Positions 1 to 64,000 of a stretch of 64,000 nucleotides of DNA are shown piece by piece. The number at the start of each line of letters is the position of its first letter. Positions within the stretch are counted from its first letter, which is position 1. The position numbers and the translations under genes were made by a program. The notes beneath the pieces are model-generated. The model ran no database searches, was not told the origin of the DNA, and saw only the letters and a list, made by a program, of their open reading frames with translations. Where the stretch lies: positions 80,350-144,349 of the forward strand of contig JAAZXB010000007.1 in assembly GCA_014240375.1 (NCBI GenBank), read 5' to 3'. The DNA is from Planctomycetota bacterium. Its GTDB lineage: Bacteria; Planctomycetota; UBA8108; UBA1146.

Positions 1-335
1 ACCAATCGCCAGGCACAGAAGAGACCCGCAGGGCCGGTGCCGACCACCACCGGACTCTGATCCGAATGCGAACTGGAGATCTCTATCTTCTGTGGATCCC
101 ATTTTTTTGCTCGCCCCTGTTTCAACAGTTGATCGGACAGGTGTGAGGGAACCTCGATGATGATGGCATGTACCCAGCGAGGGGGTCTACCCCGCCGACA
201 ATCGAGCGAACGGCGCTGCACTTCGAGAGTGAAGATCTGTGATGGCGCAATCTTCAGACGGCGTCCTGCAAAACGCGGAAGGTCCTGCTCGGTCCTGCCC
301 AGCGGCAATACCACATCGTGGATGAGCAGTTTCAT
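1..335 (-). CDS. FAD-dependent oxidoreductase (uncharacterised COG2509-like family), 5' part only; runs off the window start
   Basis: Not in the ORF track because there is no stop in the window. Minus-strand ATG at 333-335 reads MKLLIHDVVLPLGRTEQDL...EVQRRSLDCRRG...QSPVVVGTGPAGLFCAWRLV. This is the family-typical N-terminal domain followed by a GxGxxG dinucleotide-binding motif. ATGA overlap with the stop of the upstream ORF. Confidence 0.65.
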   Translation of the reverse strand, partial: MKLLIHDVVLPLGRTEQDLPRFAGRRLKIAPSQIFTLEVQRRSLDCRRGRPPRWVHAIIIEVPSHLSDQLLKQGRAKKWDPQKIEISSSHSDQSPVVVGTGPAGLFCAWRL

Positions 336-973
336 CGGGATTGGTCCCCCGCATTTCGACGGTCTGAATCATCACGTCTCTTCTTCTTCTGAAGCTCCTT
401 TCGGAGAGTCGACCCCGACTTCCCCACCGCTGGACCCTCTGCATCCATCAAGTAGTTAGCCAGCATCAATGGGATCGATTTGTAGTCCCAGTTGTTGGCA
501 AAGAGGTCCTGGTTGAGTTGGTCGCGACGCTCGATGGACCGCCTGCCTTCCTGACTGAAGGTTTCATCGTCGCGGATGGCAAGGCACTCGATAGGCTTTG
601 CACTTCGATGAACCAGACAAGTATCGTTATCGAGGAGAGGACAGGTGTAGGGCTGCGCCTTGTTGGTGTCTCCGATGAATGTGAGGGATACACCCATCCG
701 TCCCAGCACATCCTTGAGTTTCCCCTTCAGGTGGGGCTTTTCTGAAAATGCTCGACTGATGTCGATCGCTTCCAGGTCGGTGATGCGCATCCGGTTCTGT
801 GGCCGTCGACAACACATCGGATCACGATGCCCATCCGGCCTTCCAGGAGAACTCGCGGACTGCTCTTGCTTCTCGAGAAATAAAGGCCCTCTGGATCGAT
901 CCAGAGACACCAGTGATTCATCCAGAGAATTGGTGCGCGAACTCGATCCGCGGCCACCTCTCTTCCTCGCCAT
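332..973 (-). CDS. YkgJ/UPF0153-like putative zinc- or iron-chelating domain protein (start uncertain; ATG at 817 is an alternative)
   Basis: 213-aa ORF. Contains MCCRRP...ITDLE and CPLLDNDTCLVHRSAKPIEC, resembling the second half of the CxxCxxCC family pattern, but the first two Cys of the N-terminal motif are missing. Translationally coupled (ATGA) to the downstream FAD-protein gene. Confidence 0.45.
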   Translation of the reverse strand: MARKRGGRGSSSRTNSLDESLVSLDRSRGPLFLEKQEQSASSPGRPDGHRDPMCCRRPQNRMRITDLEAIDISRAFSEKPHLKGKLKDVLGRMGVSLTFIGDTNKAQPYTCPLLDNDTCLVHRSAKPIECLAIRDDETFSQEGRRSIERRDQLNQDLFANNWDYKSIPLMLANYLMDAEGPAVGKSGSTLRKELQKKKRRDDSDRRNAGDQSR

Positions 974-1008
974 CTCATCCTCCTGATATTAATTCATGGC
1001 CACAGAGA

Positions 1009-2271
1009 TCATCGATCGCTGTCCAACTCCTCGGTTCTTCGAGCGGGTCCCTTCCCCAGGGAGAACATCACGCCCGCTGCAATCATCCACATCAGCATGG
1101 AAAATCCAAACACGTAGCGTGGATCTCCAGTCGATTCTGCCAGAAATCCGCCAATCGGGTGGCCTATCAACCCTCGCACGCACACCAGGGCCACGTGAAC
1201 TGCCATATAGGCTCTTCCCTGCTCTACCGTGGCAAAGGAGATGGGCCCGACATTCCACGCCAGGATCACTGCCGACATCGAAATCCCGAAGACGATTTCA
1301 GCCACGATATAACTGGTGGCGGAATCCGCGACCGCCAGTAAGACGGAATAGACCATCAGTCCACAAAAGGCCCCCCCCGAAAGCCAGCCGGGCCCGATCC
1401 TATCGATGGTCCGACCAAAATATGGAGTCAGGAGCACTGCGGCGAGACTCACGATCCCCTTGGTCCCGAGGAGTACCGGCCAGGAGAGTGCCAGGAACTC
1501 GGCATCGACGGTCCAGATCGGTTTGGCAGTGATCAATGCCATGAAGCCCGTGCCGTACAGCACGAACCCCAGTTCATAGATGAAGAAGCGTCGATCCTGC
1601 TTGAGGATTTTCCACAGAGCCGAGGCGCTGTCGATGCGCGGAGCATCGACCGCTGATTTTTCTCGGCTCCTCAGCGGAACCCTGGCGAAGATGAGGCAGG
1701 CGAACCAGCCGGCCACCGCTGCGATGATGTAAATCCAGGGAAATGCATCACTACTGTAGTGAAGCCAGACTCCCGCTCCGAGGGTGGTGATTCCTGAGAG
1801 CAGAGACCCCCACCTCTGCGCATTGCCGAAGAGGCTGCCCCGTCGTTTATCGGTATAGTTGCCTCTCAGCACTCCGTTCCACGCGGAAGTGATCGGCACC
1901 ATCGCAAGAGCTTGAATCGTGACCAGCACCAGGAAGAACCAGGGTACCAGTTTCAGACCTTCCTCAGTTTTCGACCACTGAGCGATGGATGGAACCAGCA
2001 ACAGACCCACCAGTGCCATCGGCAGCCGACCGAGAGTTGCTGCACGCCGGAGCAATCTTCGTGGCCCCGTTCTGGAGATCCAACCGCCGAAGAAGAGTAC
2101 CGCTCCCTGAGCCACTGCGGGGGCCATCACGATCAAGGTCAACATCAGTGTGTCAACTCCGAGCGCCTTACGAGCAATCTCTCCGGTCGACCACATCAAT
2201 CCACCAAACACGCCCTCGAAGAGGATCGCCTTGACGTGAAAGTTGTAGGTCTGGCGCTCGATTTCTGGCAA
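1009..2271 (-). CDS. MFS transporter
   Basis: 420-aa ORF with a TTG start. About 12 hydrophobic segments with short basic loops (GPRRLLRRAATLGR) typical of the major facilitator superfamily. Same strand as the two downstream genes, so a probable operon. Confidence 0.8.
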   Translation of the reverse strand: MPEIERQTYNFHVKAILFEGVFGGLMWSTGEIARKALGVDTLMLTLIVMAPAVAQGAVLFFGGWISRTGPRRLLRRAATLGRLPMALVGLLLVPSIAQWSKTEEGLKLVPWFFLVLVTIQALAMVPITSAWNGVLRGNYTDKRRGSLFGNAQRWGSLLSGITTLGAGVWLHYSSDAFPWIYIIAAVAGWFACLIFARVPLRSREKSAVDAPRIDSASALWKILKQDRRFFIYELGFVLYGTGFMALITAKPIWTVDAEFLALSWPVLLGTKGIVSLAAVLLTPYFGRTIDRIGPGWLSGGAFCGLMVYSVLLAVADSATSYIVAEIVFGISMSAVILAWNVGPISFATVEQGRAYMAVHVALVCVRGLIGHPIGGFLAESTGDPRYVFGFSMLMWMIAAGVMFSLGKGPARRTEELDSDR

Positions 2272-2540
2272 TAGAATCCTTCAGCAACGGGGGGTTTTCC
2301 ACGGCGTCCATGACAGCAGCTGCCACCCGGTGAGAACCTCGGAAGGAAACTTGAACTCGTCGCATCTTGCAACAATGCGCAGAGTGGGACCATCCAATCG
2401 ACGAGAACTGTCTCTTTTCAAAGCAGTCCACTGAAGGGACTCGGTCTCCGTCCAACTACCCCGTGGATTTCTCGACTCCCATCCCCCACGATCCACTCCC
2501 CGTCCAGTAAACTCATGCCCCAACGGGAGTCAGGAGCGAG

Positions 2541-3206
2541 ATGAATCTTCATGGTATTGGAATAGTCCTTGTCACGTTCATGCTGACAGGCTGCGTGGCG
2601 AACTGGACACCTACTCCGGCTATCACCGGATCCAACGTCTCGCTGACCCAGTCACGGAAGGTCGAGGAGTTCAATCAGATCAATATCGATGGCATCGTCG
2701 ATGTTTCCATCACCATCGGTTCTCCGAGATCGGTGACCGTGACTACCGATGACAATCTGATCAACCACGTCCGAACTCACAAGGTGGGAGATTTCCTGGA
2801 GATCGACACGATCGGTTCCATCGGTACCACCCTGGGGATCCAGATCGAGATCGTCGTGCCAGAGCTGATCACGATAGATCACGACGGAGTTGGAACCCTG
2901 CAGATCGTTGATTTCCAGGGAGAGCGGCTCAAGCTCATCCACGAGGGGATTGGCGACGTCGAGGTCCAGGGGACGGTTGGTCGAGTGAATGTCATCTCCG
3001 ATGGAATCGGAGATGTGATCCTCTCCCGATTGACCGCACGAGAAGCGATCATCGAAAATAATGGAATCGGTGACGTCACTGTTCACGCTTATGAACTGGT
3101 CGACGCCAAGCTCGATGGTATCGGAGACATCACGATTCTAGGATTGCCAACAAAGTTGCTCACCGAAGACGATGGAATCGGTGACATCATTCAGCGAGGA
3201 GAGTGA
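2541..3206 (+). CDS. Lipoprotein with DUF2807/GIN-like beta-helical repeats
   Basis: Signal peptide plus lipobox (VTFMLTGC). Six or more repeats of the DG(I/V)GD motif at roughly 20-aa spacing. AGGAG RBS upstream. Confidence 0.7.
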   Translation: MNLHGIGIVLVTFMLTGCVANWTPTPAITGSNVSLTQSRKVEEFNQINIDGIVDVSITIGSPRSVTVTTDDNLINHVRTHKVGDFLEIDTIGSIGTTLGIQIEIVVPELITIDHDGVGTLQIVDFQGERLKLIHEGIGDVEVQGTVGRVNVISDGIGDVILSRLTAREAIIENNGIGDVTVHAYELVDAKLDGIGDITILGLPTKLLTEDDGIGDIIQRGE

Positions 3207-3634
3207 TGTTGATGGGATGGCTGTGGGCTGCATTCGGTGGAGCGGTGGGAGCATCCCTGCGCTGGGGTGTTTACCAGTGGGTCCAGCGCACCGGAATCTC
3301 TCCTGTCGAAACCGTCGCCCCTGCTAGCATCTCGCCAACAGCAACGGGAACCCTGCTGGTCAACTGGATCGGATCGTTGCTGATCGGCCTGATCGTCGGA
3401 TTCCTCGAGGCGAAGTCGATCGATGATGAACGGCTGCGGATCTTTCTGGTGGTGGGGGTACTGGGAGGATTCACGACGATGAGCGCACTGGGCCTGGAGG
3501 GGTGGCAGTTGCTCCGGGAGGGACACACCCTCAAGACGCTCCTCCTGGTGTTCCTTCAGTGTGTCGGTTGTGTGCTGCTGGCCGGTGGCGGCTGGACTCT
3601 GGCCAGGAACCTGGCGGGAAGTACCGCCAGCTGA
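3203..3634 (+). CDS. crcB: Fluoride ion channel CrcB/FluC
   Basis: 143 aa with four TM segments. Motifs GGAVGASLRW, TLLVNWIGSLLIG and GVLGGFTTMSA (GGxTTxS) are characteristic of CrcB. Overlaps the stop of the upstream gene. Confidence 0.9.
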   Translation: MMLMGWLWAAFGGAVGASLRWGVYQWVQRTGISPVETVAPASISPTATGTLLVNWIGSLLIGLIVGFLEAKSIDDERLRIFLVVGVLGGFTTMSALGLEGWQLLREGHTLKTLLLVFLQCVGCVLLAGGGWTLARNLAGSTAS

Positions 3635-3850
3635 TCACAGCGGAGCATCGAAGGAAACAACGTGTTCTTCCCCCTCAAAGGTGATTCGATCACCCTCCCT
3701 CAAGACCCTTCCCCTGCGAGTCTCCAGCTCTCCATTGACCTCGACTTCACCCCCGGTGATGACGATCTTCGCCTCACCGCCGGTACCGCAGAGCCCCTTC
3801 CACTTGAGAAATTGTGACAGGCGAATCGTCGCCGCTGATTCGTCCTTCAT
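3635..3850 (-). CDS. S4-domain RNA-binding protein, YbcJ-like
   Basis: 71 aa. IRLSQFLKWKGLCGTGGEAKIVITGGEVEVNGELETRRGRVLREGDRITF matches the YbcJ/S4-like pattern. ATGA overlap with the upstream arsC-GAF gene. Confidence 0.8.
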   Translation of the reverse strand: MKDESAATIRLSQFLKWKGLCGTGGEAKIVITGGEVEVNGELETRRGRVLREGDRITFEGEEHVVSFDAPL

Positions 3851-4821
3851 CTGCGCCTTTCCGGGGGGCCAGCCAAACTCAATCCTTCAATCAAAGCGTC
3901 CATCACCAGCGCATCCGTTGCATGGATGGGTTGATTGCTGTCGAGATCCCAGACCGCAACCACTTCCCCGGATGCATCGAGGATCGGGCGCGCCATTCCC
4001 GCCACAGTACTCAATCCGCTCTCCCCATCACACGAGATGTAGCCGGGCCACCTTGTCACATCTGCGGCAACCAGGATGCTTCCCTGTTGAACTGCATCGA
4101 AACATAACCCGCTCCTCCCCTCTTCCTGCTCTTGGATGGGAGAACAGACCGGTGGGCCGTCAGCCGGTCCCAGTTCCAATCGCCTCCTGGGGATCTGCCC
4201 CCGCAGCAGGTAAATTCCGTTCCAGTCCCAACCAAACGGCTTCATCTCCTCTGCGATGATCTTCGGCAGCGATTCCCAGTGAGTACCTTCATCGAGAGCC
4301 GACACCGAGCGACGGGCCAGATCGTGATAGGCCTGCCGTCGCTGCTGCTGAAGATCTCCAGGTAGCTGCTCGATGATCAGTTCGATGCGCTCGAGTAGAT
4401 CGAGCACTCGCAGGTGATGCTGGATTCGCACCCGTATCGAGTCTCGCGCCACCCGAAACACCGCGAGCTGATGCTGATCCACAGCGGATCCATCAAGGTG
4501 CTGTGCGGGATCGGGAAAGGGCCAGTGGAGTGTACGGGTTGCAGCCGAAAACAGCGGGCATTGCTGCCTGGCAGCGTCACAGACCGTCACTGCCAGGTCA
4601 AACTTCTCGCCGGACATCTCTTCGATCGACTGACTCCTGAGAGAATCGATGGAGATCCCGTCTTCCTCGAGAACCGCCAATGCTGCCGGATGCGGAGAGC
4701 CCGTTGGATCGGTTCCAGCAGATGCACAGCGCCATCGCCCCCCGGTCTCGTCTCTCCAGATCGCCTCTGCGAGGATCGAGCGGCAAGAGTTGCCCGTACA
4801 TAAAATGACGACCGATGGCAT
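3847..4821 (-). CDS. Fusion protein: thioredoxin-type arsenate reductase/LMW-PTP domain plus free methionine-(R)-sulfoxide reductase-like GAF domain
   Basis: The N-terminus has the P-loop CTGNSCRS and the downstream Cys pair VCDAARQQCP (ArsC Trx-coupled pattern). The C-terminus has WNGIYLL...LELGP..G..VCSPI....GRSGLC..AV......V.DV..WPGYISCDGES..., keeping the three fRMsr cysteines. Confidence 0.75.
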   Translation of the reverse strand: MPSVVILCTGNSCRSILAEAIWRDETGGRWRCASAGTDPTGSPHPAALAVLEEDGISIDSLRSQSIEEMSGEKFDLAVTVCDAARQQCPLFSAATRTLHWPFPDPAQHLDGSAVDQHQLAVFRVARDSIRVRIQHHLRVLDLLERIELIIEQLPGDLQQQRRQAYHDLARRSVSALDEGTHWESLPKIIAEEMKPFGWDWNGIYLLRGQIPRRRLELGPADGPPVCSPIQEQEEGRSGLCFDAVQQGSILVAADVTRWPGYISCDGESGLSTVAGMARPILDASGEVVAVWDLDSNQPIHATDALVMDALIEGLSLAGPPERRR

Positions 4822-4902
4822 CGATTCCTCCTAGGCAGCTGAGAAGTGCAGGATAGCAGCGAGACGTGTGGAGTGTACCCTGATCATTGAAAGGAGGAGA
4901 TC

Positions 4903-5460
4903 ATGGTGGAACTTTCTAGCATCTGGTTGCCGATTCTTCTCTCCGCGGTATTCGTTTTCATTGCCAGCTCAATCCTTCACATGATGATCCCGATTCACTG
5001 CAAGGACTATGCTGCTCTGCCAGGGGAGGATGAAATCCTGGAAACGATGGGAAAACATGAAATCACCCCGGGGCTGTACCGGTTTCCCTTCTGTGCATCG
5101 ATGAAGGAGATGGGAAACCCAGACCACATGGAAAAAGTGAATCGTGGCCCCAACGGGATGTTGACGATCACTCCCGACGAACCGATGGCGCTGGGGAAAT
5201 ACCTGTTCCTGTGGTTTGTCTTCTCCTTGCTGATCACGCTATTTGTCGGCTATCTCTCATCGATGGCACTGGCCGCTGATGCCACTTCCAGGGAGGTGTT
5301 CAGATTCGCCGGAACTGCCGCCACTCTCGGCTTTGCCGTACCGGTCCTGTGCGATTCGATCTGGAAAGCGGTGCCCTGGCCTGTGACCCTTCGCTTCTTC
5401 TTCGATGGAGCGGTCTACAGCCTCGTCACCGGGGCGACCTTTGCCTGGTTCTGGGCCTGA
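4903..5460 (+). CDS. Conserved-looking integral membrane protein, function unknown
   Basis: 185 aa. N-terminal TM segment, soluble loop, then three or more TM segments. Strong AAGGAGGA RBS. No recognisable catalytic motif. Confidence 0.6.
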   Translation: MVELSSIWLPILLSAVFVFIASSILHMMIPIHCKDYAALPGEDEILETMGKHEITPGLYRFPFCASMKEMGNPDHMEKVNRGPNGMLTITPDEPMALGKYLFLWFVFSLLITLFVGYLSSMALAADATSREVFRFAGTAATLGFAVPVLCDSIWKAVPWPVTLRFFFDGAVYSLVTGATFAWFWA

Positions 5461-5481
5461 AATAACTGACGGGAGTCCATC

Positions 5482-6984
5482 TTGTACTGCGCTTATCTGA
5501 TGCTGCTATTCTGCGCTTCGAGCCTCGACGCAACGATTCCGGAATCTACGGTTCAGGAAGAAGTTGAATCACGTCCCCCCAACATCATTCTCATCCTCGC
5601 CGACGATCTCGGCTATCGAGAACTGGGGTGCTACGGCCAGGAGAAGATCAAGACTCCGAACCTCGATCAACTCGCCGCCGACGGGATGAAATTTACCCAG
5701 CACTATTCAGGTGCTCCGGTCTGTGCATCTTCACGGTGTGTATTGATGACGGGGCTCCACTGTGGTCATTCTCTGGTCCGGAATAACTGGGAGAATGGCG
5801 GCTGGGGAGAAGATGAACCGGAAGGGCAGTACCCACTACCGGGTGGCACGATCACCATGGCGAGAATGCTCCAGGATACCGGCTACGCCACCGGAGTTTT
5901 CGGCAAGTGGGGACTGGGCGGACCAGGAACCTCGGGGGCACCGGAGCATCAGGGCTTCAACACATCGGTGACGGTTTTGTGCCAACGAAAGGCTCACAAC
6001 TTCTACCCGACTCACCTGTGGAAGAATGGTGAGAAGATGCTTCTCGCCGGAAATCAGTGGTTCAAGGCGCACCAGAAGATCGATAAACCGCTGCCCGAGG
6101 ATGAGGATTACTACGATCGCTACCTGGGCCAGACCTATTCGCCGGATGTCTTCCTCGATGAAGCGCTGGACTTCATCGATGAGAATTCCAAAAAGCCATT
6201 TTTCCTCTACTACCCCAGCCCCATCCCCCATGTCGCGCTTCAAGTACCCGTCGAGGATCTGAACCAGTATCCAGAGGAGTGGGATGACAAGCCCTACCTC
6301 GGGGTCGGAGGCGGTTATCTTCCGCACCCTCGTCCAAGAGCGGCTTACGCGGCGATGATCACCCACCTCGATAAGGAAGTGGGTGCCATTCTCGATCGTC
6401 TTGAGCAGCATGGACTGTCAGACAACACCCTCGTGATGTTCACCAGCGATAATGGCACGACCTATGCCGGCGGAGTCGATCACCAGTTCTTCGCCAGTAC
6501 CGAGGGCTTGAGCGGTCTCAAGGGCAGTGTCCTCGAAGGGGGAATCCGCGTTCCCCTCATCGCCCGCTGGCCCGGCAAGATCGCCAAGGGAAGCAGCAGT
6601 GATTTCCCGTCATCCTTTCCTGACATGATGCCGACGGCCGCAGAACTGGCCGGAATCCCCTTCGATCTCCCCATCGATGGTGAAAGCCTGATCCCGATGA
6701 TGACCACAGGGTCCAATCCGCAGCGAACTCATGATCTGTACTGGGAACACGGCGATCAGCAGGCACTTCGCCACGGCGACTGGAAACTGGTTCGAAGAAG
6801 ACTGGGAAAGAAGAATCAAGAGACGCGGCTCTTCAACCTCGCCACCGATGCCGGAGAAAAGAAGGATCTCTCGGAAGAAAGACCTGAGATCCTTCAGATG
6901 ATGATGAAACGGGCAGTCTCCAGCCGATTCCCATCACCGATCTTCCCCAACAAGGCTCTCGATTCACTTCACGACCAGCAATGA
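5482..6984 (+). CDS. Arylsulfatase-family (formylglycine-dependent) sulfatase, secreted
   Basis: 500 aa. PNIILILADDLGYRELGCYG, the FGly-motif region GAPVCASSRCVLMTG and a downstream GKWGLGG are classic sulfatase motifs. The FGly motif is unusual (CASSR instead of CxPxR). TTG start. Confidence 0.9.
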   Translation: MYCAYLMLLFCASSLDATIPESTVQEEVESRPPNIILILADDLGYRELGCYGQEKIKTPNLDQLAADGMKFTQHYSGAPVCASSRCVLMTGLHCGHSLVRNNWENGGWGEDEPEGQYPLPGGTITMARMLQDTGYATGVFGKWGLGGPGTSGAPEHQGFNTSVTVLCQRKAHNFYPTHLWKNGEKMLLAGNQWFKAHQKIDKPLPEDEDYYDRYLGQTYSPDVFLDEALDFIDENSKKPFFLYYPSPIPHVALQVPVEDLNQYPEEWDDKPYLGVGGGYLPHPRPRAAYAAMITHLDKEVGAILDRLEQHGLSDNTLVMFTSDNGTTYAGGVDHQFFASTEGLSGLKGSVLEGGIRVPLIARWPGKIAKGSSSDFPSSFPDMMPTAAELAGIPFDLPIDGESLIPMMTTGSNPQRTHDLYWEHGDQQALRHGDWKLVRRRLGKKNQETRLFNLATDAGEKKDLSEERPEILQMMMKRAVSSRFPSPIFPNKALDSLHDQQ

Positions 6985-7017
6985 CTCGCTGGCCTTCAAC
7001 CGAATCCTCGCGACTCT

Positions 7018-7058
7018 CTCTTCGAACTCATCTCTTCGAACTCATCTCTTCGAACTCA
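7018..7058. repeat. About 3 tandem copies of a 14-bp unit (ctcttcgaactcat)
   Basis: Read directly: ctcttcgaactcat ctcttcgaactcat ctcttcgaactca. Lies between the convergent sulfatase and collagenase genes. The last copy contains the collagenase stop codon (7056-7058). Confidence 0.9.
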
Positions 7059-10000
7059 GGGGCAACCTGCATCGGGGAAGGGTGCCGCAGGTGGTTCTCC
7101 TGCATTGAACAGATAGAGCAGCAGGTAGATCGCATCCGAGATGTCGATCGATCCGTCAGCGTTGGTATCCCCTGCCTCTTCCGGGTTCGGTTGGGCTCCC
7201 GTGGCGAACAGGTAATCGAGAAGGAAGATCGTATCCGAGATGTCGAGGGTGCCGGAACCGTTGGTGTCTCCTCGGATGAATGGATCGGTGCATGGACTCG
7301 GAGGCAGCATCCACTCGAGGATCCGTGCCAGCAGCGGAGTACGATCTGCAGCCACGACAGACGAGAAGGGGAATGCCAGCACCGCCGCCTTGTGCCCCTG
7401 ATCGACTGTCACCACTGCGGCCCCGCCGCCTTGAAGTGTCCCGGTACCCGATGCCGGGTCGTAGGAGAACGCCCTCTGTGCCGGTGGTAGCGGAGTCATT
7501 TCCGATTGGTAGGCACCGCTCGACAGCTGCAGGTCGAGGCCATCCCCGAGCGGGTTTCCCGCCTCTCCCAGTAGTCCTGGCAGACCCATATCCCACTGTT
7601 CGTGCTGGAGGAACAGGTAGTTGCTGAACAGTGCAGTGGTGTCGAGATATGCGGTGGCATACGCTCCCGAGAGCACCAGGTTTCCGCCGCCCTGGAGATA
7701 TTCCATCAACAGTGCCTGGCGCGCCGGACCCAGCTGGTCGGGGTAGCCGCTGTGGAAGTAACCGACCGGCCATATCACGACGCCATCGGTATATTCAGCG
7801 AGCAACGCGGTGGTCAATGGACCATCGACAAACGGGTCCCATGCCTGGTAGCCGATACCGAGACCATCGAGAACATCCAGGTAAGTGACTTGATACCCGG
7901 TATTTCCAGCATCGAAGTAGCCATTGATCACCAGGATGTCGATGGTGGACTCGACCGTCACTTCCAGCGATTGCAACGATTCATTGTCGGAAGCATCGAT
8001 CGCAGTGATCACGTAGTGGAGTTGGCCCGCTCCCGCTTCACTGTCGACAAAGACATTTTCCTGCAGTGGAAGCGGATTCACCAGAGAGTAAGGCCCGCCA
8101 GCAACCACAGATCGATGGACGAAATAGCCACTCAAGTCGGGCTCCGGGTTTGCATTCCAGGAGAGGGTCACGCTTCCATTGGCCGAGACTGCAACGACTC
8201 CGGTCGGAGGCGAGGGCGCGACCACGTCTGCTGCCGTTGCAGAGTAGGGTCCCTCGAATACGATGGTCGATGTCGCCAGATCTGCCGAGACGGTGGTCTC
8301 GCCGAACCACGCCACTGCTGAGGTCATGTTGTCGGAGAGCCCGGTGAGTTGCCCCAGTTGACCATCGAGCACCAGGTCCGTCGATTCCCGGTAATCCTCG
8401 ATCGGTTGACCGCCGAGCGGGGTCGTCTCGCTGTACTGGTACTGAAAACGATTTTCCCAGACATGGAATGCCCCGCCGCCAGGCAGGACCGACTGAAGCT
8501 GCCCCAACACCTGGCCGGCGTTGTCATTTGCCAGCGTGGTCGGTGTCGCAACGGTCGGTACATCTTCGGCAAAAAGCCCGGTGCCCTGTTGGAGCAGAGC
8601 AATCTGAGCGTCGATGAAACCGTCGTAGTCCACTTGCAGTTGCGGATCATTCGCCATCGAAGCATACAATGCATCGAGGACCACGATGTCATTTCCGAGC
8701 ACCGCCTCGAAAAGGGCCGCCAGTAGATCGGGGCGCAGTTCTTCGAGAAACTCGAAGTACACGCCGGCGTACCTGTAGAAGGTAAACGATCCATAGGTCG
8801 CACTGGTGATGTCGGCCACCGTCAGTCGGGTGCTGTCGGTTGAAATCCGATCGAGCAGAATTCCCCGCGGCAATACCCCGTTGATTCGAGTCGCGCCGAC
8901 CAGGTATTCCGCCAACCCCTCATTGTACCAGACCATGCGGTTTCCTTCGTACAAGGAGCCGGACTCGCCGAAACTCCCGGTGATCAGGTAGCGACTGTCG
9001 AGGAAGTGCGTGTACTCATGACGGAGCAGTTCTTCCAGCGTGTAGATGCTCTGTGCTGGAGTTCTGTCGTAGGTGAAGAGAGTCCCCCACCCCTCGATGA
9101 AGATGCCGCCGTTATTGGTCGAGAGACCGTACAAGAACGGCTGATAGTTCGAGTAATCCTGTGGACTGCCATAGATCACCAGCGTCAGAACTTCATTGGT
9201 GTCGCCGGGAACGGCCTCGAGGGCACCACTCTTCCGGTAGAACTGACTCTCGACCTCCTGGATGGCGTCATAGAGTTGGTTCGCCACATCGAGGTCGATC
9301 GCCGTCAGGAATTTCAGCCGTCCCTGGTCGAACAGATACTCATTGGGTAGTGCGATCGCCATCACTTCGCTACGAATCTGGACAAGATCGAGCAAGCCAC
9401 CGCCATACAACTGACCGGCAAACTGCATATCCAGGTCGATCACCGCCCTCAGCCACGGTCCGGAGTACGGAATGTGGAGATTGTAGGCCTGCGTGAGGAT
9501 GTCGTGAGCCGCATCCCGCGTCGTCTGTTCGAGAAATGCCATCCGGTTCATCACCCACAGGGCATTGAGCACGACATACTCATTATCATCGGTGTAAGTA
9601 GTGTCGAGGGCGATCACCGCAACCGCGGCTACCAGAGCAGGTGACACCGCGGAATACCACGGACTGTTGACTCCACCAGAGTTATTTTCATTGCCGATCT
9701 GCCGGGCCAGTGTGAAGAGACAGCGATACGCCATCAGACGTTCCTGGTATTCGTCTTCATGGGCCGGATCGGATGAGTATCGATCGAGCACCGCCTCGAT
9801 CTGAGGGATCAACGATACGCTGGCATTGGTACTGTCGATGCTCACCAGCCATTGCGACAGAAGAGACAGCGGTGGATCCACCGTGATCAACTCAGGCTGC
9901 TGTCCAACGGTCACCATCGCCTGCACCGCCGCTGCAAACGTCGGATCGTCGTACGACACGCTCGCCTGATAGAACTGGTGATAAAAAGCGATCTGGTAAA

Positions 10001-10532
10001 AGTAGCACATCCGGCGCAGCCGCTCGGCATTGACCAGCAGATCCAGAGCCTCCACCTCGATGGCGGCTGCGATCAACAGGACATTTTCCGCGGAAATCGC
10101 TGTTTCCACATCACCATCAAAAGTCCACAACTGATCGATGCAAGGATCGGTACTGGTGGCCACCATCTCGACGAACGCTGCACCTGTGGCCGCGGCAAAT
10201 TCAGCAGAAGTGCAAGGGCCCGTCGGCCAGCTGGTGGGTGCTGGCGCGGGACCGCCAGTTGAAGAAGAGGATCCCATTCTGATTGCAGTTTGCAGGTCGC
10301 GACCACTTCCCCGCGGCCTCGTTGTCAACGCCTCGGCTGGATTCGCGGCATGGCCACCACTGCATCGGGCATCGAGAAACGCCGTCTCCGACTCCAGATG
10401 CCCCCGGGGCGCTTGAATAACCGAGGACTGTACGAGCGATAATGGTCCCGGGGCTGGCGGTGCGGAAGGAGGAACCTGACCCAACGAAACAGACACCGAC
10501 AGACCCAAAATCACGGATAGCAAACGAACCAT
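7056..10532 (-). CDS. Secreted peptidase M9 (microbial collagenase-like) with FN3 domain and C-terminal dockerin-type repeat pair
   Basis: HEYTH zinc motif followed by NEGLAEYL (third-ligand Glu), as in M9 collagenases. FN3-like segment (VTLSWNANPEPDLSGYFVHRS). The C-terminus has two Ca-loop/helix repeats (DTNGSGTLDISDTIFLLDYLF and DTNADGSIDISDAIYLLLYLF). Start moved to ATG 10532 (MVRLLSVILGLSVSVSLG signal peptide). Confidence 0.8.
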   Translation of the reverse strand: MVRLLSVILGLSVSVSLGQVPPSAPPAPGPLSLVQSSVIQAPRGHLESETAFLDARCSGGHAANPAEALTTRPRGSGRDLQTAIRMGSSSSTGGPAPAPTSWPTGPCTSAEFAAATGAAFVEMVATSTDPCIDQLWTFDGDVETAISAENVLLIAAAIEVEALDLLVNAERLRRMCYFYQIAFYHQFYQASVSYDDPTFAAAVQAMVTVGQQPELITVDPPLSLLSQWLVSIDSTNASVSLIPQIEAVLDRYSSDPAHEDEYQERLMAYRCLFTLARQIGNENNSGGVNSPWYSAVSPALVAAVAVIALDTTYTDDNEYVVLNALWVMNRMAFLEQTTRDAAHDILTQAYNLHIPYSGPWLRAVIDLDMQFAGQLYGGGLLDLVQIRSEVMAIALPNEYLFDQGRLKFLTAIDLDVANQLYDAIQEVESQFYRKSGALEAVPGDTNEVLTLVIYGSPQDYSNYQPFLYGLSTNNGGIFIEGWGTLFTYDRTPAQSIYTLEELLRHEYTHFLDSRYLITGSFGESGSLYEGNRMVWYNEGLAEYLVGATRINGVLPRGILLDRISTDSTRLTVADITSATYGSFTFYRYAGVYFEFLEELRPDLLAALFEAVLGNDIVVLDALYASMANDPQLQVDYDGFIDAQIALLQQGTGLFAEDVPTVATPTTLANDNAGQVLGQLQSVLPGGGAFHVWENRFQYQYSETTPLGGQPIEDYRESTDLVLDGQLGQLTGLSDNMTSAVAWFGETTVSADLATSTIVFEGPYSATAADVVAPSPPTGVVAVSANGSVTLSWNANPEPDLSGYFVHRSVVAGGPYSLVNPLPLQENVFVDSEAGAGQLHYVITAIDASDNESLQSLEVTVESTIDILVINGYFDAGNTGYQVTYLDVLDGLGIGYQAWDPFVDGPLTTALLAEYTDGVVIWPVGYFHSGYPDQLGPARQALLMEYLQGGGNLVLSGAYATAYLDTTALFSNYLFLQHEQWDMGLPGLLGEAGNPLGDGLDLQLSSGAYQSEMTPLPPAQRAFSYDPASGTGTLQGGGAAVVTVDQGHKAAVLAFPFSSVVAADRTPLLARILEWMLPPSPCTDPFIRGDTNGSGTLDISDTIFLLDYLFATGAQPNPEEAGDTNADGSIDISDAIYLLLYLFNAGEPPAAPFPDAGCP

Positions 10533-11022
10533 GGTGAATCTCAATCCTGAAGTGGTAAGAGCCGGTGGAGTCCTATACATCGGCTCCTCCAACCATTCAT
10601 TATACCTCAGTCAGATCACCATCCAAATTCTTCCATTTCATGGATAACAAGCTAAAGAAGCTTCAGCAGCGGACTTTGCATGACTTCCAGGAGCCTTCAG
10701 AAATGGCGGCATCTTCTCGCTGGAAGAGAATCCTAGCAGGAACAGGCCTGCTGCCATCTGAGTCTGGCGCATCACGTCGATACTGGTCCCGGCTTCAATC
10801 CCTCCGACGATGTGTTGAGCGTCGAAACCAGGGCAAAGAGCCATCCTCCCTGCTCTTCGACCAGACGAGTCATCGCTTCTCGTGGATCGGACGGTCAGGG
10901 CTGCGCGGATTCTTGTTGGTTTTCCAAGTCGATGTGCTCCTATTGATGGCGCTGATCTCGATTGAGTATTCTCCGTTCTGCATGCGGGAGACATGAGGCT
11001 ATCACGGTGAAGGGCCATCATC

Positions 11023-11661
11023 TTGACTGCGAGAAAACCGAAGACCATTTCGAAGATCTGGAAGGCCGGAATCAGCCATCTGTGCCGGGTCGATCCCCAT
11101 CTGGCTCGGGTGATCACGGCCTACAGCGGACAGCCTCTGATCATCGAGCGACGCCGTTCCCCCTTCGAGTTCCTGCTACGCTCCATCATCTTCCAGCAAC
11201 TCTCGGGTCAGGCCGCCGGCACGATCCATCGCCGGTTCCTCGATCTCTTCCCGATGAAACGACCGACTCCCGTGCGAGTCTCGAAATTGAAGCCCGCTAG
11301 TTTTCGCAAGGTTGGAGTCTCCGGCGGCAAGGAGCGCGCCATCCTCGACCTGGCTCGCCATGCTCGCGCAGGGCTGATTCCAGGATTCGCAGCGCTCGAA
11401 CAGATGGACGATGAACAGATCATCGACACGATCACCCCGGTCCACGGCATCGGTCGCTGGACCGTCGAGATGTTACTGATTTTTCAACTGGGAAGACCCG
11501 ATGTGCTCCCTGTCGCCGACCTCGGTGTCCGGAAGGGATTCGCACGGATGCGTGGCAAGAAGGTACTTCCAACCCCCAAACAACTGACCCGCGCCGCCAA
11601 GAAGTGGCAACCCTACCGCAGCATCGGCAGCTGGTACTGCTGGCGAGCGACCGAGATGTAA
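11023..11661 (+). CDS. DNA-3-methyladenine glycosylase II (AlkA-like, HhH-GPD superfamily)
   Basis: 212 aa. SIIFQQLSGQAAGTI, helix-hairpin-helix VHGIGRWTVEMLLIF and catalytic-Asp region VLPVADLGVRKG. TTG start. Confidence 0.8.
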   Translation: MTARKPKTISKIWKAGISHLCRVDPHLARVITAYSGQPLIIERRRSPFEFLLRSIIFQQLSGQAAGTIHRRFLDLFPMKRPTPVRVSKLKPASFRKVGVSGGKERAILDLARHARAGLIPGFAALEQMDDEQIIDTITPVHGIGRWTVEMLLIFQLGRPDVLPVADLGVRKGFARMRGKKVLPTPKQLTRAAKKWQPYRSIGSWYCWRATEM

Positions 11662-11693
11662 GGGTTTCCTTCTCGCAGAAATCGCAGTTTGTC

Positions 11694-14600
11694 TCACTGC
11701 TCCTTGCCAGAAACTGTCGCCAGCTTGTGCACCGTGAAATGGACAAACGACTCCGCAGGACCGCTCTCCTCGAACTGCAGGCCCCAGTTCAGGTGCATCT
11801 GCATGGCCGGTTTCATCGTCGGGATCATCAGTCGCACTTGATGGCCATCTGCCGACAGGGTTGCCGAGTCGATGGCCAAATCGGTGGTTCCTTCATCCCC
11901 TTGATCCAGATCCAGTTTTGGTGAGCCGTAGTTGCTGCTCCAGCGGTAGTTCCAGCCCTCCAGCTGGAAGGAGGCGGCAAGAGACTCTAGAGGCGTGGTG
12001 ACTTGTTGATTGAAGGTGATCAACAAACCATCGGTGAGTGCTCTGACCTGCAAGGGATAGGGCAATGGAGAATCTGTTTTCCTGACCCGGTAGAAGCCGC
12101 CCGGCTCGGTCTTGTCGGAGGACCAGCCAAACAAACCGGAGAGATAGAGACTGCCGTCTGGATGGAATCTACCGCGCATGGTGCCGGTGGGAGTCTCGAT
12201 CGGCAGCGGCACGAAGCCTCCCTGATGGACGCCATCGACCTCATCTTCTAGCAACAGATACACCTCGCCGGTGCCATAGGAGAGTCCCAGTAATTTCCCC
12301 GACAGATCCCCCCAAACACCTTCGGGCACCCGCACTTGTGCCGCCGGTGACCGATCCACCGTCGGATGAATCCAGCACAACGGAGGTTCGTACTCGGTTC
12401 GCATCTCATCGACACCCAGCATGACTCCACTCCAATTATTGCCATGAAAGGAACCCGCTGCGATGCGATTGATGCGATTGGCGGGCATCCAGTGGCCCTC
12501 CTGATCGGAACCCCAGGCGATACCATCGGCATCGACTGCCAGACCATTCGGTGCACGGAAGCCAGAGGCCACCATCTTTGAACTGGATCCATCCGCTACC
12601 ACCTGGATCAGCGTGCCATGCTGAGGATGTGCCGGCAACTTGGCATGACGAGCAGCTTTCAGGTAATAGATGCTACCGTCGGGGCCCTCCTGTAAACCAC
12701 CTGCCGGTTCATGAAAATGAGGAGAGTTCATCGCATCGACATTGAAGCCCTCGTAGTGATCGGTTTCGCCGTCGTCGTCGAGGTCGACCAGCCGTGTGAT
12801 CTGATCTCTTCCCAGCACCAGGATCTCTTCCTGTCCCGACTCGCCGCGGGTCAACAACCCGAGCGGCTGACTGAGGCCACTGGCGATGCGCTGCCAGCGG
12901 AGGTTTTTGAGCCCGGCGTCGAGGCCATCGACTCGCCAGACGTCACCGTTCCAGGTCGAGATCGCCGCCGAATTCCCTCCATCGAGGAAGTCAAAATCAC
13001 CAAATCGCATCCAGGAGTTCCAGGGATTCTCGTCGGGCCAGGAGATCCTGTCGATCTCGAAGGGGTGTTTTTGAGTGATGGCGCTTGCCGATTGCAGATC
13101 GGCGATGAACTCACCGAGTCTCGATTGCGGGCCATACCACTGAAGCAGTTCTCCCTCGACATCTGAATCGGTGGAAGGAAGCAGAACCGAGGCCTTGCGC
13201 TGCCACACCGGAAACTCCCCCGACATATCGGCACTTTCGACGATCAGAAACTGAGCGTCCAGATCGCCGCGCAGCCCGTAGGCGGTCACGATCGGCTCTC
13301 CCGACTCCTCTGCCAGAGCCAGGATTCCCTCGGAGTGAATCACCTCTCTATGGATGCGGATTCCATCGATATAGCCGCTGAACCAGGGGTCTTCGGGAAA
13401 GTTCTCCGAAGTGAAGCCGATCTGGATGACGGTATTCTCGACCGGTCCACCAGGACTGAGCAATCCTTCTCCATCCTGTTTCCCATCGACATAGAGTTTG
13501 ATCCTGCCTTCCCTTGGATTCCAGCTGAAGGCGACATGGTGCCAGCGCCCGTCGGTGACCTGCTGCTCACCTGCCACCGCGCCGACCCAGCCGATGTCGA
13601 AGCACAGATGTCCATCGCGGATGAAGAAGGCCTTTCCATCGTGGATCCACCGACCTTCCTCAGATGTCTGGGAAAAGAGACTGCCGTCCTTTGTCGTATG
13701 AACCCATGCCGCAAAAGTCATCGCATCGCTCGTGAACTCAAAATTGTCATGACGAGTCCACAAGGCACGGGCAGTACCATCGAAATCGAGCGCTCGCCCC
13801 TTGACCCCTCTTCTCCAGGTCACACCTTCCAGTTTCAGATCTTTCTCACCATCGACGACGCTCGCCATCGTATCGCCAGAACTCTCGTCGCAATCCCAGC
13901 CCGCCAGTGGCCGGGGAGGAGGTGCGCTGACTCTACTGACCACCACAATCGAATCGTCAGTGGAACCGACCGACACTCCCGACTTCGTCCCATCCATCTT
14001 GAACAGTTGAGGGAGATCCCGGACCTGGTGAGGAAGTTCGAAGCGATCCATTTCATCTCCAGCACTTCTGGCGATCAGATCTGCTTCATTCTCATCCCCG
14101 AAGATGGCGTTGCGTTCTCCGGCGAGAGTGATCGTTTCGGGCCACAGTGGATCACTTCCCTGGTTCCATACACTGGCTAGCGGTGACGGGTCGCGGAAAT
14201 AGACCCGTTCGGTGATGACGCGGAATTTCGCCAACTGCTGCTGGCCGGTGATGGGGGCGATGTAGATGTGAACCGGAGCCGGATCTGCCACCTCTGAGCT
14301 GGCCATCAACACGACGCGGCCCTTGTGCGAGGAAACTCGGACGGAATCTCCACCACCACGGATGCCGATGACCATCACAGGTTTCCCACGCTGCAGTATT
14401 ATAAACTCGCCCTTCGCCCCCCCGATAGATGGTGAGAGAACCATCCCAGCTTCGAGGCTCAACAACGAGATCCTCAACATGTCATCGATTCCGATCAGCT
14501 GAATCGATCTCTTCCAGGCGTACAGATCTTCTCCGCGGGTGAAGGCTGCTCGCTCGAACACCCGTGTCTTTCCGATGTTGTAGTGAAGTAGCACTCCATC

Positions 14601-15038
14601 TCGATCGCGCTGGAGCCCTTGCCAGCGCCCACCTTCGAGCGGCCCATAGGGTACCGGGCGTGTCTCGTCAAAGGTGCCCGCCTTACCGACAGCAAACCCG
14701 GGACCTGGAGGATTGATCCAATCAGTCTCTCCTGCGATGCGTGGCCAAATTCCGTGGGGCCCGTCGTAGACGATTCCGCGCAACTCGACAAACTCTCCCG
14801 ACCATGCGGCTGCCCAGCGCAACTCTGCCGTGTCAAAGAGCATCGCGTGCTCTCCATCATCATCGAGCGGGATGGCGATCCCCTTGCAGGCGATATTGTC
14901 GGGGGTGACCTCGATGGCAGCAGACAAGAAGGGGCCATAGTCCATCGCCTGCCACGGTTCATCCTGTCCGTTACAGATTCCTGTCAGGATGAATGTTACT
15001 CCCAGAAAGGAGATGAAACTCAGTTCAACTATCTTCAC
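11694..15038 (-). CDS. Large secreted protein with a LamG/concanavalin-like domain and a beta-propeller (sugar-dehydrogenase-like) region
   Basis: LamG-like block (FTFAAWVHT...WHHVAFSWNPREGRIKLYVDGK) and propeller-like block (GFRAPNGLAVDADGIAWGSDQEGHW). Start moved to GTG 15038 (VKIVELSFISFLGVTFILTG signal peptide) with a GAAGGGAGG RBS 7 nt upstream. Confidence 0.7.
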   Translation of the reverse strand: MKIVELSFISFLGVTFILTGICNGQDEPWQAMDYGPFLSAAIEVTPDNIACKGIAIPLDDDGEHAMLFDTAELRWAAAWSGEFVELRGIVYDGPHGIWPRIAGETDWINPPGPGFAVGKAGTFDETRPVPYGPLEGGRWQGLQRDRDGVLLHYNIGKTRVFERAAFTRGEDLYAWKRSIQLIGIDDMLRISLLSLEAGMVLSPSIGGAKGEFIILQRGKPVMVIGIRGGGDSVRVSSHKGRVVLMASSEVADPAPVHIYIAPITGQQQLAKFRVITERVYFRDPSPLASVWNQGSDPLWPETITLAGERNAIFGDENEADLIARSAGDEMDRFELPHQVRDLPQLFKMDGTKSGVSVGSTDDSIVVVSRVSAPPPRPLAGWDCDESSGDTMASVVDGEKDLKLEGVTWRRGVKGRALDFDGTARALWTRHDNFEFTSDAMTFAAWVHTTKDGSLFSQTSEEGRWIHDGKAFFIRDGHLCFDIGWVGAVAGEQQVTDGRWHHVAFSWNPREGRIKLYVDGKQDGEGLLSPGGPVENTVIQIGFTSENFPEDPWFSGYIDGIRIHREVIHSEGILALAEESGEPIVTAYGLRGDLDAQFLIVESADMSGEFPVWQRKASVLLPSTDSDVEGELLQWYGPQSRLGEFIADLQSASAITQKHPFEIDRISWPDENPWNSWMRFGDFDFLDGGNSAAISTWNGDVWRVDGLDAGLKNLRWQRIASGLSQPLGLLTRGESGQEEILVLGRDQITRLVDLDDDGETDHYEGFNVDAMNSPHFHEPAGGLQEGPDGSIYYLKAARHAKLPAHPQHGTLIQVVADGSSSKMVASGFRAPNGLAVDADGIAWGSDQEGHWMPANRINRIAAGSFHGNNWSGVMLGVDEMRTEYEPPLCWIHPTVDRSPAAQVRVPEGVWGDLSGKLLGLSYGTGEVYLLLEDEVDGVHQGGFVPLPIETPTGTMRGRFHPDGSLYLSGLFGWSSDKTEPGGFYRVRKTDSPLPYPLQVRALTDGLLITFNQQVTTPLESLAASFQLEGWNYRWSSNYGSPKLDLDQGDEGTTDLAIDSATLSADGHQVRLMIPTMKPAMQMHLNWGLQFEESGPAESFVHFTVHKLATVSGKEQ

Positions 15039-15406
15039 GAGATTGCCTCCCTTCTCCGCTGAAGGAGAAATAATCCTTGAGTTCCTGGTTTCGAAAGTCC
15101 TTCGGATTGGCGATCCAGTGGTCTCGAAATTGAACGGGTAACAAATTCGGAGGATCGAGGTCTTCCTTTTGATCTGACAGGTCCAATTGTGAAGTTCCTT
15201 TCGAAGTCGATATTTCATTGCACTGATCGATCATGAAGCAAGTTGTCGGCTCGAATTGCATATGCTAGCCGCACTCTCCGAGGAATCCGACCACGAAAAG
15301 ACCACGTAGATGAAGAAGAGTTCCCCGCATCGCTGGCCCTGGGAATGGCTCTTGGGGTACCCTGTCTGCAGGTCGAGCAGAGCCGGGCGATGGCCTGGCA
15401 GGGAGA

Positions 15407-16804
15407 ATGCCGATGGAGCACCGCATCGAGAAAGACACGATGGGTGAGGTCAAGGTTCCGGTAGATCGATTGTGGGGAGCGCAGACCCAGCGCTCCCTCG
15501 AGAACTTCTGCATCGGGCATGAGCGGATGCGGCGTCCGCTGATCCGCGCGATGGGGCTGGTCAAGCAGGCAGCAGCTGCAGTCAATGCAGAACTGGGCGG
15601 TATCACCTCCGAGATTGCCAGTGCCATCAATTCCGCAGCCGAAGAAGTGATCCATGGTGATCTCGATGATCACTTCCCGCTGGTGGTCTATCAGACTGGA
15701 TCCGGCACCCAGTCCAACATGAACTGTAACGAGGTGATCGCCAACCGGGCCAACCAGGCACTCGGGCAACCACTCGGCAGTCAGAATCCAGTGCATCCCA
15801 ACGATCATGTCAATCACGCCCAGAGCACCAACGATTCCTTTCCTACCGCCATCCATGTCGCCTGCGCCAGTGAGTGCCACGATCGACTACTCCCCGCCAT
15901 CGATGCCTTGAGGAAATGTTTGGATGAGAAAGCTGGGGAGTTTTCAACCGTGGTCAAGATCGGCCGAACTCACCTGCAGGATGCCACTCCACTGACCCTC
16001 GGGCAGGAAATCTCCGGTTGGTCCGATCAACTGCGCATCACTCAACGGCAGATCCAGGACTCCCTGACACTGGTTCTCGAGTTACCGATCGGGGGCACAG
16101 CAGTCGGTACCGGCCTCAACACTCGCCCTGGATATGCCGAGAAGGTTCCTGCGGCACTGGCGAGTAAGACCGGCATCCCGTTCATCCCGGCACCCAACAA
16201 GTTTGCTCAGCTCGGTGGCAAGGAAGCGATCGTCGGTCTCTCCGGCAGCCTCAAAAGTCTGGCCACCGCACTGCACAAGATCGCTAACGATGTCCGCTGG
16301 CTCGCCAGTGGTCCCCGCTGTGGCATCGGAGAGATTACCATTCCCGCCAATGAGCCGGGGTCCTCGATCATGCCTGGAAAGGTCAATCCGACCCAGTCCG
16401 AGGCGATGACGATGGCGTGTGCACGAGTGATCGGCAACGACGCATCCATCGGCTTCAGCGGAGCGCTTGGCAATTTCGAACTGAATGTCTACATGCCGGT
16501 GATCGGCGATTGCATCTTGCAATCGATCGACCTACTGGCCTCTTCCATCAATTCATTTCGAGAGAACTGCGCCTCGGGTATCGAACCGGTCCAGCAGCAC
16601 ATCGATGAGCTCCTGCACCGCTCGTTGATGCTGGTCACCGCTCTCAACCCTCACATCGGTTACGACAAGGCTGCCGACGTGGCAAAGACTGCCCATGCTG
16701 AGGGCAAGACCTTGCGCGAAGTGGCGGTGGAAAAAGGGTATTGCAGTGCTGAAGAGTTCGATGGCTGGGTCATCCCATCCGAGATGACTTTCCCAGCCAA
16801 CTGA
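15407..16804 (+). CDS. fumC: Fumarate hydratase class II
   Basis: 465 aa. EKDTMGEVKVPVDRLWGAQTQRS N-terminus and the GSSIMPGKVNPTQSEA signature loop. Confidence 0.95.
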   Translation: MPMEHRIEKDTMGEVKVPVDRLWGAQTQRSLENFCIGHERMRRPLIRAMGLVKQAAAAVNAELGGITSEIASAINSAAEEVIHGDLDDHFPLVVYQTGSGTQSNMNCNEVIANRANQALGQPLGSQNPVHPNDHVNHAQSTNDSFPTAIHVACASECHDRLLPAIDALRKCLDEKAGEFSTVVKIGRTHLQDATPLTLGQEISGWSDQLRITQRQIQDSLTLVLELPIGGTAVGTGLNTRPGYAEKVPAALASKTGIPFIPAPNKFAQLGGKEAIVGLSGSLKSLATALHKIANDVRWLASGPRCGIGEITIPANEPGSSIMPGKVNPTQSEAMTMACARVIGNDASIGFSGALGNFELNVYMPVIGDCILQSIDLLASSINSFRENCASGIEPVQQHIDELLHRSLMLVTALNPHIGYDKAADVAKTAHAEGKTLREVAVEKGYCSAEEFDGWVIPSEMTFPAN

Positions 16805-16823
16805 AACCATCTCCGGGGCCAGT

Positions 16824-17270
16824 CTAGGACCGTTCATACTCCAGTAGGTAACCCTGGAAGAGTCGCAAGTGCTCCTCTTCATCTGCCAGCAAGGTCACGC
16901 AAATATCCTCGGTGACCGGATCATCATCGCACATCTGAATGATCTTCTTGTATTGCGCCACTGCGGTCTCTTCGGTTTCGATGACTCCCCGGATCACACT
17001 GAGCACATCGGTCGGATCATCAGTGGGTTGAAGTGATTTCTGTCCCGGCCTGAATTGCATGCTGCCAGGAATGGTGCCGCCGATGATATGAATACGTCGA
17101 GCCAAAGCCTGAGCATGTTGTGTCTCTTCGACCACATCCGCAGCGAGCGATTGCTTGATCGGCTCCGCACGGGCGCCGACAAGATTGGTCGAGGCGCAGA
17201 TGAAGTTGATCACCGCTTCCAGTTCCATCCAGTACGCGCGGGTCAACTCTGCTATCAATTCCTTGTTCAT
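16824..17270 (-). CDS. Ferritin/Dps-like four-helix-bundle protein
   Basis: 148 aa. Pattern AYWMELEA...EETQHAQALARRI...ETEETAVAQY...LADEEEHLRLF has paired E/H metal-ligand-like positions typical of the ferritin-like superfamily. Confidence 0.6.
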   Translation of the reverse strand: MNKELIAELTRAYWMELEAVINFICASTNLVGARAEPIKQSLAADVVEETQHAQALARRIHIIGGTIPGSMQFRPGQKSLQPTDDPTDVLSVIRGVIETEETAVAQYKKIIQMCDDDPVTEDICVTLLADEEEHLRLFQGYLLEYERS

Positions 17271-17320
17271 CTAGTTCCCCTCATCGATGTGGGATCAGTG
17301 ACTGATCTCCGTTGTTCGAT

Positions 17321-17356
17321 AAAAAATCAACCGGAGCGCCTTGGATGCGCTCCGGT
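17321..17356 (-). terminator. Rho-independent terminator downstream of leuS
   Basis: 10-bp perfect stem accggagcgc / gcgctccggt (17330-17339 and 17347-17356) with a 7-nt loop, followed on the minus strand by a T-run (plus-strand aaaaaa at 17321-17326). Confidence 0.65.
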
Positions 17357-17444
17357 CGTTCCTGAAGACCCGATCCGAAGATCGATTTCCATCGGTTTCA
17401 GTGACGCGCCTTGAATTCAATCGCCGGAACGCTGCAGTTCAAAC

Positions 17445-19868
17445 TCAGCGAACCACCAGGTTCACCATTCGACCGGGGACCCACACGAACTTGACGATTT
17501 CCTTGCCTTCGGTGTACTCCTGCACGCGGGAGTCAGCAAGGACTTGTTGCTGGATCTGTTCCTGACCGATATCGACGGCCACTTCGATCTTGCTACGAAC
17601 CTTGCCGTTGACCTGCACCGGAACTTCGACCAACTCCTGCTGAAGCCAACGTGGATCCGCCTGTGGAAACTCCTCCCACATCAGCGACTCTTCATGTCCC
17701 AGTGCACTCCACAACTCCTCGGCCAGATGCGGGGCATACGGGGCGAGCACCAGACAGAAAGGTTCCAGGATCGCCCTTGGCCGCGTCTCCAGCGGATTGA
17801 GTTCGTTGACAAAAGTCATCATCTGCGCGATGGCCGTATTGAAACGCAATCCCTCGGTATCGTGATCGACCTTGTCGATGGTGCGATGCAATATTCTCAT
17901 CTGGTCATCTGTGGCCGGTGCTGACAGGGTGCCGTGCAACTGATCATCCTGGTCAAAAAAGAGCCGCCAGACACGATCGAGGAATCTGCGCGCCCCCATC
18001 AAACCACCGGTGGACCACGGTTTGTCCGCTTCGATGGGGCCCATGAACATCTCGTAGACCCGCAGTGAGTCGGCACCTTGCTCTGCAATCACATCGAGAG
18101 GGTCAACAACGTTGCCGAATCGCTTCGACATCTTGCGGTGGTCCTCGCCGAGGATCATCCCCTGATTGACCAGTTTTGCGTACGGCTCATCGACGGGACA
18201 GACCCCGATGTCATGGAGGAACTTGGTCCAGAATCTGGAGTAGAGCAGATGCCCGACCGCGTGCTCCGCTCCACCGAGGTACAGATCGACCGGCATCCAG
18301 CGCTTTGCCAGTTGCGGATCGACCAGAGCCTGATCATTCTTTGGATCGATGAATCGCAGAAAATATGCACTCGATCCGGCACTACCAGGCATCGTATCGA
18401 GTTCTCTGCGAGCTGGAATACTCGATCCTGGAACCTCTGCCTGGCTCCACTGTTGAGCTCTTTCGAGCGGTGACTTTCCGGTACCGGTCGGAGCGAAGTC
18501 ATCGAGATGGGGTAGTTCCAGCGGTAAGGCCGATTCGGGGAGGGGATGTGCCTTCCCCTCATCATCGATGACCACCGGCACCGGTTCTCCCCAGTATCTC
18601 TGACGGGCGAAGATCCAATCGCGCAGGCGATACCGGACGATCCGCTTTCCGATCTTCTTCTCCTCGAGCCACTCGATGCTGGCTGAAATCGCCTGTTCCT
18701 TGCCCATCCCATCGAGGAAGCCACTGTTGACATGAGTCCCCTCCCCGACATAAGCCTCGACAGCCACATCTCCGCCGGCCACCACCTCGACGATCGGCAG
18801 TTTGAAGGTCGTGGCAAAGTCCCAGTCGCGCTGGTCATGCCCCGGAACGCACATGATGGCTCCAGTGCCGTACCCCATCAGAACATAATCGGCGACCCAG
18901 ATCGGCATCGTATCTCCGGTGCACGGATTGATGGCGTGGGCACCGGTGAAGACTCCGGTCTTACCCGCTTCCGTTCCCGATCGCTCGATGTCGCTCTTTC
19001 TGGCGGCCTCCTGGCAGTACGCCTCGACCGCTTCCTGATGCGGAGTATCGGTGAGTTTGCTGACGAATGGATGCTCTGGAGAAAGTACGCAGAAGGTCGA
19101 TCCGAACAGTGTGTCTGGACGAGTGGTGAAGATCTCCATCTTCAGATCTGAATCCACGATGTCAAAGGTCGCATCCGCTCCCTCCGATCGTCCGATGCGA
19201 TCGCGTTGCATCGATTTGATCGACTCCGGAAAGTCGACCTCATCGAGACCTTCGAGCAACCGATCGGCGAAGGCGGTGATTCGAAGCATCCACTGCTTCA
19301 TCGGCTGACGTACCACGTCATATCCGCCGCGTTCACTCTTGCCGTCGATCACCTCGTCATTTGCGAGCACCGTACCCAGCTCCGGGCACCAGTTGACCAT
19401 CGCCTCCTCCTGGAAGGCGAGGTCATGCTCGAGCAGCTTGAGAAAGATCCATTGGGTCCAGTGGTAATAGGTAGGATCGCTGGTGGAGAACTCCCGATCC
19501 CAGTCGTAGGAGTAGCCCATTGCTCGCAGTTGTTTGCTAAAGGTCTCGATGTTCTCCCGGGTCGAGACCTCGGGGTGAACCCCTTTCTCGATGGCATACT
19601 GTTCCGCCGGCAGACCGAAGGCATCGAAGCCCATCGGATGAAGCACATCGAATCCCTTCATCCGGCGATGGCGAGCGATGATGTCACTGGCTGTGTAACC
19701 CTCGGTATGCCCGACGTGGAGCCCGCTCCCCGAAGGATAGGGAAACATGTCGAGAACGTAGTATTTGGGAAGATCGGAACGTATTCCGGCACGGAACAGC
19801 TGGTGTTGATTCCAGTGCGCCTGCCAACGCGGTTCGATTTCTTGAGGTCTGTATCCCATCAGTTCCAT
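17445..19868 (-). CDS. leuS: Leucine--tRNA ligase
   Basis: YRPQEIEPRWQAHW N-terminus, HVGH class-I motif (SGSGLHVGHTEGY) and KMSKR (KMSKS) motif. The track ORF (to 20192) has an implausible 108-aa extension, so the start is set at ATG 19868 (19859 also possible). Confidence 0.95.
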   Translation of the reverse strand: MELMGYRPQEIEPRWQAHWNQHQLFRAGIRSDLPKYYVLDMFPYPSGSGLHVGHTEGYTASDIIARHRRMKGFDVLHPMGFDAFGLPAEQYAIEKGVHPEVSTRENIETFSKQLRAMGYSYDWDREFSTSDPTYYHWTQWIFLKLLEHDLAFQEEAMVNWCPELGTVLANDEVIDGKSERGGYDVVRQPMKQWMLRITAFADRLLEGLDEVDFPESIKSMQRDRIGRSEGADATFDIVDSDLKMEIFTTRPDTLFGSTFCVLSPEHPFVSKLTDTPHQEAVEAYCQEAARKSDIERSGTEAGKTGVFTGAHAINPCTGDTMPIWVADYVLMGYGTGAIMCVPGHDQRDWDFATTFKLPIVEVVAGGDVAVEAYVGEGTHVNSGFLDGMGKEQAISASIEWLEEKKIGKRIVRYRLRDWIFARQRYWGEPVPVVIDDEGKAHPLPESALPLELPHLDDFAPTGTGKSPLERAQQWSQAEVPGSSIPARRELDTMPGSAGSSAYFLRFIDPKNDQALVDPQLAKRWMPVDLYLGGAEHAVGHLLYSRFWTKFLHDIGVCPVDEPYAKLVNQGMILGEDHRKMSKRFGNVVDPLDVIAEQGADSLRVYEMFMGPIEADKPWSTGGLMGARRFLDRVWRLFFDQDDQLHGTLSAPATDDQMRILHRTIDKVDHDTEGLRFNTAIAQMMTFVNELNPLETRPRAILEPFCLVLAPYAPHLAEELWSALGHEESLMWEEFPQADPRWLQQELVEVPVQVNGKVRSKIEVAVDIGQEQIQQQVLADSRVQEYTEGKEIVKFVWVPGRMVNLVVR

Positions 19869-19993
19869 CCATGTTGCGACTCTGGCGAATTTGGCCCATG
19901 CTGCACGCTGATCTATCACCCGGGTGGATTCTACGCAGCAGGTCTTGTTGCAACCACCTGCACTGGAAGAATTCCTCCGCCAGAAGGCAAGAA

Positions 19994-20995
19994 ATGAGGT
20001 CATCGATGAGTCGATCTTGGTCCATCTTATGCACGATGATCCTGCTCCTTTGCGGTTGTCTTGGCCCTGATCACAGGAGCGAAAATCATCGAGACCGCTG
20101 GGCGATCGCCATCCACGGTGGAGCGGGCGCCCTTTCCAGAGACGCACCTGAAGAAGCGCAACGTGCCTATCGTGAGTCGTTGCAATCGGCACTGACCATC
20201 GGCGCCGGAATCCTTCAGGGTGGCGGGACCGGACTCGACGCTGTCGAACAGGTGATTCGCTTCCTCGAAGATGATCCCCTGTTCAATTCTGGCCTCGGAG
20301 CCGTCTTTAACTCGGAGGGAAAACATGAACTGGATGCATCCATCATGGATGGTTCCGATCTCTCCTGTGGTGCCGTCGCTGGGGTGCGAACCGTACGCCA
20401 CCCCATCACGCTGGCCAGAAAAGTGATGACAGAAACTCGCCATGTACTGTTTGCCGGGGAAGGTGCCGAGACCTTTGCCAGCGAGTGCGGAGTCGAACTG
20501 GTCAAGAACTCCTTCTTCTCAACCGATCGACGGCGAGAGCAGTGGATCCAGAAGACCCAGCAGAAGAAGGGCACCGTCGGGGTGGCGGTGCTCGATCAGC
20601 ACGGACACCTGGCGGCGGGCACGTCGACTGGTGGCATGACCGACAAGCGCTGGGGTCGAGTCGGCGATTCCCCCATCGTCGGAGCCGGCACCTACGCCGA
20701 TGATCGCGCCTGCGCCGTTTCCTGCACCGGAACCGGTGAGGAGTACATCCGTCACGCGGTCGCTCATTCCGTCGCGGCGCGCATGATGCTAGCGGGTCAG
20801 GATCTTCAAACCGCCTGCGATGCGATGATCCACCAGGTGCTTCAACCCGACGATGGCGGCCTCATCGCCGTCGATGCCGCCGGCAATATCGCGTTTTCCT
20901 ACAGCACAGGAGGGATGTACCGCGCCGCCGCCGATTCAAGCGGCCGCTTCGAGATCGGCATCCATGACGAGATGATCACGGTGCCTGGCTCCTAG
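19994..20995 (+). CDS. iaaA: Isoaspartyl peptidase/L-asparaginase (Ntn hydrolase), predicted lipoprotein
   Basis: HGGAG..., autoprocessing and active-site region GTVGVAVLDQHGHLAAGTSTGGMTDKRWGRVGDSPIVGAGTYAD. Start moved to ATG 19994, giving MRSSMSRSWSILCTMILLLCGC (signal peptide plus lipobox). Confidence 0.88.
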   Translation: MRSSMSRSWSILCTMILLLCGCLGPDHRSENHRDRWAIAIHGGAGALSRDAPEEAQRAYRESLQSALTIGAGILQGGGTGLDAVEQVIRFLEDDPLFNSGLGAVFNSEGKHELDASIMDGSDLSCGAVAGVRTVRHPITLARKVMTETRHVLFAGEGAETFASECGVELVKNSFFSTDRRREQWIQKTQQKKGTVGVAVLDQHGHLAAGTSTGGMTDKRWGRVGDSPIVGAGTYADDRACAVSCTGTGEEYIRHAVAHSVAARMMLAGQDLQTACDAMIHQVLQPDDGGLIAVDAAGNIAFSYSTGGMYRAAADSSGRFEIGIHDEMITVPGS

Positions 20996-21086
20996 TTTTC
21001 CGCAGCGGTTCTGGATTGGTCGTCAGGATTCCATCGATCTCCTCTTGCGATGAAGTGAACTCTAAAATCGGCTGTCGTCTCCTTGG
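20992..21086 (-). pseudogene. Orphan 3'-terminal fragment of a cyanophycinase-like gene (displaced old C-terminus)
   Basis: Minus-strand translation KETTADFRVHFIARGDRWNPDDQSRTAAEN-stop. The first 10 codons are identical in DNA to the intact gene tail (KETTADFRVHLIGSGERWKTTPLTSSVRDH-stop) and both tails are 30 codons long. No upstream coding continuation. Confidence 0.6.
21055..21086. repeat. 32-bp perfect direct repeat, copy 1 (gtgaactctaaaatcggctgtcgtctccttgg)
   Basis: Identical to 22539-22570. The flanking bases differ on both sides. Confidence 0.95.
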
Positions 21087-21279
21087 TTGAGAGCTGGTGC
21101 CCTCATATGAGGGATTATTATTGATGCAGGTGCTTGGACCATTGACGGCTTGGAGTCCCTGCGCATGCTTCTATAGTAGGGTGTTGCCGTCGGAGTCGCG
21201 GGGCCGATTCGCTGCCACCGCCCGACCAAGAATCGCACGGACTCGAAACGTCGACTCCGTCAGATATGGAGGCCGCAGC

Positions 21280-22407
21280 ATGCGACGCCTTCACGTAGGG
21301 ATACATCCTATGAAGCATCCCAGCTTGGGCTTCTTGATACTTCTCTTCGCGACCTCCTGCGCCGGCCCGCCCGTCGCAGAGCTCTCACACCCTGAGTCCA
21401 GCCAACTCTTCGACTTGCTGGACACCAGTCACGATGGCTCGCTTTCCCCCTTCGAAGCGCTCGACGCCCTGCTTGTGATCTCGAAGGAGGGTGCCTTGAC
21501 CCGTGAGGCCCTCGGGGCTTTTTTGAGCGAGTATGCAGAAGAGGAGTTTGCTGACCGCAGAGAGTTCTTCGAGATGGGGGACTCGGACCGCGACGGGAAA
21601 CTGGTGCTGAACGAGCTCCCCAGTGGATTTGCCTCCATGATGTCGAGTCTGGATACCGACGGTGATGGCGCCATCACCTGGAGCGAGTTCAGGCTGGTCA
21701 ATATCGAGTCCTCCGTGATGATGGCGAAGGAGGAAGGAGCGGAACTCTATGCCGAGCTCGTCGAGGAGATCGGGGAGCCGGTGCACCTGGAAGGAGCTCC
21801 CGTTGACCTTGTCGAGGAACTTCGGGAGTTCGATGTCGACGGAGACAGGACCATCACTCAAGAAGAGATCGAGCAGGTGATCCGTAAGGAGCTCGCTGGG
21901 ACGACCTTCGAGGTCACAGGCGAGCTCGCGATCATGCAAGGAGTGATCGGTGCAACTACTCCTTCGAGTGTGCTTGAGCTCGCTTTCATGAACCCTGAGG
22001 TTCGGACCATTGTCCTCACCAATATGCCAGGTTCGATGGACGACGTGGCCAACATGCGGGCCGGACGATACATCCGTCAGTTTGGCCTGAACACGCACGT
22101 ACCGGCGGATAGCGAAGTGGCCTCTGGCGCAACCGACCTGTTTCTAGCCGGCAGGCATCGCTCCTGTGAGCCGGGCGCACGCTTCGGCATCCACTCTTGG
22201 GGTGGAGGTCCTGTGGTAGCCACGGACCTGCCAAGAGATCATGAAGATCACCTCCTCTACCTGGACTACTACGAGGAGATGGGCATCCCTGCGGAGTTCT
22301 ACTGGCGAACCCTCTCGGCCGCCCCAGCTGAGGGCATCCACTGGATGACGGAGGAGGAGCTCGAGCGCTTTGGTTTCTTCACGGACGGGAGACCTGACCT
22401 GAAGTAA
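21280..22407 (+). CDS. Lipoprotein with four EF-hand Ca-binding loops and a C-terminal ClpP/COG3904-like periplasmic domain
   Basis: MRRLHVGIHPMKHPSLGFLILLFATSC signal peptide and lipobox with a GGAGG RBS. EF loops DTSHDGSLSPFE, DSDRDGKLVLNE, DTDGDGAITWSE and DVDGDRTITQEE. The C-terminal block is IVLTNMPGSMDDVANMRAGRYIRQFGLNTHV...SGATDLFLAGRHR. Confidence 0.7.
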   Translation: MRRLHVGIHPMKHPSLGFLILLFATSCAGPPVAELSHPESSQLFDLLDTSHDGSLSPFEALDALLVISKEGALTREALGAFLSEYAEEEFADRREFFEMGDSDRDGKLVLNELPSGFASMMSSLDTDGDGAITWSEFRLVNIESSVMMAKEEGAELYAELVEEIGEPVHLEGAPVDLVEELREFDVDGDRTITQEEIEQVIRKELAGTTFEVTGELAIMQGVIGATTPSSVLELAFMNPEVRTIVLTNMPGSMDDVANMRAGRYIRQFGLNTHVPADSEVASGATDLFLAGRHRSCEPGARFGIHSWGGGPVVATDLPRDHEDHLLYLDYYEEMGIPAEFYWRTLSAAPAEGIHWMTEEELERFGFFTDGRPDLK

Positions 22408-22475
22408 GGCTCGGAGCGGAGTCGGAGGTTGCCTCAGAGTTCACATGCGAGGCTTGTTGGAGCTTGATCCCGTCA

Positions 22476-23309
22476 TTAGTGGTCTCGAACAGAGGACGTA
22501 AGCGGAGTCGTTTTCCAGCGTTCTCCGCTACCGATCAGGTGAACTCTAAAATCGGCTGTCGTCTCCTTGGCGGATGATTCCGTCTTTGGCTTGCGACCAT
22601 CGATCACCACTACCGGCCCCCGACCGATCACTTGCCAGGAACCATCGGGATCGACGATGACTGCAGTCTGTTCATCGATGCCGACTCCGATCTGATCTGG
22701 ATGATCGGCGACGGCGGTGAAGAGGCGCGCCCAGCGACGTCTGGCGAGGAAATGCTGATCGACGATGACGCCGGGCCACAGCCCCAGACCCTCGATAAGT
22801 TCCGTGGTTGATTTGAGCAACGCCTCCAGTTCTGCCTCGCCGGTGATCATGTGGCGAGACATCACCGCAGCACCGGCGCTGGTGCCGGATAGGATGGTGC
22901 CCTGAGCGTGGCACTTTCTCACCACATCGATGAGGTTTCGTTGGCGCAGTGCATCCATCAGGCGCGACTGCGATCCACCGCCGAGCCAGATCAGATCCGC
23001 ACTCTCGATGGCGCTGCGCGCTGCGGCCGCTTCTTCGGGAATCACCGTGACCCGTGTCGCTCCCGATTGCTTCCACGCCTCGGCAGTGCGTGCGCCGGCG
23101 TTCTCCCTGCTGGAAGCCCACCCGATGATGAGAATGTTGGCATCCTTGCCACCCGCCAGTTCGAGAGCTCGGGGGCGAAGATCCAAAGGAAGAGATCCAC
23201 CTCCCGCCACGATCAAAGCCCCCGCCTTCGAGGGCGCAGGGGGGTCGAGGCGGTCGAGTTCCGGTGCCGCCAGCAGCACCATCCACAGGGTCAGGGTTGT
23301 CGAGATCAT
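22476..23309 (-). CDS. Cyanophycinase-like peptidase S51, secreted
   Basis: ALIVAGGGS, LIWLGGGSQSRL, nucleophile elbow LSGTSAGAAVMS and VIVDQHFLARRRWARL match the cyanophycinase/S51 pattern. Start at ATG 23309 with a GAGGAGG RBS and a hydrophobic signal-like N-terminus. The last 21 codons lie inside the 32-bp-repeat-bounded insert. Confidence 0.8.
   Translation of the reverse strand: MISTTLTLWMVLLAAPELDRLDPPAPSKAGALIVAGGGSLPLDLRPRALELAGGKDANILIIGWASSRENAGARTAEAWKQSGATRVTVIPEEAAAARSAIESADLIWLGGGSQSRLMDALRQRNLIDVVRKCHAQGTILSGTSAGAAVMSRHMITGEAELEALLKSTTELIEGLGLWPGVIVDQHFLARRRWARLFTAVADHPDQIGVGIDEQTAVIVDPDGSWQVIGRGPVVVIDGRKPKTESSAKETTADFRVHLIGSGERWKTTPLTSSVRDH
22539..22570. repeat. 32-bp perfect direct repeat, copy 2 (inside the cyanophycinase-like CDS)
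   Basis: Identical to 21055-21086. Encodes KETTADFRVH on the minus strand. Confidence 0.95.
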
Positions 23310-23397
23310 CCGGGCCTCCTCGCTGTCAGTCTCTCCTGTTGACCGCACCGTGTCAGCAGTGGATCGTCTAGATCAACAACCTTGTGGGAGGATCGAG

Positions 23398-24177
23398 ATG
23401 AGCCATCGACAGAGCATCTCACTGATGTCTATATTGCTGACACTGTTCTCCTGCCAGGGCCCACCCCCTCGCACGATCGTTGCCGAACCCAGCCTGGAAG
23501 ATCGCGCTGCTTCCGCGGGCTGGCACGGCGGTCGCCCGTGGATGGACCAGCACCTCGACGGAGTGAAGATCGCAGCACAGGGGAATCTGGATCTACTGCT
23601 GGTCGGCGACTCCATCACGCAATCCTGGGGGGGCGAAGGGCGGCGCGTGGGAGTGACGGCCGCTGGTGTCTTCGAGAGCTTCTTTGGCCAGTTGCGGGTG
23701 GGCAACCTGGGCATCTCTGGCGACCGAACGCAGCATCTGTTGTGGCGCATCCAGAATGGCACCCTCGATGGTGCCGATCCTGCTGTCATCGTCATCCTGA
23801 TCGGCACCAACAACATCACGCATGATGCGCCGGCAGAGATCGCCATCGGCATCGAGGCAGTGGTGAAGGCAGCGAGAAACAAGGCTCCCGATGCGCTGAT
23901 CCTGCTGCATCCGATCCTTCCCCGTGGCAAGACCGCTGCCGATCAAGGGCGGCAAGAGTGCGCCGAGGTCAACGCTGCCATCGGCCATCTCGACCAGCTG
24001 CAAGCGGTCGAGATCCTCGATCTGACCGATGTGTTCCTGGCCGCCGACCAGCAGCTGCACACGCACCTCTATCGTCCCGATGCACTGCACCTGTCTCCGG
24101 CCGGCTACGAGGCATGGGCACGAGCGCTGGCACCTCGGTTGAGACTGGCCGGGTTGGCGGTCGCCAAGCAGCCATGA
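23398..24177 (+). CDS. SGNH/GDSL-family hydrolase, lipoprotein
   Basis: MSHRQSISLMSILLTLFSC lipobox with a GGGAGGA RBS. SGNH blocks LLVGDSITQSWG, GISGDRT, ILIGTNN and a C-terminal DALHLS. The track ORF start (22930) is antisense to the neighbouring gene and was rejected. Confidence 0.8.
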   Translation: MSHRQSISLMSILLTLFSCQGPPPRTIVAEPSLEDRAASAGWHGGRPWMDQHLDGVKIAAQGNLDLLLVGDSITQSWGGEGRRVGVTAAGVFESFFGQLRVGNLGISGDRTQHLLWRIQNGTLDGADPAVIVILIGTNNITHDAPAEIAIGIEAVVKAARNKAPDALILLHPILPRGKTAADQGRQECAEVNAAIGHLDQLQAVEILDLTDVFLAADQQLHTHLYRPDALHLSPAGYEAWARALAPRLRLAGLAVAKQP

Positions 24178-24218
24178 TCGATGGATTCGATCGATTCGAT
24201 CCACTCATGAACAAGAAA

Positions 24219-24249
24219 ACGCCGCGTCCGGAGTCTCCGGACGCGGCGT
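24219..24249. terminator. Bidirectional rho-independent terminator (15-bp arms)
   Basis: acgccgcgtccggag t ctccggacgcggcgt is a perfect inverted repeat. Flanked by aagaaaa on the left and cttgatttc on the right. Lies between convergent genes. Confidence 0.7.
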
Positions 24250-24274
24250 CTTGATTTCACAAGTCCGTGGAACG

Positions 24275-25345
24275 TTACAGCGGTTGCGGCTTCGGGGCCG
24301 GATCTGGCTTCGGCGCTGGCTTCGGTGGAGCAGGAGGAGCGGGCGGCTGCGGTGTTTCTCCGCGACCTCCACGACCTCTGCGGCGACGCTGCTGATCGCC
24401 ACCTTGACCACCACCGGGCTGCGGTCCGATCTCTTCGCCACCACCACCACGGCCTCCGCGGCCCTCGCCGCGACGACGACGTGGCTGATCGCCATCCTGG
24501 CCACCGCGACCTCTACGGCCAGCGCCCAGTTCTTCACGATCGATGATGCCGTCTCCGTTGCGGTCGAGACCCCCGAGTCGGCGACGAATCGCCTCCGGCA
24601 TCCCTTCCAGCTCTTCCTTGTCGATCACTCCATCGCCGTTGCGATCGAGACGATCGAGTCCGCCACCACGACGCTGCGGTGGGCCATTGCCATCGCCGGG
24701 AGGGCCCTCACCGGGAGGGGGGCCTCCTTCGGGAGATGGACGACGACCTCGACCAAAACCTTCCAGTTCTTCAGGAGTGATCACGCCATCTCCATTGGTG
24801 TCGGCAGGGCCGAGCCTACGGCGCATCCCTTCCGGCATTCCTTCCAGTTCTTCCTTGTCGATCACTCCATCGCCGTTGCGATCGAGACGCTCGATCAGGC
24901 CTCCTCCACGACGCCTTTCAGGACGAGGATTGTCACCGCCACCATCCGGAGCCGGACGGCCAGCGCCCCCTCCGAGGATTCGGTCGAGTTCTTCACCGGT
25001 GATCGTGCCATCCCCGTTGGTGTCGGCACCACCGAGTCTGCGGCGCATACCCTCGGGAATACCTTCCAGCTCTTCCTTGTCGAGAACTCCATCGCCGTTG
25101 CGATCGAACCGACCGATCAGACCTGCGCCACCACGACCTCTGCGACGACGTTCGCCCTCAGCTGGCGGGGCAGGAGCCGGATCATCTCCAGGATTCACCA
25201 CCGGTGGAGCCGGTGGAGCGGGATGATCCTCACCCGGCGCAGGGCGCGGGGAAGGTGTCGGGTTGGGCTGGGGATCTTGAGCCCCGACCAGGACTGGCAC
25301 CATCAGGACCAGCAACAGTGCCGCGAATTTGCAGAAAAGACGCAT
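24275..25345 (-). CDS. Secreted protein with three tandem EF-hand pairs, a Pro-rich N-terminal region and an Arg/Gly-rich plus Pro/Lys-rich C-terminal tail
   Basis: Start at ATG 25345 (GAGGAGG RBS; signal MRLFCKFAALLLVLMVPVLVGAQ). Three copies of about 75 aa contain DRNGDGVxDKEELEG and DTNGDGxITxEEL loops. The tail is RRRRGEGRGGRGGGG...QQRRRRGRGGRG...PAPPKPAPKPDPAPKPQPL. Confidence 0.75.
   Translation of the reverse strand: MRLFCKFAALLLVLMVPVLVGAQDPQPNPTPSPRPAPGEDHPAPPAPPVVNPGDDPAPAPPAEGERRRRGRGGAGLIGRFDRNGDGVLDKEELEGIPEGMRRRLGGADTNGDGTITGEELDRILGGGAGRPAPDGGGDNPRPERRRGGGLIERLDRNGDGVIDKEELEGMPEGMRRRLGPADTNGDGVITPEELEGFGRGRRPSPEGGPPPGEGPPGDGNGPPQRRGGGLDRLDRNGDGVIDKEELEGMPEAIRRRLGGLDRNGDGIIDREELGAGRRGRGGQDGDQPRRRRGEGRGGRGGGGEEIGPQPGGGQGGDQQRRRRGRGGRGETPQPPAPPAPPKPAPKPDPAPKPQPL
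24521..25123 (-). repeat. Three tandem coding repeats (EF-hand pair modules) inside the CDS
   Basis: The DNA blocks ccttccagctcttccttgtcgatcactccatcgccgttgcgatcgag recur three times with few changes. Confidence 0.8.
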
Positions 25346-25554
25346 GAATGCCTCCTCAAGAGAAATCAAAGGTACTGGCCTCAGCGGATCCCCCGACATT
25401 GATCGAGGGATGAACAGATAGGCCCGGTCCAGTACCGTCCCAGAAGGGCCTCTCAGGATCAACCCCGGATCTACAGATGAGTCGCATGGAGATCGGCCAA
25501 ACGACCGGAACCGGGCAATAATGGCTCAAATCCACAAGATCGGCGCAGCGATCG

Positions 25555-26052
25555 TCACCGAGAATCCAACTTTTTCTGCAGAACCACAAAGGAGCAGGAG
25601 TATCGATTCTGCTCATCGGATGGTCGTGGCCTTCTCGATATCTCGATCCAGTGAGCGGGATCGAGGGGAGGAAAGAAGGTGTCCCCTTCGAAATCTCCTT
25701 CCACCTCGGTTCGATAGATTCGCGTCGCCAGGGGCAGGAAAAGTGTATAGATCTCGCTCCCACCGATGACGAAGGCTTGCTCGGCATCGGCACAGGATTC
25801 CAGCACGGCTTGCGGTGAATTGAAGGCCTCGACCCCATCCGGAAGATTCTCTGGAGTTCTGGAGAGGACCAGGTTTCTTCGCCCCGGCAAGGGTCGTCCG
25901 ATCGATGCAAAGGTGCGCCGCCCCATGATGATCGGAGCTCCCATGGTGGTCTTCTTGAAGTAATCCAGGTCTGCAGGAAGGTGCCACGGGATGGCTCCCT
26001 GGTGGCCGATCACTCCCGCGCTACCGGTGGCCACGATCAGAGAAAGTTGCAT
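25555..26052 (-). CDS. folA: Dihydrofolate reductase
   Basis: MQLSLIVATGSAGVIGHQGAIPWHLPADLDYFKKTTMGAPIIMGRRTF...LPGRRNLVLSR. The start ATG at 26052 lies 1 nt after the thyA stop. Confidence 0.9.
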   Translation of the reverse strand: MQLSLIVATGSAGVIGHQGAIPWHLPADLDYFKKTTMGAPIIMGRRTFASIGRPLPGRRNLVLSRTPENLPDGVEAFNSPQAVLESCADAEQAFVIGGSEIYTLFLPLATRIYRTEVEGDFEGDTFFPPLDPAHWIEISRRPRPSDEQNRYSCSFVVLQKKLDSR

Positions 26053-26053
26053 A

Positions 26054-26851
26054 TCACACCGCCACTGGAGCGGAGATCCCAGGATGCGGGTGATAGCCAT
26101 CGACCTGGAAATCTTCATAGCAGAACTGGTCGATCTCGGTCACTCCATCACGCAGCTGAAGAGTTGGAAGCTGCCTTGGCTCCCTCGCCAGTTGCTTCTT
26201 CGCTTGCTGAAGGTGGTTATCGTAAAGGTGGAGATCTCCAAAGGTGTGAATGAACTCGCCCGGCTTCAATCCGGTGACTTGAGCAACCATGTGAGTCAAG
26301 AGCGCATAGCTGGCGATGTTGAAGGGCACTCCAAGAAAGATGTCAGCACTGCGCTGATACAACTGACAGTGAAGATGATCCCCCATCACCTGAAACTGGA
26401 ACAAACAATGACACGGGGGTAGCGCCATCTCATCGATCTGTGCCGGGTTCCAGGCGCTGACGATCAAGCGCCGGGAGTCCGGATTCTCCCGGATCTGCTC
26501 GATCACGCCTTGCAGTTGATCCACCACCGTTCCGGCAGGGCCTTGCCAGCGTCTCCACTGGGCACCGTACACCGGGCCCAACTCGCCAGTTTCCGGATCC
26601 GCCCACTCATCCCAGATCGACACTCCCACCTGTTGCAGAGGCTTGACGTTGGTCACCCCAGAGATGAACCAGAGCACCTCGTGGATCACCGACTTCAAGT
26701 GCACCTTCTTGGTGGTCAGCAGTGGGAACCCCTCGGAAAGATCGAAGCGGATCTGACGGCCAAACAGAGCCCGGGTACCGGTACCGGTTCGGTCCGATTT
26801 CTGCACCCCGTTCTCGAGTACATCGCTGAGTAATTCAAGATAGGATTGCAA
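26054..26851 (-). CDS. thyA: Thymidylate synthase (ThyA type)
   Basis: 265 aa. [39 protein letters not shown] and the active-site block ALPPCH. Confidence 0.95.
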
Positions 26852-27058
26852 GAAGCCCCCGCGACTGACCCGACCCCCATGATCGAGCAGGGTTCAGTGT
26901 CTCCGATGGTCACACGGCTCGCCAGTCCTCGTCGTGGGGAGAGTCGTGGGGAGAGTCGTTCCCGCCTCGGATCCGGCGGACAGGTATGTGCCTGACGAGA
27001 TCTGCCAGCAATTCTCTACCAGCAAATTGCACTGCCAGCAGACCCCACCGTCTCCCGA

Positions 27059-28531
27059 CTAGGGGCAAGGACTGTTCAGGGAAGGCTGGCATTCCAACGT
27101 ATCGGAGGTTGGATCCGAACCACATCCCAGAAACGGCTCCGGAAGCAAAGAGCTCTGACCAAACAGGTAGGTCAACAAGGAGATGGGATCGGAGAGATCA
27201 ATAGATCCGTCGTCATTACAATCAAGTACATCCATGCAGGAAATCCCCGGAGAGCTCTGCTGGAACAGGATTCCAAGAAGTTCAATCGCATCCGCGATGT
27301 TGAGCTGGCTATCCCAATTGGCATCCCCCCGGGCAAAGTCGGGTGGAGCTGGTTGCCCCAGGTAAACCTCGATCACATTCGCAGCACTGCTAGCAACTAT
27401 CGCATCGAGAATCCCATCCTGATTGATGTCCAGCACCTTCAGGCACTGAGGATCTTGAGAGATCGGAATCTCTTGAAATCCCTCGAAAGGGATCCCATCG
27501 CTTCCATGACCCGTCAGCACTCCGATGTGGGAAGCGGAATCCTGAGAGATGTAGACCAGTTCCGGCCCATCTTGGCCATCGAGTTCCACGAGGGTCAAGT
27601 CAACCGCATTGGAGAGCTGATCTTCGTAGCCCTCCACCGGCTCCGAAAAGGAACCTCCACCAACCCCTTGCAAGAATGCCAGACCCTCTCCGCCACCTGT
27701 GAGGCAGAGAATGTCCTGGACCGCATTTCCAGTGTTGCCATCGAGGAATACGTCGCCGACCATCAGTCCATCCACATCGTAGGACAGATCGCTTGCATGA
27801 CTGACCACGAAGGAGGCGCTTCCATCATTCAGATGCACCGCTAACTGAGCGCCAGCCGTGATCAGATCCAGATCTCCGTCACCATTGACATCCTCCACGG
27901 CCAGTGCCGATGCACTCGGGAACAACTGTGCGGACAGCGAATAATCGCCATTTCCAACGGAAAGTAGAAGTCTCGTATCTCCCCCCCCCGAAATCCCGGA
28001 TAGAGTTGAAATGGCTATATCCAGTTGATCGTCACCATTGAGGTCCCCGAATTCGATAGAGGTGACGAATCCGATACCCAGTGGCAAACTGAAGTTGTTC
28101 TGTAAGTTACCTTCGCCATCCCCCAGCATCACATGGAGTATTCCAGCGCTGGTCAGGATGATCAGATCCAGGTTGCCATCGCCATCGAAGTCGAGACTTG
28201 AGGCTTCGGAAGCACCCAGGGGGCAATCAAAGATCTCGGTGTCATCCAGCTGGAAACCCCCTCCCAAATTACCGAGAAATAGCTCTAGTTCTCCAGAAAC
28301 CGAGCTCGTGACGACCATGTCCAGCAGTCCATCCAGGTTGAAGTCGCCCAGCTCCATGTCTGAGGGAATCCCGACCACTGGAATCGAATATTCATAGGCG
28401 AAGTACTCGTAGTCTTGAGGTGACTGGGCCCTCAGGTTGGACGGGATACCACAGAATAGAATCGCCAGGATTCCCAGAAGAGAGATCGAATAGATGTGAA
28501 CTCGCCTGCGTAATGAAGTCGCAAGGCTCAT
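27059..28531 (-). CDS. Secreted FG-GAP/VCBS-repeat protein with C-terminal dockerin-type repeat pair
   Basis: Repeated DxDGDGxxD(L/I) integrin-alpha-like loops (DFDGDGNLDLII, DLNGDDQLDIAI, DVNGDGDLDLIT, DINQDGILDAIV). The C-terminus has GDANWDSQLNIADAIELLGILF and DCNDDGSIDLSDPISLLTYLF. Start set at ATG 28531 (MSLATSLRRRVHIYSISLLGILAILF). Confidence 0.75.
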   Translation of the reverse strand: MSLATSLRRRVHIYSISLLGILAILFCGIPSNLRAQSPQDYEYFAYEYSIPVVGIPSDMELGDFNLDGLLDMVVTSSVSGELELFLGNLGGGFQLDDTEIFDCPLGASEASSLDFDGDGNLDLIILTSAGILHVMLGDGEGNLQNNFSLPLGIGFVTSIEFGDLNGDDQLDIAISTLSGISGGGDTRLLLSVGNGDYSLSAQLFPSASALAVEDVNGDGDLDLITAGAQLAVHLNDGSASFVVSHASDLSYDVDGLMVGDVFLDGNTGNAVQDILCLTGGGEGLAFLQGVGGGSFSEPVEGYEDQLSNAVDLTLVELDGQDGPELVYISQDSASHIGVLTGHGSDGIPFEGFQEIPISQDPQCLKVLDINQDGILDAIVASSAANVIEVYLGQPAPPDFARGDANWDSQLNIADAIELLGILFQQSSPGISCMDVLDCNDDGSIDLSDPISLLTYLFGQSSLLPEPFLGCGSDPTSDTLECQPSLNSPCP

Positions 28532-28861
28532 AGTGTTTCCATTTCTGGTCAGTTCAATATTCATTACAACGCCGCTCCACTTAATATAATAAGTACCGAA
28601 TGTCACTTATATGTTGAGAACTAAAGTCCCGTTCGGGAGGAATTCTCCCCTCCTCACCAAAAGCATACCTGAATGAATGCTAGGTGCACCCATTGACTAA
28701 CCTTAGATAGTAGATTTACTATTGTCAGTAATGTCAGGCAAGTCAGGTTCAGCAATCGCCAGCCCTTGACGAACCGATAGCCTCCGCTGAGAGTGCAGGT
28801 GAGAGTTGCCTTTCAACTTTGCCCTCGAGTTCCTTGAAGTAATACCGGTAAGGACCCAACC

Positions 28862-30337
28862 TTGAGATTATTCCCTGCTCTGGTGCCCTCGAAGATGTGG
28901 ATCCTGGTCTGCTCCTTGGCCTTCTCCCTGACCGGCTGCGGAGGAAGCGCTGAAGATCCCCTTCCTCCCATCAGCGATATTTTCAATCTGCTTCCAGGGG
29001 AGGAGATCACCGTCGATGGATTCGTGACGGTGCTTCCCGGCACCTTCGAGAGCAGCACTGCAGAGGTCGGGTTTGCAATCCAGGACAGCGCCACCGCGGG
29101 AGTGGCAGGGACGATCTATGTCCAGGTAGATCCGCTCCTGGGTCTCGATTTCAGTTCCTTGAAGATCGGCAATTCGGTCCGGGTTCGAGGGGTCGTCTCC
29201 GACTTCAACTTGATGATCACCTTGACCGTCGACGAGGCCGCCGATGTCACTCTCAATGGGGGCGGGGGCTTCATCTACTTCCCGCAGCAGATGCAAACCA
29301 GCGAAATCGACGCCACCGCCTCGGCTCCGGAGCAGCAGGCAAAAATTGTCCGGTTGAATGGACAGTTGCAACTCGATCCGCTCGGCAGCGGTTCTCCGGT
29401 GGTCGAGATCAGCGATATGGTCGGCCCCATCGGCTGGAACCTGTGGCTCGATGATGGAAGCGGTCTGGCTCAGACCTTCTGGCATACCACTGCCAACCTG
29501 GATCCAGCACCTCTTGGATTCCTCAGTGCCGGAACCGAACTGGAGGTGGTTGGATTCCTCAACCGAGATGACACCAGCTACGAGGTGTTCCCGCGCGGCA
29601 ATTTCGACATCTCTCTGTCGATTCCCGACACTCGTAATCTGGCCGCAGGATCCCATTCACTGATTCGTGGAGTCACCGCGCTGCCAGGGTCTGCTCTGGC
29701 TCCCAGCGGCCAGTACGGTTTCTCTCTCCACGAGGAAAATGGTCAGGGCATCTTCGTCAGCATCACATCACCCACCTTCGAGGTGAAAGATTACGAAGGC
29801 AATCCGATGACCACTGCAGATCTGGGCTACATCGGCTTCCTCAATTCGATTGGTCTCTACCCTCCCGTTATTGTTCATGTAGAGGGAGACCTGGTCGATA
29901 CCACTGGTGGAGATCGAGTGATCGTTCCCGATCCGGGGGGCGTCAGGCTGGTCTCTGCACCCCTGAATTTTCCTCCCTCAGTTTCTTATCTGACCGGTAG
30001 CATCGCTGCCGCCGATCTGGGTCGAATCGTCAGCACAGCGGGGTGCTTGCAGGTTCCCCCGGTGGGTGGAAATGTCGGCTCCAACGGCTGGACATCGGTG
30101 AGCGGTGGATACCGCTGCCGAATCAATGACGGCACCGGTTCGATCAATGTCTTCTTGCCGGTCAATGTGATCGACCCGCTCAATTCAGGAGCCGATTTCT
30201 TGACCGATCTGGTGACCTGGCCCATCGCGGTCGCTATCGGCCAGCCGCAGCCGCTGGCGGTCACCGGCTTCTTGCGCCACTTCGATGGAGAGTTCGAGAT
30301 CGTGGTTCTGCGCAATCAAAGCGGCTACATCGACTGA
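28862..30337 (+). CDS. Lipoprotein with about four OB-fold-like repeats, function unknown
   Basis: Lipobox SLAFSLTGC. Recurrent pattern (G..I.V.G.VT......GF.IQD...G..V......G..V.V.G...) as in the OB-fold modules of extracellular nucleases. TTG start at 28862 (AAGGA 7 nt upstream); ATG at 28895 is an alternative. Confidence 0.55.
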   Translation: MRLFPALVPSKMWILVCSLAFSLTGCGGSAEDPLPPISDIFNLLPGEEITVDGFVTVLPGTFESSTAEVGFAIQDSATAGVAGTIYVQVDPLLGLDFSSLKIGNSVRVRGVVSDFNLMITLTVDEAADVTLNGGGGFIYFPQQMQTSEIDATASAPEQQAKIVRLNGQLQLDPLGSGSPVVEISDMVGPIGWNLWLDDGSGLAQTFWHTTANLDPAPLGFLSAGTELEVVGFLNRDDTSYEVFPRGNFDISLSIPDTRNLAAGSHSLIRGVTALPGSALAPSGQYGFSLHEENGQGIFVSITSPTFEVKDYEGNPMTTADLGYIGFLNSIGLYPPVIVHVEGDLVDTTGGDRVIVPDPGGVRLVSAPLNFPPSVSYLTGSIAAADLGRIVSTAGCLQVPPVGGNVGSNGWTSVSGGYRCRINDGTGSINVFLPVNVIDPLNSGADFLTDLVTWPIAVAIGQPQPLAVTGFLRHFDGEFEIVVLRNQSGYID

Positions 30338-30461
30338 TCCGATCTGCCGCCCAACTTCGTGCTTCGATCATGTTGTGGGGTCCTCTCGGGGGAAATCTTC
30401 CGTATGATCGGGCTGCGTCGATACCGATCCAGAATCCTGTTCTCCTACCGGAGGTGATGCC

Positions 30462-33400
30462 ATGCTGGCGGCACTGCTACTCCCGATGCTACTCTCGATG
30501 CTGACCCTTTCCTGGTTTGTTCCCGTCGACTCACCCGATCCCGAGGCTGGCCAACAGGTCCCGCAGTGGGAAGTCCTCCACTTCGAGAGAGATGGCGAGA
30601 AGCAACAGGAGACGGTGCGTTATCAGTTGTTCCTCCCTTCCTTTTTCGAGAAGGGCGAGCCGCTGCCGTTGATGCTGTTTCTCCACGGTGCCGGCGAACG
30701 CGGCGAAGATCTCGACAAGGTCAAGCAGTGGGGTCCACCTCGCTTCGTGCCCGATCGTCCCGACTTCCCCTTCATCGTTGTTTCTCCGCAGTGCCCGAAG
30801 GGACAGTGGTGGGACATCGTTTTGCTCACTGCACTGATCGATCAGATCGAGCAAACCTATCCGATCGATGCCGATCGCATCGTGGTGACCGGTCTCAGCA
30901 TGGGCGGATATGGATCCTGGAGACTGGCAGCCGCCACTCCTGAACGCTTCGCCGCGATTGCCCCGGTGTGCGGTGGCGGTGATCCGGAAACCGCTGACAG
31001 CCTCGTCGAAATTCCCGTCTGGAACTTTCACGGCTCCGCCGACAATGTGGTTCCGGAACAGAGATCTCTCGAGATGGTGGCTGCGATCGTTGCCGCCGGC
31101 GGCGAACGGGTCAAACACACCTCCTATACCGGAGTCGGCCATGACTCGTGGAAACAGGCCTATTCCGGCGATCAACTGTGGAACTGGTTGCTCGCACAGC
31201 GACGGGGAGCCAGTGCAGATCCGCAGATTTCAGAAGAGCGGTTATCGCAGGCGGGCGAGAATCGCCCTCAGATTGAACGCGCACTCGCCAGCGGCTGCGC
31301 CGACCAGAGGCAGGCGATGCACTGGCTGGTTCAACAGATGCCGCGGACAGACCTCACATCTCTCGATAGCGAGTACCTGCTGGAAAATGCCCGATTGGCA
31401 GTGGAGGCGCGGCGATACACCCGCTGGAAGCAAACCATCCCGGATGAGATCTTCCTCGACGCAGTGCTGCCATATGCCACCATCAACGAGCGCCGAGATC
31501 GCTGGCGAGCGGACTTCCGCGAACGATTCCTGCCGCTGGTGGCGGAATCGACGTCCCCTTCCGAGGCGGCCGCCACGTTGAATCAGAAGATCTTCGAGAT
31601 GGTGGGCGTGAAGTACTCGACGAAGCGGCCCAAGGCCGATCAGAGTCCCTACGAATCGATGGAATCGGGACTCGCTTCTTGCACCGGACTTTCGGTGTTA
31701 CTGATCGATGCCTGTCGCTCGGTCGGTGTTCCGGCTCGCTTCGTCGGCACGCCACTCTGGTCCGATGGATCGGGCAATCACTCCTGGGTAGAGATCTGGG
31801 ATGACGGCTGGCACTTCACCGGTGCGGCAGAACCGACAGGAGACGACCTCGATCGCGCCTGGTTCACCGGCAGAACTTCCAAGGCATCGCGCGATAATCC
31901 TCGAAATGGCATCTACGCCGTGACCTGGCGCTCTTCTCCCCTCTCCTTCCCGATGGTCTGGGCTCCCGAAAACAGCTCCGTCCGTGCCAGCGATGTCACC
32001 GACCGATACACGCGCACCGCCGAGTCTACCTCCGATGGCAAGAGTCTGGTTCGCTTTCGGATCATCGATGGCACTTCGGGGGACCGATGCCAGGCCCCGA
32101 TCCAGGTGCTGGGACCGGACGCAGAGGTACTGTTCGAGGGCGAGAGCCGAGACGAGCGTTTCGACGCCAACGATCATGTTTCCACGCAACTGGTTGCCGG
32201 CGAAAAGGTGATCGTCGTCGCCGGTGAAGGTTCGCACAGTCGAGTGGTCTCGATCCGGATCGAGGAAACGGAGCAGCTGGTCTCCATCGAGTTGAAACCG
32301 AGAAGCGCTGCCGCTGCATCGGCGGAAGCCATCGAATCGCTGGCGGCTGTACTCGCCATCTGCGGTGCAAAAACAGATCTCGATTCACTCCCCATCGCCT
32401 CCGTCCCTCTCACCCGTGACGATTCCGATGCAGCAGCCAGTCTCATCTGGCAGGCCCATGCCACTCTCATCGCCTCACAGAGAGCCAGCGAGATGGAGAA
32501 GCGGGAACTGACCATCGGAGAGCTGAAGATGCCGTTCTGGTATCAGAGTCTGGGCACACCTCCTGCGACCGGTCGTAGCCTGTGGATCTCGTTGCACGGA
32601 GGTGGCGGCGCGCCGGCAGAGGTCAATGATGGCCAGTGGGAGAACCAGAAGAAATTGTACAGGCCTGAAGAGGGGATCTACCTCGCTCCTCGAGCCCCCA
32701 CCAACAGCTGGAATCTGTGGCACCAACCTCATATCGATCAGTTCTTCGATCGATTGATCGAGAACCTGATCGTCTTCGAGCAGGTCGACCCCAATCGTGT
32801 CTACATCCTCGGGTACTCCGCCGGAGGCGACGGGGTCTACCAGATTGGCCCGAGAATGGCGGACCGATGGGCTGCAGTGGCCATGATGGCTGGACATCCC
32901 AATGACGCGCGTCCGGAGAGCCTCAGAAACACTCCCTTCACCTTGCACATGGGTGGCCAGGATGAGCCGTACAACCGCAACGGGCAGGCGGTGATCTGGC
33001 AGAAAAAACTGGCAGACCTGGCCAGCGCTGACCCCGGAGGATACCCGCACTGGGTCGAGATATACGACGACAAGGGTCACTGGATGGACCGTGAGGATGC
33101 CGCAGCGATCCCCTGGATGGCCGGGCACACCCGCAATCTGCGCCCCAAGAAAATCGTCTGGCAGCAAGACGATGTCACCCACGATCGGTTCTACTGGCTC
33201 AAGGTGCCGCAGGCGAAACCCAGAAGCCGGGTCGTGGTGGAGATGGATGGGCAGAAGATCAAGATCCTGGAAGCAGAAGATGTCACCCAACTCACGATGC
33301 GCTTCGATGACTCGATGCTAGACCTCGATGAATCGGTGTGGATCGAGAAAGACGGGAAGCCAATTCATGAATGTATCCTGGAGCGAAACATCTCAACCAT

Positions 33401-33491
33401 CGCCCGGACGATGGGTGAACGAGGAGATCCGATCGGGATGTTCAGCGCCGAGGTGAGCGTGGAAATCCCACAGAAGAAAGACTCCGAGTAA
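30462..33491 (+). CDS. Multidomain secreted protein: alpha/beta-hydrolase esterase, transglutaminase-like Cys-protease core, then a second alpha/beta-hydrolase
   Basis: N-terminus: LFLHGAGERGEDL, nucleophile elbow GLSMGGYG, HGSADNVVP, GVGHDSW. Middle: SGLASCTGLSVLLIDACRSVGVPARFV...GNHSWVEIWDDGWH (transglutaminase Cys-His pattern). C-terminus: SLHGGGGAP, GYSAGGDG, LHMGGQDEPY, DDKGHW. Confidence 0.75.
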   Translation: MLAALLLPMLLSMLTLSWFVPVDSPDPEAGQQVPQWEVLHFERDGEKQQETVRYQLFLPSFFEKGEPLPLMLFLHGAGERGEDLDKVKQWGPPRFVPDRPDFPFIVVSPQCPKGQWWDIVLLTALIDQIEQTYPIDADRIVVTGLSMGGYGSWRLAAATPERFAAIAPVCGGGDPETADSLVEIPVWNFHGSADNVVPEQRSLEMVAAIVAAGGERVKHTSYTGVGHDSWKQAYSGDQLWNWLLAQRRGASADPQISEERLSQAGENRPQIERALASGCADQRQAMHWLVQQMPRTDLTSLDSEYLLENARLAVEARRYTRWKQTIPDEIFLDAVLPYATINERRDRWRADFRERFLPLVAESTSPSEAAATLNQKIFEMVGVKYSTKRPKADQSPYESMESGLASCTGLSVLLIDACRSVGVPARFVGTPLWSDGSGNHSWVEIWDDGWHFTGAAEPTGDDLDRAWFTGRTSKASRDNPRNGIYAVTWRSSPLSFPMVWAPENSSVRASDVTDRYTRTAESTSDGKSLVRFRIIDGTSGDRCQAPIQVLGPDAEVLFEGESRDERFDANDHVSTQLVAGEKVIVVAGEGSHSRVVSIRIEETEQLVSIELKPRSAAAASAEAIESLAAVLAICGAKTDLDSLPIASVPLTRDDSDAAASLIWQAHATLIASQRASEMEKRELTIGELKMPFWYQSLGTPPATGRSLWISLHGGGGAPAEVNDGQWENQKKLYRPEEGIYLAPRAPTNSWNLWHQPHIDQFFDRLIENLIVFEQVDPNRVYILGYSAGGDGVYQIGPRMADRWAAVAMMAGHPNDARPESLRNTPFTLHMGGQDEPYNRNGQAVIWQKKLADLASADPGGYPHWVEIYDDKGHWMDREDAAAIPWMAGHTRNLRPKKIVWQQDDVTHDRFYWLKVPQAKPRSRVVVEMDGQKIKILEAEDVTQLTMRFDDSMLDLDESVWIEKDGKPIHECILERNISTIARTMGERGDPIGMFSAEVSVEIPQKKDSE

Positions 33492-33501
33492 AGGAAGACA
33501 G

Positions 33502-33924
33502 ATGGGCACTCCCTACCTCGAGCATCTCAATCTCACGGTCCTCGATGTCGACAAAGCGGTCTGTTTTCTGCAGACGGCGATGCCACAACTCGAGGTGAGA
33601 GGCGGCGGAACCGGCGAAAAGTGCCGACGCTGGGTCCATATCGGCACCGAACACAGTTACCTGGCCATCGAAGATCGTGACGCGCAGGGTCCAGGACCGC
33701 ATCAGCCCTACATCCATCCGGGAATGAACCACATCGGATTTGTCGTCGATGACCTCGACGCAGTGGCCCAAAGGCTGCGCTCTTCCGGTTACAAGGAGGG
33801 GATGAGTGCGATGGACCATCCTCATCGACGGCGGATTTACTTCTTCGACGACGACGGAAATGAGTACGAGTTTATCGAGTACCTGTCCACAGAGCCTTCT
33901 CAACGCAACGATTATCACCTTTGA
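33502..33924 (+). CDS. VOC/glyoxalase-family protein
   Basis: 140 aa. LEHLNLTVLDVDKAV..., MNHIGFVVDDLDAV and IYFFDDDGNEYEFIEY, typical of a paired beta-alpha-beta-beta-beta VOC fold. Confidence 0.8.
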   Translation: MGTPYLEHLNLTVLDVDKAVCFLQTAMPQLEVRGGGTGEKCRRWVHIGTEHSYLAIEDRDAQGPGPHQPYIHPGMNHIGFVVDDLDAVAQRLRSSGYKEGMSAMDHPHRRRIYFFDDDGNEYEFIEYLSTEPSQRNDYHL

Positions 33925-34069
33925 CGGGCTGGGCCCGATCTCAACCGGGAATCGATCGACACTCTTTCGCTTCTGGCGCAGATCGTCTGAGAATTGGTTC
34001 ACTCATGCACGATACCCCGTACCATCACTTCTATCGTGTAGGCCTTGTTTCAGCAGGGAGTGAGTCGAG

Positions 34070-34768
34070 ATGAGTTCTCTGAACCGATTCCAGCAACAGT
34101 TCATCGAGTTCCTGGTCCGTTGCGAGGTGCTGACCTTTGGCGATTTCACGACCAAGAGTGGTCGGAAAACTCCTTACTTCGTCAATACCGGTAGGGTTCG
34201 CACCGGCTCTCAGATCGATCAATTTGCATCTTTCTATGCCCGCACCATCGTCGAGAAGATCGGCGACCAGTTCGAGGTGCTCTTTGGTCCCGCCTACAAG
34301 GGGATTCCTCTGGCCACTGCCATTTCCACCTGCCTCGCCAGAGATCACGGCATCGATCGGGGCTTTTGTTTCGACCGCAAGGAAGCCAAGGATCATGGCG
34401 AGGGAGGCTCGCTGGTCGGCGCCATCCCAGTAGATGGAGATCGCGTGCTCATCGTCGAGGATGTCACCACTGCCGGAACCAGTATTCGAGAGACGGTACC
34501 AAAGTTGCTTGCTGCGGCGGAGGTGAAACTGGCAGGGCTGATGATCTCGGTCGATCGAAGAGAGCGAGGAACCGATGATCGCGCAGCTCTCGATCAACTC
34601 TCCGAAGATCTCGGGATGCCGTGCATGGCGGTGGTCACGGTCCATGATGTGATCGAGTACCTGCATCGACGAGAAATTGACGGCCGCGTCGTCATCGACG
34701 ATGAGATTCGAACCCGGATGGAACAGTATCTAGATGAGCACGGCCCGCGCAATCGCACCATCCAGTGA
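34070..34768 (+). CDS. pyrE: Orotate phosphoribosyltransferase
   Basis: FGDFTTKSGRKTPYFVNTG, GPAYKGIPLATA, and the PRPP-binding loop VLIVEDVTTAGTSIRE. Confidence 0.9.
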   Translation: MSSLNRFQQQFIEFLVRCEVLTFGDFTTKSGRKTPYFVNTGRVRTGSQIDQFASFYARTIVEKIGDQFEVLFGPAYKGIPLATAISTCLARDHGIDRGFCFDRKEAKDHGEGGSLVGAIPVDGDRVLIVEDVTTAGTSIRETVPKLLAAAEVKLAGLMISVDRRERGTDDRAALDQLSEDLGMPCMAVVTVHDVIEYLHRREIDGRVVIDDEIRTRMEQYLDEHGPRNRTIQ

Positions 34769-34772
34769 TGGT

Positions 34773-36188
34773 TCAAGGGGACGCAGTGATCAATACCTCT
34801 GCGTCGACTGTCAGGGGAGTGATCCCCTGGGCACCATCGGTCACCACCAATAAGTCGTTGGTGGTCGCTGTCAGCGGAGAATCCTCCACCCAGATAAAAT
34901 CGACCGAGACTGGGCCTGTTTGACCGATGAATACCGCCGGAATCGTCTCGTAATCGATCAGCACCACTTCCTTCTCCGTATCGAATTGCATCACTGCCAA
35001 GGTGGTGAAGGAGAAAATGGAACCGATCACCACTTCATCTCCCTGAGTATCCTGGAACCAGAAGGTGGGTCCAGCCCCCGCATTGAGCGCCTGCAACACC
35101 GCCGAAGGACCGATCGAGGCCACCGTGGTCGTGAGCGCTAACGCATCGTGCGAAAGGACCAGATTGAACCCGGAGATGTCGGTCGGATAGGTCGGATTAC
35201 CGCTGTCCTCGACCAGCGTCAACGCCAGGTTGACGCTACCCACACCGGTGCTTGTCGAATAGGTGCCCGTGGTGGGAGAGGTCTGGTAGGTGAAGATGGG
35301 ATCGATGCGAATCCGCAAGTTGAAACTGGTCGATCCCCCTCCGTTGGATGCCGTGATGAGATGGACTTCATCGTGCCCATCGCTGGTGGCGGTTCCTGAA
35401 ATAGTGCCGTCGATGGGGTCGATCTGCAGGCCATCCGGCAACAGTGGTGCCACCTGCCAGTTCGCCACTGGTCCACAACCCACTGTCGGTACCTGTGGTG
35501 TGAGAGCAACATCGGCAGGTACCATCACGAAATCAAGAGGATAGGCCAGGTTGCAAGGTGGCGGCGGATTGACCTGGATCCGGATGCTGAAGGAAGTCAT
35601 TCCCGTAACATTGGAAGCGGTGACGATGTAATCATCGTCGGTATCCGCGGTCGTCGGAGTCCCGGAGATGGTGCCATCGACCTGCGAGATGATCAGACCA
35701 CCTGGCAAGGCTGGAAGGACACTCCACTGCGCAACATCTCCACAGCTGACCATCGGGGTCTGAGGATTGATGGCGGTTCCCTGCTCCGCGATGACGAAAT
35801 CAAGCGGGTAGGTCAGCGCACAAGGAGCATTGGGATTGATCAAGATTCTCAGGGTAAATTCTGTCGATCCAGTGCTATTGGATGCCGTGATCACATGATC
35901 ATCATCGGTACCCGCTGTCGTCGGAGTTCCAGAGATGGTGCCATCGACCTGCGAGATGGTCAGACCACCCGGGAGAATCGGCGTCACGCTCCAGTCGTCG
36001 ACAGTACCGCAACCGACCGTGGGAGTGAGAGGAGTCAGAAGTTCTCCCTCCTCGAGAGAGAGAAACACGATCGAGTAGATCAGATCACAGGGAGCTTGCG
36101 GGCTGGAGGATCCACCGCCGCCGCCGCATCCACTCAACAGTAGAAGTCCCAGCAGGATACAAAAACTCTGACGCAGCATGGAGCCCAC
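34773..36188 (-). CDS. Lipoprotein with three tandem 89-aa Ig-like (putative-Ig/cadherin-like) repeats and a C-terminal beta-rich, possibly cohesin-like domain
   Basis: Lipobox LLLLSGCGGGGG. Three repeats PC.L.YP...W.V.P.LPGGL.I...DGTISGTPT...D...ITASN..G.T.F..RI. The C-terminal 174 aa contain DISGFNLVLSHDALAL. Confidence 0.7.
   Translation of the reverse strand: MGSMLRQSFCILLGLLLLSGCGGGGGSSSPQAPCDLIYSIVFLSLEEGELLTPLTPTVGCGTVDDWSVTPILPGGLTISQVDGTISGTPTTAGTDDDHVITASNSTGSTEFTLRILINPNAPCALTYPLDFVIAEQGTAINPQTPMVSCGDVAQWSVLPALPGGLIISQVDGTISGTPTTADTDDDYIVTASNVTGMTSFSIRIQVNPPPPCNLAYPLDFVMVPADVALTPQVPTVGCGPVANWQVAPLLPDGLQIDPIDGTISGTATSDGHDEVHLITASNGGGSTSFNLRIRIDPIFTYQTSPTTGTYSTSTGVGSVNLALTLVEDSGNPTYPTDISGFNLVLSHDALALTTTVASIGPSAVLQALNAGAGPTFWFQDTQGDEVVIGSIFSFTTLAVMQFDTEKEVVLIDYETIPAVFIGQTGPVSVDFIWVEDSPLTATTNDLLVVTDGAQGITPLTVDAEVLITASP
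35298..36092 (-). repeat. Three tandem coding repeats (about 267 bp each) within the Ig-like lipoprotein gene
   Basis: Protein repeats at aa 33-119, 122-208 and 211-297. DNA blocks such as ggagatggtgccatcgacctgcgagatg recur. Confidence 0.8.
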
Positions 36189-36362
36189 TCCTTCCTGGCA
36201 CTATTCCAACGGCACATGATGGTGCTGAGGTGAATCATCTGATTCTACCAACTTCAGCGGTGAAAAGTTGACCCAAAATCTCTCAGTTCCAGCGAATAAG
36301 AACACAAGAAAACAAACCATCCACTCGAAGCAGCCGTTCGACTCGAAGGATCATCTCCGCCT

Positions 36363-37403
36363 TCAACCGTGCTTCGAGCAGTCGAGGATCGGCTTGAGCA
36401 CTTCCTGACGCTCCGCTTCCTCGAACGCAGAGACCCCGGCGGCCAGAGGATACGAACGGACCAGTTCATCGACCGGGATCTCACCGGCATGCAGGGCATC
36501 GATGGCGCGCTGGTAATTTGGCCTGGCAGAGGCATAACTGGTGCGGATATCGATCTGGTTGCGAACCAGCACGTTGAAATCGATCGTCACCTCCTGCGGA
36601 TACAGGGCAACGACACAGATGGTTCCATCTGGTCGAACGATTCTCGTCGCCTCTTCCAGCACCCGAGAAGCTCCTGAAGCATCGACGATCACATCGACCT
36701 GTTGTTGTCGCAGTTGATCGGTCAGGGAAGGATGTTGCCCCCCCACAGTCATCGTCTCGAAACCAATCTTGCGGGCGATGGCAAGTCTCACCGGCTCATC
36801 CGCATCCAGTCCAGAGATCACCACATCGGCTCCTCGTTTTCTCGCCATCAGCGCACAGAGGATTCCGATGACCCCCGGCCCACAGACCACCACTCGATCC
36901 CCCGCTTCGATCTCCGAGCAATCATGGATGCAATGATCTGCCACCGAGAGTGGCTCTGTCAGCGAGGCTGCGGTAGTTGTCAGTCCTTCGGGTAACGGCA
37001 TCAGGTAGTGATCATCGACCACCACCTTCTCCGCCATGCCTCCATCGAGGTGCAAGCCTTGCACTCTCCTGGCGGGACATAGCTGGGTCAGTCCGGTCGA
37101 ACAATAACGGCAACCCTCCTCCAGGCAGCCCTGAAGTGCGATCATCGTGGCGGTCTGCCCCTTCTCCCAGCGCTGAACACCATCTCCCCAGCCGACGACC
37201 ACTCCCGCCCACTCGTGCCCCAACGTCACCTGAGGGAGCACCGACTCGTATCCCTTGTGGTTGAGATAGACGTGGAGATCGCTGCCGCAGACTCCGCAAT
37301 GACGCACCTCGAGCAGTACCTGACCTGGACCAGGGGTCGGCTCATCGATCTCCTCCAGCGCAACAGCTCTCGCTTCCCGGGCCTGTCTCCGAAGTGCCTT
37401 CAT
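36363..37403 (-). CDS. Zinc-dependent alcohol/polyol dehydrogenase (MDR family)
   Basis: Start at ATG 37403 (GGAGGAG RBS). VRHCGVCGSDLH, GHEWAGVV and Rossmann VVVCGPGVIGIL. Confidence 0.85.
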   Translation of the reverse strand: MKALRRQAREARAVALEEIDEPTPGPGQVLLEVRHCGVCGSDLHVYLNHKGYESVLPQVTLGHEWAGVVVGWGDGVQRWEKGQTATMIALQGCLEEGCRYCSTGLTQLCPARRVQGLHLDGGMAEKVVVDDHYLMPLPEGLTTTAASLTEPLSVADHCIHDCSEIEAGDRVVVCGPGVIGILCALMARKRGADVVISGLDADEPVRLAIARKIGFETMTVGGQHPSLTDQLRQQQVDVIVDASGASRVLEEATRIVRPDGTICVVALYPQEVTIDFNVLVRNQIDIRTSYASARPNYQRAIDALHAGEIPVDELVRSYPLAAGVSAFEEAERQEVLKPILDCSKHG

Positions 37404-37581
37404 CGTCTCCTCCAGTGCATTTAATGGTGACCTCGTTGAAGATATCGGCAAGAACACACACTGCAATCGGGCGCATCCAAATCGCCACCGCGAAGATTGC
37501 AATTGACCCCCCTTGCCCTGCGGTTTACCAAGGACTGCTGACAACGAGAATCAGCGAAAGCAATCTATCAGGAGGTGCGAG

Positions 37582-38511
37582 ATGAAGCGGATTTCCATCG
37601 GTTCCTGGGCCTACACCATCGGACCCTACGAGAAGGAGCCTGTCGATTTCTTCACGGTTTGCGAGAAACTCAAGGAACTCGGTTTCGACGGCGTCGAGCT
37701 GGGTGGCTTTCCACCGCACCCCAATCCCGATGACATCGTGGATACCTCCGCACGCCAGGAGGTCGCAGCACGGGTTCGACAGATGGGACTGGAGTTCAGT
37801 GGCCTCGCCGCAAATCTGTGGGGAGAACATCTCATCGATACGGATGATCCTGCTGGATACATCTCCGAGTTCACCAAGAACTGCGATTTCTGCACCGACA
37901 TGGGGATCGAGACGATCCGTGTCGACACGGTCCAGCCACCGACCATCTTCGAGACGGTCGATCGTGAAACTGCACTGGCCAGAGTCGTCGACACATGGAA
38001 GAGATGCTGTGCCATCGCTGCCGACCATGGATTGCAAATGACCTGGGAGTTTGAACCGGGGTTCGCCTTCAACAAACCCTCCGATGTGGTCCAGATCCTC
38101 GAAGCGATCCCCAACGACAACTTCGGTGTGATGTACGACACCTGCCACGGCCAGATGGTCGCGGTTGTCGGTGCGCGACATCCTGGTGAGAAAGAGCTGC
38201 TCCCTGGTGGGCAACTGGAACTGATCCAGATGCTCAGCGGACGAATCAATCACATCCATCTCATCGATTCTGACAACAGCTGTCACAAGGCCGAGGATGG
38301 AACCGATGAGACCTCGAGCCATCCTCCCTTCGGCCTCGGAGTTCTCGACTTCGATTCCATCGTCCCGGCTCTCGCCAAGGAAACGCTTCCGCATGACTGG
38401 TGGACCATCGATCTGTGCTTCTGGCCCGATGCGTGGCAGGCCACTGCCAGTTGCAAGAAGTCGATCGATCAACTGAACTCCCGTTACGGAGTGAAAGAGG
38501 AGATTCGATGA
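37582..38511 (+). CDS. Sugar phosphate isomerase/epimerase (xylose-isomerase-like TIM barrel)
   Basis: Start at ATG 37582 (AGGAGG RBS). [26 protein letters not shown] and INHIHLID are typical AP-endonuclease-2/TIM-barrel motifs. Confidence 0.8.
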
Positions 38512-39665
38512 AGGATCTCAGAATCGGAATGATCGGATACGGATTCATGGGGAAGGCGCATTCCAACGCCTACCAGAAGGTCAATCGGTTCTTTGACCTG
38601 CAGACCAGGCCGGTTCTCCAGGCACTGTGTGCAAGGGATCAGGAGGTCGCACAGCAATTTGCCAACAACTGGGGCTACGCCTCTGTGGAGTCGGACTGGC
38701 GAGCTCTCATCGAACGAGATGACATCGATGCCGTGGACATCTGCGTGCCCAACCATCTCCATCGAGAGATCGCCGTGGCGGCGGCAGAAGCGGGCAAGTG
38801 GGTACTGTGTGAAAAACCGCTCTCGATGAATGTCGCCGAGGCGGTCGAGATGACGGAAGCGGTGGAAAAAGCGGGTGTCCCCAACATGGTCTGGTTCAAT
38901 TACCGTCGGGTTCCAGCCATCGCACTCGCAAAACAGCTGGTCGATGAAGGTCGCATAGGAAAGCCGTTCCACTACCGCGGAACCTACTTGCAAGACTGGA
39001 CGATTGCCGAAGATGTTCCTCAAGGAGGAGCAACTCTGTGGCGACTCGATGCGGCTGCAGCAGGATCCGGAGTCACTGGCGATTTGCTGGCTCATTCGAT
39101 CGATACTGCGATGTGGCTCAATGGCCCCATTACCCGGGTGGTTGCAGACACCGAAACTTTTGTGCGAGAGCGGATGCACCAGGATACAGGTCAAGTTCAG
39201 CCTGTAGAAATCGATGACGCCTGCATGTTCCTGGCGCGTTTCCAGAACGGATCGATGGGGACCTTTGAATCGACTCGCTATGCCCGGGGCCGAAAGAACT
39301 TCAACACCTTCGAATTGAATGGTCATGACGGATCGTGCCACTTCGACCTGGAAGATCCTCAATATCTGGACTTCTTCGAACACACCAGAAAATCAGACGG
39401 ACAGAAGGTCGAAGACCACCTGACCGGGTGGCGCAGGATTCACACCACCAACTTCGAGCACCCCTACATGGATCGTTGGTGGGTACCGGGTTGCACCATC
39501 GGATACGAGCACACCTTCATCAACGCACTGGCGGACTTCCTGGTTGGCGTCGAGAAGGACCAGGCCGCCCAGCCTGATTTCCGCTGTGCACTGCAAACCC
39601 AGAGGGTCTGCGATGCTGTGCTGGAATCAGCGAAAAGTGGTCAATGGTCTGAGATCCAGCACTGA
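38508..39665 (+). CDS. Gfo/Idh/MocA-family oxidoreductase
   Basis: Start at ATG 38508 (ATGA overlap with the upstream stop). [19 protein letters not shown] Rossmann motif, EKPL motif (VLCEKPLSM) and a C-terminal alpha/beta domain. Confidence 0.9.
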
Positions 39666-39673
39666 TTCAGCGA

Positions 39674-40564
39674 TCAGACGTTACAGGTCTTGACTGCCTC
39701 GGTGAGGCTCGCGAGAGGATCTCCTGTGGGCAGGAACTCTTGCCCGACGTACCCCTCGTAGCCGATATCGACCAGTGCTTCCATCACCGCCCTGTAGTAG
39801 ATCTCCTGACCCGCACCGATTTCGTTGCGTCCTGGATTTCCGGCAACATGAACATGGCCGAGGAGATCCTTGTACTGTCTCAACCTCCGGATGACATCGC
39901 CATTCATGATCTGGATGTGATAAACGTCGAACAGTAGTTTCAAGTTTGGAGAATCCACCTTGCGAATGATGTCGACCACATACTCCGTGTCGTCTCCCAT
40001 GTAGCCTGGGTGGCCTTTCATCGGATGGGTATCATCGCGGGTGTTCAGCACTTCAAGACAGAGTGTGACCTTCTTCTTCTCGGCATGATCGATGATCTTC
40101 TTGAAGCCCTCGACGCAGTGGATGGCTCCCTCATCTTTTGAAAATCCATCATTCATGCCTGTGAAGGCAATGACATTGGGAAAACCAAACTCAGAGCAGG
40201 CATCGATACTATCTCTTGTCGCCTTCAACAGCTGTTCGTGGTGACGCGGATTATTCCATCCTTTGACGAAAGGCGGATCAGGGGCCATGTCGATCTGGCC
40301 GATGGCACAGACCAACCCCTTCTTCTGAAGCAGGGGGAAATATTTTGGCTCGATCAGTTCGACACTCTGGCAGCCCAGTTCAATAGCGTGATCGATGGTT
40401 TGCTCGACAGACCAGTGTTCAGAGAAGCACCAGTGCGCAACCGATTGACGGATCTTGCTCCCATCGACCTCATGGGTACTTCCATCAGCCATTCCCCCGG
40501 GAAGTGCCACCGTCGAGAGCACCGTGGCCGCTGCGGCTCCCTGGAGCAGTTGCCGACGGTTCAT
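39674..40564 (-). CDS. TAT-exported xylose-isomerase-like TIM-barrel protein (hydroxypyruvate-isomerase-like)
   Basis: Twin-arginine signal MNRRQLLQGAAAATVLSTVALPG. LGCQSVELI, LCLEVLN and HVHVAGNPGRNE. Upstream ATGs at 40615 and 40651 are possible alternative starts. Confidence 0.8.
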   Translation of the reverse strand: MNRRQLLQGAAAATVLSTVALPGGMADGSTHEVDGSKIRQSVAHWCFSEHWSVEQTIDHAIELGCQSVELIEPKYFPLLQKKGLVCAIGQIDMAPDPPFVKGWNNPRHHEQLLKATRDSIDACSEFGFPNVIAFTGMNDGFSKDEGAIHCVEGFKKIIDHAEKKKVTLCLEVLNTRDDTHPMKGHPGYMGDDTEYVVDIIRKVDSPNLKLLFDVYHIQIMNGDVIRRLRQYKDLLGHVHVAGNPGRNEIGAGQEIYYRAVMEALVDIGYEGYVGQEFLPTGDPLASLTEAVKTCNV

Positions 40565-40818
40565 CTCGACACCGTCCAAATTCCTTGAACTGGCGATTAT
40601 CTCTGGCTGATCCATCCATTCCTCCTTCTCGGAACACGGTCCTGAAGCCACTTCTGGTCGCCGTGATGCCCTTCACGATAGAGATCAGCCGCAGCCACGG
40701 CAATAACGATCCTCGACAGTGCCAATTCCCCGTAGCCGATTCGGTCGATATACTGCTTCCATCACCTGGATGCTCCGAGCCGACTCCAGAATTCAACGAT
40801 GAAAGGGTAGATACCCCC

Positions 40819-42390
40819 ATGGCCGACCTCGTGAATCCTCTGTCCTTTTCCGACCACGCCATCCAGGTTCATCCAGATGACAATGTGGCCGTGATCAAAT
40901 TTGGTATCGACGAAGGTACCCAACTCTCCATGCCCAAAGGTGACCCGCTGGTCATCCGTGGAAAACCCACTGCTGGTCACCGCTTTGCACTGGTGAAGGT
41001 CGCCGCAGGAGATTCGTTGATCCAGTACGGCCAGCCGATCGGGAAATCGCGGGGAATCGCCGCCGGGGAGGTGGTGACACCCACCAACATGAGCAACGAT
41101 GTTCCGGTAGTTCGAGTGATTCCAGACCAACTCTCGACAGCCGAACCCCAGTACTATGAAGATTCAGAAATTCCCACCTTTCAGGGATTCAGACGCAAAG
41201 ATGGCAGAGTGGGGACTCGCAATCATATCTTGATCATCCCCACCAGCATGTGTGCCAGTCATGAGGCGCAACAAATCTCCATCATCGCAGAGCACACACT
41301 GTTTGATCCGCAGCTGTACCCCAATGTTGACGGAGTCGTGGGCATTCCACATAACAAGGGCTGCGGCTGTTCCGATGGCAGCAATCTCGATGTCACTCTG
41401 AGGACGCTCGCCAACTATGCTGCCCACCCCAACGTGGGGGCTGTGGTGATGATCGAACTCGGTTGTGAAAAGACCAACCTGACCAAGATGGAAGATTACC
41501 TCAGTCGGCGCGGAATGGATGGATTCGGAAAGCCGGTCCATTGGCTTGGAGTACAGTCCGCCGGAGGCACTGCTCAAGTGGTCAGCAAGGGGCTTGCAGC
41601 GGTCAAGGAACTGCTTCCCCAGGTCAATCAGTTCCAGCGCGAAGCGGTGCCTGCCAGTGAGGTCGTACTGGCACTCGAGTGTGGTGGATCCGATGGCTTC
41701 TCTGGACTCTCTGCGAATCCAGCGCTGGGACATGCAGCGGACATGGTCGTCCGTTGCGGTGGCACCGTGATTCTCAGCGAAGTGCCTGAGTTCTGTGGGG
41801 CCGAACATGTGCTGGCGCTGAGATCGCGCGATCCGCAGGTCGCCTCGGAGGTATACGATCTGGTCGACTGGTACAAGAAGTACGCAGCAACCGTTGGAAC
41901 CGTCCTCGGAGACAACCCTAGCCCTGGAAACATCGAGGGCGGCTTGCTCAACATCACCATCAAATCGCTGGGAGCCATCGCCAAGGGGGGAACCACCCGG
42001 GTCGAGGGTACTACCGGATACTCCGAGCCACCCAGCGGTCGCGGCCTGCAACTGATGCAGGGTCCTGGTTACGATCAGGAATCGGTTCCCGGCATGGTGG
42101 CCGCCGGAGCAAACATGGTCGTTTTCACCACCGGTCGAGGAACCACCATCGGCAACGCCATCTGTCCGGTACTGAAGTTGGCTTCCAACACTCCGGTATT
42201 CGATCGAATGCCCGACGACATCGATCTCAATGCCGGCTCCATCATCGATGGAACCGAGACGATCCCCGAAGTAGGACAGAGAATCTTCGAACGTGTCATC
42301 GAAGTTGCTGGAGGGGCTGCTCTCGCACATGCGGAGGTCCACAAACACCGAGAATTCCAGATCTGGGCGGAACAATCCGTATCTCTTTGA
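40819..42390 (+). CDS. UxaA-family sugar-acid dehydratase (altronate/galactarate dehydratase-like)
   Basis: Start at ATG 40819. N-terminal SAF domain (VHPDDNVAVIKFGIDEGTQL...AGHRFALVKVAAGDSLIQYGQPIG) and a large UxaA C-terminal domain (HNKGCGC, LECGGSDGFSG, VVFTTGRGT). Confidence 0.85.
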   Translation: MADLVNPLSFSDHAIQVHPDDNVAVIKFGIDEGTQLSMPKGDPLVIRGKPTAGHRFALVKVAAGDSLIQYGQPIGKSRGIAAGEVVTPTNMSNDVPVVRVIPDQLSTAEPQYYEDSEIPTFQGFRRKDGRVGTRNHILIIPTSMCASHEAQQISIIAEHTLFDPQLYPNVDGVVGIPHNKGCGCSDGSNLDVTLRTLANYAAHPNVGAVVMIELGCEKTNLTKMEDYLSRRGMDGFGKPVHWLGVQSAGGTAQVVSKGLAAVKELLPQVNQFQREAVPASEVVLALECGGSDGFSGLSANPALGHAADMVVRCGGTVILSEVPEFCGAEHVLALRSRDPQVASEVYDLVDWYKKYAATVGTVLGDNPSPGNIEGGLLNITIKSLGAIAKGGTTRVEGTTGYSEPPSGRGLQLMQGPGYDQESVPGMVAAGANMVVFTTGRGTTIGNAICPVLKLASNTPVFDRMPDDIDLNAGSIIDGTETIPEVGQRIFERVIEVAGGAALAHAEVHKHREFQIWAEQSVSL

Positions 42391-42415
42391 TCCCCCAGTA
42401 GAGGAAGAGTCTTCG

Positions 42416-43591
42416 ATGGCCGATTCCAAGATGATGAAAGCGAGTGTCCTCGAGGCCACACGCACGATGAAGATTCAAGATGTTCCGATCCCGGTCATGG
42501 GTCGGCGGGATGCCATGATACGTGTCGACGCCGTCGGGCTGTGTGGCTCCGATTACCACATCTACACCGGCGAGGCGAATTACCATGTCGACGAGCGAGG
42601 TCTGCCGGTGCCCCTCGAAGTTCACCCACAAATTCTGGGTCATGAAGTCACCGGCACCATCGTCGATGTCGGAGATGGTGTGAAAGACCTGGCAGCCGGG
42701 GATCGAGTCGTCATCGATCAGGGCCTCAGTTGTGTCAGTGAAGGCAAAGAGCACCTCTGCGAGTACTGCTCCACTGGCTTCTCGCATCAGTGCGAATGGT
42801 ACCGCGAGTTTGGTATCACGGGACTTCCTGGCGGCCTCGCCGAGTTCATCGCAATTCCTGCAGTGAACCTGATTCAGGTTCACTCGGATCGACCTGCAGT
42901 GGAAACGGTGATGACAGAGCCTCTGGCCTGCGTTCTCCATTCGCTGGAAACGGTGATGACGGCACCCGCTCGATATCAATTCAATGCTGTCGATCCAGAT
43001 CAGCGTGTTCGTTGTGCGCTGATCTGTGGAGCCGGACCCGCAGGACTCCTCTTCATCCAGGCGTTACGAAAAATCTACAACTACCAGGGATCCCTGGTGG
43101 TCAGTGAGCCCGATCCCGTCAAGCGCAAGCTGGCTGCCGAATACGGTGCAGAGACCATCGATCCAGGATCCATCGACCTGGTCGATGAGATGCTCACCCG
43201 TACCGGAGGGCGACGCTGCGAGTTCTTCATCGATGCCGCCGGTGTCGGCCTGATCTTTGAACAAATCCCGGCACTGATCCGCACCCAGGCGACGGTGCTG
43301 ATGTATGCCCACGGCCATGGTGGGGCCAGCCTCGAGGCGATGAATGCAGTCCAGTTCCGTGTACCCACCTTGCTTTGCCCCTGTGGAGCATCCGGTGGGT
43401 TCGATGAAGATGGACGTCCGTCGATTTACCGCAGGTCCTTGCAGTTGATCGAAGACGGATCGATCGAGGTCGCCGATCTGGTCACACACCTTGAATCAGG
43501 TCTCGAATCGGTTCCCAGTAGTTTTGATCAGGCCTATGGTTCGCCAGGCTACATCAAGGCGGTGACCCTGATCCAGGGTCCGGGTTCCTGA
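42416..43591 (+). CDS. Zinc-dependent alcohol/polyol dehydrogenase (MDR family)
   Basis: Start at ATG 42416. VGLCGSDYHIY, ILGHEVTGTIVDVG and Rossmann ALICGAGPAGLL. Confidence 0.85.
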   Translation: MADSKMMKASVLEATRTMKIQDVPIPVMGRRDAMIRVDAVGLCGSDYHIYTGEANYHVDERGLPVPLEVHPQILGHEVTGTIVDVGDGVKDLAAGDRVVIDQGLSCVSEGKEHLCEYCSTGFSHQCEWYREFGITGLPGGLAEFIAIPAVNLIQVHSDRPAVETVMTEPLACVLHSLETVMTAPARYQFNAVDPDQRVRCALICGAGPAGLLFIQALRKIYNYQGSLVVSEPDPVKRKLAAEYGAETIDPGSIDLVDEMLTRTGGRRCEFFIDAAGVGLIFEQIPALIRTQATVLMYAHGHGGASLEAMNAVQFRVPTLLCPCGASGGFDEDGRPSIYRRSLQLIEDGSIEVADLVTHLESGLESVPSSFDQAYGSPGYIKAVTLIQGPGS

Positions 43592-43646
43592 ACAGGATCG
43601 ATCAGATGAATGTAATCCCTTGCTGCTCCGATAGAAGTTCACCTCG

Positions 43647-44594
43647 ATGACCTCACCGCTCGATCCAAATGCTGGTGGCACTGCACTTCGTATCCTGATC
43701 ACAGGCGCTTCTGGCCTGATTGGTTCTTCTTTGATTCCACAGCTTGAGAAGCAGGGGCATCAGGTCCTTCGAGCGGTCCGTAGACCGCCTCTGACCCCGG
43801 ATGAAGTGTGCTGGCGTCCGTTGACCGATGCAAAGGAGCTACCCACCGAAGAACTGGAGGCATTTGAAGATCTCGATGTGGTGGTTCACCTGGCGGGTGA
43901 GAACATCGCCACCGGTCGCTGGAGTGAGAAGAAGAAATCTAGAATTCGATCGAGTCGGGTCGAAACCACTCGAAATCTCGTTTCTCTGTTGAGCAGAACC
44001 TCTTCACCTCCAGGTTCCTTCATCAGTTCCAGCGCCATCGGAGGGTATCCAGCAGATGGAGCGGATGAGATGACGGAAGCGTCTCCTCTGGCTGATTCAT
44101 TCCTCGGTCATCTTTGCCGCGATTGGGAAAAATCCAGTGTGCCGCTGGGTACGGTCGGAACACGGGTGGTACACCTTCGGACCGGGCTGGTGCTGACTCC
44201 TGCTGGCGGAGTCCTTGAAAAATTACTTCCCATCTTTCGTTGGGGCCTTGGAAGCCGGCTCGGCTCCGGTCGCCAGTGGATGAGCTGGATCGATCTGGAT
44301 GACCTGATCCGCATCTTCTCCCTGGCGATCGAGGACTCCTCGATCGACGGCGCGCTGAATTGCGTTGCCCCGGGAGCGGTGCGAAACATCGACTTTACCA
44401 GCACCCTGGCGGCAGCGTTGAAGCGTCCGGTGGCCCCACCGATTCCAGCGTTCATCATCCGGATGCTCTTTGGCCAGATGGGGCAATCGCTACTCCTGGA
44501 AGGCCAGCGAGTCACTCCTGCCAGATTGAATTCTCGCGGATTTCGATTTTTGAGCCCGGATCTTCCAGCGGCATTGAGGAATCAACTGCGGTGA
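43647..44594 (+). CDS. TIGR01777/YfcH-like NAD-dependent epimerase-family protein (with DUF1731-type C-terminus)
   Basis: ILITGASGLIGSSLIPQLEKQGHQV Rossmann motif. C-terminus RVTPARLNSRGFRFLSPDLPAAL. Confidence 0.8.
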   Translation: MTSPLDPNAGGTALRILITGASGLIGSSLIPQLEKQGHQVLRAVRRPPLTPDEVCWRPLTDAKELPTEELEAFEDLDVVVHLAGENIATGRWSEKKKSRIRSSRVETTRNLVSLLSRTSSPPGSFISSSAIGGYPADGADEMTEASPLADSFLGHLCRDWEKSSVPLGTVGTRVVHLRTGLVLTPAGGVLEKLLPIFRWGLGSRLGSGRQWMSWIDLDDLIRIFSLAIEDSSIDGALNCVAPGAVRNIDFTSTLAAALKRPVAPPIPAFIIRMLFGQMGQSLLLEGQRVTPARLNSRGFRFLSPDLPAALRNQLR

Positions 44595-44703
44595 ATACGC
44601 ACCGAGGGCTCCGACTCAGAACCGAATTGTGATGATCCCCCGTGCCATCTACCATGATCCCGCCTTCGCCCCGAATGTCGGACGTGAAGGCCAGGAGGGT
44701 CCG

Positions 44704-47700
44704 ATGAAACCATCTCTGTTCTCGCTACTTCTGCTACTGGGATGCCTGGCACTTCACGGTGGCTGCACAGCTCCTCCCCCTCCCACTTCATCGTTGCTGA
44801 AACTTCATCTCGACGCGCTCAATCAGATTTCCCAGCACAAGTTCGTCGAGGCAGAGGCGACCCTCCTGAAACTGGTGGACTTCGCGCCCTCAGCGTTTGT
44901 TCCTCGCTTCAATCTTGCAGTCAGTCAGTTGAATCAGGCGGAGGGGGGTACCGATCGAGCGCTGGAGACCCTCCAGGTGGCTGCTGACCTGAAACCGGAT
45001 GATCCACGAGTCCACTATCTTGTCGGGGTCATTCAACGCTTCCTCGGCGACGAAACCAGCGCTCTGGATGAATTCCACAAGGCCCTCAAGTTGGCCCCGC
45101 GAGATTCAGACTGCCACTACCAGGTCGCCATCGGCCTGGTTCGAAGCAGCAACGAAGATCAAGCTCTCCCACACTTCGAAATGGCGGTTCAACTCGATCC
45201 GACCATTCGCGGAGCCTGGAACAATCTGCAGTTGTCGTGGCGAAGAAGTGGTCAGCTCGAGGATGCCAATCGAGCTCTCGCCACCTTCCGGGAACTGGAA
45301 GCATCCGGAAGAGGGCGAGCCCACAGCACCAAATACACCGAGCAGGGAAAATTGGCGGAAGCGATCCGCGACTGGCTTCCTGCCGCTTCTTCCGCGCAGC
45401 CCTGGCTTCCCAAAGGTGATTTTACCTGGGTCCAGATCACCTCCCCAAGCCCTGGTGGGGCTCCACCCCATGCACTGGTCGATGCAGATCTCGATTGCAT
45501 TCCTGATCTGTGGATCGCAGGAGATGAACCCTCTGCGTGGAGCTTGTCAGAATCACCCGAGAAAATCGCACCCCTTCCCTCTTTGAAGGGTGCCATCTGC
45601 TTCGCTGTTGCGGATGTAGATGAAGACGGCCTCCCTGATCTCGCCATCTCCACTGGCGCACAAGTTCGAGTCCTCCAGGGCGAAGGAGGTAGGACTCCAA
45701 GGTTTGAATCGTTGATCTCCACCGTCAAAGCAAATGCCAGCGACTTGCTGCTGGCAGACATCGACATGGAAGGAGATCTGGACCTGCTGCTGGCCACCGG
45801 TACCGGCCCGATTCAACTGTCCCTCAATGAGGGGCACAAGTTTCGGGAGATTTCCGATTCACCCGACCTGGCTGGAACCATTCCGGTGAAGCGGATTATT
45901 GCGGTTCGAGATCTGGATCGAGATCTCGATCACGATCTACTACTGGTCGGGGACCGACTCTCCTGGATCTCCGGAGCTCCACAGTGGAAATTCGAGGAAG
46001 ATCCCGCCAGGCAGCCGCTGGTCTCGGTCGAGATGCTGGAAGTCGATACCGCACTGCTGGTCGACCTGGTCGGAGATCACGAGCAAGAACTGGTACTCCT
46101 GCAACGAGGGAAACTGAAGATCCTCCGGCCCTCGAATCACCACAAGGATGCCGAGCAGATGGCACTGTTCGATGGTGAAGTCGCCTTGCCGGCTGAGGTC
46201 AAATCCGCCACTTACGTGGCGATTACGGCTCAAGATCTGGATCTCGATGGAACCGAAGAACTACTACTCTCCTCTGCTGAAAAAACCTCCATCCTCCAGT
46301 TCATCGCTGGAAAGCCGACTCTCTCGGCCCATACCTTTTCACCCGCGAGGTCGATGATCAGCGCGGATGTCGACGGCGATGGTGACCTGGATCTGGTTGT
46401 GGAGAAAACTGACGGCTCACTTTGGTTGATGAGAAACCCCCTGGCACAAGAATCACAGCGGCTCCACACCTTTCGCGCTCATCTGGGAGGGCGACGCGAC
46501 GGGGACGATCGTCGTACCAACTTGCTCGGCTTCGGCGCCCGGCTGGAACTTCGTAATTCAGAGCAGGTGGTACTCGCATTCCAGGAGGGCAAGGGGGGTC
46601 ACCACGCCCGAGGATTACTCCCGGTGGTGGTGGGGCTCGATGGTTCCGATCACCTCGACAGCCTCATCATCGAGTGGCCCGATGGAGTTCTCCAGGCAGA
46701 GATGGATGTCAAAGTGGACCGCTGCCAGGAGATCGAAGAGATCCAACGCAAGTCATCATCATGCCCGATCCTGTTCTCCTTCGATGGTCAGAAGTGGAAC
46801 TTCATCACCGACTTCATGGGTGGTGGCGGACTTGGATTCTGGATCGGCCCCGACGAATTTTCCCCTCCGGAACCGACAGAAGTGGTACGAATCGCTCCCG
46901 GTGCGCTACAACCGATCAACGATCGACTTCGGCTGAGCATCATGGAGCCGATGCAAGAGATCTGTTACACCGATCGATTGTCGCTGATCGCGGTGGATCA
47001 TCCTGAGACACACTCCTGCTTCCCCGAGGAATTCTTTCCGATTCAGGCTCCCCCCCCTTCTGGGAAACCGTTGATGATCGAAAAAAGGACCCGGGTATTC
47101 CCCTCGGTAGTTCGCGATGCCAGTGGCACCATCGATGCATCTCTGGTCGCTGAAGTGGATCGACTCTACGCCGGTCCCCGTGGTTTGATTCCAGATATGG
47201 TCGGCTACTGTGAGAACCAGGTGTGGGAATTCGACTTCGAAACCGTTCCCGAGGGGTCCAGCATTGCCCTGCTACTCGATGGTTGGATCGAGTATCCATA
47301 TTCGCGAATCAACTTTGCTGCATGGCAAGGTGGACAGCGATTGGCTGCTCCGACCTTTCGCTGGCGAGCGGCGAGCGATCAACCGTGGCAACTACTGGCG
47401 GAAGAACTCGGTTATCCGGCGGGAATGCCCAAGACGATGGTGCTCGATGTTTCCGAGATCATCGCACATGGAGCTCGCCAGTTCCGTATCGAATCAAATC
47501 TAGAACTCTACTGGGACAGAGTATTCCTCGCCTCGATCCAGCCCCCTGCACCACAACAAATCCACTCGATTCCGTTACATTCAGCAATCCTCCGTGATGG
47601 TGGCTACCCTCGAGAATTCTCTGACGATGGAAACTTGCCTGCGACATACCATTACGATCAACGAGATCCATCGCTCGATTACCGTCCGATGAAAAAAGGA

Positions 47701-48012
47701 CATATCACTCGATACGGGCGCGTGGACTCCTTGTTGGCCGATGTGGATGATCAACTGGTCGTCATCGGGGGTGGAGACGAATTGATCCTGGAGTTCGACG
47801 CTTCATCGCTTCCGGAGTTGCTACCTGGCTGGGAACGAACCTGGTTGCTCGACACCTTTGGCTGGTGCAAGGATCTGGATCCTCTTACCGGAGCATGCCG
47901 GGACGTGGGCCCGTTACCCTATCGTGGCATGAGCCAGTACCCGCCTCCGGATGATGAGCCCAAACCTGATCGCTCGATCTACCAGTCCATCTGGAATACC
48001 CGGCGCGACTGA
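44704..48012 (+). CDS. Lipoprotein/secreted TPR + FG-GAP/VCBS + ASPIC/UnbV (CRTAC1-like) protein with a large uncharacterised C-terminal region
   Basis: Start at ATG 44704 (AGGAGGG RBS; MKPSLFSLLLLLGCLALHGGC). TPR-like helices at the N-terminus. FG-GAP loops (DVDEDGLPDLAI, DIDMEGDLDLLL, DVDGDGDLDLVV). UnbV-like block GFGARLELRNSEQVV...VVVGLDGSDHLDSLIIEWPDG. Confidence 0.75.
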   Translation: MKPSLFSLLLLLGCLALHGGCTAPPPPTSSLLKLHLDALNQISQHKFVEAEATLLKLVDFAPSAFVPRFNLAVSQLNQAEGGTDRALETLQVAADLKPDDPRVHYLVGVIQRFLGDETSALDEFHKALKLAPRDSDCHYQVAIGLVRSSNEDQALPHFEMAVQLDPTIRGAWNNLQLSWRRSGQLEDANRALATFRELEASGRGRAHSTKYTEQGKLAEAIRDWLPAASSAQPWLPKGDFTWVQITSPSPGGAPPHALVDADLDCIPDLWIAGDEPSAWSLSESPEKIAPLPSLKGAICFAVADVDEDGLPDLAISTGAQVRVLQGEGGRTPRFESLISTVKANASDLLLADIDMEGDLDLLLATGTGPIQLSLNEGHKFREISDSPDLAGTIPVKRIIAVRDLDRDLDHDLLLVGDRLSWISGAPQWKFEEDPARQPLVSVEMLEVDTALLVDLVGDHEQELVLLQRGKLKILRPSNHHKDAEQMALFDGEVALPAEVKSATYVAITAQDLDLDGTEELLLSSAEKTSILQFIAGKPTLSAHTFSPARSMISADVDGDGDLDLVVEKTDGSLWLMRNPLAQESQRLHTFRAHLGGRRDGDDRRTNLLGFGARLELRNSEQVVLAFQEGKGGHHARGLLPVVVGLDGSDHLDSLIIEWPDGVLQAEMDVKVDRCQEIEEIQRKSSSCPILFSFDGQKWNFITDFMGGGGLGFWIGPDEFSPPEPTEVVRIAPGALQPINDRLRLSIMEPMQEICYTDRLSLIAVDHPETHSCFPEEFFPIQAPPPSGKPLMIEKRTRVFPSVVRDASGTIDASLVAEVDRLYAGPRGLIPDMVGYCENQVWEFDFETVPEGSSIALLLDGWIEYPYSRINFAAWQGGQRLAAPTFRWRAASDQPWQLLAEELGYPAGMPKTMVLDVSEIIAHGARQFRIESNLELYWDRVFLASIQPPAPQQIHSIPLHSAILRDGGYPREFSDDGNLPATYHYDQRDPSLDYRPMKKGHITRYGRVDSLLADVDDQLVVIGGGDELILEFDASSLPELLPGWERTWLLDTFGWCKDLDPLTGACRDVGPLPYRGMSQYPPPDDEPKPDRSIYQSIWNTRRD

Positions 48013-48015
48013 TCC

Positions 48016-49701
48016 TCAGGCAAATCGTCGATGCACTCCCCGAGGCAGGTCCGGATCCTCTCCTCGATCGGTCCTCTCCTGCCGCATCTTCTCGGCATAG
48101 GCCTGATACGATCCCTCGAAGAATCGTCCGCTACCCTCGCCATCGAGTGCCAGGATGTGCGTGGCCACACGGTCGAGGAAGTAACGGTCGTGACTGACCA
48201 CCACCCCACAACCCGGAAGAGCCTCGAGTGCCTCCTCGAGCAATCGAAGAGTCGGGATGTCGAGGTCGTTGGTCGGTTCGTCGAGAATCACCAGGTTTCC
48301 ACCACGCCGTAGCATCTTGGCCATCTGGACCCTGTTTCTCATTCCTCCAGAGCAGTGGCCGACCAACTTCTCCTGGTCATCTCCGGTGAATCCAAACCGA
48401 GCGACATACGCTCGACTCTGCACTTCTAGTTTGCCGACATTGAAGACGTCATATCCCTCGGAGATATTCTGGTAGATGGTTTTTTTGTCATTCAGGTCCT
48501 GCCGGCTCTGATCGGCAAAGCAGATCTCGACCGTGGATCCCAGTTCGACACTGCCAGAGTCGGGCTCATCGAGTCCTGCCACCAGGCGCATCAAGGTGGT
48601 CTTACCCGCTCCATTGGGTCCGATGACGCCGACGATGGATCCCGGTCTCAAGGAAAAACTGAGATCCTCGAACAGGACTCTTCCGTCGAAGCCTTTCGAC
48701 ATCTTATTGACATCCAGAACCTTGTCGCCCAAACGGGTCTCACATGGAATGACCAGTGCCGGGAGTTCCTTACGTGACTCGTACACCTGCTCTTGAAGTC
48801 GATGAAATGCCTCGACCCTCGCCTTGCTCTTGGTCGCACGGGCCTTCGGGGTCTGGCGAATCCAGTCCAATTCCTTGGTGAGTAATTTTTGACGATCATC
48901 TTCGTGTCGCTTCTCGACATCGAGTTCCTTCGTCTTCTGCTCGAGATACTGGCTGTAATTGCCCTCGAATGGAGTGCCGCGGCCTCGGTCCATCTCGAGC
49001 ATCCAGCCGACCACATTGTCGAGGAAGTAGCGATCGTGAGTGATCAGCAATACGGTGCCATTGAAGTTGGCCAGGTGTCGTTCGAGCCATGCGACGGTGT
49101 CTGCATCGAGGTGGTTGGTCGGTTCGTCGAGTAACAAGATATCCGGATGAGAAAGCAGGGTCCTGCACAGAGCAATCCTACGTTTTTCACCTCCGGACAG
49201 ATGAGCGACTTCAGAGTCTCCCGGCGGGCAGCTCAATGCATGCATCGCTTGATCGATCTGTCGATCGATCTCCCATGCATCGGAGTCGTCGATCTTCTCC
49301 TGCAGAGTCGCCATCTTGTCGTAGGCTTTTTGCGTTTCACCTTCGGAGAGCTCGGTTGCCAGCGACTCCGTCACTTCATTGTAGTCGTCGAGTAGTTTTC
49401 GAACTGAAGCGGCACCGATTTCAACATTTTCACGTACCGTCTTCGTTTCATCCAACACAGGTTCCTGTGGGACATATCCGATGGTCGCTCCCTTGGCGAT
49501 CGTGACCGTGCCATCATATCCGTCATCGACTCCTGCGATGATCTTCAATAGAGTCGACTTACCACTTCCGTTGACTCCTATCAGGCCAATCTTCGCTCCC
49601 CTGAAAAACCCAAGGGTCACTCCCTTGAGAACATCCTTGGGACCAAAGGAGCGATACACGTCTTGCACCTGGAAGATGACTTCCTGTCGATCCTTACTCA
49701 T
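48016..49701 (-). CDS. ettA: Energy-dependent translational throttle ABC-F ATPase EttA
   Basis: 561 aa, collinear with E. coli EttA as I recall it: two Walker A motifs (GVNGSGKST, GPNGAGKTT), LSGGEKRR and CSGGMRNR signatures, ITHDRYFLDNV, SHDRYFLDRVATHIL. Confidence 0.92.
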   Translation of the reverse strand: MSKDRQEVIFQVQDVYRSFGPKDVLKGVTLGFFRGAKIGLIGVNGSGKSTLLKIIAGVDDGYDGTVTIAKGATIGYVPQEPVLDETKTVRENVEIGAASVRKLLDDYNEVTESLATELSEGETQKAYDKMATLQEKIDDSDAWEIDRQIDQAMHALSCPPGDSEVAHLSGGEKRRIALCRTLLSHPDILLLDEPTNHLDADTVAWLERHLANFNGTVLLITHDRYFLDNVVGWMLEMDRGRGTPFEGNYSQYLEQKTKELDVEKRHEDDRQKLLTKELDWIRQTPKARATKSKARVEAFHRLQEQVYESRKELPALVIPCETRLGDKVLDVNKMSKGFDGRVLFEDLSFSLRPGSIVGVIGPNGAGKTTLMRLVAGLDEPDSGSVELGSTVEICFADQSRQDLNDKKTIYQNISEGYDVFNVGKLEVQSRAYVARFGFTGDDQEKLVGHCSGGMRNRVQMAKMLRRGGNLVILDEPTNDLDIPTLRLLEEALEALPGCGVVVSHDRYFLDRVATHILALDGEGSGRFFEGSYQAYAEKMRQERTDRGEDPDLPRGVHRRFA

Positions 49702-49733
49702 CTCTGACTACTCTCTCATGAATGATTGTTGAA

Positions 49734-49976
<243 letters not shown>

Positions 49977-50081
49977 TCCTTCTGAGTTCCAACGAGTTGA
50001 CTCCACCCAGGGTGCTGGGTCGTTTATGGTAAGGACTCAATCGCATCTCTACCAGCAGACCCATCAAGGTCAGGAGGCCAG

Positions 50082-51443
50082 ATGAAAGATGTCATCGAAC
50101 AGCTCGCCAGCGGACGACAGTTACATATCGACAGGCTGGTGGAGTGGTTACGGATTCCCAGCATCTCCACCGATCCCCAGAGGAATGGGGATGTACGAGA
50201 CGCTGGAGAGTGGATTCAGCAGGAATTGTCCCGTTCTGGTTTCGCAGCCAGGCTCGATGAGACCGATGGCCACCCGGTCTGCTTTGCTTCCTGGACCGGT
50301 GCCGAGGGAGCTCCCACCGTACTCATCTATGGCCATTACGATGTCCAGCCTCCAGAACCGCTCGAGTTATGGCGCCATGGAGCCTTCGAGCCGACCATCG
50401 AAGATGGAAATCTGATCGCCCGTGGCGCCACCGATGACAAGGGCCAGGTGCTCGCTCTCGTGAGAGGAATTTGCGGCGTTCTTCAGCAACGTGGATCACT
50501 ACCGGTCAACATCAAGTTCTTGATCGAGGGCGAAGAGGAGATCGGATCGCCAAATCTGGCCCCTTACATCGAAGCCCACAAGGAAGAACTGACCGCCGAT
50601 GTTGCGGTGATTTCAGATTGTTCCCAGTTCGCTCCAGGAATCCCCGCCATCACCGTGGCGCTGAAGGGCCTCGTCTATCTGGAGATCTTTGTCCAGGGTC
50701 CCAATCGTGATCTGCACTCCGGCTCCTTCGGTGGTGCGGTGGAAAATCCAGCGAATGTGCTGACACGCATTCTCGGCTCTCTTCGGGATGAAGCTGGAAG
50801 AATCACCATTCCTGGTTTTTACGAGAATGTCCGAGACTTGACTCCCGAGGAGAGAGCGGACTTCGCCTCACTGCCCTTCGATGAAGATGGCTTCAGAGAT
50901 GACCTCGAAGTTCCTCAAGTACATGGTGAGGCCGGTTGGACGACGCTGGAACGAAAAGGAGCGCGGCCCACTCTCGATATCAATGGCCTGCTCAGCGGTT
51001 GGACCGGTGAAGGCGCAAAAACCGTGCTTCCGGCCCATGCCAGCGCAAAACTATCGATGCGGCTGGTGCCGGACCAGGATCCCGATGTCATCGACACTCT
51101 GGTCTCTGACCATCTCCGCTCACTGTGCCCACCCAGTTGCACCATCGAGGTGCGCAGTCACCACGGAGCCCAACCGGTACTGGTCGAACGGGACAGTCAC
51201 TGGCTCGATGCGGCTGCTCGAGCGGTGGAGAAGGGCTTCGGAAAGGCACCGGTGTATATCCGCGAGGGCGGCTCGATCCCCGTGGTCAGTGATCTGAAGA
51301 GAATCCTCGGGATCGATACCATCCTGCTCGGACTCGGACTGCCGGACGACAATGCTCATTCCCCCAATGAGAAATTTCACCTCCCCGACTATCAACGGGG
51401 GATCGAAACAGCGGCCTGGTTCCTTGATGAAATCTCTTCATGA
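50082..51443 (+). CDS. Peptidase M20 family dipeptidase
   Basis: 453 aa. VLIYGHYDVQP, ARGATDDKGQ, EGEEEIGS, and a dimerisation-domain insert. AGGAGG RBS. Confidence 0.85.
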   Translation: MKDVIEQLASGRQLHIDRLVEWLRIPSISTDPQRNGDVRDAGEWIQQELSRSGFAARLDETDGHPVCFASWTGAEGAPTVLIYGHYDVQPPEPLELWRHGAFEPTIEDGNLIARGATDDKGQVLALVRGICGVLQQRGSLPVNIKFLIEGEEEIGSPNLAPYIEAHKEELTADVAVISDCSQFAPGIPAITVALKGLVYLEIFVQGPNRDLHSGSFGGAVENPANVLTRILGSLRDEAGRITIPGFYENVRDLTPEERADFASLPFDEDGFRDDLEVPQVHGEAGWTTLERKGARPTLDINGLLSGWTGEGAKTVLPAHASAKLSMRLVPDQDPDVIDTLVSDHLRSLCPPSCTIEVRSHHGAQPVLVERDSHWLDAAARAVEKGFGKAPVYIREGGSIPVVSDLKRILGIDTILLGLGLPDDNAHSPNEKFHLPDYQRGIETAAWFLDEISS

Positions 51444-52132
51444 TTCGCTTCAGACCTGCTTCAGAGCGAGGGCAGGCAGATCATGGTTGGCTTCGAGCGA
51501 GGCATGCTTTCAGTTTCGCCCAATACCACGATCCTGACTGGATGGGGTGGCGCGGACTTCGAGTCATGAATGAGGACCGGATCGCAGCTTCGAGTGGGTT
51601 CCCATCGCATCCGCACCGCGAGATGGAAATCATCACCGTGGTGCTGTCAGGAGCCATCGCTCATGAAGATTCGATGGGAAACTCTGGAATCCTGACCTCC
51701 AAAGATGTTCAGACGATGAGTGCAGGGCGCGGCATCATTCACAGTGAATCAAATCCGTATCCTGAGGAATTGCATCTCTATCAGATCTGGATCGAGCCAG
51801 CAAAGCAGGGAGTCACTCCTCGATATGACCAGAAGTCCTTCGATCCGCTCGATCGCACCGGACGCTGGCAATTGCTCGTCTCCGAAGATGGAGAGAGCGG
51901 GTCACTGACCATCACCCAGGATGCTCGCATCTATCGTCGCTTACAGACCCCCTCGACGCTGGAGAACAGCATCTCTCAGGGGAGGGGGCAGTGGATTCAG
52001 GTGATCTCCGGAGCTATTCAACTCGATGGAGTCACACTGGTATCGGGTGACGGAGCCGCCATCGATGAGGTGGACAGTTACCGGATGGATGTGGTCGAGG
52101 AAAGCGATCTTCTACTCTTTGATCTGCCCTGA
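51440..52132 (+). CDS. Pirin-family protein (YhhW-like bicupin)
   Basis: RGQADHGWL..RHAFSFA.Y.D......G.LRV.NED and the metal-ligand block GFPSHPHREMEIITVVLSG. ATGA overlap with the upstream gene. Confidence 0.9.
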   Translation: MIRFRPASERGQADHGWLRARHAFSFAQYHDPDWMGWRGLRVMNEDRIAASSGFPSHPHREMEIITVVLSGAIAHEDSMGNSGILTSKDVQTMSAGRGIIHSESNPYPEELHLYQIWIEPAKQGVTPRYDQKSFDPLDRTGRWQLLVSEDGESGSLTITQDARIYRRLQTPSTLENSISQGRGQWIQVISGAIQLDGVTLVSGDGAAIDEVDSYRMDVVEESDLLLFDLP

Positions 52133-52138
52133 AACTGG

Positions 52139-53692
52139 TCACCGACGCCAGGTCATCGGCAAGAAGATCACCAGAACCGCATAGATCTCGAGACGTCCCA
52201 GCAGCATCAGGAAGATCAGCAAGACCTTTCCGATTGCAGGGATGGCAGAGAAATTCTCGAGCGGACCGACACCGGCAATACCAGGTCCAACATTCCCTAT
52301 CGTCGCGAGGGTCGCCCCTAACGCAGTCAGCAGATGATCGTCTTCCAGGGCACCGCTGACCGTCTTCGCATCACTTACCGAGAGGCTACCGGCATCTTCG
52401 GACCAGGCGGGATCCAGTACGAAAGAGAGTACCAGTACCGAAACGAGGAATAACAGCGTCCACAAGGCAAGAAATCCAATCACCCTGGCGATCACTTCTC
52501 GCTCGACGGCTTCTCCTCCGATCTTGATCGGAAGTACCGCGTGGGGTCGTATCAATAATGCAATTTCACGTAAACCATATTTCACCAGGGTCAGGACCCG
52601 GAAGATCTTGATTCCACCTGCGGTGCTCCCTGCGCAACCTCCAACGACCATCAATACAATCAAAACGACTCTGCATGCGTTGGGCCAATGATCGTAATCG
52701 GCGGTAACGAAACCGGCACCCGTGCCGATGGATGCCACCTGGAAACTGGCGTAGCGAAAACACTGACCCAATGTCCCGTACTTTTCAGCATTTTCGATAC
52801 GGTCAGGATAAGTACCCAGATGCAACATCAAGGTCACAAAAATGATCGATACGACGATGAGGCCGACAAAGAAACGGAGCTCGCTATTGCGGAAATACAC
52901 CGGATTCCCTCGAAAGATCGCTCGATAATGAAGAACGAAATTCATTCCTGCGATCAAAACGAAAACCGTGATCACTGCATCTACATATGCGCTATCAAAG
53001 TGAGCAACGCTCATACTCTTGGTCGAGAATCCTCCGGTAGCCAGTGTAGAAAAAGCCAGTGTTACCGCATCAAACCAATCCATCACTGGTAGCAACAGTC
53101 CTGCAACAATAACAGTGAGAAGAAGATATAGTCCCCACAGCATCATTGCGGTCTGAGCCACTCGCGGTGCTAATTTCTCTGTGGTCGGTCCGGGCACCTC
53201 CGCTCGCATCATTTGAATCCCACCGGAGCCCAGTAATGGCAGAACAGCAACGGTCAGCACCACGATTCCCATCCCCCCCAACCACTGGGTGAGGCTCCTC
53301 CAGAACAGAAGTCCGGGGGGCAAGGCCTCGATGTCGATGAGGATGGTGGCTCCGGTAGTAGTGAATCCACTCATCGTCTCGAAGTAAGCATCGAGCAGTG
53401 AAGGGATTCCACCGGGGGCTAGCCAGAATGGTAGGGCACCGAAGAAGCTCAAGACCGCCCACCCCAACCCCACCACGGCGAATGCCTCGCGGGATCGAAG
53501 CTTCTTCTGGTAATCGCGGTTGGCGCCCCAGAGGATCATTCCAGTAACGAGACAGATTCCAATGGTGGTATAGAAAGCTGGAAGTTCCAGGGCAGAGTCC
53601 AACGCCGCCGCTACCAGCAGTGGAATCACCAGGATTCCAGCCATGGTCAAGATCAACAGACCCAGGACCGCCAGAAGGGGACGAAATCTCAC
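52139..53692 (-). CDS. trkH: Trk-type potassium uptake membrane subunit TrkH
   Basis: 517 aa, polytopic. Repeated pore-loop motifs (MSGFTTTGAT, LATGGFST, ASIGTGAGF, TIGNVGPG) characteristic of the TrkH/KtrB family. Overlaps the trkA stop. Confidence 0.9.
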   Translation of the reverse strand: MRFRPLLAVLGLLILTMAGILVIPLLVAAALDSALELPAFYTTIGICLVTGMILWGANRDYQKKLRSREAFAVVGLGWAVLSFFGALPFWLAPGGIPSLLDAYFETMSGFTTTGATILIDIEALPPGLLFWRSLTQWLGGMGIVVLTVAVLPLLGSGGIQMMRAEVPGPTTEKLAPRVAQTAMMLWGLYLLLTVIVAGLLLPVMDWFDAVTLAFSTLATGGFSTKSMSVAHFDSAYVDAVITVFVLIAGMNFVLHYRAIFRGNPVYFRNSELRFFVGLIVVSIIFVTLMLHLGTYPDRIENAEKYGTLGQCFRYASFQVASIGTGAGFVTADYDHWPNACRVVLIVLMVVGGCAGSTAGGIKIFRVLTLVKYGLREIALLIRPHAVLPIKIGGEAVEREVIARVIGFLALWTLLFLVSVLVLSFVLDPAWSEDAGSLSVSDAKTVSGALEDDHLLTALGATLATIGNVGPGIAGVGPLENFSAIPAIGKVLLIFLMLLGRLEIYAVLVIFLPMTWRR

Positions 53693-55056
53693 TTCAGCAT
53701 ACCTTTTCTGCGAGTGAACATCTTTTCAATGTCCTTCACCGCCTCGGGAAGGGCAAACACGATGACATGATCTCCACCTTCGATGACCGTGTCTCCTGTT
53801 CCGGTGAATACCTCATCCCCTCGCTGAACCGCACCGATGATGGAACCGTTGGGAAGATTCAGATTTGCAATTTTCTTTCCGCATACCGTTTCCTGCTCGC
53901 TGATCTCATACTCTCTCGCTTCAGCACCGGAGTCCCCCACCTGCGACACGGCGACCACGCGGCCACTTCGCAATTCCCTCAGGATGGCACTCACGGTGAT
54001 TCTACGTGGATTGACGGCTTCTCCGACTGCTGCCTGCTTGAGAATCGGCAAGAACTGATTCTGCTCGGTCCGGATGAGGATTCGCCGAACTCCCAGTTTG
54101 TTGACGAGCAAGGCGTTGGTCAGGTTCTCTGCATCTCCGTTTTCTAGCGATAGAAAAAAGTCTGCATCTCCGATCCTGTTTTCCTCGGCAAAGTCTGCAT
54201 CCGTGATGTTGCCGTGCAGTACGAGACTCTTCTCTAGAATCTCCGAGGCCCTCTCTGCCTGGGCCCGATCTTTCTCCACCAGTACGATGGACTTTACCGT
54301 ACCCTCCAGTCTCCTGGCCACTTCGATGCCCAGTTGTGTGGCACCGGCGATAAACACCTGCTGGACCACTTCCGATTCGGGATGGGCAATGGCCATGAAA
54401 TCAGCGGTCTTGGTGCGCTTCAGCAGGACATAGATCTGATCTCCATCCCTGAGTTCATCTTCTCCACTGGGGATCACCAGGCCATCTTCCCTGACGATAG
54501 CAACAATCAAGCCGGGAATCCGATCGTATCTTTGACGCAGGTCTTTCAGAATTACTCCATCGAGAGGAGATCCTTCCGAGATCTGAAACCCCCACAGCAC
54601 CAACTCTCCATTTGCGAAATCGAAAACATCGAAAGCACCCGGGTTTTGAACCAATCTGTGCAACTTATCAGCAGTGGCGTCTACCGGATTGACGATCAGA
54701 TCTGCTCCGTATGCCTCCGGTAACAGTGGAGATCCCGGGGAAGAGAGTTCCGCATTGCGCAGGCGGACCACTACTTTCTTTGCTCCCAGTTTTTTCGCAA
54801 GCAAGCAGACAACGATGTTGATCTCATCTCGATCGGTCACAGCAATGACCAGATTCGTACGATCAGAGATCGCCTTTCGCAGTATTCTGGGGCTCGCTGC
54901 ATTTCCATGAATCGCCCGTACGTTGAGGCGATCATCGATCCTGTGTATCAGATCAATGTCGGCATCGATGATGGTGATCCGATGCCCCTCCGCGGAGAGT
55001 CGCTCTGCCAGATGGTGTCCGACCACTCCGGCACCCACGATGACGATACGTAGCAT
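53689..55056 (-). CDS. trkA: Trk system NAD-binding subunit TrkA (two RCK modules)
   Basis: Start at ATG 55056 (GGGAGA RBS). Two Rossmann RCK-N motifs (IVIVGAGVVGHHLA and VFIAGATQLGIEVA), each followed by an RCK-C. Confidence 0.9.
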   Translation of the reverse strand: MLRIVIVGAGVVGHHLAERLSAEGHRITIIDADIDLIHRIDDRLNVRAIHGNAASPRILRKAISDRTNLVIAVTDRDEINIVVCLLAKKLGAKKVVVRLRNAELSSPGSPLLPEAYGADLIVNPVDATADKLHRLVQNPGAFDVFDFANGELVLWGFQISEGSPLDGVILKDLRQRYDRIPGLIVAIVREDGLVIPSGEDELRDGDQIYVLLKRTKTADFMAIAHPESEVVQQVFIAGATQLGIEVARRLEGTVKSIVLVEKDRAQAERASEILEKSLVLHGNITDADFAEENRIGDADFFLSLENGDAENLTNALLVNKLGVRRILIRTEQNQFLPILKQAAVGEAVNPRRITVSAILRELRSGRVVAVSQVGDSGAEAREYEISEQETVCGKKIANLNLPNGSIIGAVQRGDEVFTGTGDTVIEGGDHVIVFALPEAVKDIEKMFTRRKGMLK

Positions 55057-55263
55057 TATTTCTCCCAGCAGTTGCAACGGTCGGTTACGGGTCCAAACTG
55101 GCCCCAGTCCTCCAACCAGCGGATGATAGACCTGAAGTAAGAAATCGCCAACACCGGCAACCGTTTGGACGACGGATCCGGGCCGGATATCCTCTCTTAA
55201 GGGAATCCAGAAGCGCTCTGGAGCAATTGACCCCGGCCAGGAATCTTAGAGAAGAAAGCCACG

Positions 55264-56337
55264 ATGAAGAACAAATTCAACCTTCAATGTGATCGAGGGG
55301 CCAGAGCCATACCCCCGGCCCTGAGTTCAGTACGGGTCGGATTCTTGTGCTTGGTGCTGAACCTCTGCTGCTGCTTACCCACCTCATTCATCTATGCGCA
55401 AGAGATCGTCAACGAAAATGGATTTGCCGCTCGTGTCGATGGAAAGGTCATCACCCTGGCGGAATTGAATCTGGAAATTCAAAGGCAGATCTCCTCAGCA
55501 CGAGGACAGATCACCGAGAGTCAGATCGAATACGAAAAAACGCGCCTCCGCCCATTGATACTGCGAATCCTGGTCGAAAGACAATTGCTGATCCAGAAGG
55601 CGATCCATGAGGAAATCCATCTTCCCCCCAAAGCGATCGACAACTTCTTGCAGGATCGAGTAGAAGTGCTCAGTAAAGCAGAGGGGACTCGCTACTCCGT
55701 GGATGACTATCTTGCACTATGGGAAAAACAATTCGGAGAGAGTGAAGTTCAGTTGAGAAAGCGCCTGAGCGAGGAACTTCGAATCGACGAGTTACGCCGT
55801 CGAACACTCAGGAGCACCCGGAATATTTCTCCTCGAAAATTACGTGCGTACTACAAAGAACACGCAGATGAATTCAGGAGCGAAAGTACTATCTCATTTC
55901 GTCAGCTACTGGTAGCTGACGATGATCCCGACTCGAACAGGATGCGACTCGAGATCGACCGTGCACTGGAAGCTGAAGATGACTTCGAGAGCCTGGTCAA
56001 GAAGTGGTCGATGGGCCCCCGTAAAGATATCGGTGGTCTCTACTCGTTGACAGAAAAGGACCTCGATTCGAGGTTTCCCCCGGTTCCTGAAATGGTCAAG
56101 AAATTGAAGCCCGGTGAGTACTCGGGGTGGTTCATGTGCAGGGGCTACGCGCACAACATCAAGCTGATCGAGATCTCTCCCGGAACACTGCTCGATTTTT
56201 CACGGGCGCAGGATCAGATCCGTTCGATTCTCACTCGCGAACTGGAGGAGAAGAAGAGAAAGGAATTCGAGCAGAGCCTCTGGAAAGATGCCGTCATCGA
56301 GGTTTTCATTCCAGGGATCGAATTGCCCCTTCTCTGA
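55264..56337 (+). CDS. Periplasmic peptidyl-prolyl isomerase, SurA/PpiD-like (parvulin domain)
   Basis: Signal-like N-terminus, a SurA-N-like helical region and a parvulin-like block (ISFRQLLVADDD...KKWSMGPRKDIGGLYSL...GEYSGWF...GYAHNIKLIE). Confidence 0.7.
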   Translation: MKNKFNLQCDRGARAIPPALSSVRVGFLCLVLNLCCCLPTSFIYAQEIVNENGFAARVDGKVITLAELNLEIQRQISSARGQITESQIEYEKTRLRPLILRILVERQLLIQKAIHEEIHLPPKAIDNFLQDRVEVLSKAEGTRYSVDDYLALWEKQFGESEVQLRKRLSEELRIDELRRRTLRSTRNISPRKLRAYYKEHADEFRSESTISFRQLLVADDDPDSNRMRLEIDRALEAEDDFESLVKKWSMGPRKDIGGLYSLTEKDLDSRFPPVPEMVKKLKPGEYSGWFMCRGYAHNIKLIEISPGTLLDFSRAQDQIRSILTRELEEKKRKEFEQSLWKDAVIEVFIPGIELPLL

Positions 56338-56407
56338 TCCTCGATCGGGTTCACTACCGGCTCCAACGGCGATCGACGCTGTCCGTGCGATCGGTTTCCT
56401 GCTGCTT

Positions 56408-57292
56408 CTAGGGCTCGGTAACGGGATCCTTGGTCTCTTCCTTGGTCTCTTCCTTCTCTGCACCGGATTCCTTCTTCGAGCCCTTCTTGCGCTCGATGAG
56501 CGCCTGGACCGACTTGGGTGCGGCCAACTCGGTCTCCTCGGGCTCCACGTCATGCTGGATCTGGCTCACTTCCAGAGCCATCGTTTGAATCCCTTGCTCG
56601 ATGAGCATCGTGTGTGGGTACCAGATTTCATCCACCTTCTTGAAGTCACCGAGCTGGACCTTCATCGGTATCTTACCCATCGGGGAATCCGCGATGAGGG
56701 TGACCTGGATCGTCCGATGGTCCGCTTTTGAAACCCAGTATTTTTCCTCGGTGTCGCTTTTTGACTTGAGAAGATAGATGTCACATTCCACATCGTTGAT
56801 CGACTCCTCACCACTCAGGACCGCCGAGACGTAGTCCTCCTGTAAGTGCAGCGCAGGAAAGACGTGAGCACTACGAAGGATTTGATCTTTCATCGGCCCT
56901 GAGAGTATCGCCGGTCCATTGATGGGGTCAGAGGTCCAGACCACGCCGCCGTGAACTCCCTGGCGAAAATCTCCATAACCCTCGATCGAGAGGGATTCTG
57001 ACATCACTCCATCCGCAGATACAAAACCCAAGTTCTTCGCCTCGATGCCGGCGTCAACAATTGAAACCGATGAAATCATGCGGCGATTCTTGACCTTTTC
57101 CAGAGCGGACTTCTCACCAATGGCACCGATCATCTTCTGTTGCAGTGCCTCCAGTACATTCTCCTGGATTTCACCATCTGTCGGTGCTGGTGTGTCCGAG
57201 GATCCACGCACGGAGAGCGCTGGAAGGCTCATCGCCGCAATCAACAGGAAGGCCATGAGCCGACCAAGAATCAGTGGAATCGTTCGTATCAT
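56408..57292 (-). CDS. Secreted hypothetical protein (LolA-like/outer-membrane-lipoprotein-sorting fold possible) with a Lys/Glu-rich C-terminal tail
   Basis: Start at ATG 57292 (AGGAGA RBS; MIRTIPLILGRLMAFLLIAAMSLPALS). The C-terminus is KKGSKKESGAEKEETKEETKDPVTEP. No catalytic motif recognised. Confidence 0.55.
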   Translation of the reverse strand: MIRTIPLILGRLMAFLLIAAMSLPALSVRGSSDTPAPTDGEIQENVLEALQQKMIGAIGEKSALEKVKNRRMISSVSIVDAGIEAKNLGFVSADGVMSESLSIEGYGDFRQGVHGGVVWTSDPINGPAILSGPMKDQILRSAHVFPALHLQEDYVSAVLSGEESINDVECDIYLLKSKSDTEEKYWVSKADHRTIQVTLIADSPMGKIPMKVQLGDFKKVDEIWYPHTMLIEQGIQTMALEVSQIQHDVEPEETELAAPKSVQALIERKKGSKKESGAEKEETKEETKDPVTEP

Positions 57293-57337
57293 TTCATCTC
57301 TCCTCTTCACCGGATCTCTATTCCGGGTCTGTTGAAC

Positions 57338-58672
57338 TTACTGTTGATCCGACGGTTGAACAGCGGCTCCATCTTCTGGACTGGATAACGATTCCATCCA
57401 GCGCAGTGCAGCGGCTAGCTCCGGATCTCCTTGCTCGCGAATTCTCTCTGCGTCGACCTCGATCACTTCATCTGGAATCACACCATCGCCTTCCAGCACT
57501 CGTCCCGAGTGGGATCGATAACCGGCGATGGCATATTGCATCAGATCCCCACAGGGTAGCCTCACGATCATCGACGGCAAGGCGGCTCCCGCGGTGGTAC
57601 GACCGAAAATCCTCGCCACTCCCAGATCTTGCAGTCCCTGGGCAAGAATCTCAGAGGTCGAGGCACTGCCCTCATCCACCAGGATGGCCACAGGTTTCTT
57701 CCAAGGATCGAGTCTCGGATTGACCACGAATTTCATCTTCGAATCTCGAAACTGCATCACGCCCAGTTCGAGCCCCTCCCCCTCGATCAGCCAGCCTGCG
57801 ATACCGCAAGCCATCAGACCCAACCCGCCAGGGTTTCCCCGCAAATCGAGGATGAGTCCGGGAGCATCGACGTGCTCTTCCAGCGCCCTCTGGAACCAGG
57901 GCATCACCTGCATCGGCCCGAGAAACATGTTGAAACGTAGATACAGATATCCACCCTCAACCAGATTTTTTTCGAGCCGTAGCGGGATCGGACCGATGTG
58001 ACCAAACTTTACCGGCTTACCGGTTCCGTGAGGAGTTTCCAGCGTAATCTCGACCTCTCGCAGATTTCCATCGGCATCTTCAATCGTGTACGTGCGAGCA
58101 TCCCCCGCGGATCCCTGCATCGCCGATGCCATGCCTTGAACGGGAAGATATTTATTGCCATCGGCGGTCCATTGCTCGATGAGAGGCTCCAACTGCCTCT
58201 CGCCAACCGCCACCACGATCTCTCCTGCAAGGATCCCGCCGTGCTCAGCCGGACTATCACCCTCGATCCTGACGACAACCGCACGGCCATCGGCCACTCG
58301 CAGCACCACTCCGGTCTCGGCGCTACCACCCTCTCCCAGTCCCTCGGAGGCGCTTCCGGGGATGATCCCGAAGTGGGACAGGTTCAGGCCACTCAATAAC
58401 CCATTCATCGCTTTGCGTGCTTCACCTGCAGTGCTCGCGGCTTCCAACTGTGCTCGTTGGATCTCCTTCGACTGCGTCCACTTCTCTCCGAGTGCATCAG
58501 GATCCCAGAAAGTCGTGTCGATTCGATCACAGACCAACTGAAAGGACTCCCGATAAAGGTCCTTCTGATCACTGCTCATCGGCTGGGCTTTGCCAGGAAG
58601 ACCGAGGCATCCTGAACCACTCAGCGCGACCAGCGCCAACAACACTGAAATTAACAACGATGATGGTTTCAC
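57338..58672 (-). CDS. Peptidase S41 (C-terminal processing/tail-specific protease-like) lipoprotein with PDZ-like domain
   Basis: Lipobox ALSGSGC. LILDLRGNPGG and VAILVDEGSASTSEILAQGLQD (catalytic Ser region), and later a K-containing block, typical of S41. GTG start. Confidence 0.85.
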   Translation of the reverse strand: MKPSSLLISVLLALVALSGSGCLGLPGKAQPMSSDQKDLYRESFQLVCDRIDTTFWDPDALGEKWTQSKEIQRAQLEAASTAGEARKAMNGLLSGLNLSHFGIIPGSASEGLGEGGSAETGVVLRVADGRAVVVRIEGDSPAEHGGILAGEIVVAVGERQLEPLIEQWTADGNKYLPVQGMASAMQGSAGDARTYTIEDADGNLREVEITLETPHGTGKPVKFGHIGPIPLRLEKNLVEGGYLYLRFNMFLGPMQVMPWFQRALEEHVDAPGLILDLRGNPGGLGLMACGIAGWLIEGEGLELGVMQFRDSKMKFVVNPRLDPWKKPVAILVDEGSASTSEILAQGLQDLGVARIFGRTTAGAALPSMIVRLPCGDLMQYAIAGYRSHSGRVLEGDGVIPDEVIEVDAERIREQGDPELAAALRWMESLSSPEDGAAVQPSDQQ

Positions 58673-58741
58673 TGACTTCTCTTTCTTCCTGACAAAGGAG
58701 GCGGACCTTCAATGATCGAAACTGTACTCGAGGGACTGCGG

Positions 58742-58881
58742 TCGAGGGACTGCGGTCGCGGGACTGCGGTCGCGGGACTGCGGTCGCGGGACTGCGGTCG
58801 CGGGACTGCGGTCGCGGGACTGCGGTCGCGGGACTGCGGTCGCGGGACTGCGGTCGCGGGACTGCGGTCGAGAATCACTGC
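58742..58881. repeat. Perfect tandem array: 10 copies of a 14-bp unit (gggactgcggtcgc)
   Basis: Counted directly. Units run from 58742 to 58881. The eight internal copies are identical, and the first and last end in a instead of c. Lies between the divergently transcribed S41 peptidase gene (start 58672) and cutC (start 59023). Confidence 0.97.
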
Positions 58882-59022
58882 CCCTTGCAAGGCCTTGATA
58901 CTGGCCCTGCTGTCGATCCATAAGGATTGCAACGGAACCGAATTACCGACATCATCCCGTGGCATCTTCTCACAAAAGGGTGTCGAGTGCAGGGGAATTC
59001 CAGCGGAAGGATGCGCCTGATC

Positions 59023-59781
59023 ATGGCGAATATTGTACGGATCGAAGTATGTATCGATGACCCTTCCTTTGCATCCGCCAGCGCTGCTGCCGGGGCCGAT
59101 CGAATCGAGATGTGTAGTGCTCTCGATCTTGGTGGGCTCACTCCCACCCCCAGCGCCCTCGGCCGATCGATCCAGCCGGGAATCCCGGTCACCGCGATGA
59201 CCCGTCTGCGCCCCGGAGATTTCATCCTCGACGATGAAGATATCTCCCGGATGCGCGATGAAATCGCCAGCCACATCGCTGCAGGGGCCGAGGGAATCGT
59301 TCTCGGCGCCCTCAAGAACAGTGGAGAGATCGATACCGAGGCGCTGAGCTGGCTGCTGGATGCATGCAATGGCACTCCCGTGACTTTTCACCGCGCCTTC
59401 GATCACTGTTGTGATCGATTTCTCGGGCTGGAACAGATCATCGACGCAGGCTGTCAAAGGCTGCTCACTTCCGGTGGTGCCCCTTCGGCTCTGGAAGGGG
59501 TCGAGGAAGTGGCACGGATCGTCGAGGCTGCGGATGGACGGATCGAGGTGATGGCTGGCGGCGGAGTCCGACCCGGCTGTGGTTCAGAACTGGTCCGAAG
59601 GAGTGGGGTTCAATGGCTCCATCTGAGCGCTCGTGGCCCGGCCAGCCCCGCTGGTGTGGGCCGGCAAAGGGGGTCGAATCCGGCTCCTCTCGGAGCGCTG
59701 GACCCGGGGCCGGTTGCCCCACGCATGGTGACAGACCCCCAGCAAATTCGCCAGCTGGCCATCGAGTTGGGGCGGGAGTAG
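59023..59781 (+). CDS. cutC: Copper homeostasis protein CutC family
   Basis: Start at ATG 59023. IEVCIDD...AAAGADRIEMCSALDLGGLTP, TRLRPGDF, GIVLGAL and VTFHRAFD are collinear with E. coli CutC. Confidence 0.85.
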   Translation: MANIVRIEVCIDDPSFASASAAAGADRIEMCSALDLGGLTPTPSALGRSIQPGIPVTAMTRLRPGDFILDDEDISRMRDEIASHIAAGAEGIVLGALKNSGEIDTEALSWLLDACNGTPVTFHRAFDHCCDRFLGLEQIIDAGCQRLLTSGGAPSALEGVEEVARIVEAADGRIEVMAGGGVRPGCGSELVRRSGVQWLHLSARGPASPAGVGRQRGSNPAPLGALDPGPVAPRMVTDPQQIRQLAIELGRE

Positions 59782-59846
59782 GGATGACCTCCCCCCCCTC
59801 TCCGTGGTAATCTCTCTCCTTCCGAAGAAAGGGAAAGTGAATCACC

Positions 59847-61064
59847 TTGGAAAAGGTCGAACCCGACAACTTCTTAGTGAAATACGGCGGCTATGGACGC
59901 ATCTCCTGGCAAGTACGCTGGGAGGGGGGCCAGGTGGTGTGGCGCCGCTTTGCTCCGGAATGGACAGAGGTCTCCTCGGAGCAGGTCCAGCCCGAACCTC
60001 AGCAGTGGATCGACTTCTGGCAAGCGCTCGACGAAAGCCGAATCTGGGACTGGAACGAGGTCTATTACCGTTCCGCCGATCGTGCCAGAGATCCCAAGGA
60101 TGAAGAACCTGTAGAGACCGATGATGTCGTCTCGTGGTCGGTCGAGATCTTGCTCAAAGATGGTCGACTGGTCGATTCGAGCGGCTCCAATGCTGTTCCT
60201 GGAGAAACTCGCCTCGCTCGACGAGGGCGCGGACGGGGGCGCAGTCGGCGTGAGAGTGCCCCGTCACAAAAATCCGCTCCACAAAAATCCGCTCCACAAA
60301 AATCCGCTCCACAAAAATCCTCTGCCAGCTCTGCTGTCGAATCCGCGGGAGAGGACTCCGCTGCCCCTTCCGATCCGAGCGAAGAAATCCAACGAGTCGA
60401 CAACAACTCGGGGATTCCGATCGATACCTTCGATCGATTCCTCAACGCGCTTCGTACCCTGCTGGGCGGTCGAGAATTTGCTGACGATGAAATGGGTGCC
60501 GCTCCTGAATCGCTTCCGACCCAGTATCGCACCCGCACCATCGAGCGAACCGATCGTCCCGACCCCTTCGCCGAGGAAGCGAAACAGGACAAACCCAAGA
60601 GGTCATCCACTCGCAGAACGGACGGACAAAAACGCCCTACCAGGAAAAAGGTGCCAGGCGGTAGGACCCGTGCAGGTACTTCTTCCAGATCGAGTGCAGA
60701 GGGCGGAACCAGCACCAGAAAAAGATCTCGTCGCGGGAAAAAACCAGGTGGAGAAGTCGCTGAAACCACCGCAGCAACCACCGGTGACCCGGCCGGTCCG
60801 AAGAAACGCCGCAGGAGGCGCAGAAGAAAGCCAGCCAGTGGCCAGCGGGAACCGAGTCGCGGAGGTGGTTCCCGGCCAGCGGCGAATTCTGGCACTTCCC
60901 CAGCAGGAGCGGCAGGAGCTCCAAGAGCAGCAGGAGCAGCAGGAGCGGCAGGAGACGGAACCCAGAAGAAGCGACGGAGGCGTAGACGTCGGCGCAAGCC
61001 CGGTGGAGCCGACTCCTCTGGATCAGGCTCAGGCGCGCCACCGGGAAACTCGTCCAGCGGTTAG
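59847..61064 (+). CDS. Hypothetical protein: about 115-aa Trp-rich N-terminal domain plus about 290-aa disordered, highly basic tail with two poly-Arg tracts
   Basis: TTG start. The N-terminal domain (FLVKYGGYGRISWQVRWEGGQVVWRRF...WIDFWQALDESRIWDWNEVYY) continues without a stop into (QKSAP)x4 and KKRRRRRRRKP / KKRRRRRRRRKP. The frame was chosen because it is contiguous with the globular domain. The low-complexity region makes this call uncertain. Confidence 0.5.
   Translation: MEKVEPDNFLVKYGGYGRISWQVRWEGGQVVWRRFAPEWTEVSSEQVQPEPQQWIDFWQALDESRIWDWNEVYYRSADRARDPKDEEPVETDDVVSWSVEILLKDGRLVDSSGSNAVPGETRLARRGRGRGRSRRESAPSQKSAPQKSAPQKSAPQKSSASSAVESAGEDSAAPSDPSEEIQRVDNNSGIPIDTFDRFLNALRTLLGGREFADDEMGAAPESLPTQYRTRTIERTDRPDPFAEEAKQDKPKRSSTRRTDGQKRPTRKKVPGGRTRAGTSSRSSAEGGTSTRKRSRRGKKPGGEVAETTAATTGDPAGPKKRRRRRRRKPASGQREPSRGGGSRPAANSGTSPAGAAGAPRAAGAAGAAGDGTQKKRRRRRRRRKPGGADSSGSGSGAPPGNSSSG
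60265..60324 (+). repeat. 4 tandem copies of a 15-bp in-frame unit (cacaaaaatccgctc), encoding (QKSAP)n
   Basis: Three perfect copies plus a fourth with two mismatches. The period is a multiple of 3, consistent with coding. Confidence 0.9.
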
Positions 61065-62158
61065 ATTCGTCCGAATTTCGCAGCCATCTGGAGCGAGCGT
61101 TTCGGTAACCGGGAATCGTTCGTGATGATGTGCAACGACCCTCGCAGCAGCGCCTCCTTGCGGTAGTCCCCAAGGGTCACACCGATCCGAAATGTCCGAC
61201 CGGGAACCAGTTCCTGGATCTCTACCTCGAACATGCCATCGGGAAAGCCCTCCAGTTCGACCCCTTTCACCTCGAGAGGTCGAGTCTCATCGAGATTCTG
61301 GATCTGGATGTACTTGGTCACCACTGGATCACCATCTCCGAGCAAGCGATCGGTGTCCTTGTTTCCAAACTGGAACACCCGGGCGGGGGTGACCTGGATC
61401 GGATCGAGGTGCTGGATCTCGATGTATCTCCCGACCACCACCTCACGACCATCCTTGACCGCAATCAGTAGATCGAGGGGATCCTTGATGTTCCTCGGAG
61501 CGGGTGAAGTTCCCACGGTGACTTCGATCTCGTAGTGTCGATCCTTTTCAATCTCGTTGAAATCGGTGATCTCGAACTCGCCGTTTCGAGACCTCGCTCC
61601 CTTCACCTCGAACCCGAGGTCGGTCAGGGCGAACAACTGGATCTTCATCGATTTCGATTTCCCCATCAGTCCCGGCAATAAAATCGGCTCTGGAACGGTC
61701 CGAAACAGACCGATCACATTTACCGTGAAGATGAACTGTAGCCTCGGATTCGCTGGGTCGTCCGTCTCGAAGGTCACTCCCTTGCGAGTGTCACCCGGTT
61801 TGATCTTCTTCGAATCGACCTCGATGCGGATCGCCACCGTTTCTCCCGGTGCGACCTGACTCGGTTTATTGAGGATCTTGGTGCAGCCGCAAGATGCATT
61901 CACCCGCCACATATTGAGCACCTCATCCCCATCATTTCGGATGAAGATGTCTCGCTCGATCACTTCCCCCTGCAACATTTCTCCGTAATCGGTCACATTC
62001 TCGCCGAGCACAATTTTGGGTGTTCCAGAGGTGAGGGGTACCTGTGGTGCCGATGCTCTGACCTGATTCTCATGGCCGGTGAACGCAATGGCGCTGGAGA
62101 CCAGCAGCAGGAGAAGGAGTGAGACACTCCTCGAGATGGGATCGCTGAAGTATTTCAT
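61061..62158 (-). CDS. DUF1573-domain secreted protein
   Basis: Signal MKYFSDPISRSVSLLLLLLVSSAIA. DUF1573 hallmark FIRNDGDEVLNMWRVNASCGCTKI...VAPGETVAIRIEVD. The stop overlaps the convergent 59847 gene by 4 nt. TTG at 62167 is an alternative start. Confidence 0.75.
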   Translation of the reverse strand: MKYFSDPISRSVSLLLLLLVSSAIAFTGHENQVRASAPQVPLTSGTPKIVLGENVTDYGEMLQGEVIERDIFIRNDGDEVLNMWRVNASCGCTKILNKPSQVAPGETVAIRIEVDSKKIKPGDTRKGVTFETDDPANPRLQFIFTVNVIGLFRTVPEPILLPGLMGKSKSMKIQLFALTDLGFEVKGARSRNGEFEITDFNEIEKDRHYEIEVTVGTSPAPRNIKDPLDLLIAVKDGREVVVGRYIEIQHLDPIQVTPARVFQFGNKDTDRLLGDGDPVVTKYIQIQNLDETRPLEVKGVELEGFPDGMFEVEIQELVPGRTFRIGVTLGDYRKEALLRGSLHIITNDSRLPKRSLQMAAKFGRI

Positions 62159-62231
62159 GGGCAACAATCTAAATTACGTGGTCCGTGATTTCATCACTCG
62201 TTCGAGGCAGAATACCTCCCGAAGGAGGAAA

Positions 62232-63659
62232 ATGAGACCCCGAGCAATGACTTTGATCGCACTGATCCTGTTTCTCTGGTTCCTGATAGTGCCCGCTGAG
62301 ACCGGGGCTTCGGAACCCTTTCCGCTGGGAATTCTCGGTGGGAGAGGTCAGGTGGATCCTGGCAGCCCCCTGATCTCGATACTGTCGATCGATCCGGGCT
62401 CTGCGGCGTCCCTGGCGGGACTGAAGAGTGGTGATCAGTTGCGGGGGATCGGTGGTATCCCTTTCACCGACCACTCTGGCAGCATCGATGTCGGAGGCCT
62501 GGGACCACAGAAGTCGCTCGGCGAGGCACTCGATGAGTGCGCTGCTCGAGAGTCGGAGCAGGAGCGCAAGATCTCCCTCGATCTGCTGCGGGATGGCACT
62601 GAACTGACGCTGCAGTTGACGCTCCCTCTTCGCCCCGGTCTCGAAGATGCCGCCGGCCGGACACTACTGGTCGAAAGTTGCTGTCAGCAGCTGGTGAAGA
62701 CCCAGCGTCCAGGCGGCCAGTGGGACTCTCCGGTGGGGCTGACCGGCGACCGAGTGCTCAGCGCATGGGCGGTAGTGGCTCTCCTCTCCGCCGACCCGCA
62801 GAAGTACCGCGACTCGATCGAGCGTGGGGTGGTGTGGCTACGCGGCCCCGACAACCACTGCTGGATCGATGATGATCCGCTGCAGAAGGGACCCGACAAC
62901 CTCGGAAACTGGGCCGTCACTTCTACAGTGGTGGCACTCACCGAACACTGGCTCGCCACCGAGGACCCGCTCGATCCTCCCGTCATCGAGCGGTGCTGCA
63001 AGGCTCTTACCGCCAGGATGAGCGACCAAGGTCTTTTTGGTCACGATGTGGTGCCGGGCTACAACAACAAGGGATTCAATGTCATCAACACCCTCTCCCA
63101 TCTGGCATGGGCGATCGGAGCTGAGGCCGGGGTCACCCTCGATGAAGACTCGTGGTCGAAAAGCCTGGAGCAGATCCGTCGATCGATCGATCCCAACGGT
63201 GGCATTCGCTACTGGACGATGAAGGGGACAGGAACCGGCGATGCGTCTCTGCGCACATCTTCGATGGCACTGGCACTCTCCATCAGTGGCAGAGAACCGC
63301 AGATGGCGCAGCAGCTGGGCGAATATCTCGCCGCTCATCCCAGCAGGATGAGAGAAGCTCATGCGGTCGGTTCACTCGGAATGATGCTCGCACCCTCTGC
63401 GCTGTGGAGGCTGAACCGAACTGGATACTCGAAGTTTCTCGATGAGTGGCGCTGGTATCTTTCGCTGATGCATCGCCCCGATCGATCGGTGCATTACATC
63501 GGTGGCAAGGGAAACAACGGCGGCGATGGCTACCTCGGTAAGCATCGGATCGGCTGCATCATCGCCGTCTTGATCCTCACACCTCCGGCGCAAAAGCTCG
63601 GACTTCATTCCGATGAAAGGAAGCAAAAGTCCAAATTGAAGGCCGTAGGCGATCGATGA
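62232..63659 (+). CDS. Secreted PDZ-domain protein with alpha/alpha-toroid (prenyltransferase/terpene-cyclase-like, DUF6288-type) region
   Basis: Start at ATG 62232 (GAAGGAGGA RBS). PDZ-like PGSAASLAGLKSGDQLRGIGG. Later repeated W/G-rich helical-hairpin motifs (QRPGGQWDS, DNLGNWAV, PNGGIRYW). Confidence 0.65.
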   Translation: MRPRAMTLIALILFLWFLIVPAETGASEPFPLGILGGRGQVDPGSPLISILSIDPGSAASLAGLKSGDQLRGIGGIPFTDHSGSIDVGGLGPQKSLGEALDECAARESEQERKISLDLLRDGTELTLQLTLPLRPGLEDAAGRTLLVESCCQQLVKTQRPGGQWDSPVGLTGDRVLSAWAVVALLSADPQKYRDSIERGVVWLRGPDNHCWIDDDPLQKGPDNLGNWAVTSTVVALTEHWLATEDPLDPPVIERCCKALTARMSDQGLFGHDVVPGYNNKGFNVINTLSHLAWAIGAEAGVTLDEDSWSKSLEQIRRSIDPNGGIRYWTMKGTGTGDASLRTSSMALALSISGREPQMAQQLGEYLAAHPSRMREAHAVGSLGMMLAPSALWRLNRTGYSKFLDEWRWYLSLMHRPDRSVHYIGGKGNNGGDGYLGKHRIGCIIAVLILTPPAQKLGLHSDERKQKSKLKAVGDR

Positions 63660-63727
63660 GCCAGATGCGTCACTCACTTACTCATGGGGAGCAGGGCCAC
63701 GGTCCTCTATAATCGATCGATGGAAGG

Positions 63728-63747
63728 GGCCTGAACTGGTTCAGGCC
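63728..63747 (+). terminator. Hairpin (9-bp perfect stem ggcctgaac/gttcaggcc, 2-nt centre) downstream of 62232-63659
   Basis: Read directly. There is no clear T-run after it, so terminator function is uncertain. Confidence 0.3.
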
Positions 63748-63806
63748 TGGAGTCTTCGCCAACCGGGTCGACGATTCCCACGGTCATTCCCTCTGGAGGT
63801 TTCCCG

Positions 63807-64000
63807 ATGAGATTCTTCTTTCTTGTCAGCATCTACCTCTTGCTCACTCCAGCAGTCTTTGCTCAGGGTCCACTTCCTCCGATACCTCCTGGATCGGATA
63901 TCTTGCTCGAACTCGGTACCATCCAGTATGACGCTGCCACCGGAAACGGATCGGTACAGATGATGATGACCAGTACCGTACCCATCGCCGGCTTCCAGTT
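63807..64000 (+). CDS. Secreted protein, 5' part only (possible cohesin-like start); runs off the window end
   Basis: Not in the ORF track. GGAGG RBS, then ATG 63807: MRFFFLVSIYLLLTPAVFAQGPLPPIPPGSDILLELGTIQYDAATGNGSVQMMMTSTVPIAGFQ... Confidence 0.55.
   Translation, partial: MRFFFLVSIYLLLTPAVFAQGPLPPIPPGSDILLELGTIQYDAATGNGSVQMMMTSTVPIAGFQ

Follow-up and report, generated by a model that had tools for sequence, protein, structure and literature searches.

Cis-mobilizable elements (CIMEs) keep both attL and attR and have lost their integration genes (PMC5704250). The locus described here resembles such elements (for example at the fda 3' end of Streptococcus thermophilus, or those showing tandem accretion at att sites) in being a small segment without integrase between direct repeats, with one repeat in the 3' end of a protein-coding gene, that end replaced by element DNA and the old end lying at the other border. 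It differs from them in that no related integrase-bearing element uses the site and only one historical insertion is seen, in that the block spreads by flanking homology rather than by excision and integration, and in that att function is putative. The locus also recalls homology-facilitated illegitimate recombination (HFIR) and Campbell-type insertion-duplication (PMC3240628; transformation merodiploids, PMC3784515), where one homologous exchange is combined with one illegitimate joint (2-nt microhomology), and foreign DNA is gained beside an anchor region of which a short part is duplicated. Classical HFIR, however, most often entails loss of recipient DNA, not its duplication.

Genomic islands in tRNA genes, in which the identity block spans the tRNA from anticodon stem to 3' end, are the other home of the same cargo gene (loci L054 and L053). 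In contrast, our window (the whole 64,000-nt stretch of the Planctomycetota genome that was analyzed) holds no tRNA or tRNA-derived sequence, and the target is a protein-coding gene. A further likeness is to accessory-gene exchange via recombination in flanking core genes, where block similarity far exceeds that of the flanks, endpoints vary and presence is patchy among close relatives. Unlike in simple exchange, the block here carries a dead gene fragment of the original recipient.

Results

The features of the locus are given in Table 1. The first-pass annotation had described 32-bp perfect repeats bracketing a single EF-hand/ClpP-like gene with no recombinase gene present, and positions, reading frames and the absence of a recombinase ORF in 20992-22570 were all confirmed. 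The two copies of the 32-mer (GTGAACTCTAAAATCGGCTGTCGTCTCCTTGG) have an inter-repeat distance of 1452 bp. On the minus strand, copy 1 continues as FIARGDRWNPDDQSRTAAEN (tail A), whose stop (20992-20994) and that of the peptidase gene (20993-20995) overlap in a CTAG; no start codon lies upstream of this remnant. The peptidase scored 275 bits against the NCBIfam beta-aspartyl-peptidase model, under that model's cutoff, and its synteny with LeuRS is kept in relatives. The S51 gene scored 171.2 bits against TIGR02069, above the curated equivalog cutoff of 126.6.

Table 1. Features of the peptidase-cyanophycinase locus (window coordinates).
Feature	Position	Strand	Remarks
Isoaspartyl/beta-aspartyl peptidase gene (Asparaginase_2)	19994..20995	+	Pfam PF01112, E 1e-103; lipoprotein-like signal
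Dead cyanophycinase 3' end, tail A	20992..21054	-	20 codons FIARGDRWNPDDQSRTAAEN + stop
Extended repeat, left copy	21029..21086	none	32-mer preceded by 26 nt that differ at 7 positions; 88% identity
Direct repeat copy 1 (32 nt)	21055..21086	none	belongs to the dead 3' end
Cargo module left arm	21087..21160	+	87% identical to L054 5209-5287
Terminator-like hairpin in left arm	21100-21113		CCCTCATATGAGGG, then T-rich run; conserved in L054
Conserved leader element	21186..21226	+	GGAGYCGCGGGGCC-N7-8-GCCACCGCCCGAC, upstream of cargo gene
Cargo gene, EF-hand/ClpP-fold lipoprotein (predicted)	21310..22407	+	calmodulin-like EF-hands (N-terminal half), predicted ClpP/crotonase-fold domain (C-terminal half)
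Cargo module 3' flank	22408..22424	+	common to distant genomes (blastn to L053, L054, L080)
Spacer, 51 nt	22425..22475	none	seen in occupied loci only
Tail B, replacement 3' end of live cyanophycinase	22476..22538	-	LIGSGERWKTTPLTSSVRDH + stop
Cyanophycinase (peptidase S51) gene, mosaic	22476..23309	-	TIGR02069, Pfam PF03575
Direct repeat copy 2 (32 nt)	22539..22570	none	encodes KETTADFRVH in the live S51 gene

No further match to the 32-mer was present in the window at up to three mismatches (shuffle expectation 0). The whole 3.39-Mb, 120-contig MAG holds the two copies only, even with six substitutions allowed, and each 15-mer of the sequence occurs in it exactly twice. A search of the genome and its relatives for the 32-mer and for empty sites, proposed with the first description, uncovered no extra copies in the 34 genomes of the order, in viral contigs or among metagenome hits, which rules out a dispersed repeat family, and the empty sites were found (see below). 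Read from its letters, the 32-mer has no dyad symmetry; no terminal inverted repeats were found at the insert, and no Rfam family matched the leader or the repeat at E <= 1. Insertion of a transposon or IS was rejected, as neither terminal inverted repeats nor a transposase are present and the duplication is 32-58 nt rather than 2-15 bp.

Leftward, the repeat extends imperfectly to 58 nt (21029-21086 versus 22513-22570), with all seven mismatches confined to the added 26 nt. The differences in the 26-nt segment are mostly third-codon or conservative changes and, together with the intact frame of the remnant, would fit two natural alleles rather than a decaying fresh duplicate.

The ancestral tail-to-tail arrangement of peptidase and cyanophycinase that had been proposed is seen in ten empty sites among relatives, in which the two genes are convergent (G001, G002, G003, G005, G008, G012, G015, both copies of G018, and G024). 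A precise empty site would read tail A-32-mer|CGGATGATTCC. One of these sites, in G024, carries a single 32-mer in an uninterrupted gene adjoining the peptidase; the other nine have divergent alleles, and the cyanophycinase tails of the empty sites are diverse and intact. The 32-mer is allele-specific: identical in G024, different at six positions in G018a and with no recognizable counterpart in G003, G008 and others. Among functional tails, those of G024 and G018a resemble tail A. Tail B is exactly 20 codons long and has a DH ending, as have the natural tails of G012 and G015; its proximal 26 nt match G024, and its distal 37 nt (TTAGTGGTCTCGAACAGAGGACG) were found in occupied loci only.

Occupied sites were found in this genome (G000), in G006, G007 and G020, and in the metagenome contigs L094-L096 and L099. 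The occupied genomes share identical junctions and one remnant type, tail A, which is also present in G007 (93% amino acid identity), G020 (87%) and G006 (out of frame through loss of 1 nt), so that the frame is intact in three of the four. Because the same insert with identical junctions occurs in four genomes and several metagenome contigs, the alignments point firmly to one historical insertion event with a single origin. Host-specific displaced gene ends, expected of independent integrations, were not seen (tail A in 4/4 occupied genomes), and no alternative cargo was found at the site among the 34 genomes of the order or in metagenomes, which gave seven loci, all of known types. An assembly artefact is ruled out by the same architecture in the independent assemblies G006, G007, G020, L094-L096 and L099. 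The sample itself contains two strains (contig C82 carries a G006-like S51-GDSL allele), given which the join at ~22610-22650 of this contig could be chimeric. No empty-site bubble contig was found in this assembly.

The empty-site sisters of G000 and G006 are G008 and G005, and that of G007 is G001. Nucleotide identity between G000 and G007 was 77.5% in LeuRS, 76.2% in the peptidase gene, 92.8% over the block (20996-22870) and 62.4% in the S51 5' part plus GDSL gene; the corresponding values against G020 were 77.5% (LeuRS), 80.1% (peptidase) and 87.6% (block). G000 and G006 are 99.2% identical over 20464-22650 and 66.6% identical thereafter. The ends of the imported block vary between G000, G006 and G007 inside both flanking genes. 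Compared with its sister G001 (LeuRS 94.9% nucleotide identity), the G007 block runs from ~125 nt before the peptidase stop to ~365 nt into S51; compared with G008, that of G000 runs from ~50 nt before the peptidase stop to ~120 nt into S51. Short-patch mosaicism is rampant in the cyanophycinase gene. In G000, 22513-22650 are 100% identical to G024 and G006, the gene is G008/G003-like from ~22630 on, and its 5' part with the GDSL gene is 92% identical to those sisters, whose quite different tail (FVGKGQVWKPGSTSAEDPNDERRR) is not accompanied by a 32-mer.

Because block identity exceeds flank identity and endpoints are lineage-specific, these comparisons strongly indicate that the composite block (dead 3' end, cargo gene and new 3' end) passed between lineages by ordinary homologous recombination, for which the peptidase gene is the left homology arm. 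To judge from the same alignments, remnant, cargo and new tail reached this genome together as one block, and tail A at copy 1 is not the tail that this genome ancestrally possessed.

The N-terminal half of the cargo protein matches Pfam EF-hand families. Its C-terminal half carries VASGATDLFLAG and GIHSWG motifs, and its domain gave no sequence match in Pfam or PDB. An AlphaFold2 model of the protein (pLDDT 78.8) matched ClpP in Foldseek (E 3e-5, TMt 0.54-0.58, ~22% identity), and residues S272 and H295 are invariant. The C-terminal domain is thus predicted to adopt a ClpP/crotonase fold and may be a serine peptidase with Ser and His in ClpP-like motifs. The leader element was also found upstream of homologues with 36-51% amino acid identity in other Planctomycetota (7/401 genomes; reversed control 0).

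The cargo module (21087-22424) is 90-93% identical at the nucleotide level in distant Planctomycetota with LeuRS amino acid identities of 52-55% (55% for L053 and L054), clear sequence evidence of a foreign origin. Similarity to these modules is lost at 21085/21087 on the left and at 22424 on the right, the latter point falling within the donor's terminator hairpin. The insert is composite, 21087-22424 being the only part that is a mobile gene module found elsewhere. In L054, the 3' part of tRNA-Ser(TGA) is repeated 2.1 kb apart, and a partial copy (nt 28-79) and the full tRNA bracket the cargo; two tRNA fragments bracket it in L053, and another repeat, of 40 nt, in L055. No integrase was found near the cargo in L054 (neighbors ZnuABC genes and an M24 peptidase) or L053 (sulfatase), and in the distant genomes no cyanophycinase adjoins it, S51 homologues (34-43% identity) lying on other contigs. 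Neither insert end in our locus has a tRNA-type att sequence, and the bracketed segments of the three contexts (here, tRNA-Ser and L055) share no common ends. Neither the 22-mer core nor a cargo relative was found in viral contigs, as a phage or viral carrier would have provided.

The first ~22 nt of the spacer resemble L054 5131-5152 (19/22; p ~0.002 against shuffles with a 150-nt target, not significant genome-wide), a segment that precedes the left arm of the donor-type element. The segment 22442-22512 was not significant as a donor-element homologue (p ~0.4). That the spacer (22425-22475) might derive from a second peptidase 3' end, implying a larger two-gene duplication, was also rejected (p 0.09-1.0 and 0.57-0.74). 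The GC content of the insert equals that of its flanks, and the proposed comparison of the two revealed no contrast in GC or composition.

Discussion

The first-pass annotation proposed that a 1452-bp segment bringing its own 3' end had inserted here, in the pattern left by site-specific elements that target gene 3' ends. The insertion of a single-gene segment stands, and the functional S51 gene does end in a tail seen in occupied loci only. The placing of the event in this genome's lineage does not, as the block was imported and the sisters carry the FVGKGQVWKPGSTSAEDPNDERRR tail; the insert, moreover, is composite. Site-specific integration finds no sign of repetition, with the same remnant and junctions throughout, and retains some credit from the tRNA-Ser repeats around the cargo elsewhere.

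We consider it probable that a single old insertion left the two 32-mers as its fossil scar. A ~1.3-kb module (21087-22424: left arm with hairpin, leader and EF-hand/ClpP-fold lipoprotein gene) would have been acquired horizontally and joined, in some member of the family, into the 3' end of a G024-type cyanophycinase allele. The incoming DNA would have given a working gene end (tail B, 26 nt and the 32-mer), leaving the recipient's own end (tail A and the 32-mer, 92 nt) dead beside the peptidase gene. The chemistry of this first event, which we infer, would most likely be one exchange in a short stretch identical between two cyanophycinase alleles together with an illegitimate join at CCTTGG|TTGAGAGC that has a 2-nt (GG) microhomology. 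Such Campbell-type or homology-facilitated illegitimate recombination, possibly via a circular intermediate, would need no dedicated recombinase. Later, the composite would have been copied into other lineages with the peptidase gene as left arm and the cyanophycinase gene as right arm. The earlier state that this predicts, the cargo cleanly beside a tail-B cyanophycinase, was found in no genome or contig.

Integration by tyrosine recombinases classically leaves a perfect repeat by which the target gene's 3' end is duplicated and an insert that provides the replacement end, and here this pattern would count against recombination between two alleles. So would the presence of the same cargo within tRNA-Ser-derived (L054, L053) and 40-nt (L055) repeats. 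A non-autonomous, CIME-like element is an alternative that we regard as unlikely: a tyrosine or serine recombinase encoded elsewhere would have inserted a small circular molecule with an attP imitating the 3' end of the cyanophycinase gene, with the 32-mer as att core and the integrase-bearing partner lost or not assembled, and the block would then also have spread by homologous recombination. This would account for a perfect 32-nt repeat from which identity falls sharply on both sides, for the replacement end of equal length (20 codons) with the old end displaced, and for the one copy in the empty site of G024. The tRNA-bracketed cargo without integrase in L054 and L053 has the topology seen here, a hint exists that the insert corresponds to an L054-type element in circularly permuted form, and CIMEs by definition keep both att sites after loss of their integration genes (PMC5704250). 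The missing integrase-bearing partner is weak evidence because MAGs under-recover islands. However, a single integration is visible, with remnant and junctions the same everywhere, the order's genomes and viral contigs yielded no more 32-mers, the site holds no other cargo, the insert ends lack tRNA-type att sequence, and neither shared ends nor dyad symmetry are apparent. A bolder version, in which the EF-hand/ClpP-fold gene rides a minimal integrase-less element mobilized in trans and repeatedly enters gene 3' ends, the 32-mer being a working att core, seems to us distinctly improbable. Its sites, each bracketed by a repeat of the target end, would be cyanophycinase here, tRNA-Ser in L053, L054 and L120, and a third in L055. 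Repeats around EF-hand homologues elsewhere, which the first-pass annotation had suggested looking for, do exist in L054 and L053 (tRNA-Ser-derived) and in L055 (another, of 40 nt).

The 58-nt repeat could also be a plain target duplication, made when a template switch or staggered break inserted a circular copy of the cargo. The last 12 codons of tail B would then be fortuitous read-through into element DNA, and the seven mismatches would be of later date, from decay or from patchy conversion with other alleles. This agrees with the likeness of the spacer start to L054 5131-5152, on which the insert would be the donor element circularly permuted, with the lack of any natural allele matching distal tail B and the spacer, and with the mosaicism of this gene. 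We rate it as improbable, as all seven mismatches lie in the 26-nt part ((26/58)^7 ~0.004 under uniform decay), are common to all occupied genomes and look allelic and codon-aware; moreover, tail B has exactly 20 codons with a natural-looking DH end, and the rest of the spacer is not significantly like the donor. That the EF-hand gene is ancestral here and was deleted from the empty-site genomes, or that the duplication is an assembly artefact, is hardly credible. The uniform GC content and the two strains in the sample would be compatible with it. However, it is refuted by the dead 3' end adjoining the peptidase gene in every occupied genome beside diverse intact tails at empty sites, by block identity far above flank identity, by cargo 90-93% identical to that of distant lineages and by at least seven independent assemblies with the same structure.

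If the scar did arise by recombination between two cyanophycinase alleles and an illegitimate joint, no new mechanism is revealed, and the locus reflects ordinary genome evolution in marine Planctomycetota. The repeat is conspicuous because the dead fragment travels with the block. A perfect att-like repeat can thus be second-hand and need not mark an integration in the genome that carries it, a caution for the prediction of islands and att sites in MAGs. The locus is a clean natural example of an accessory gene that came into a conserved locus a single time and has since passed between genera, dead fragment included, by flanking homology, and it documents recent gene flow (90-93% nucleotide identity) between Planctomycetota lineages whose LeuRS are only ~55% identical.

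Layout of the insertion

The 32-mer GTGAACTCTAAAATCGGCTGTCGTCTCCTTGG was found twice in a scan of the window, bracketing the gene for an EF-hand/ClpP-fold lipoprotein (the cargo) at the 3' end of a cyanophycinase gene. No further copies with up to three mismatches were found in the window, chance expectation also being none, and across the full 3.39-Mb assembly of 120 contigs (in which the window corresponds to C98:80350-144349) these two were the only copies even with six substitutions allowed. On its left the repeat continues imperfectly, for 58 nt in all (21029-21086 against 22513-22570, 88% identity), and to its right the copies have no sequence in common. All statements of the first-pass annotation on the repeats, on the dead cyanophycinase 3' end at copy 1 (tail A), on the replacement 3' end of the live gene (tail B) and on the reading frames were correct on re-check.

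Features of the insertion locus, in gene order
Feature	Position	Strand	Remarks
LeuRS gene		minus	first in gene order
Isoaspartyl-type peptidase gene	19994-20995	plus	PF01112
Dead cyanophycinase 3' end (tail A plus 32-mer copy 1)		minus	92 nt, between peptidase and cargo genes
32-mer, copy 1	21055-21086
Palindrome CCCTCATATGAGGG	21100-21113		perfect, 14 bp
Leader element	21186-21226		about 35 nt
EF-hand lipoprotein gene (cargo)	21310-22407	plus
10-mer AGCGGAGTCG, first copy	22412-22421		truncated terminator of cargo module
Segment present only in occupied loci	22425-22512
Cyanophycinase gene	22476-23309	minus	TIGR02069, 171 bits
10-mer, second copy	22502-22511		tail B distal
32-mer, copy 2	22539-22570
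GDSL-like lipoprotein gene			last in gene order, after cyanophycinase

Calmodulin-like EF-hands lie in the N-terminal half of the protein encoded by the cargo gene. The C-terminal half gave a high-confidence structure model matching ClpP structures (E 3e-5, TMt 0.54-0.58); the Ser of its VASGATDLFLAG motif and the His of its GIHSWG motif are both invariant. The earlier "EF-hand/ClpP-like lipoprotein" label is supported at fold level, the peptidase role being putative. The exported cyanophycinase and the isoaspartyl peptidase are convergent neighbors across two genera (19994-23309), and the gene that came to lie between them is likewise peptidase-like, which may be either a functional link or coincidence. 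The 10-mer copies, 90 nt apart, may have been left by microhomology when the pieces were first joined, or may be due to chance.

Empty and occupied sites in related genomes

The order LeuRS-peptidase-cyanophycinase-GDSL is kept in two genera of the family of this genome (G000). Among relatives, an empty site, with peptidase and cyanophycinase directly convergent, is seen in G001, G002, G003, G005, G008, G012, G015, G018 (two copies) and G024, where the cyanophycinase tails are intact and highly variable; this supports the tail-to-tail ancestral arrangement proposed earlier. Occupied sites are present in G000, G006, G007 and G020, the last from another genus, and on several metagenome contigs. 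The four genomes share the same dead end, an identical left junction (CCTTGG/TTGAGAGC) and the same cargo; spacer and tail B are also the same in G000, G006 and G007, the G020 contig ending within the cargo gene. Drift since insertion amounts to one base lost from copy 1 in G006 and one substitution each in copy 2 of G007 and copy 1 of G020. The shared dead end, junction and cargo therefore show a single historical insertion, and an assembly artefact is ruled out by the same structure recurring in G006, G007, G020 and the metagenome contigs. Comparison of empty with occupied relatives bears out the inserted single-gene segment.

Spread of the block by homologous recombination

G000 and G007 share 77.5% nucleotide identity in LeuRS and 76.2% in the peptidase gene, 92.8% over the block of dead end, cargo and new end (20996-22870) and 62.4% in the rest of cyanophycinase and GDSL. 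G000 and G006 are 99.2% identical over 20464-22650 and 66.6% beyond 22700. When each occupied genome was compared with its empty-site sister, the imported segment of G007 (sister G001, LeuRS 94.9%) began ~125 nt short of the peptidase stop and reached ~365 nt into cyanophycinase, and that of G000 (sister G008, LeuRS 96.9%) began ~50 nt short of the stop and reached ~120 nt into cyanophycinase. In G000, 22513-22650 matches G024 and G006 base for base, and beyond ~22630 cyanophycinase and GDSL resemble the genes of G008/G003 (92%).

The first-pass annotation had the segment probably inserting into an ancestral tail-to-tail arrangement. That event did not take place in the lineage of G000: its own end would be of the G008/G003 type, which lacks the 32-mer, so tail A is not its own former gene end. 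G000 received dead end, cargo and new end jointly, via crossovers in both flanking genes. The block travels between genomes by homologous recombination.

A second cyanophycinase-GDSL allele, of G006 type (96.5% to G006), is present in the bin on a 1.9-kb contig, C82, and therefore two strains co-occur. The sequence may be chimeric where it is joined near 22610-22650, which leaves the scar structure unaffected. The 5' part of cyanophycinase and the gene for the GDSL-like lipoprotein are hypervariable (22630-24177 against G006, G005 and C82), only 62-67% identical between genomes with 96% identical LeuRS genes, with alleles shuffled in short patches and two co-occurring in the sample (C82). Such a pattern suggests that alleles have been replaced, or that diversifying selection acts on the secreted enzymes.

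Origin of the cargo

The DNA of 21160-22424 is 90-93% identical to three other Planctomycetota MAGs (loci L053, L054 and L080, the L080 match covering the last 165 nt only), the L054 match additionally including 21085-21160. LeuRS proteins of these MAGs are only 52-55% identical to that of G000, and this is therefore a recent transfer between distant lineages.

Elsewhere the cargo gene is also bracketed, in L054 and L053 by tRNA-Ser or tRNA fragments and in L055 by a 40-mer. In L054, the gene adjoins ZnuABC-type transporter and M24 peptidase genes, with tRNA-Ser(TGA) directly downstream (7108-7193) and a 52-55-nt copy of its nt 28-79 lying 2.1 kb upstream (5007-5058). In L053, it lies with a sulfatase gene between two tRNA fragments (3315-3367, 7154-7215), and in L120 a tRNA fragment lies ~550 nt upstream. 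No integrase was found in the cargo-holding intervals of these three loci. In L055, whose cargo protein is 75% identical, the cargo gene and a DUF2959 gene lie together between the copies of a 40-nt repeat. The cargo is therefore regularly carried in island-type regions. Only the gene, sometimes with its leader, is common to the bracketed segments, and their ends differ.

At the tRNA-Ser(TGA) locus of one such distant lineage (L054, L053), tandem tRNA-fragment repeats, with an identity block from tRNA nt 28, enclose a sulfatase, a small membrane ORF and the EF-hand gene, and no integrase is seen there; the stretches look like decayed or accreted island segments. The L055 repeat (4788-4827 and 7193-7232) is direct, with 22 of the first 23 nt identical, and lies inside an ORF fragment reading RLRW(A/T)EL..R, which may resemble the C-termini of IS91-family transposases; the fragment had no Pfam match.

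The G000 insert holds no tRNA sequence and, compared with L054, lacks a 495-bp piece bearing a small divergent membrane ORF. The first 22 nt of the segment specific to occupied loci resemble L054 5131-5152, upstream of the left arm (19/22, p ~0.002 on a 150-nt target, genome-wide not significant), which hints that the insert may be a circular permutation of the donor element. Similarity of its remainder to the L054-type donor was not significant, and comparison with the peptidase 3' end, likewise not significant, gave no support for a peptidase remnant.

A ~35-nt element, GGAGYCGCGGGGCC-N7-8-GCCACCGCCCGAC, is conserved in the 5' leaders of EF-hand/ClpP-fold lipoprotein genes (also L057, L104 and L100-L103) whose proteins are only 36-51% identical. 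Of 401 Planctomycetota genomes, 7 carry it, in one copy each, and the reversed control gave none. The element is able to form a hairpin whose loop varies and matched nothing in Rfam; an operator or a new cis-regulatory RNA would be possible roles. The 138-nt leader (21173-21310) is 99% identical between G000 and L053, against 93% for the whole match including the coding sequence. The palindrome, followed by ATTATTATT, scores as a terminator-like hairpin. It is kept in L054 (~5225) and therefore arrived with the cargo module, now lying just downstream of the peptidase gene; it is more likely a terminator than a recombinase-binding site.

How the first insertion probably arose

The 32-mer is identical in G024, has six differences in one G018 copy (G018a) and is unrecognizable in other relatives. 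Since the 32-mer is allele-specific, it is recombination rather than conserved sequence that relates its two copies. In the 26 nt on its left the copies differ at seven positions, the same in all occupied genomes and mostly third-codon or conservative changes, and tails A and B are each exactly 20 codons. This fits two natural alleles having been joined within a stretch that was by chance the same in both. Template switching with a straight duplication of 58 nt of the target is a less likely account, since none of the seven mismatches falls within the 32-mer. The left joint shares only a GG microhomology with the donor-type sequence. The two-allele pattern and this joint would best be read as a single Campbell-type or homology-facilitated illegitimate event, possibly through a circular intermediate.

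The tRNA-Ser contexts of the cargo elsewhere would suit integration by a recombinase, as for a cis-mobilizable element (CIME; PMC5704250). Unlike a CIME, however, the scar has no recombinase or sister element using its site (locus, 34 genomes of the order, viral contigs and metagenome matches), and the occupied genomes carry no sign of independent integrations, making this route less likely. The scar does not argue for a novel type of element lacking an integrase; it is a real and unique insertion scar with a ready explanation, which this genome inherited second-hand.
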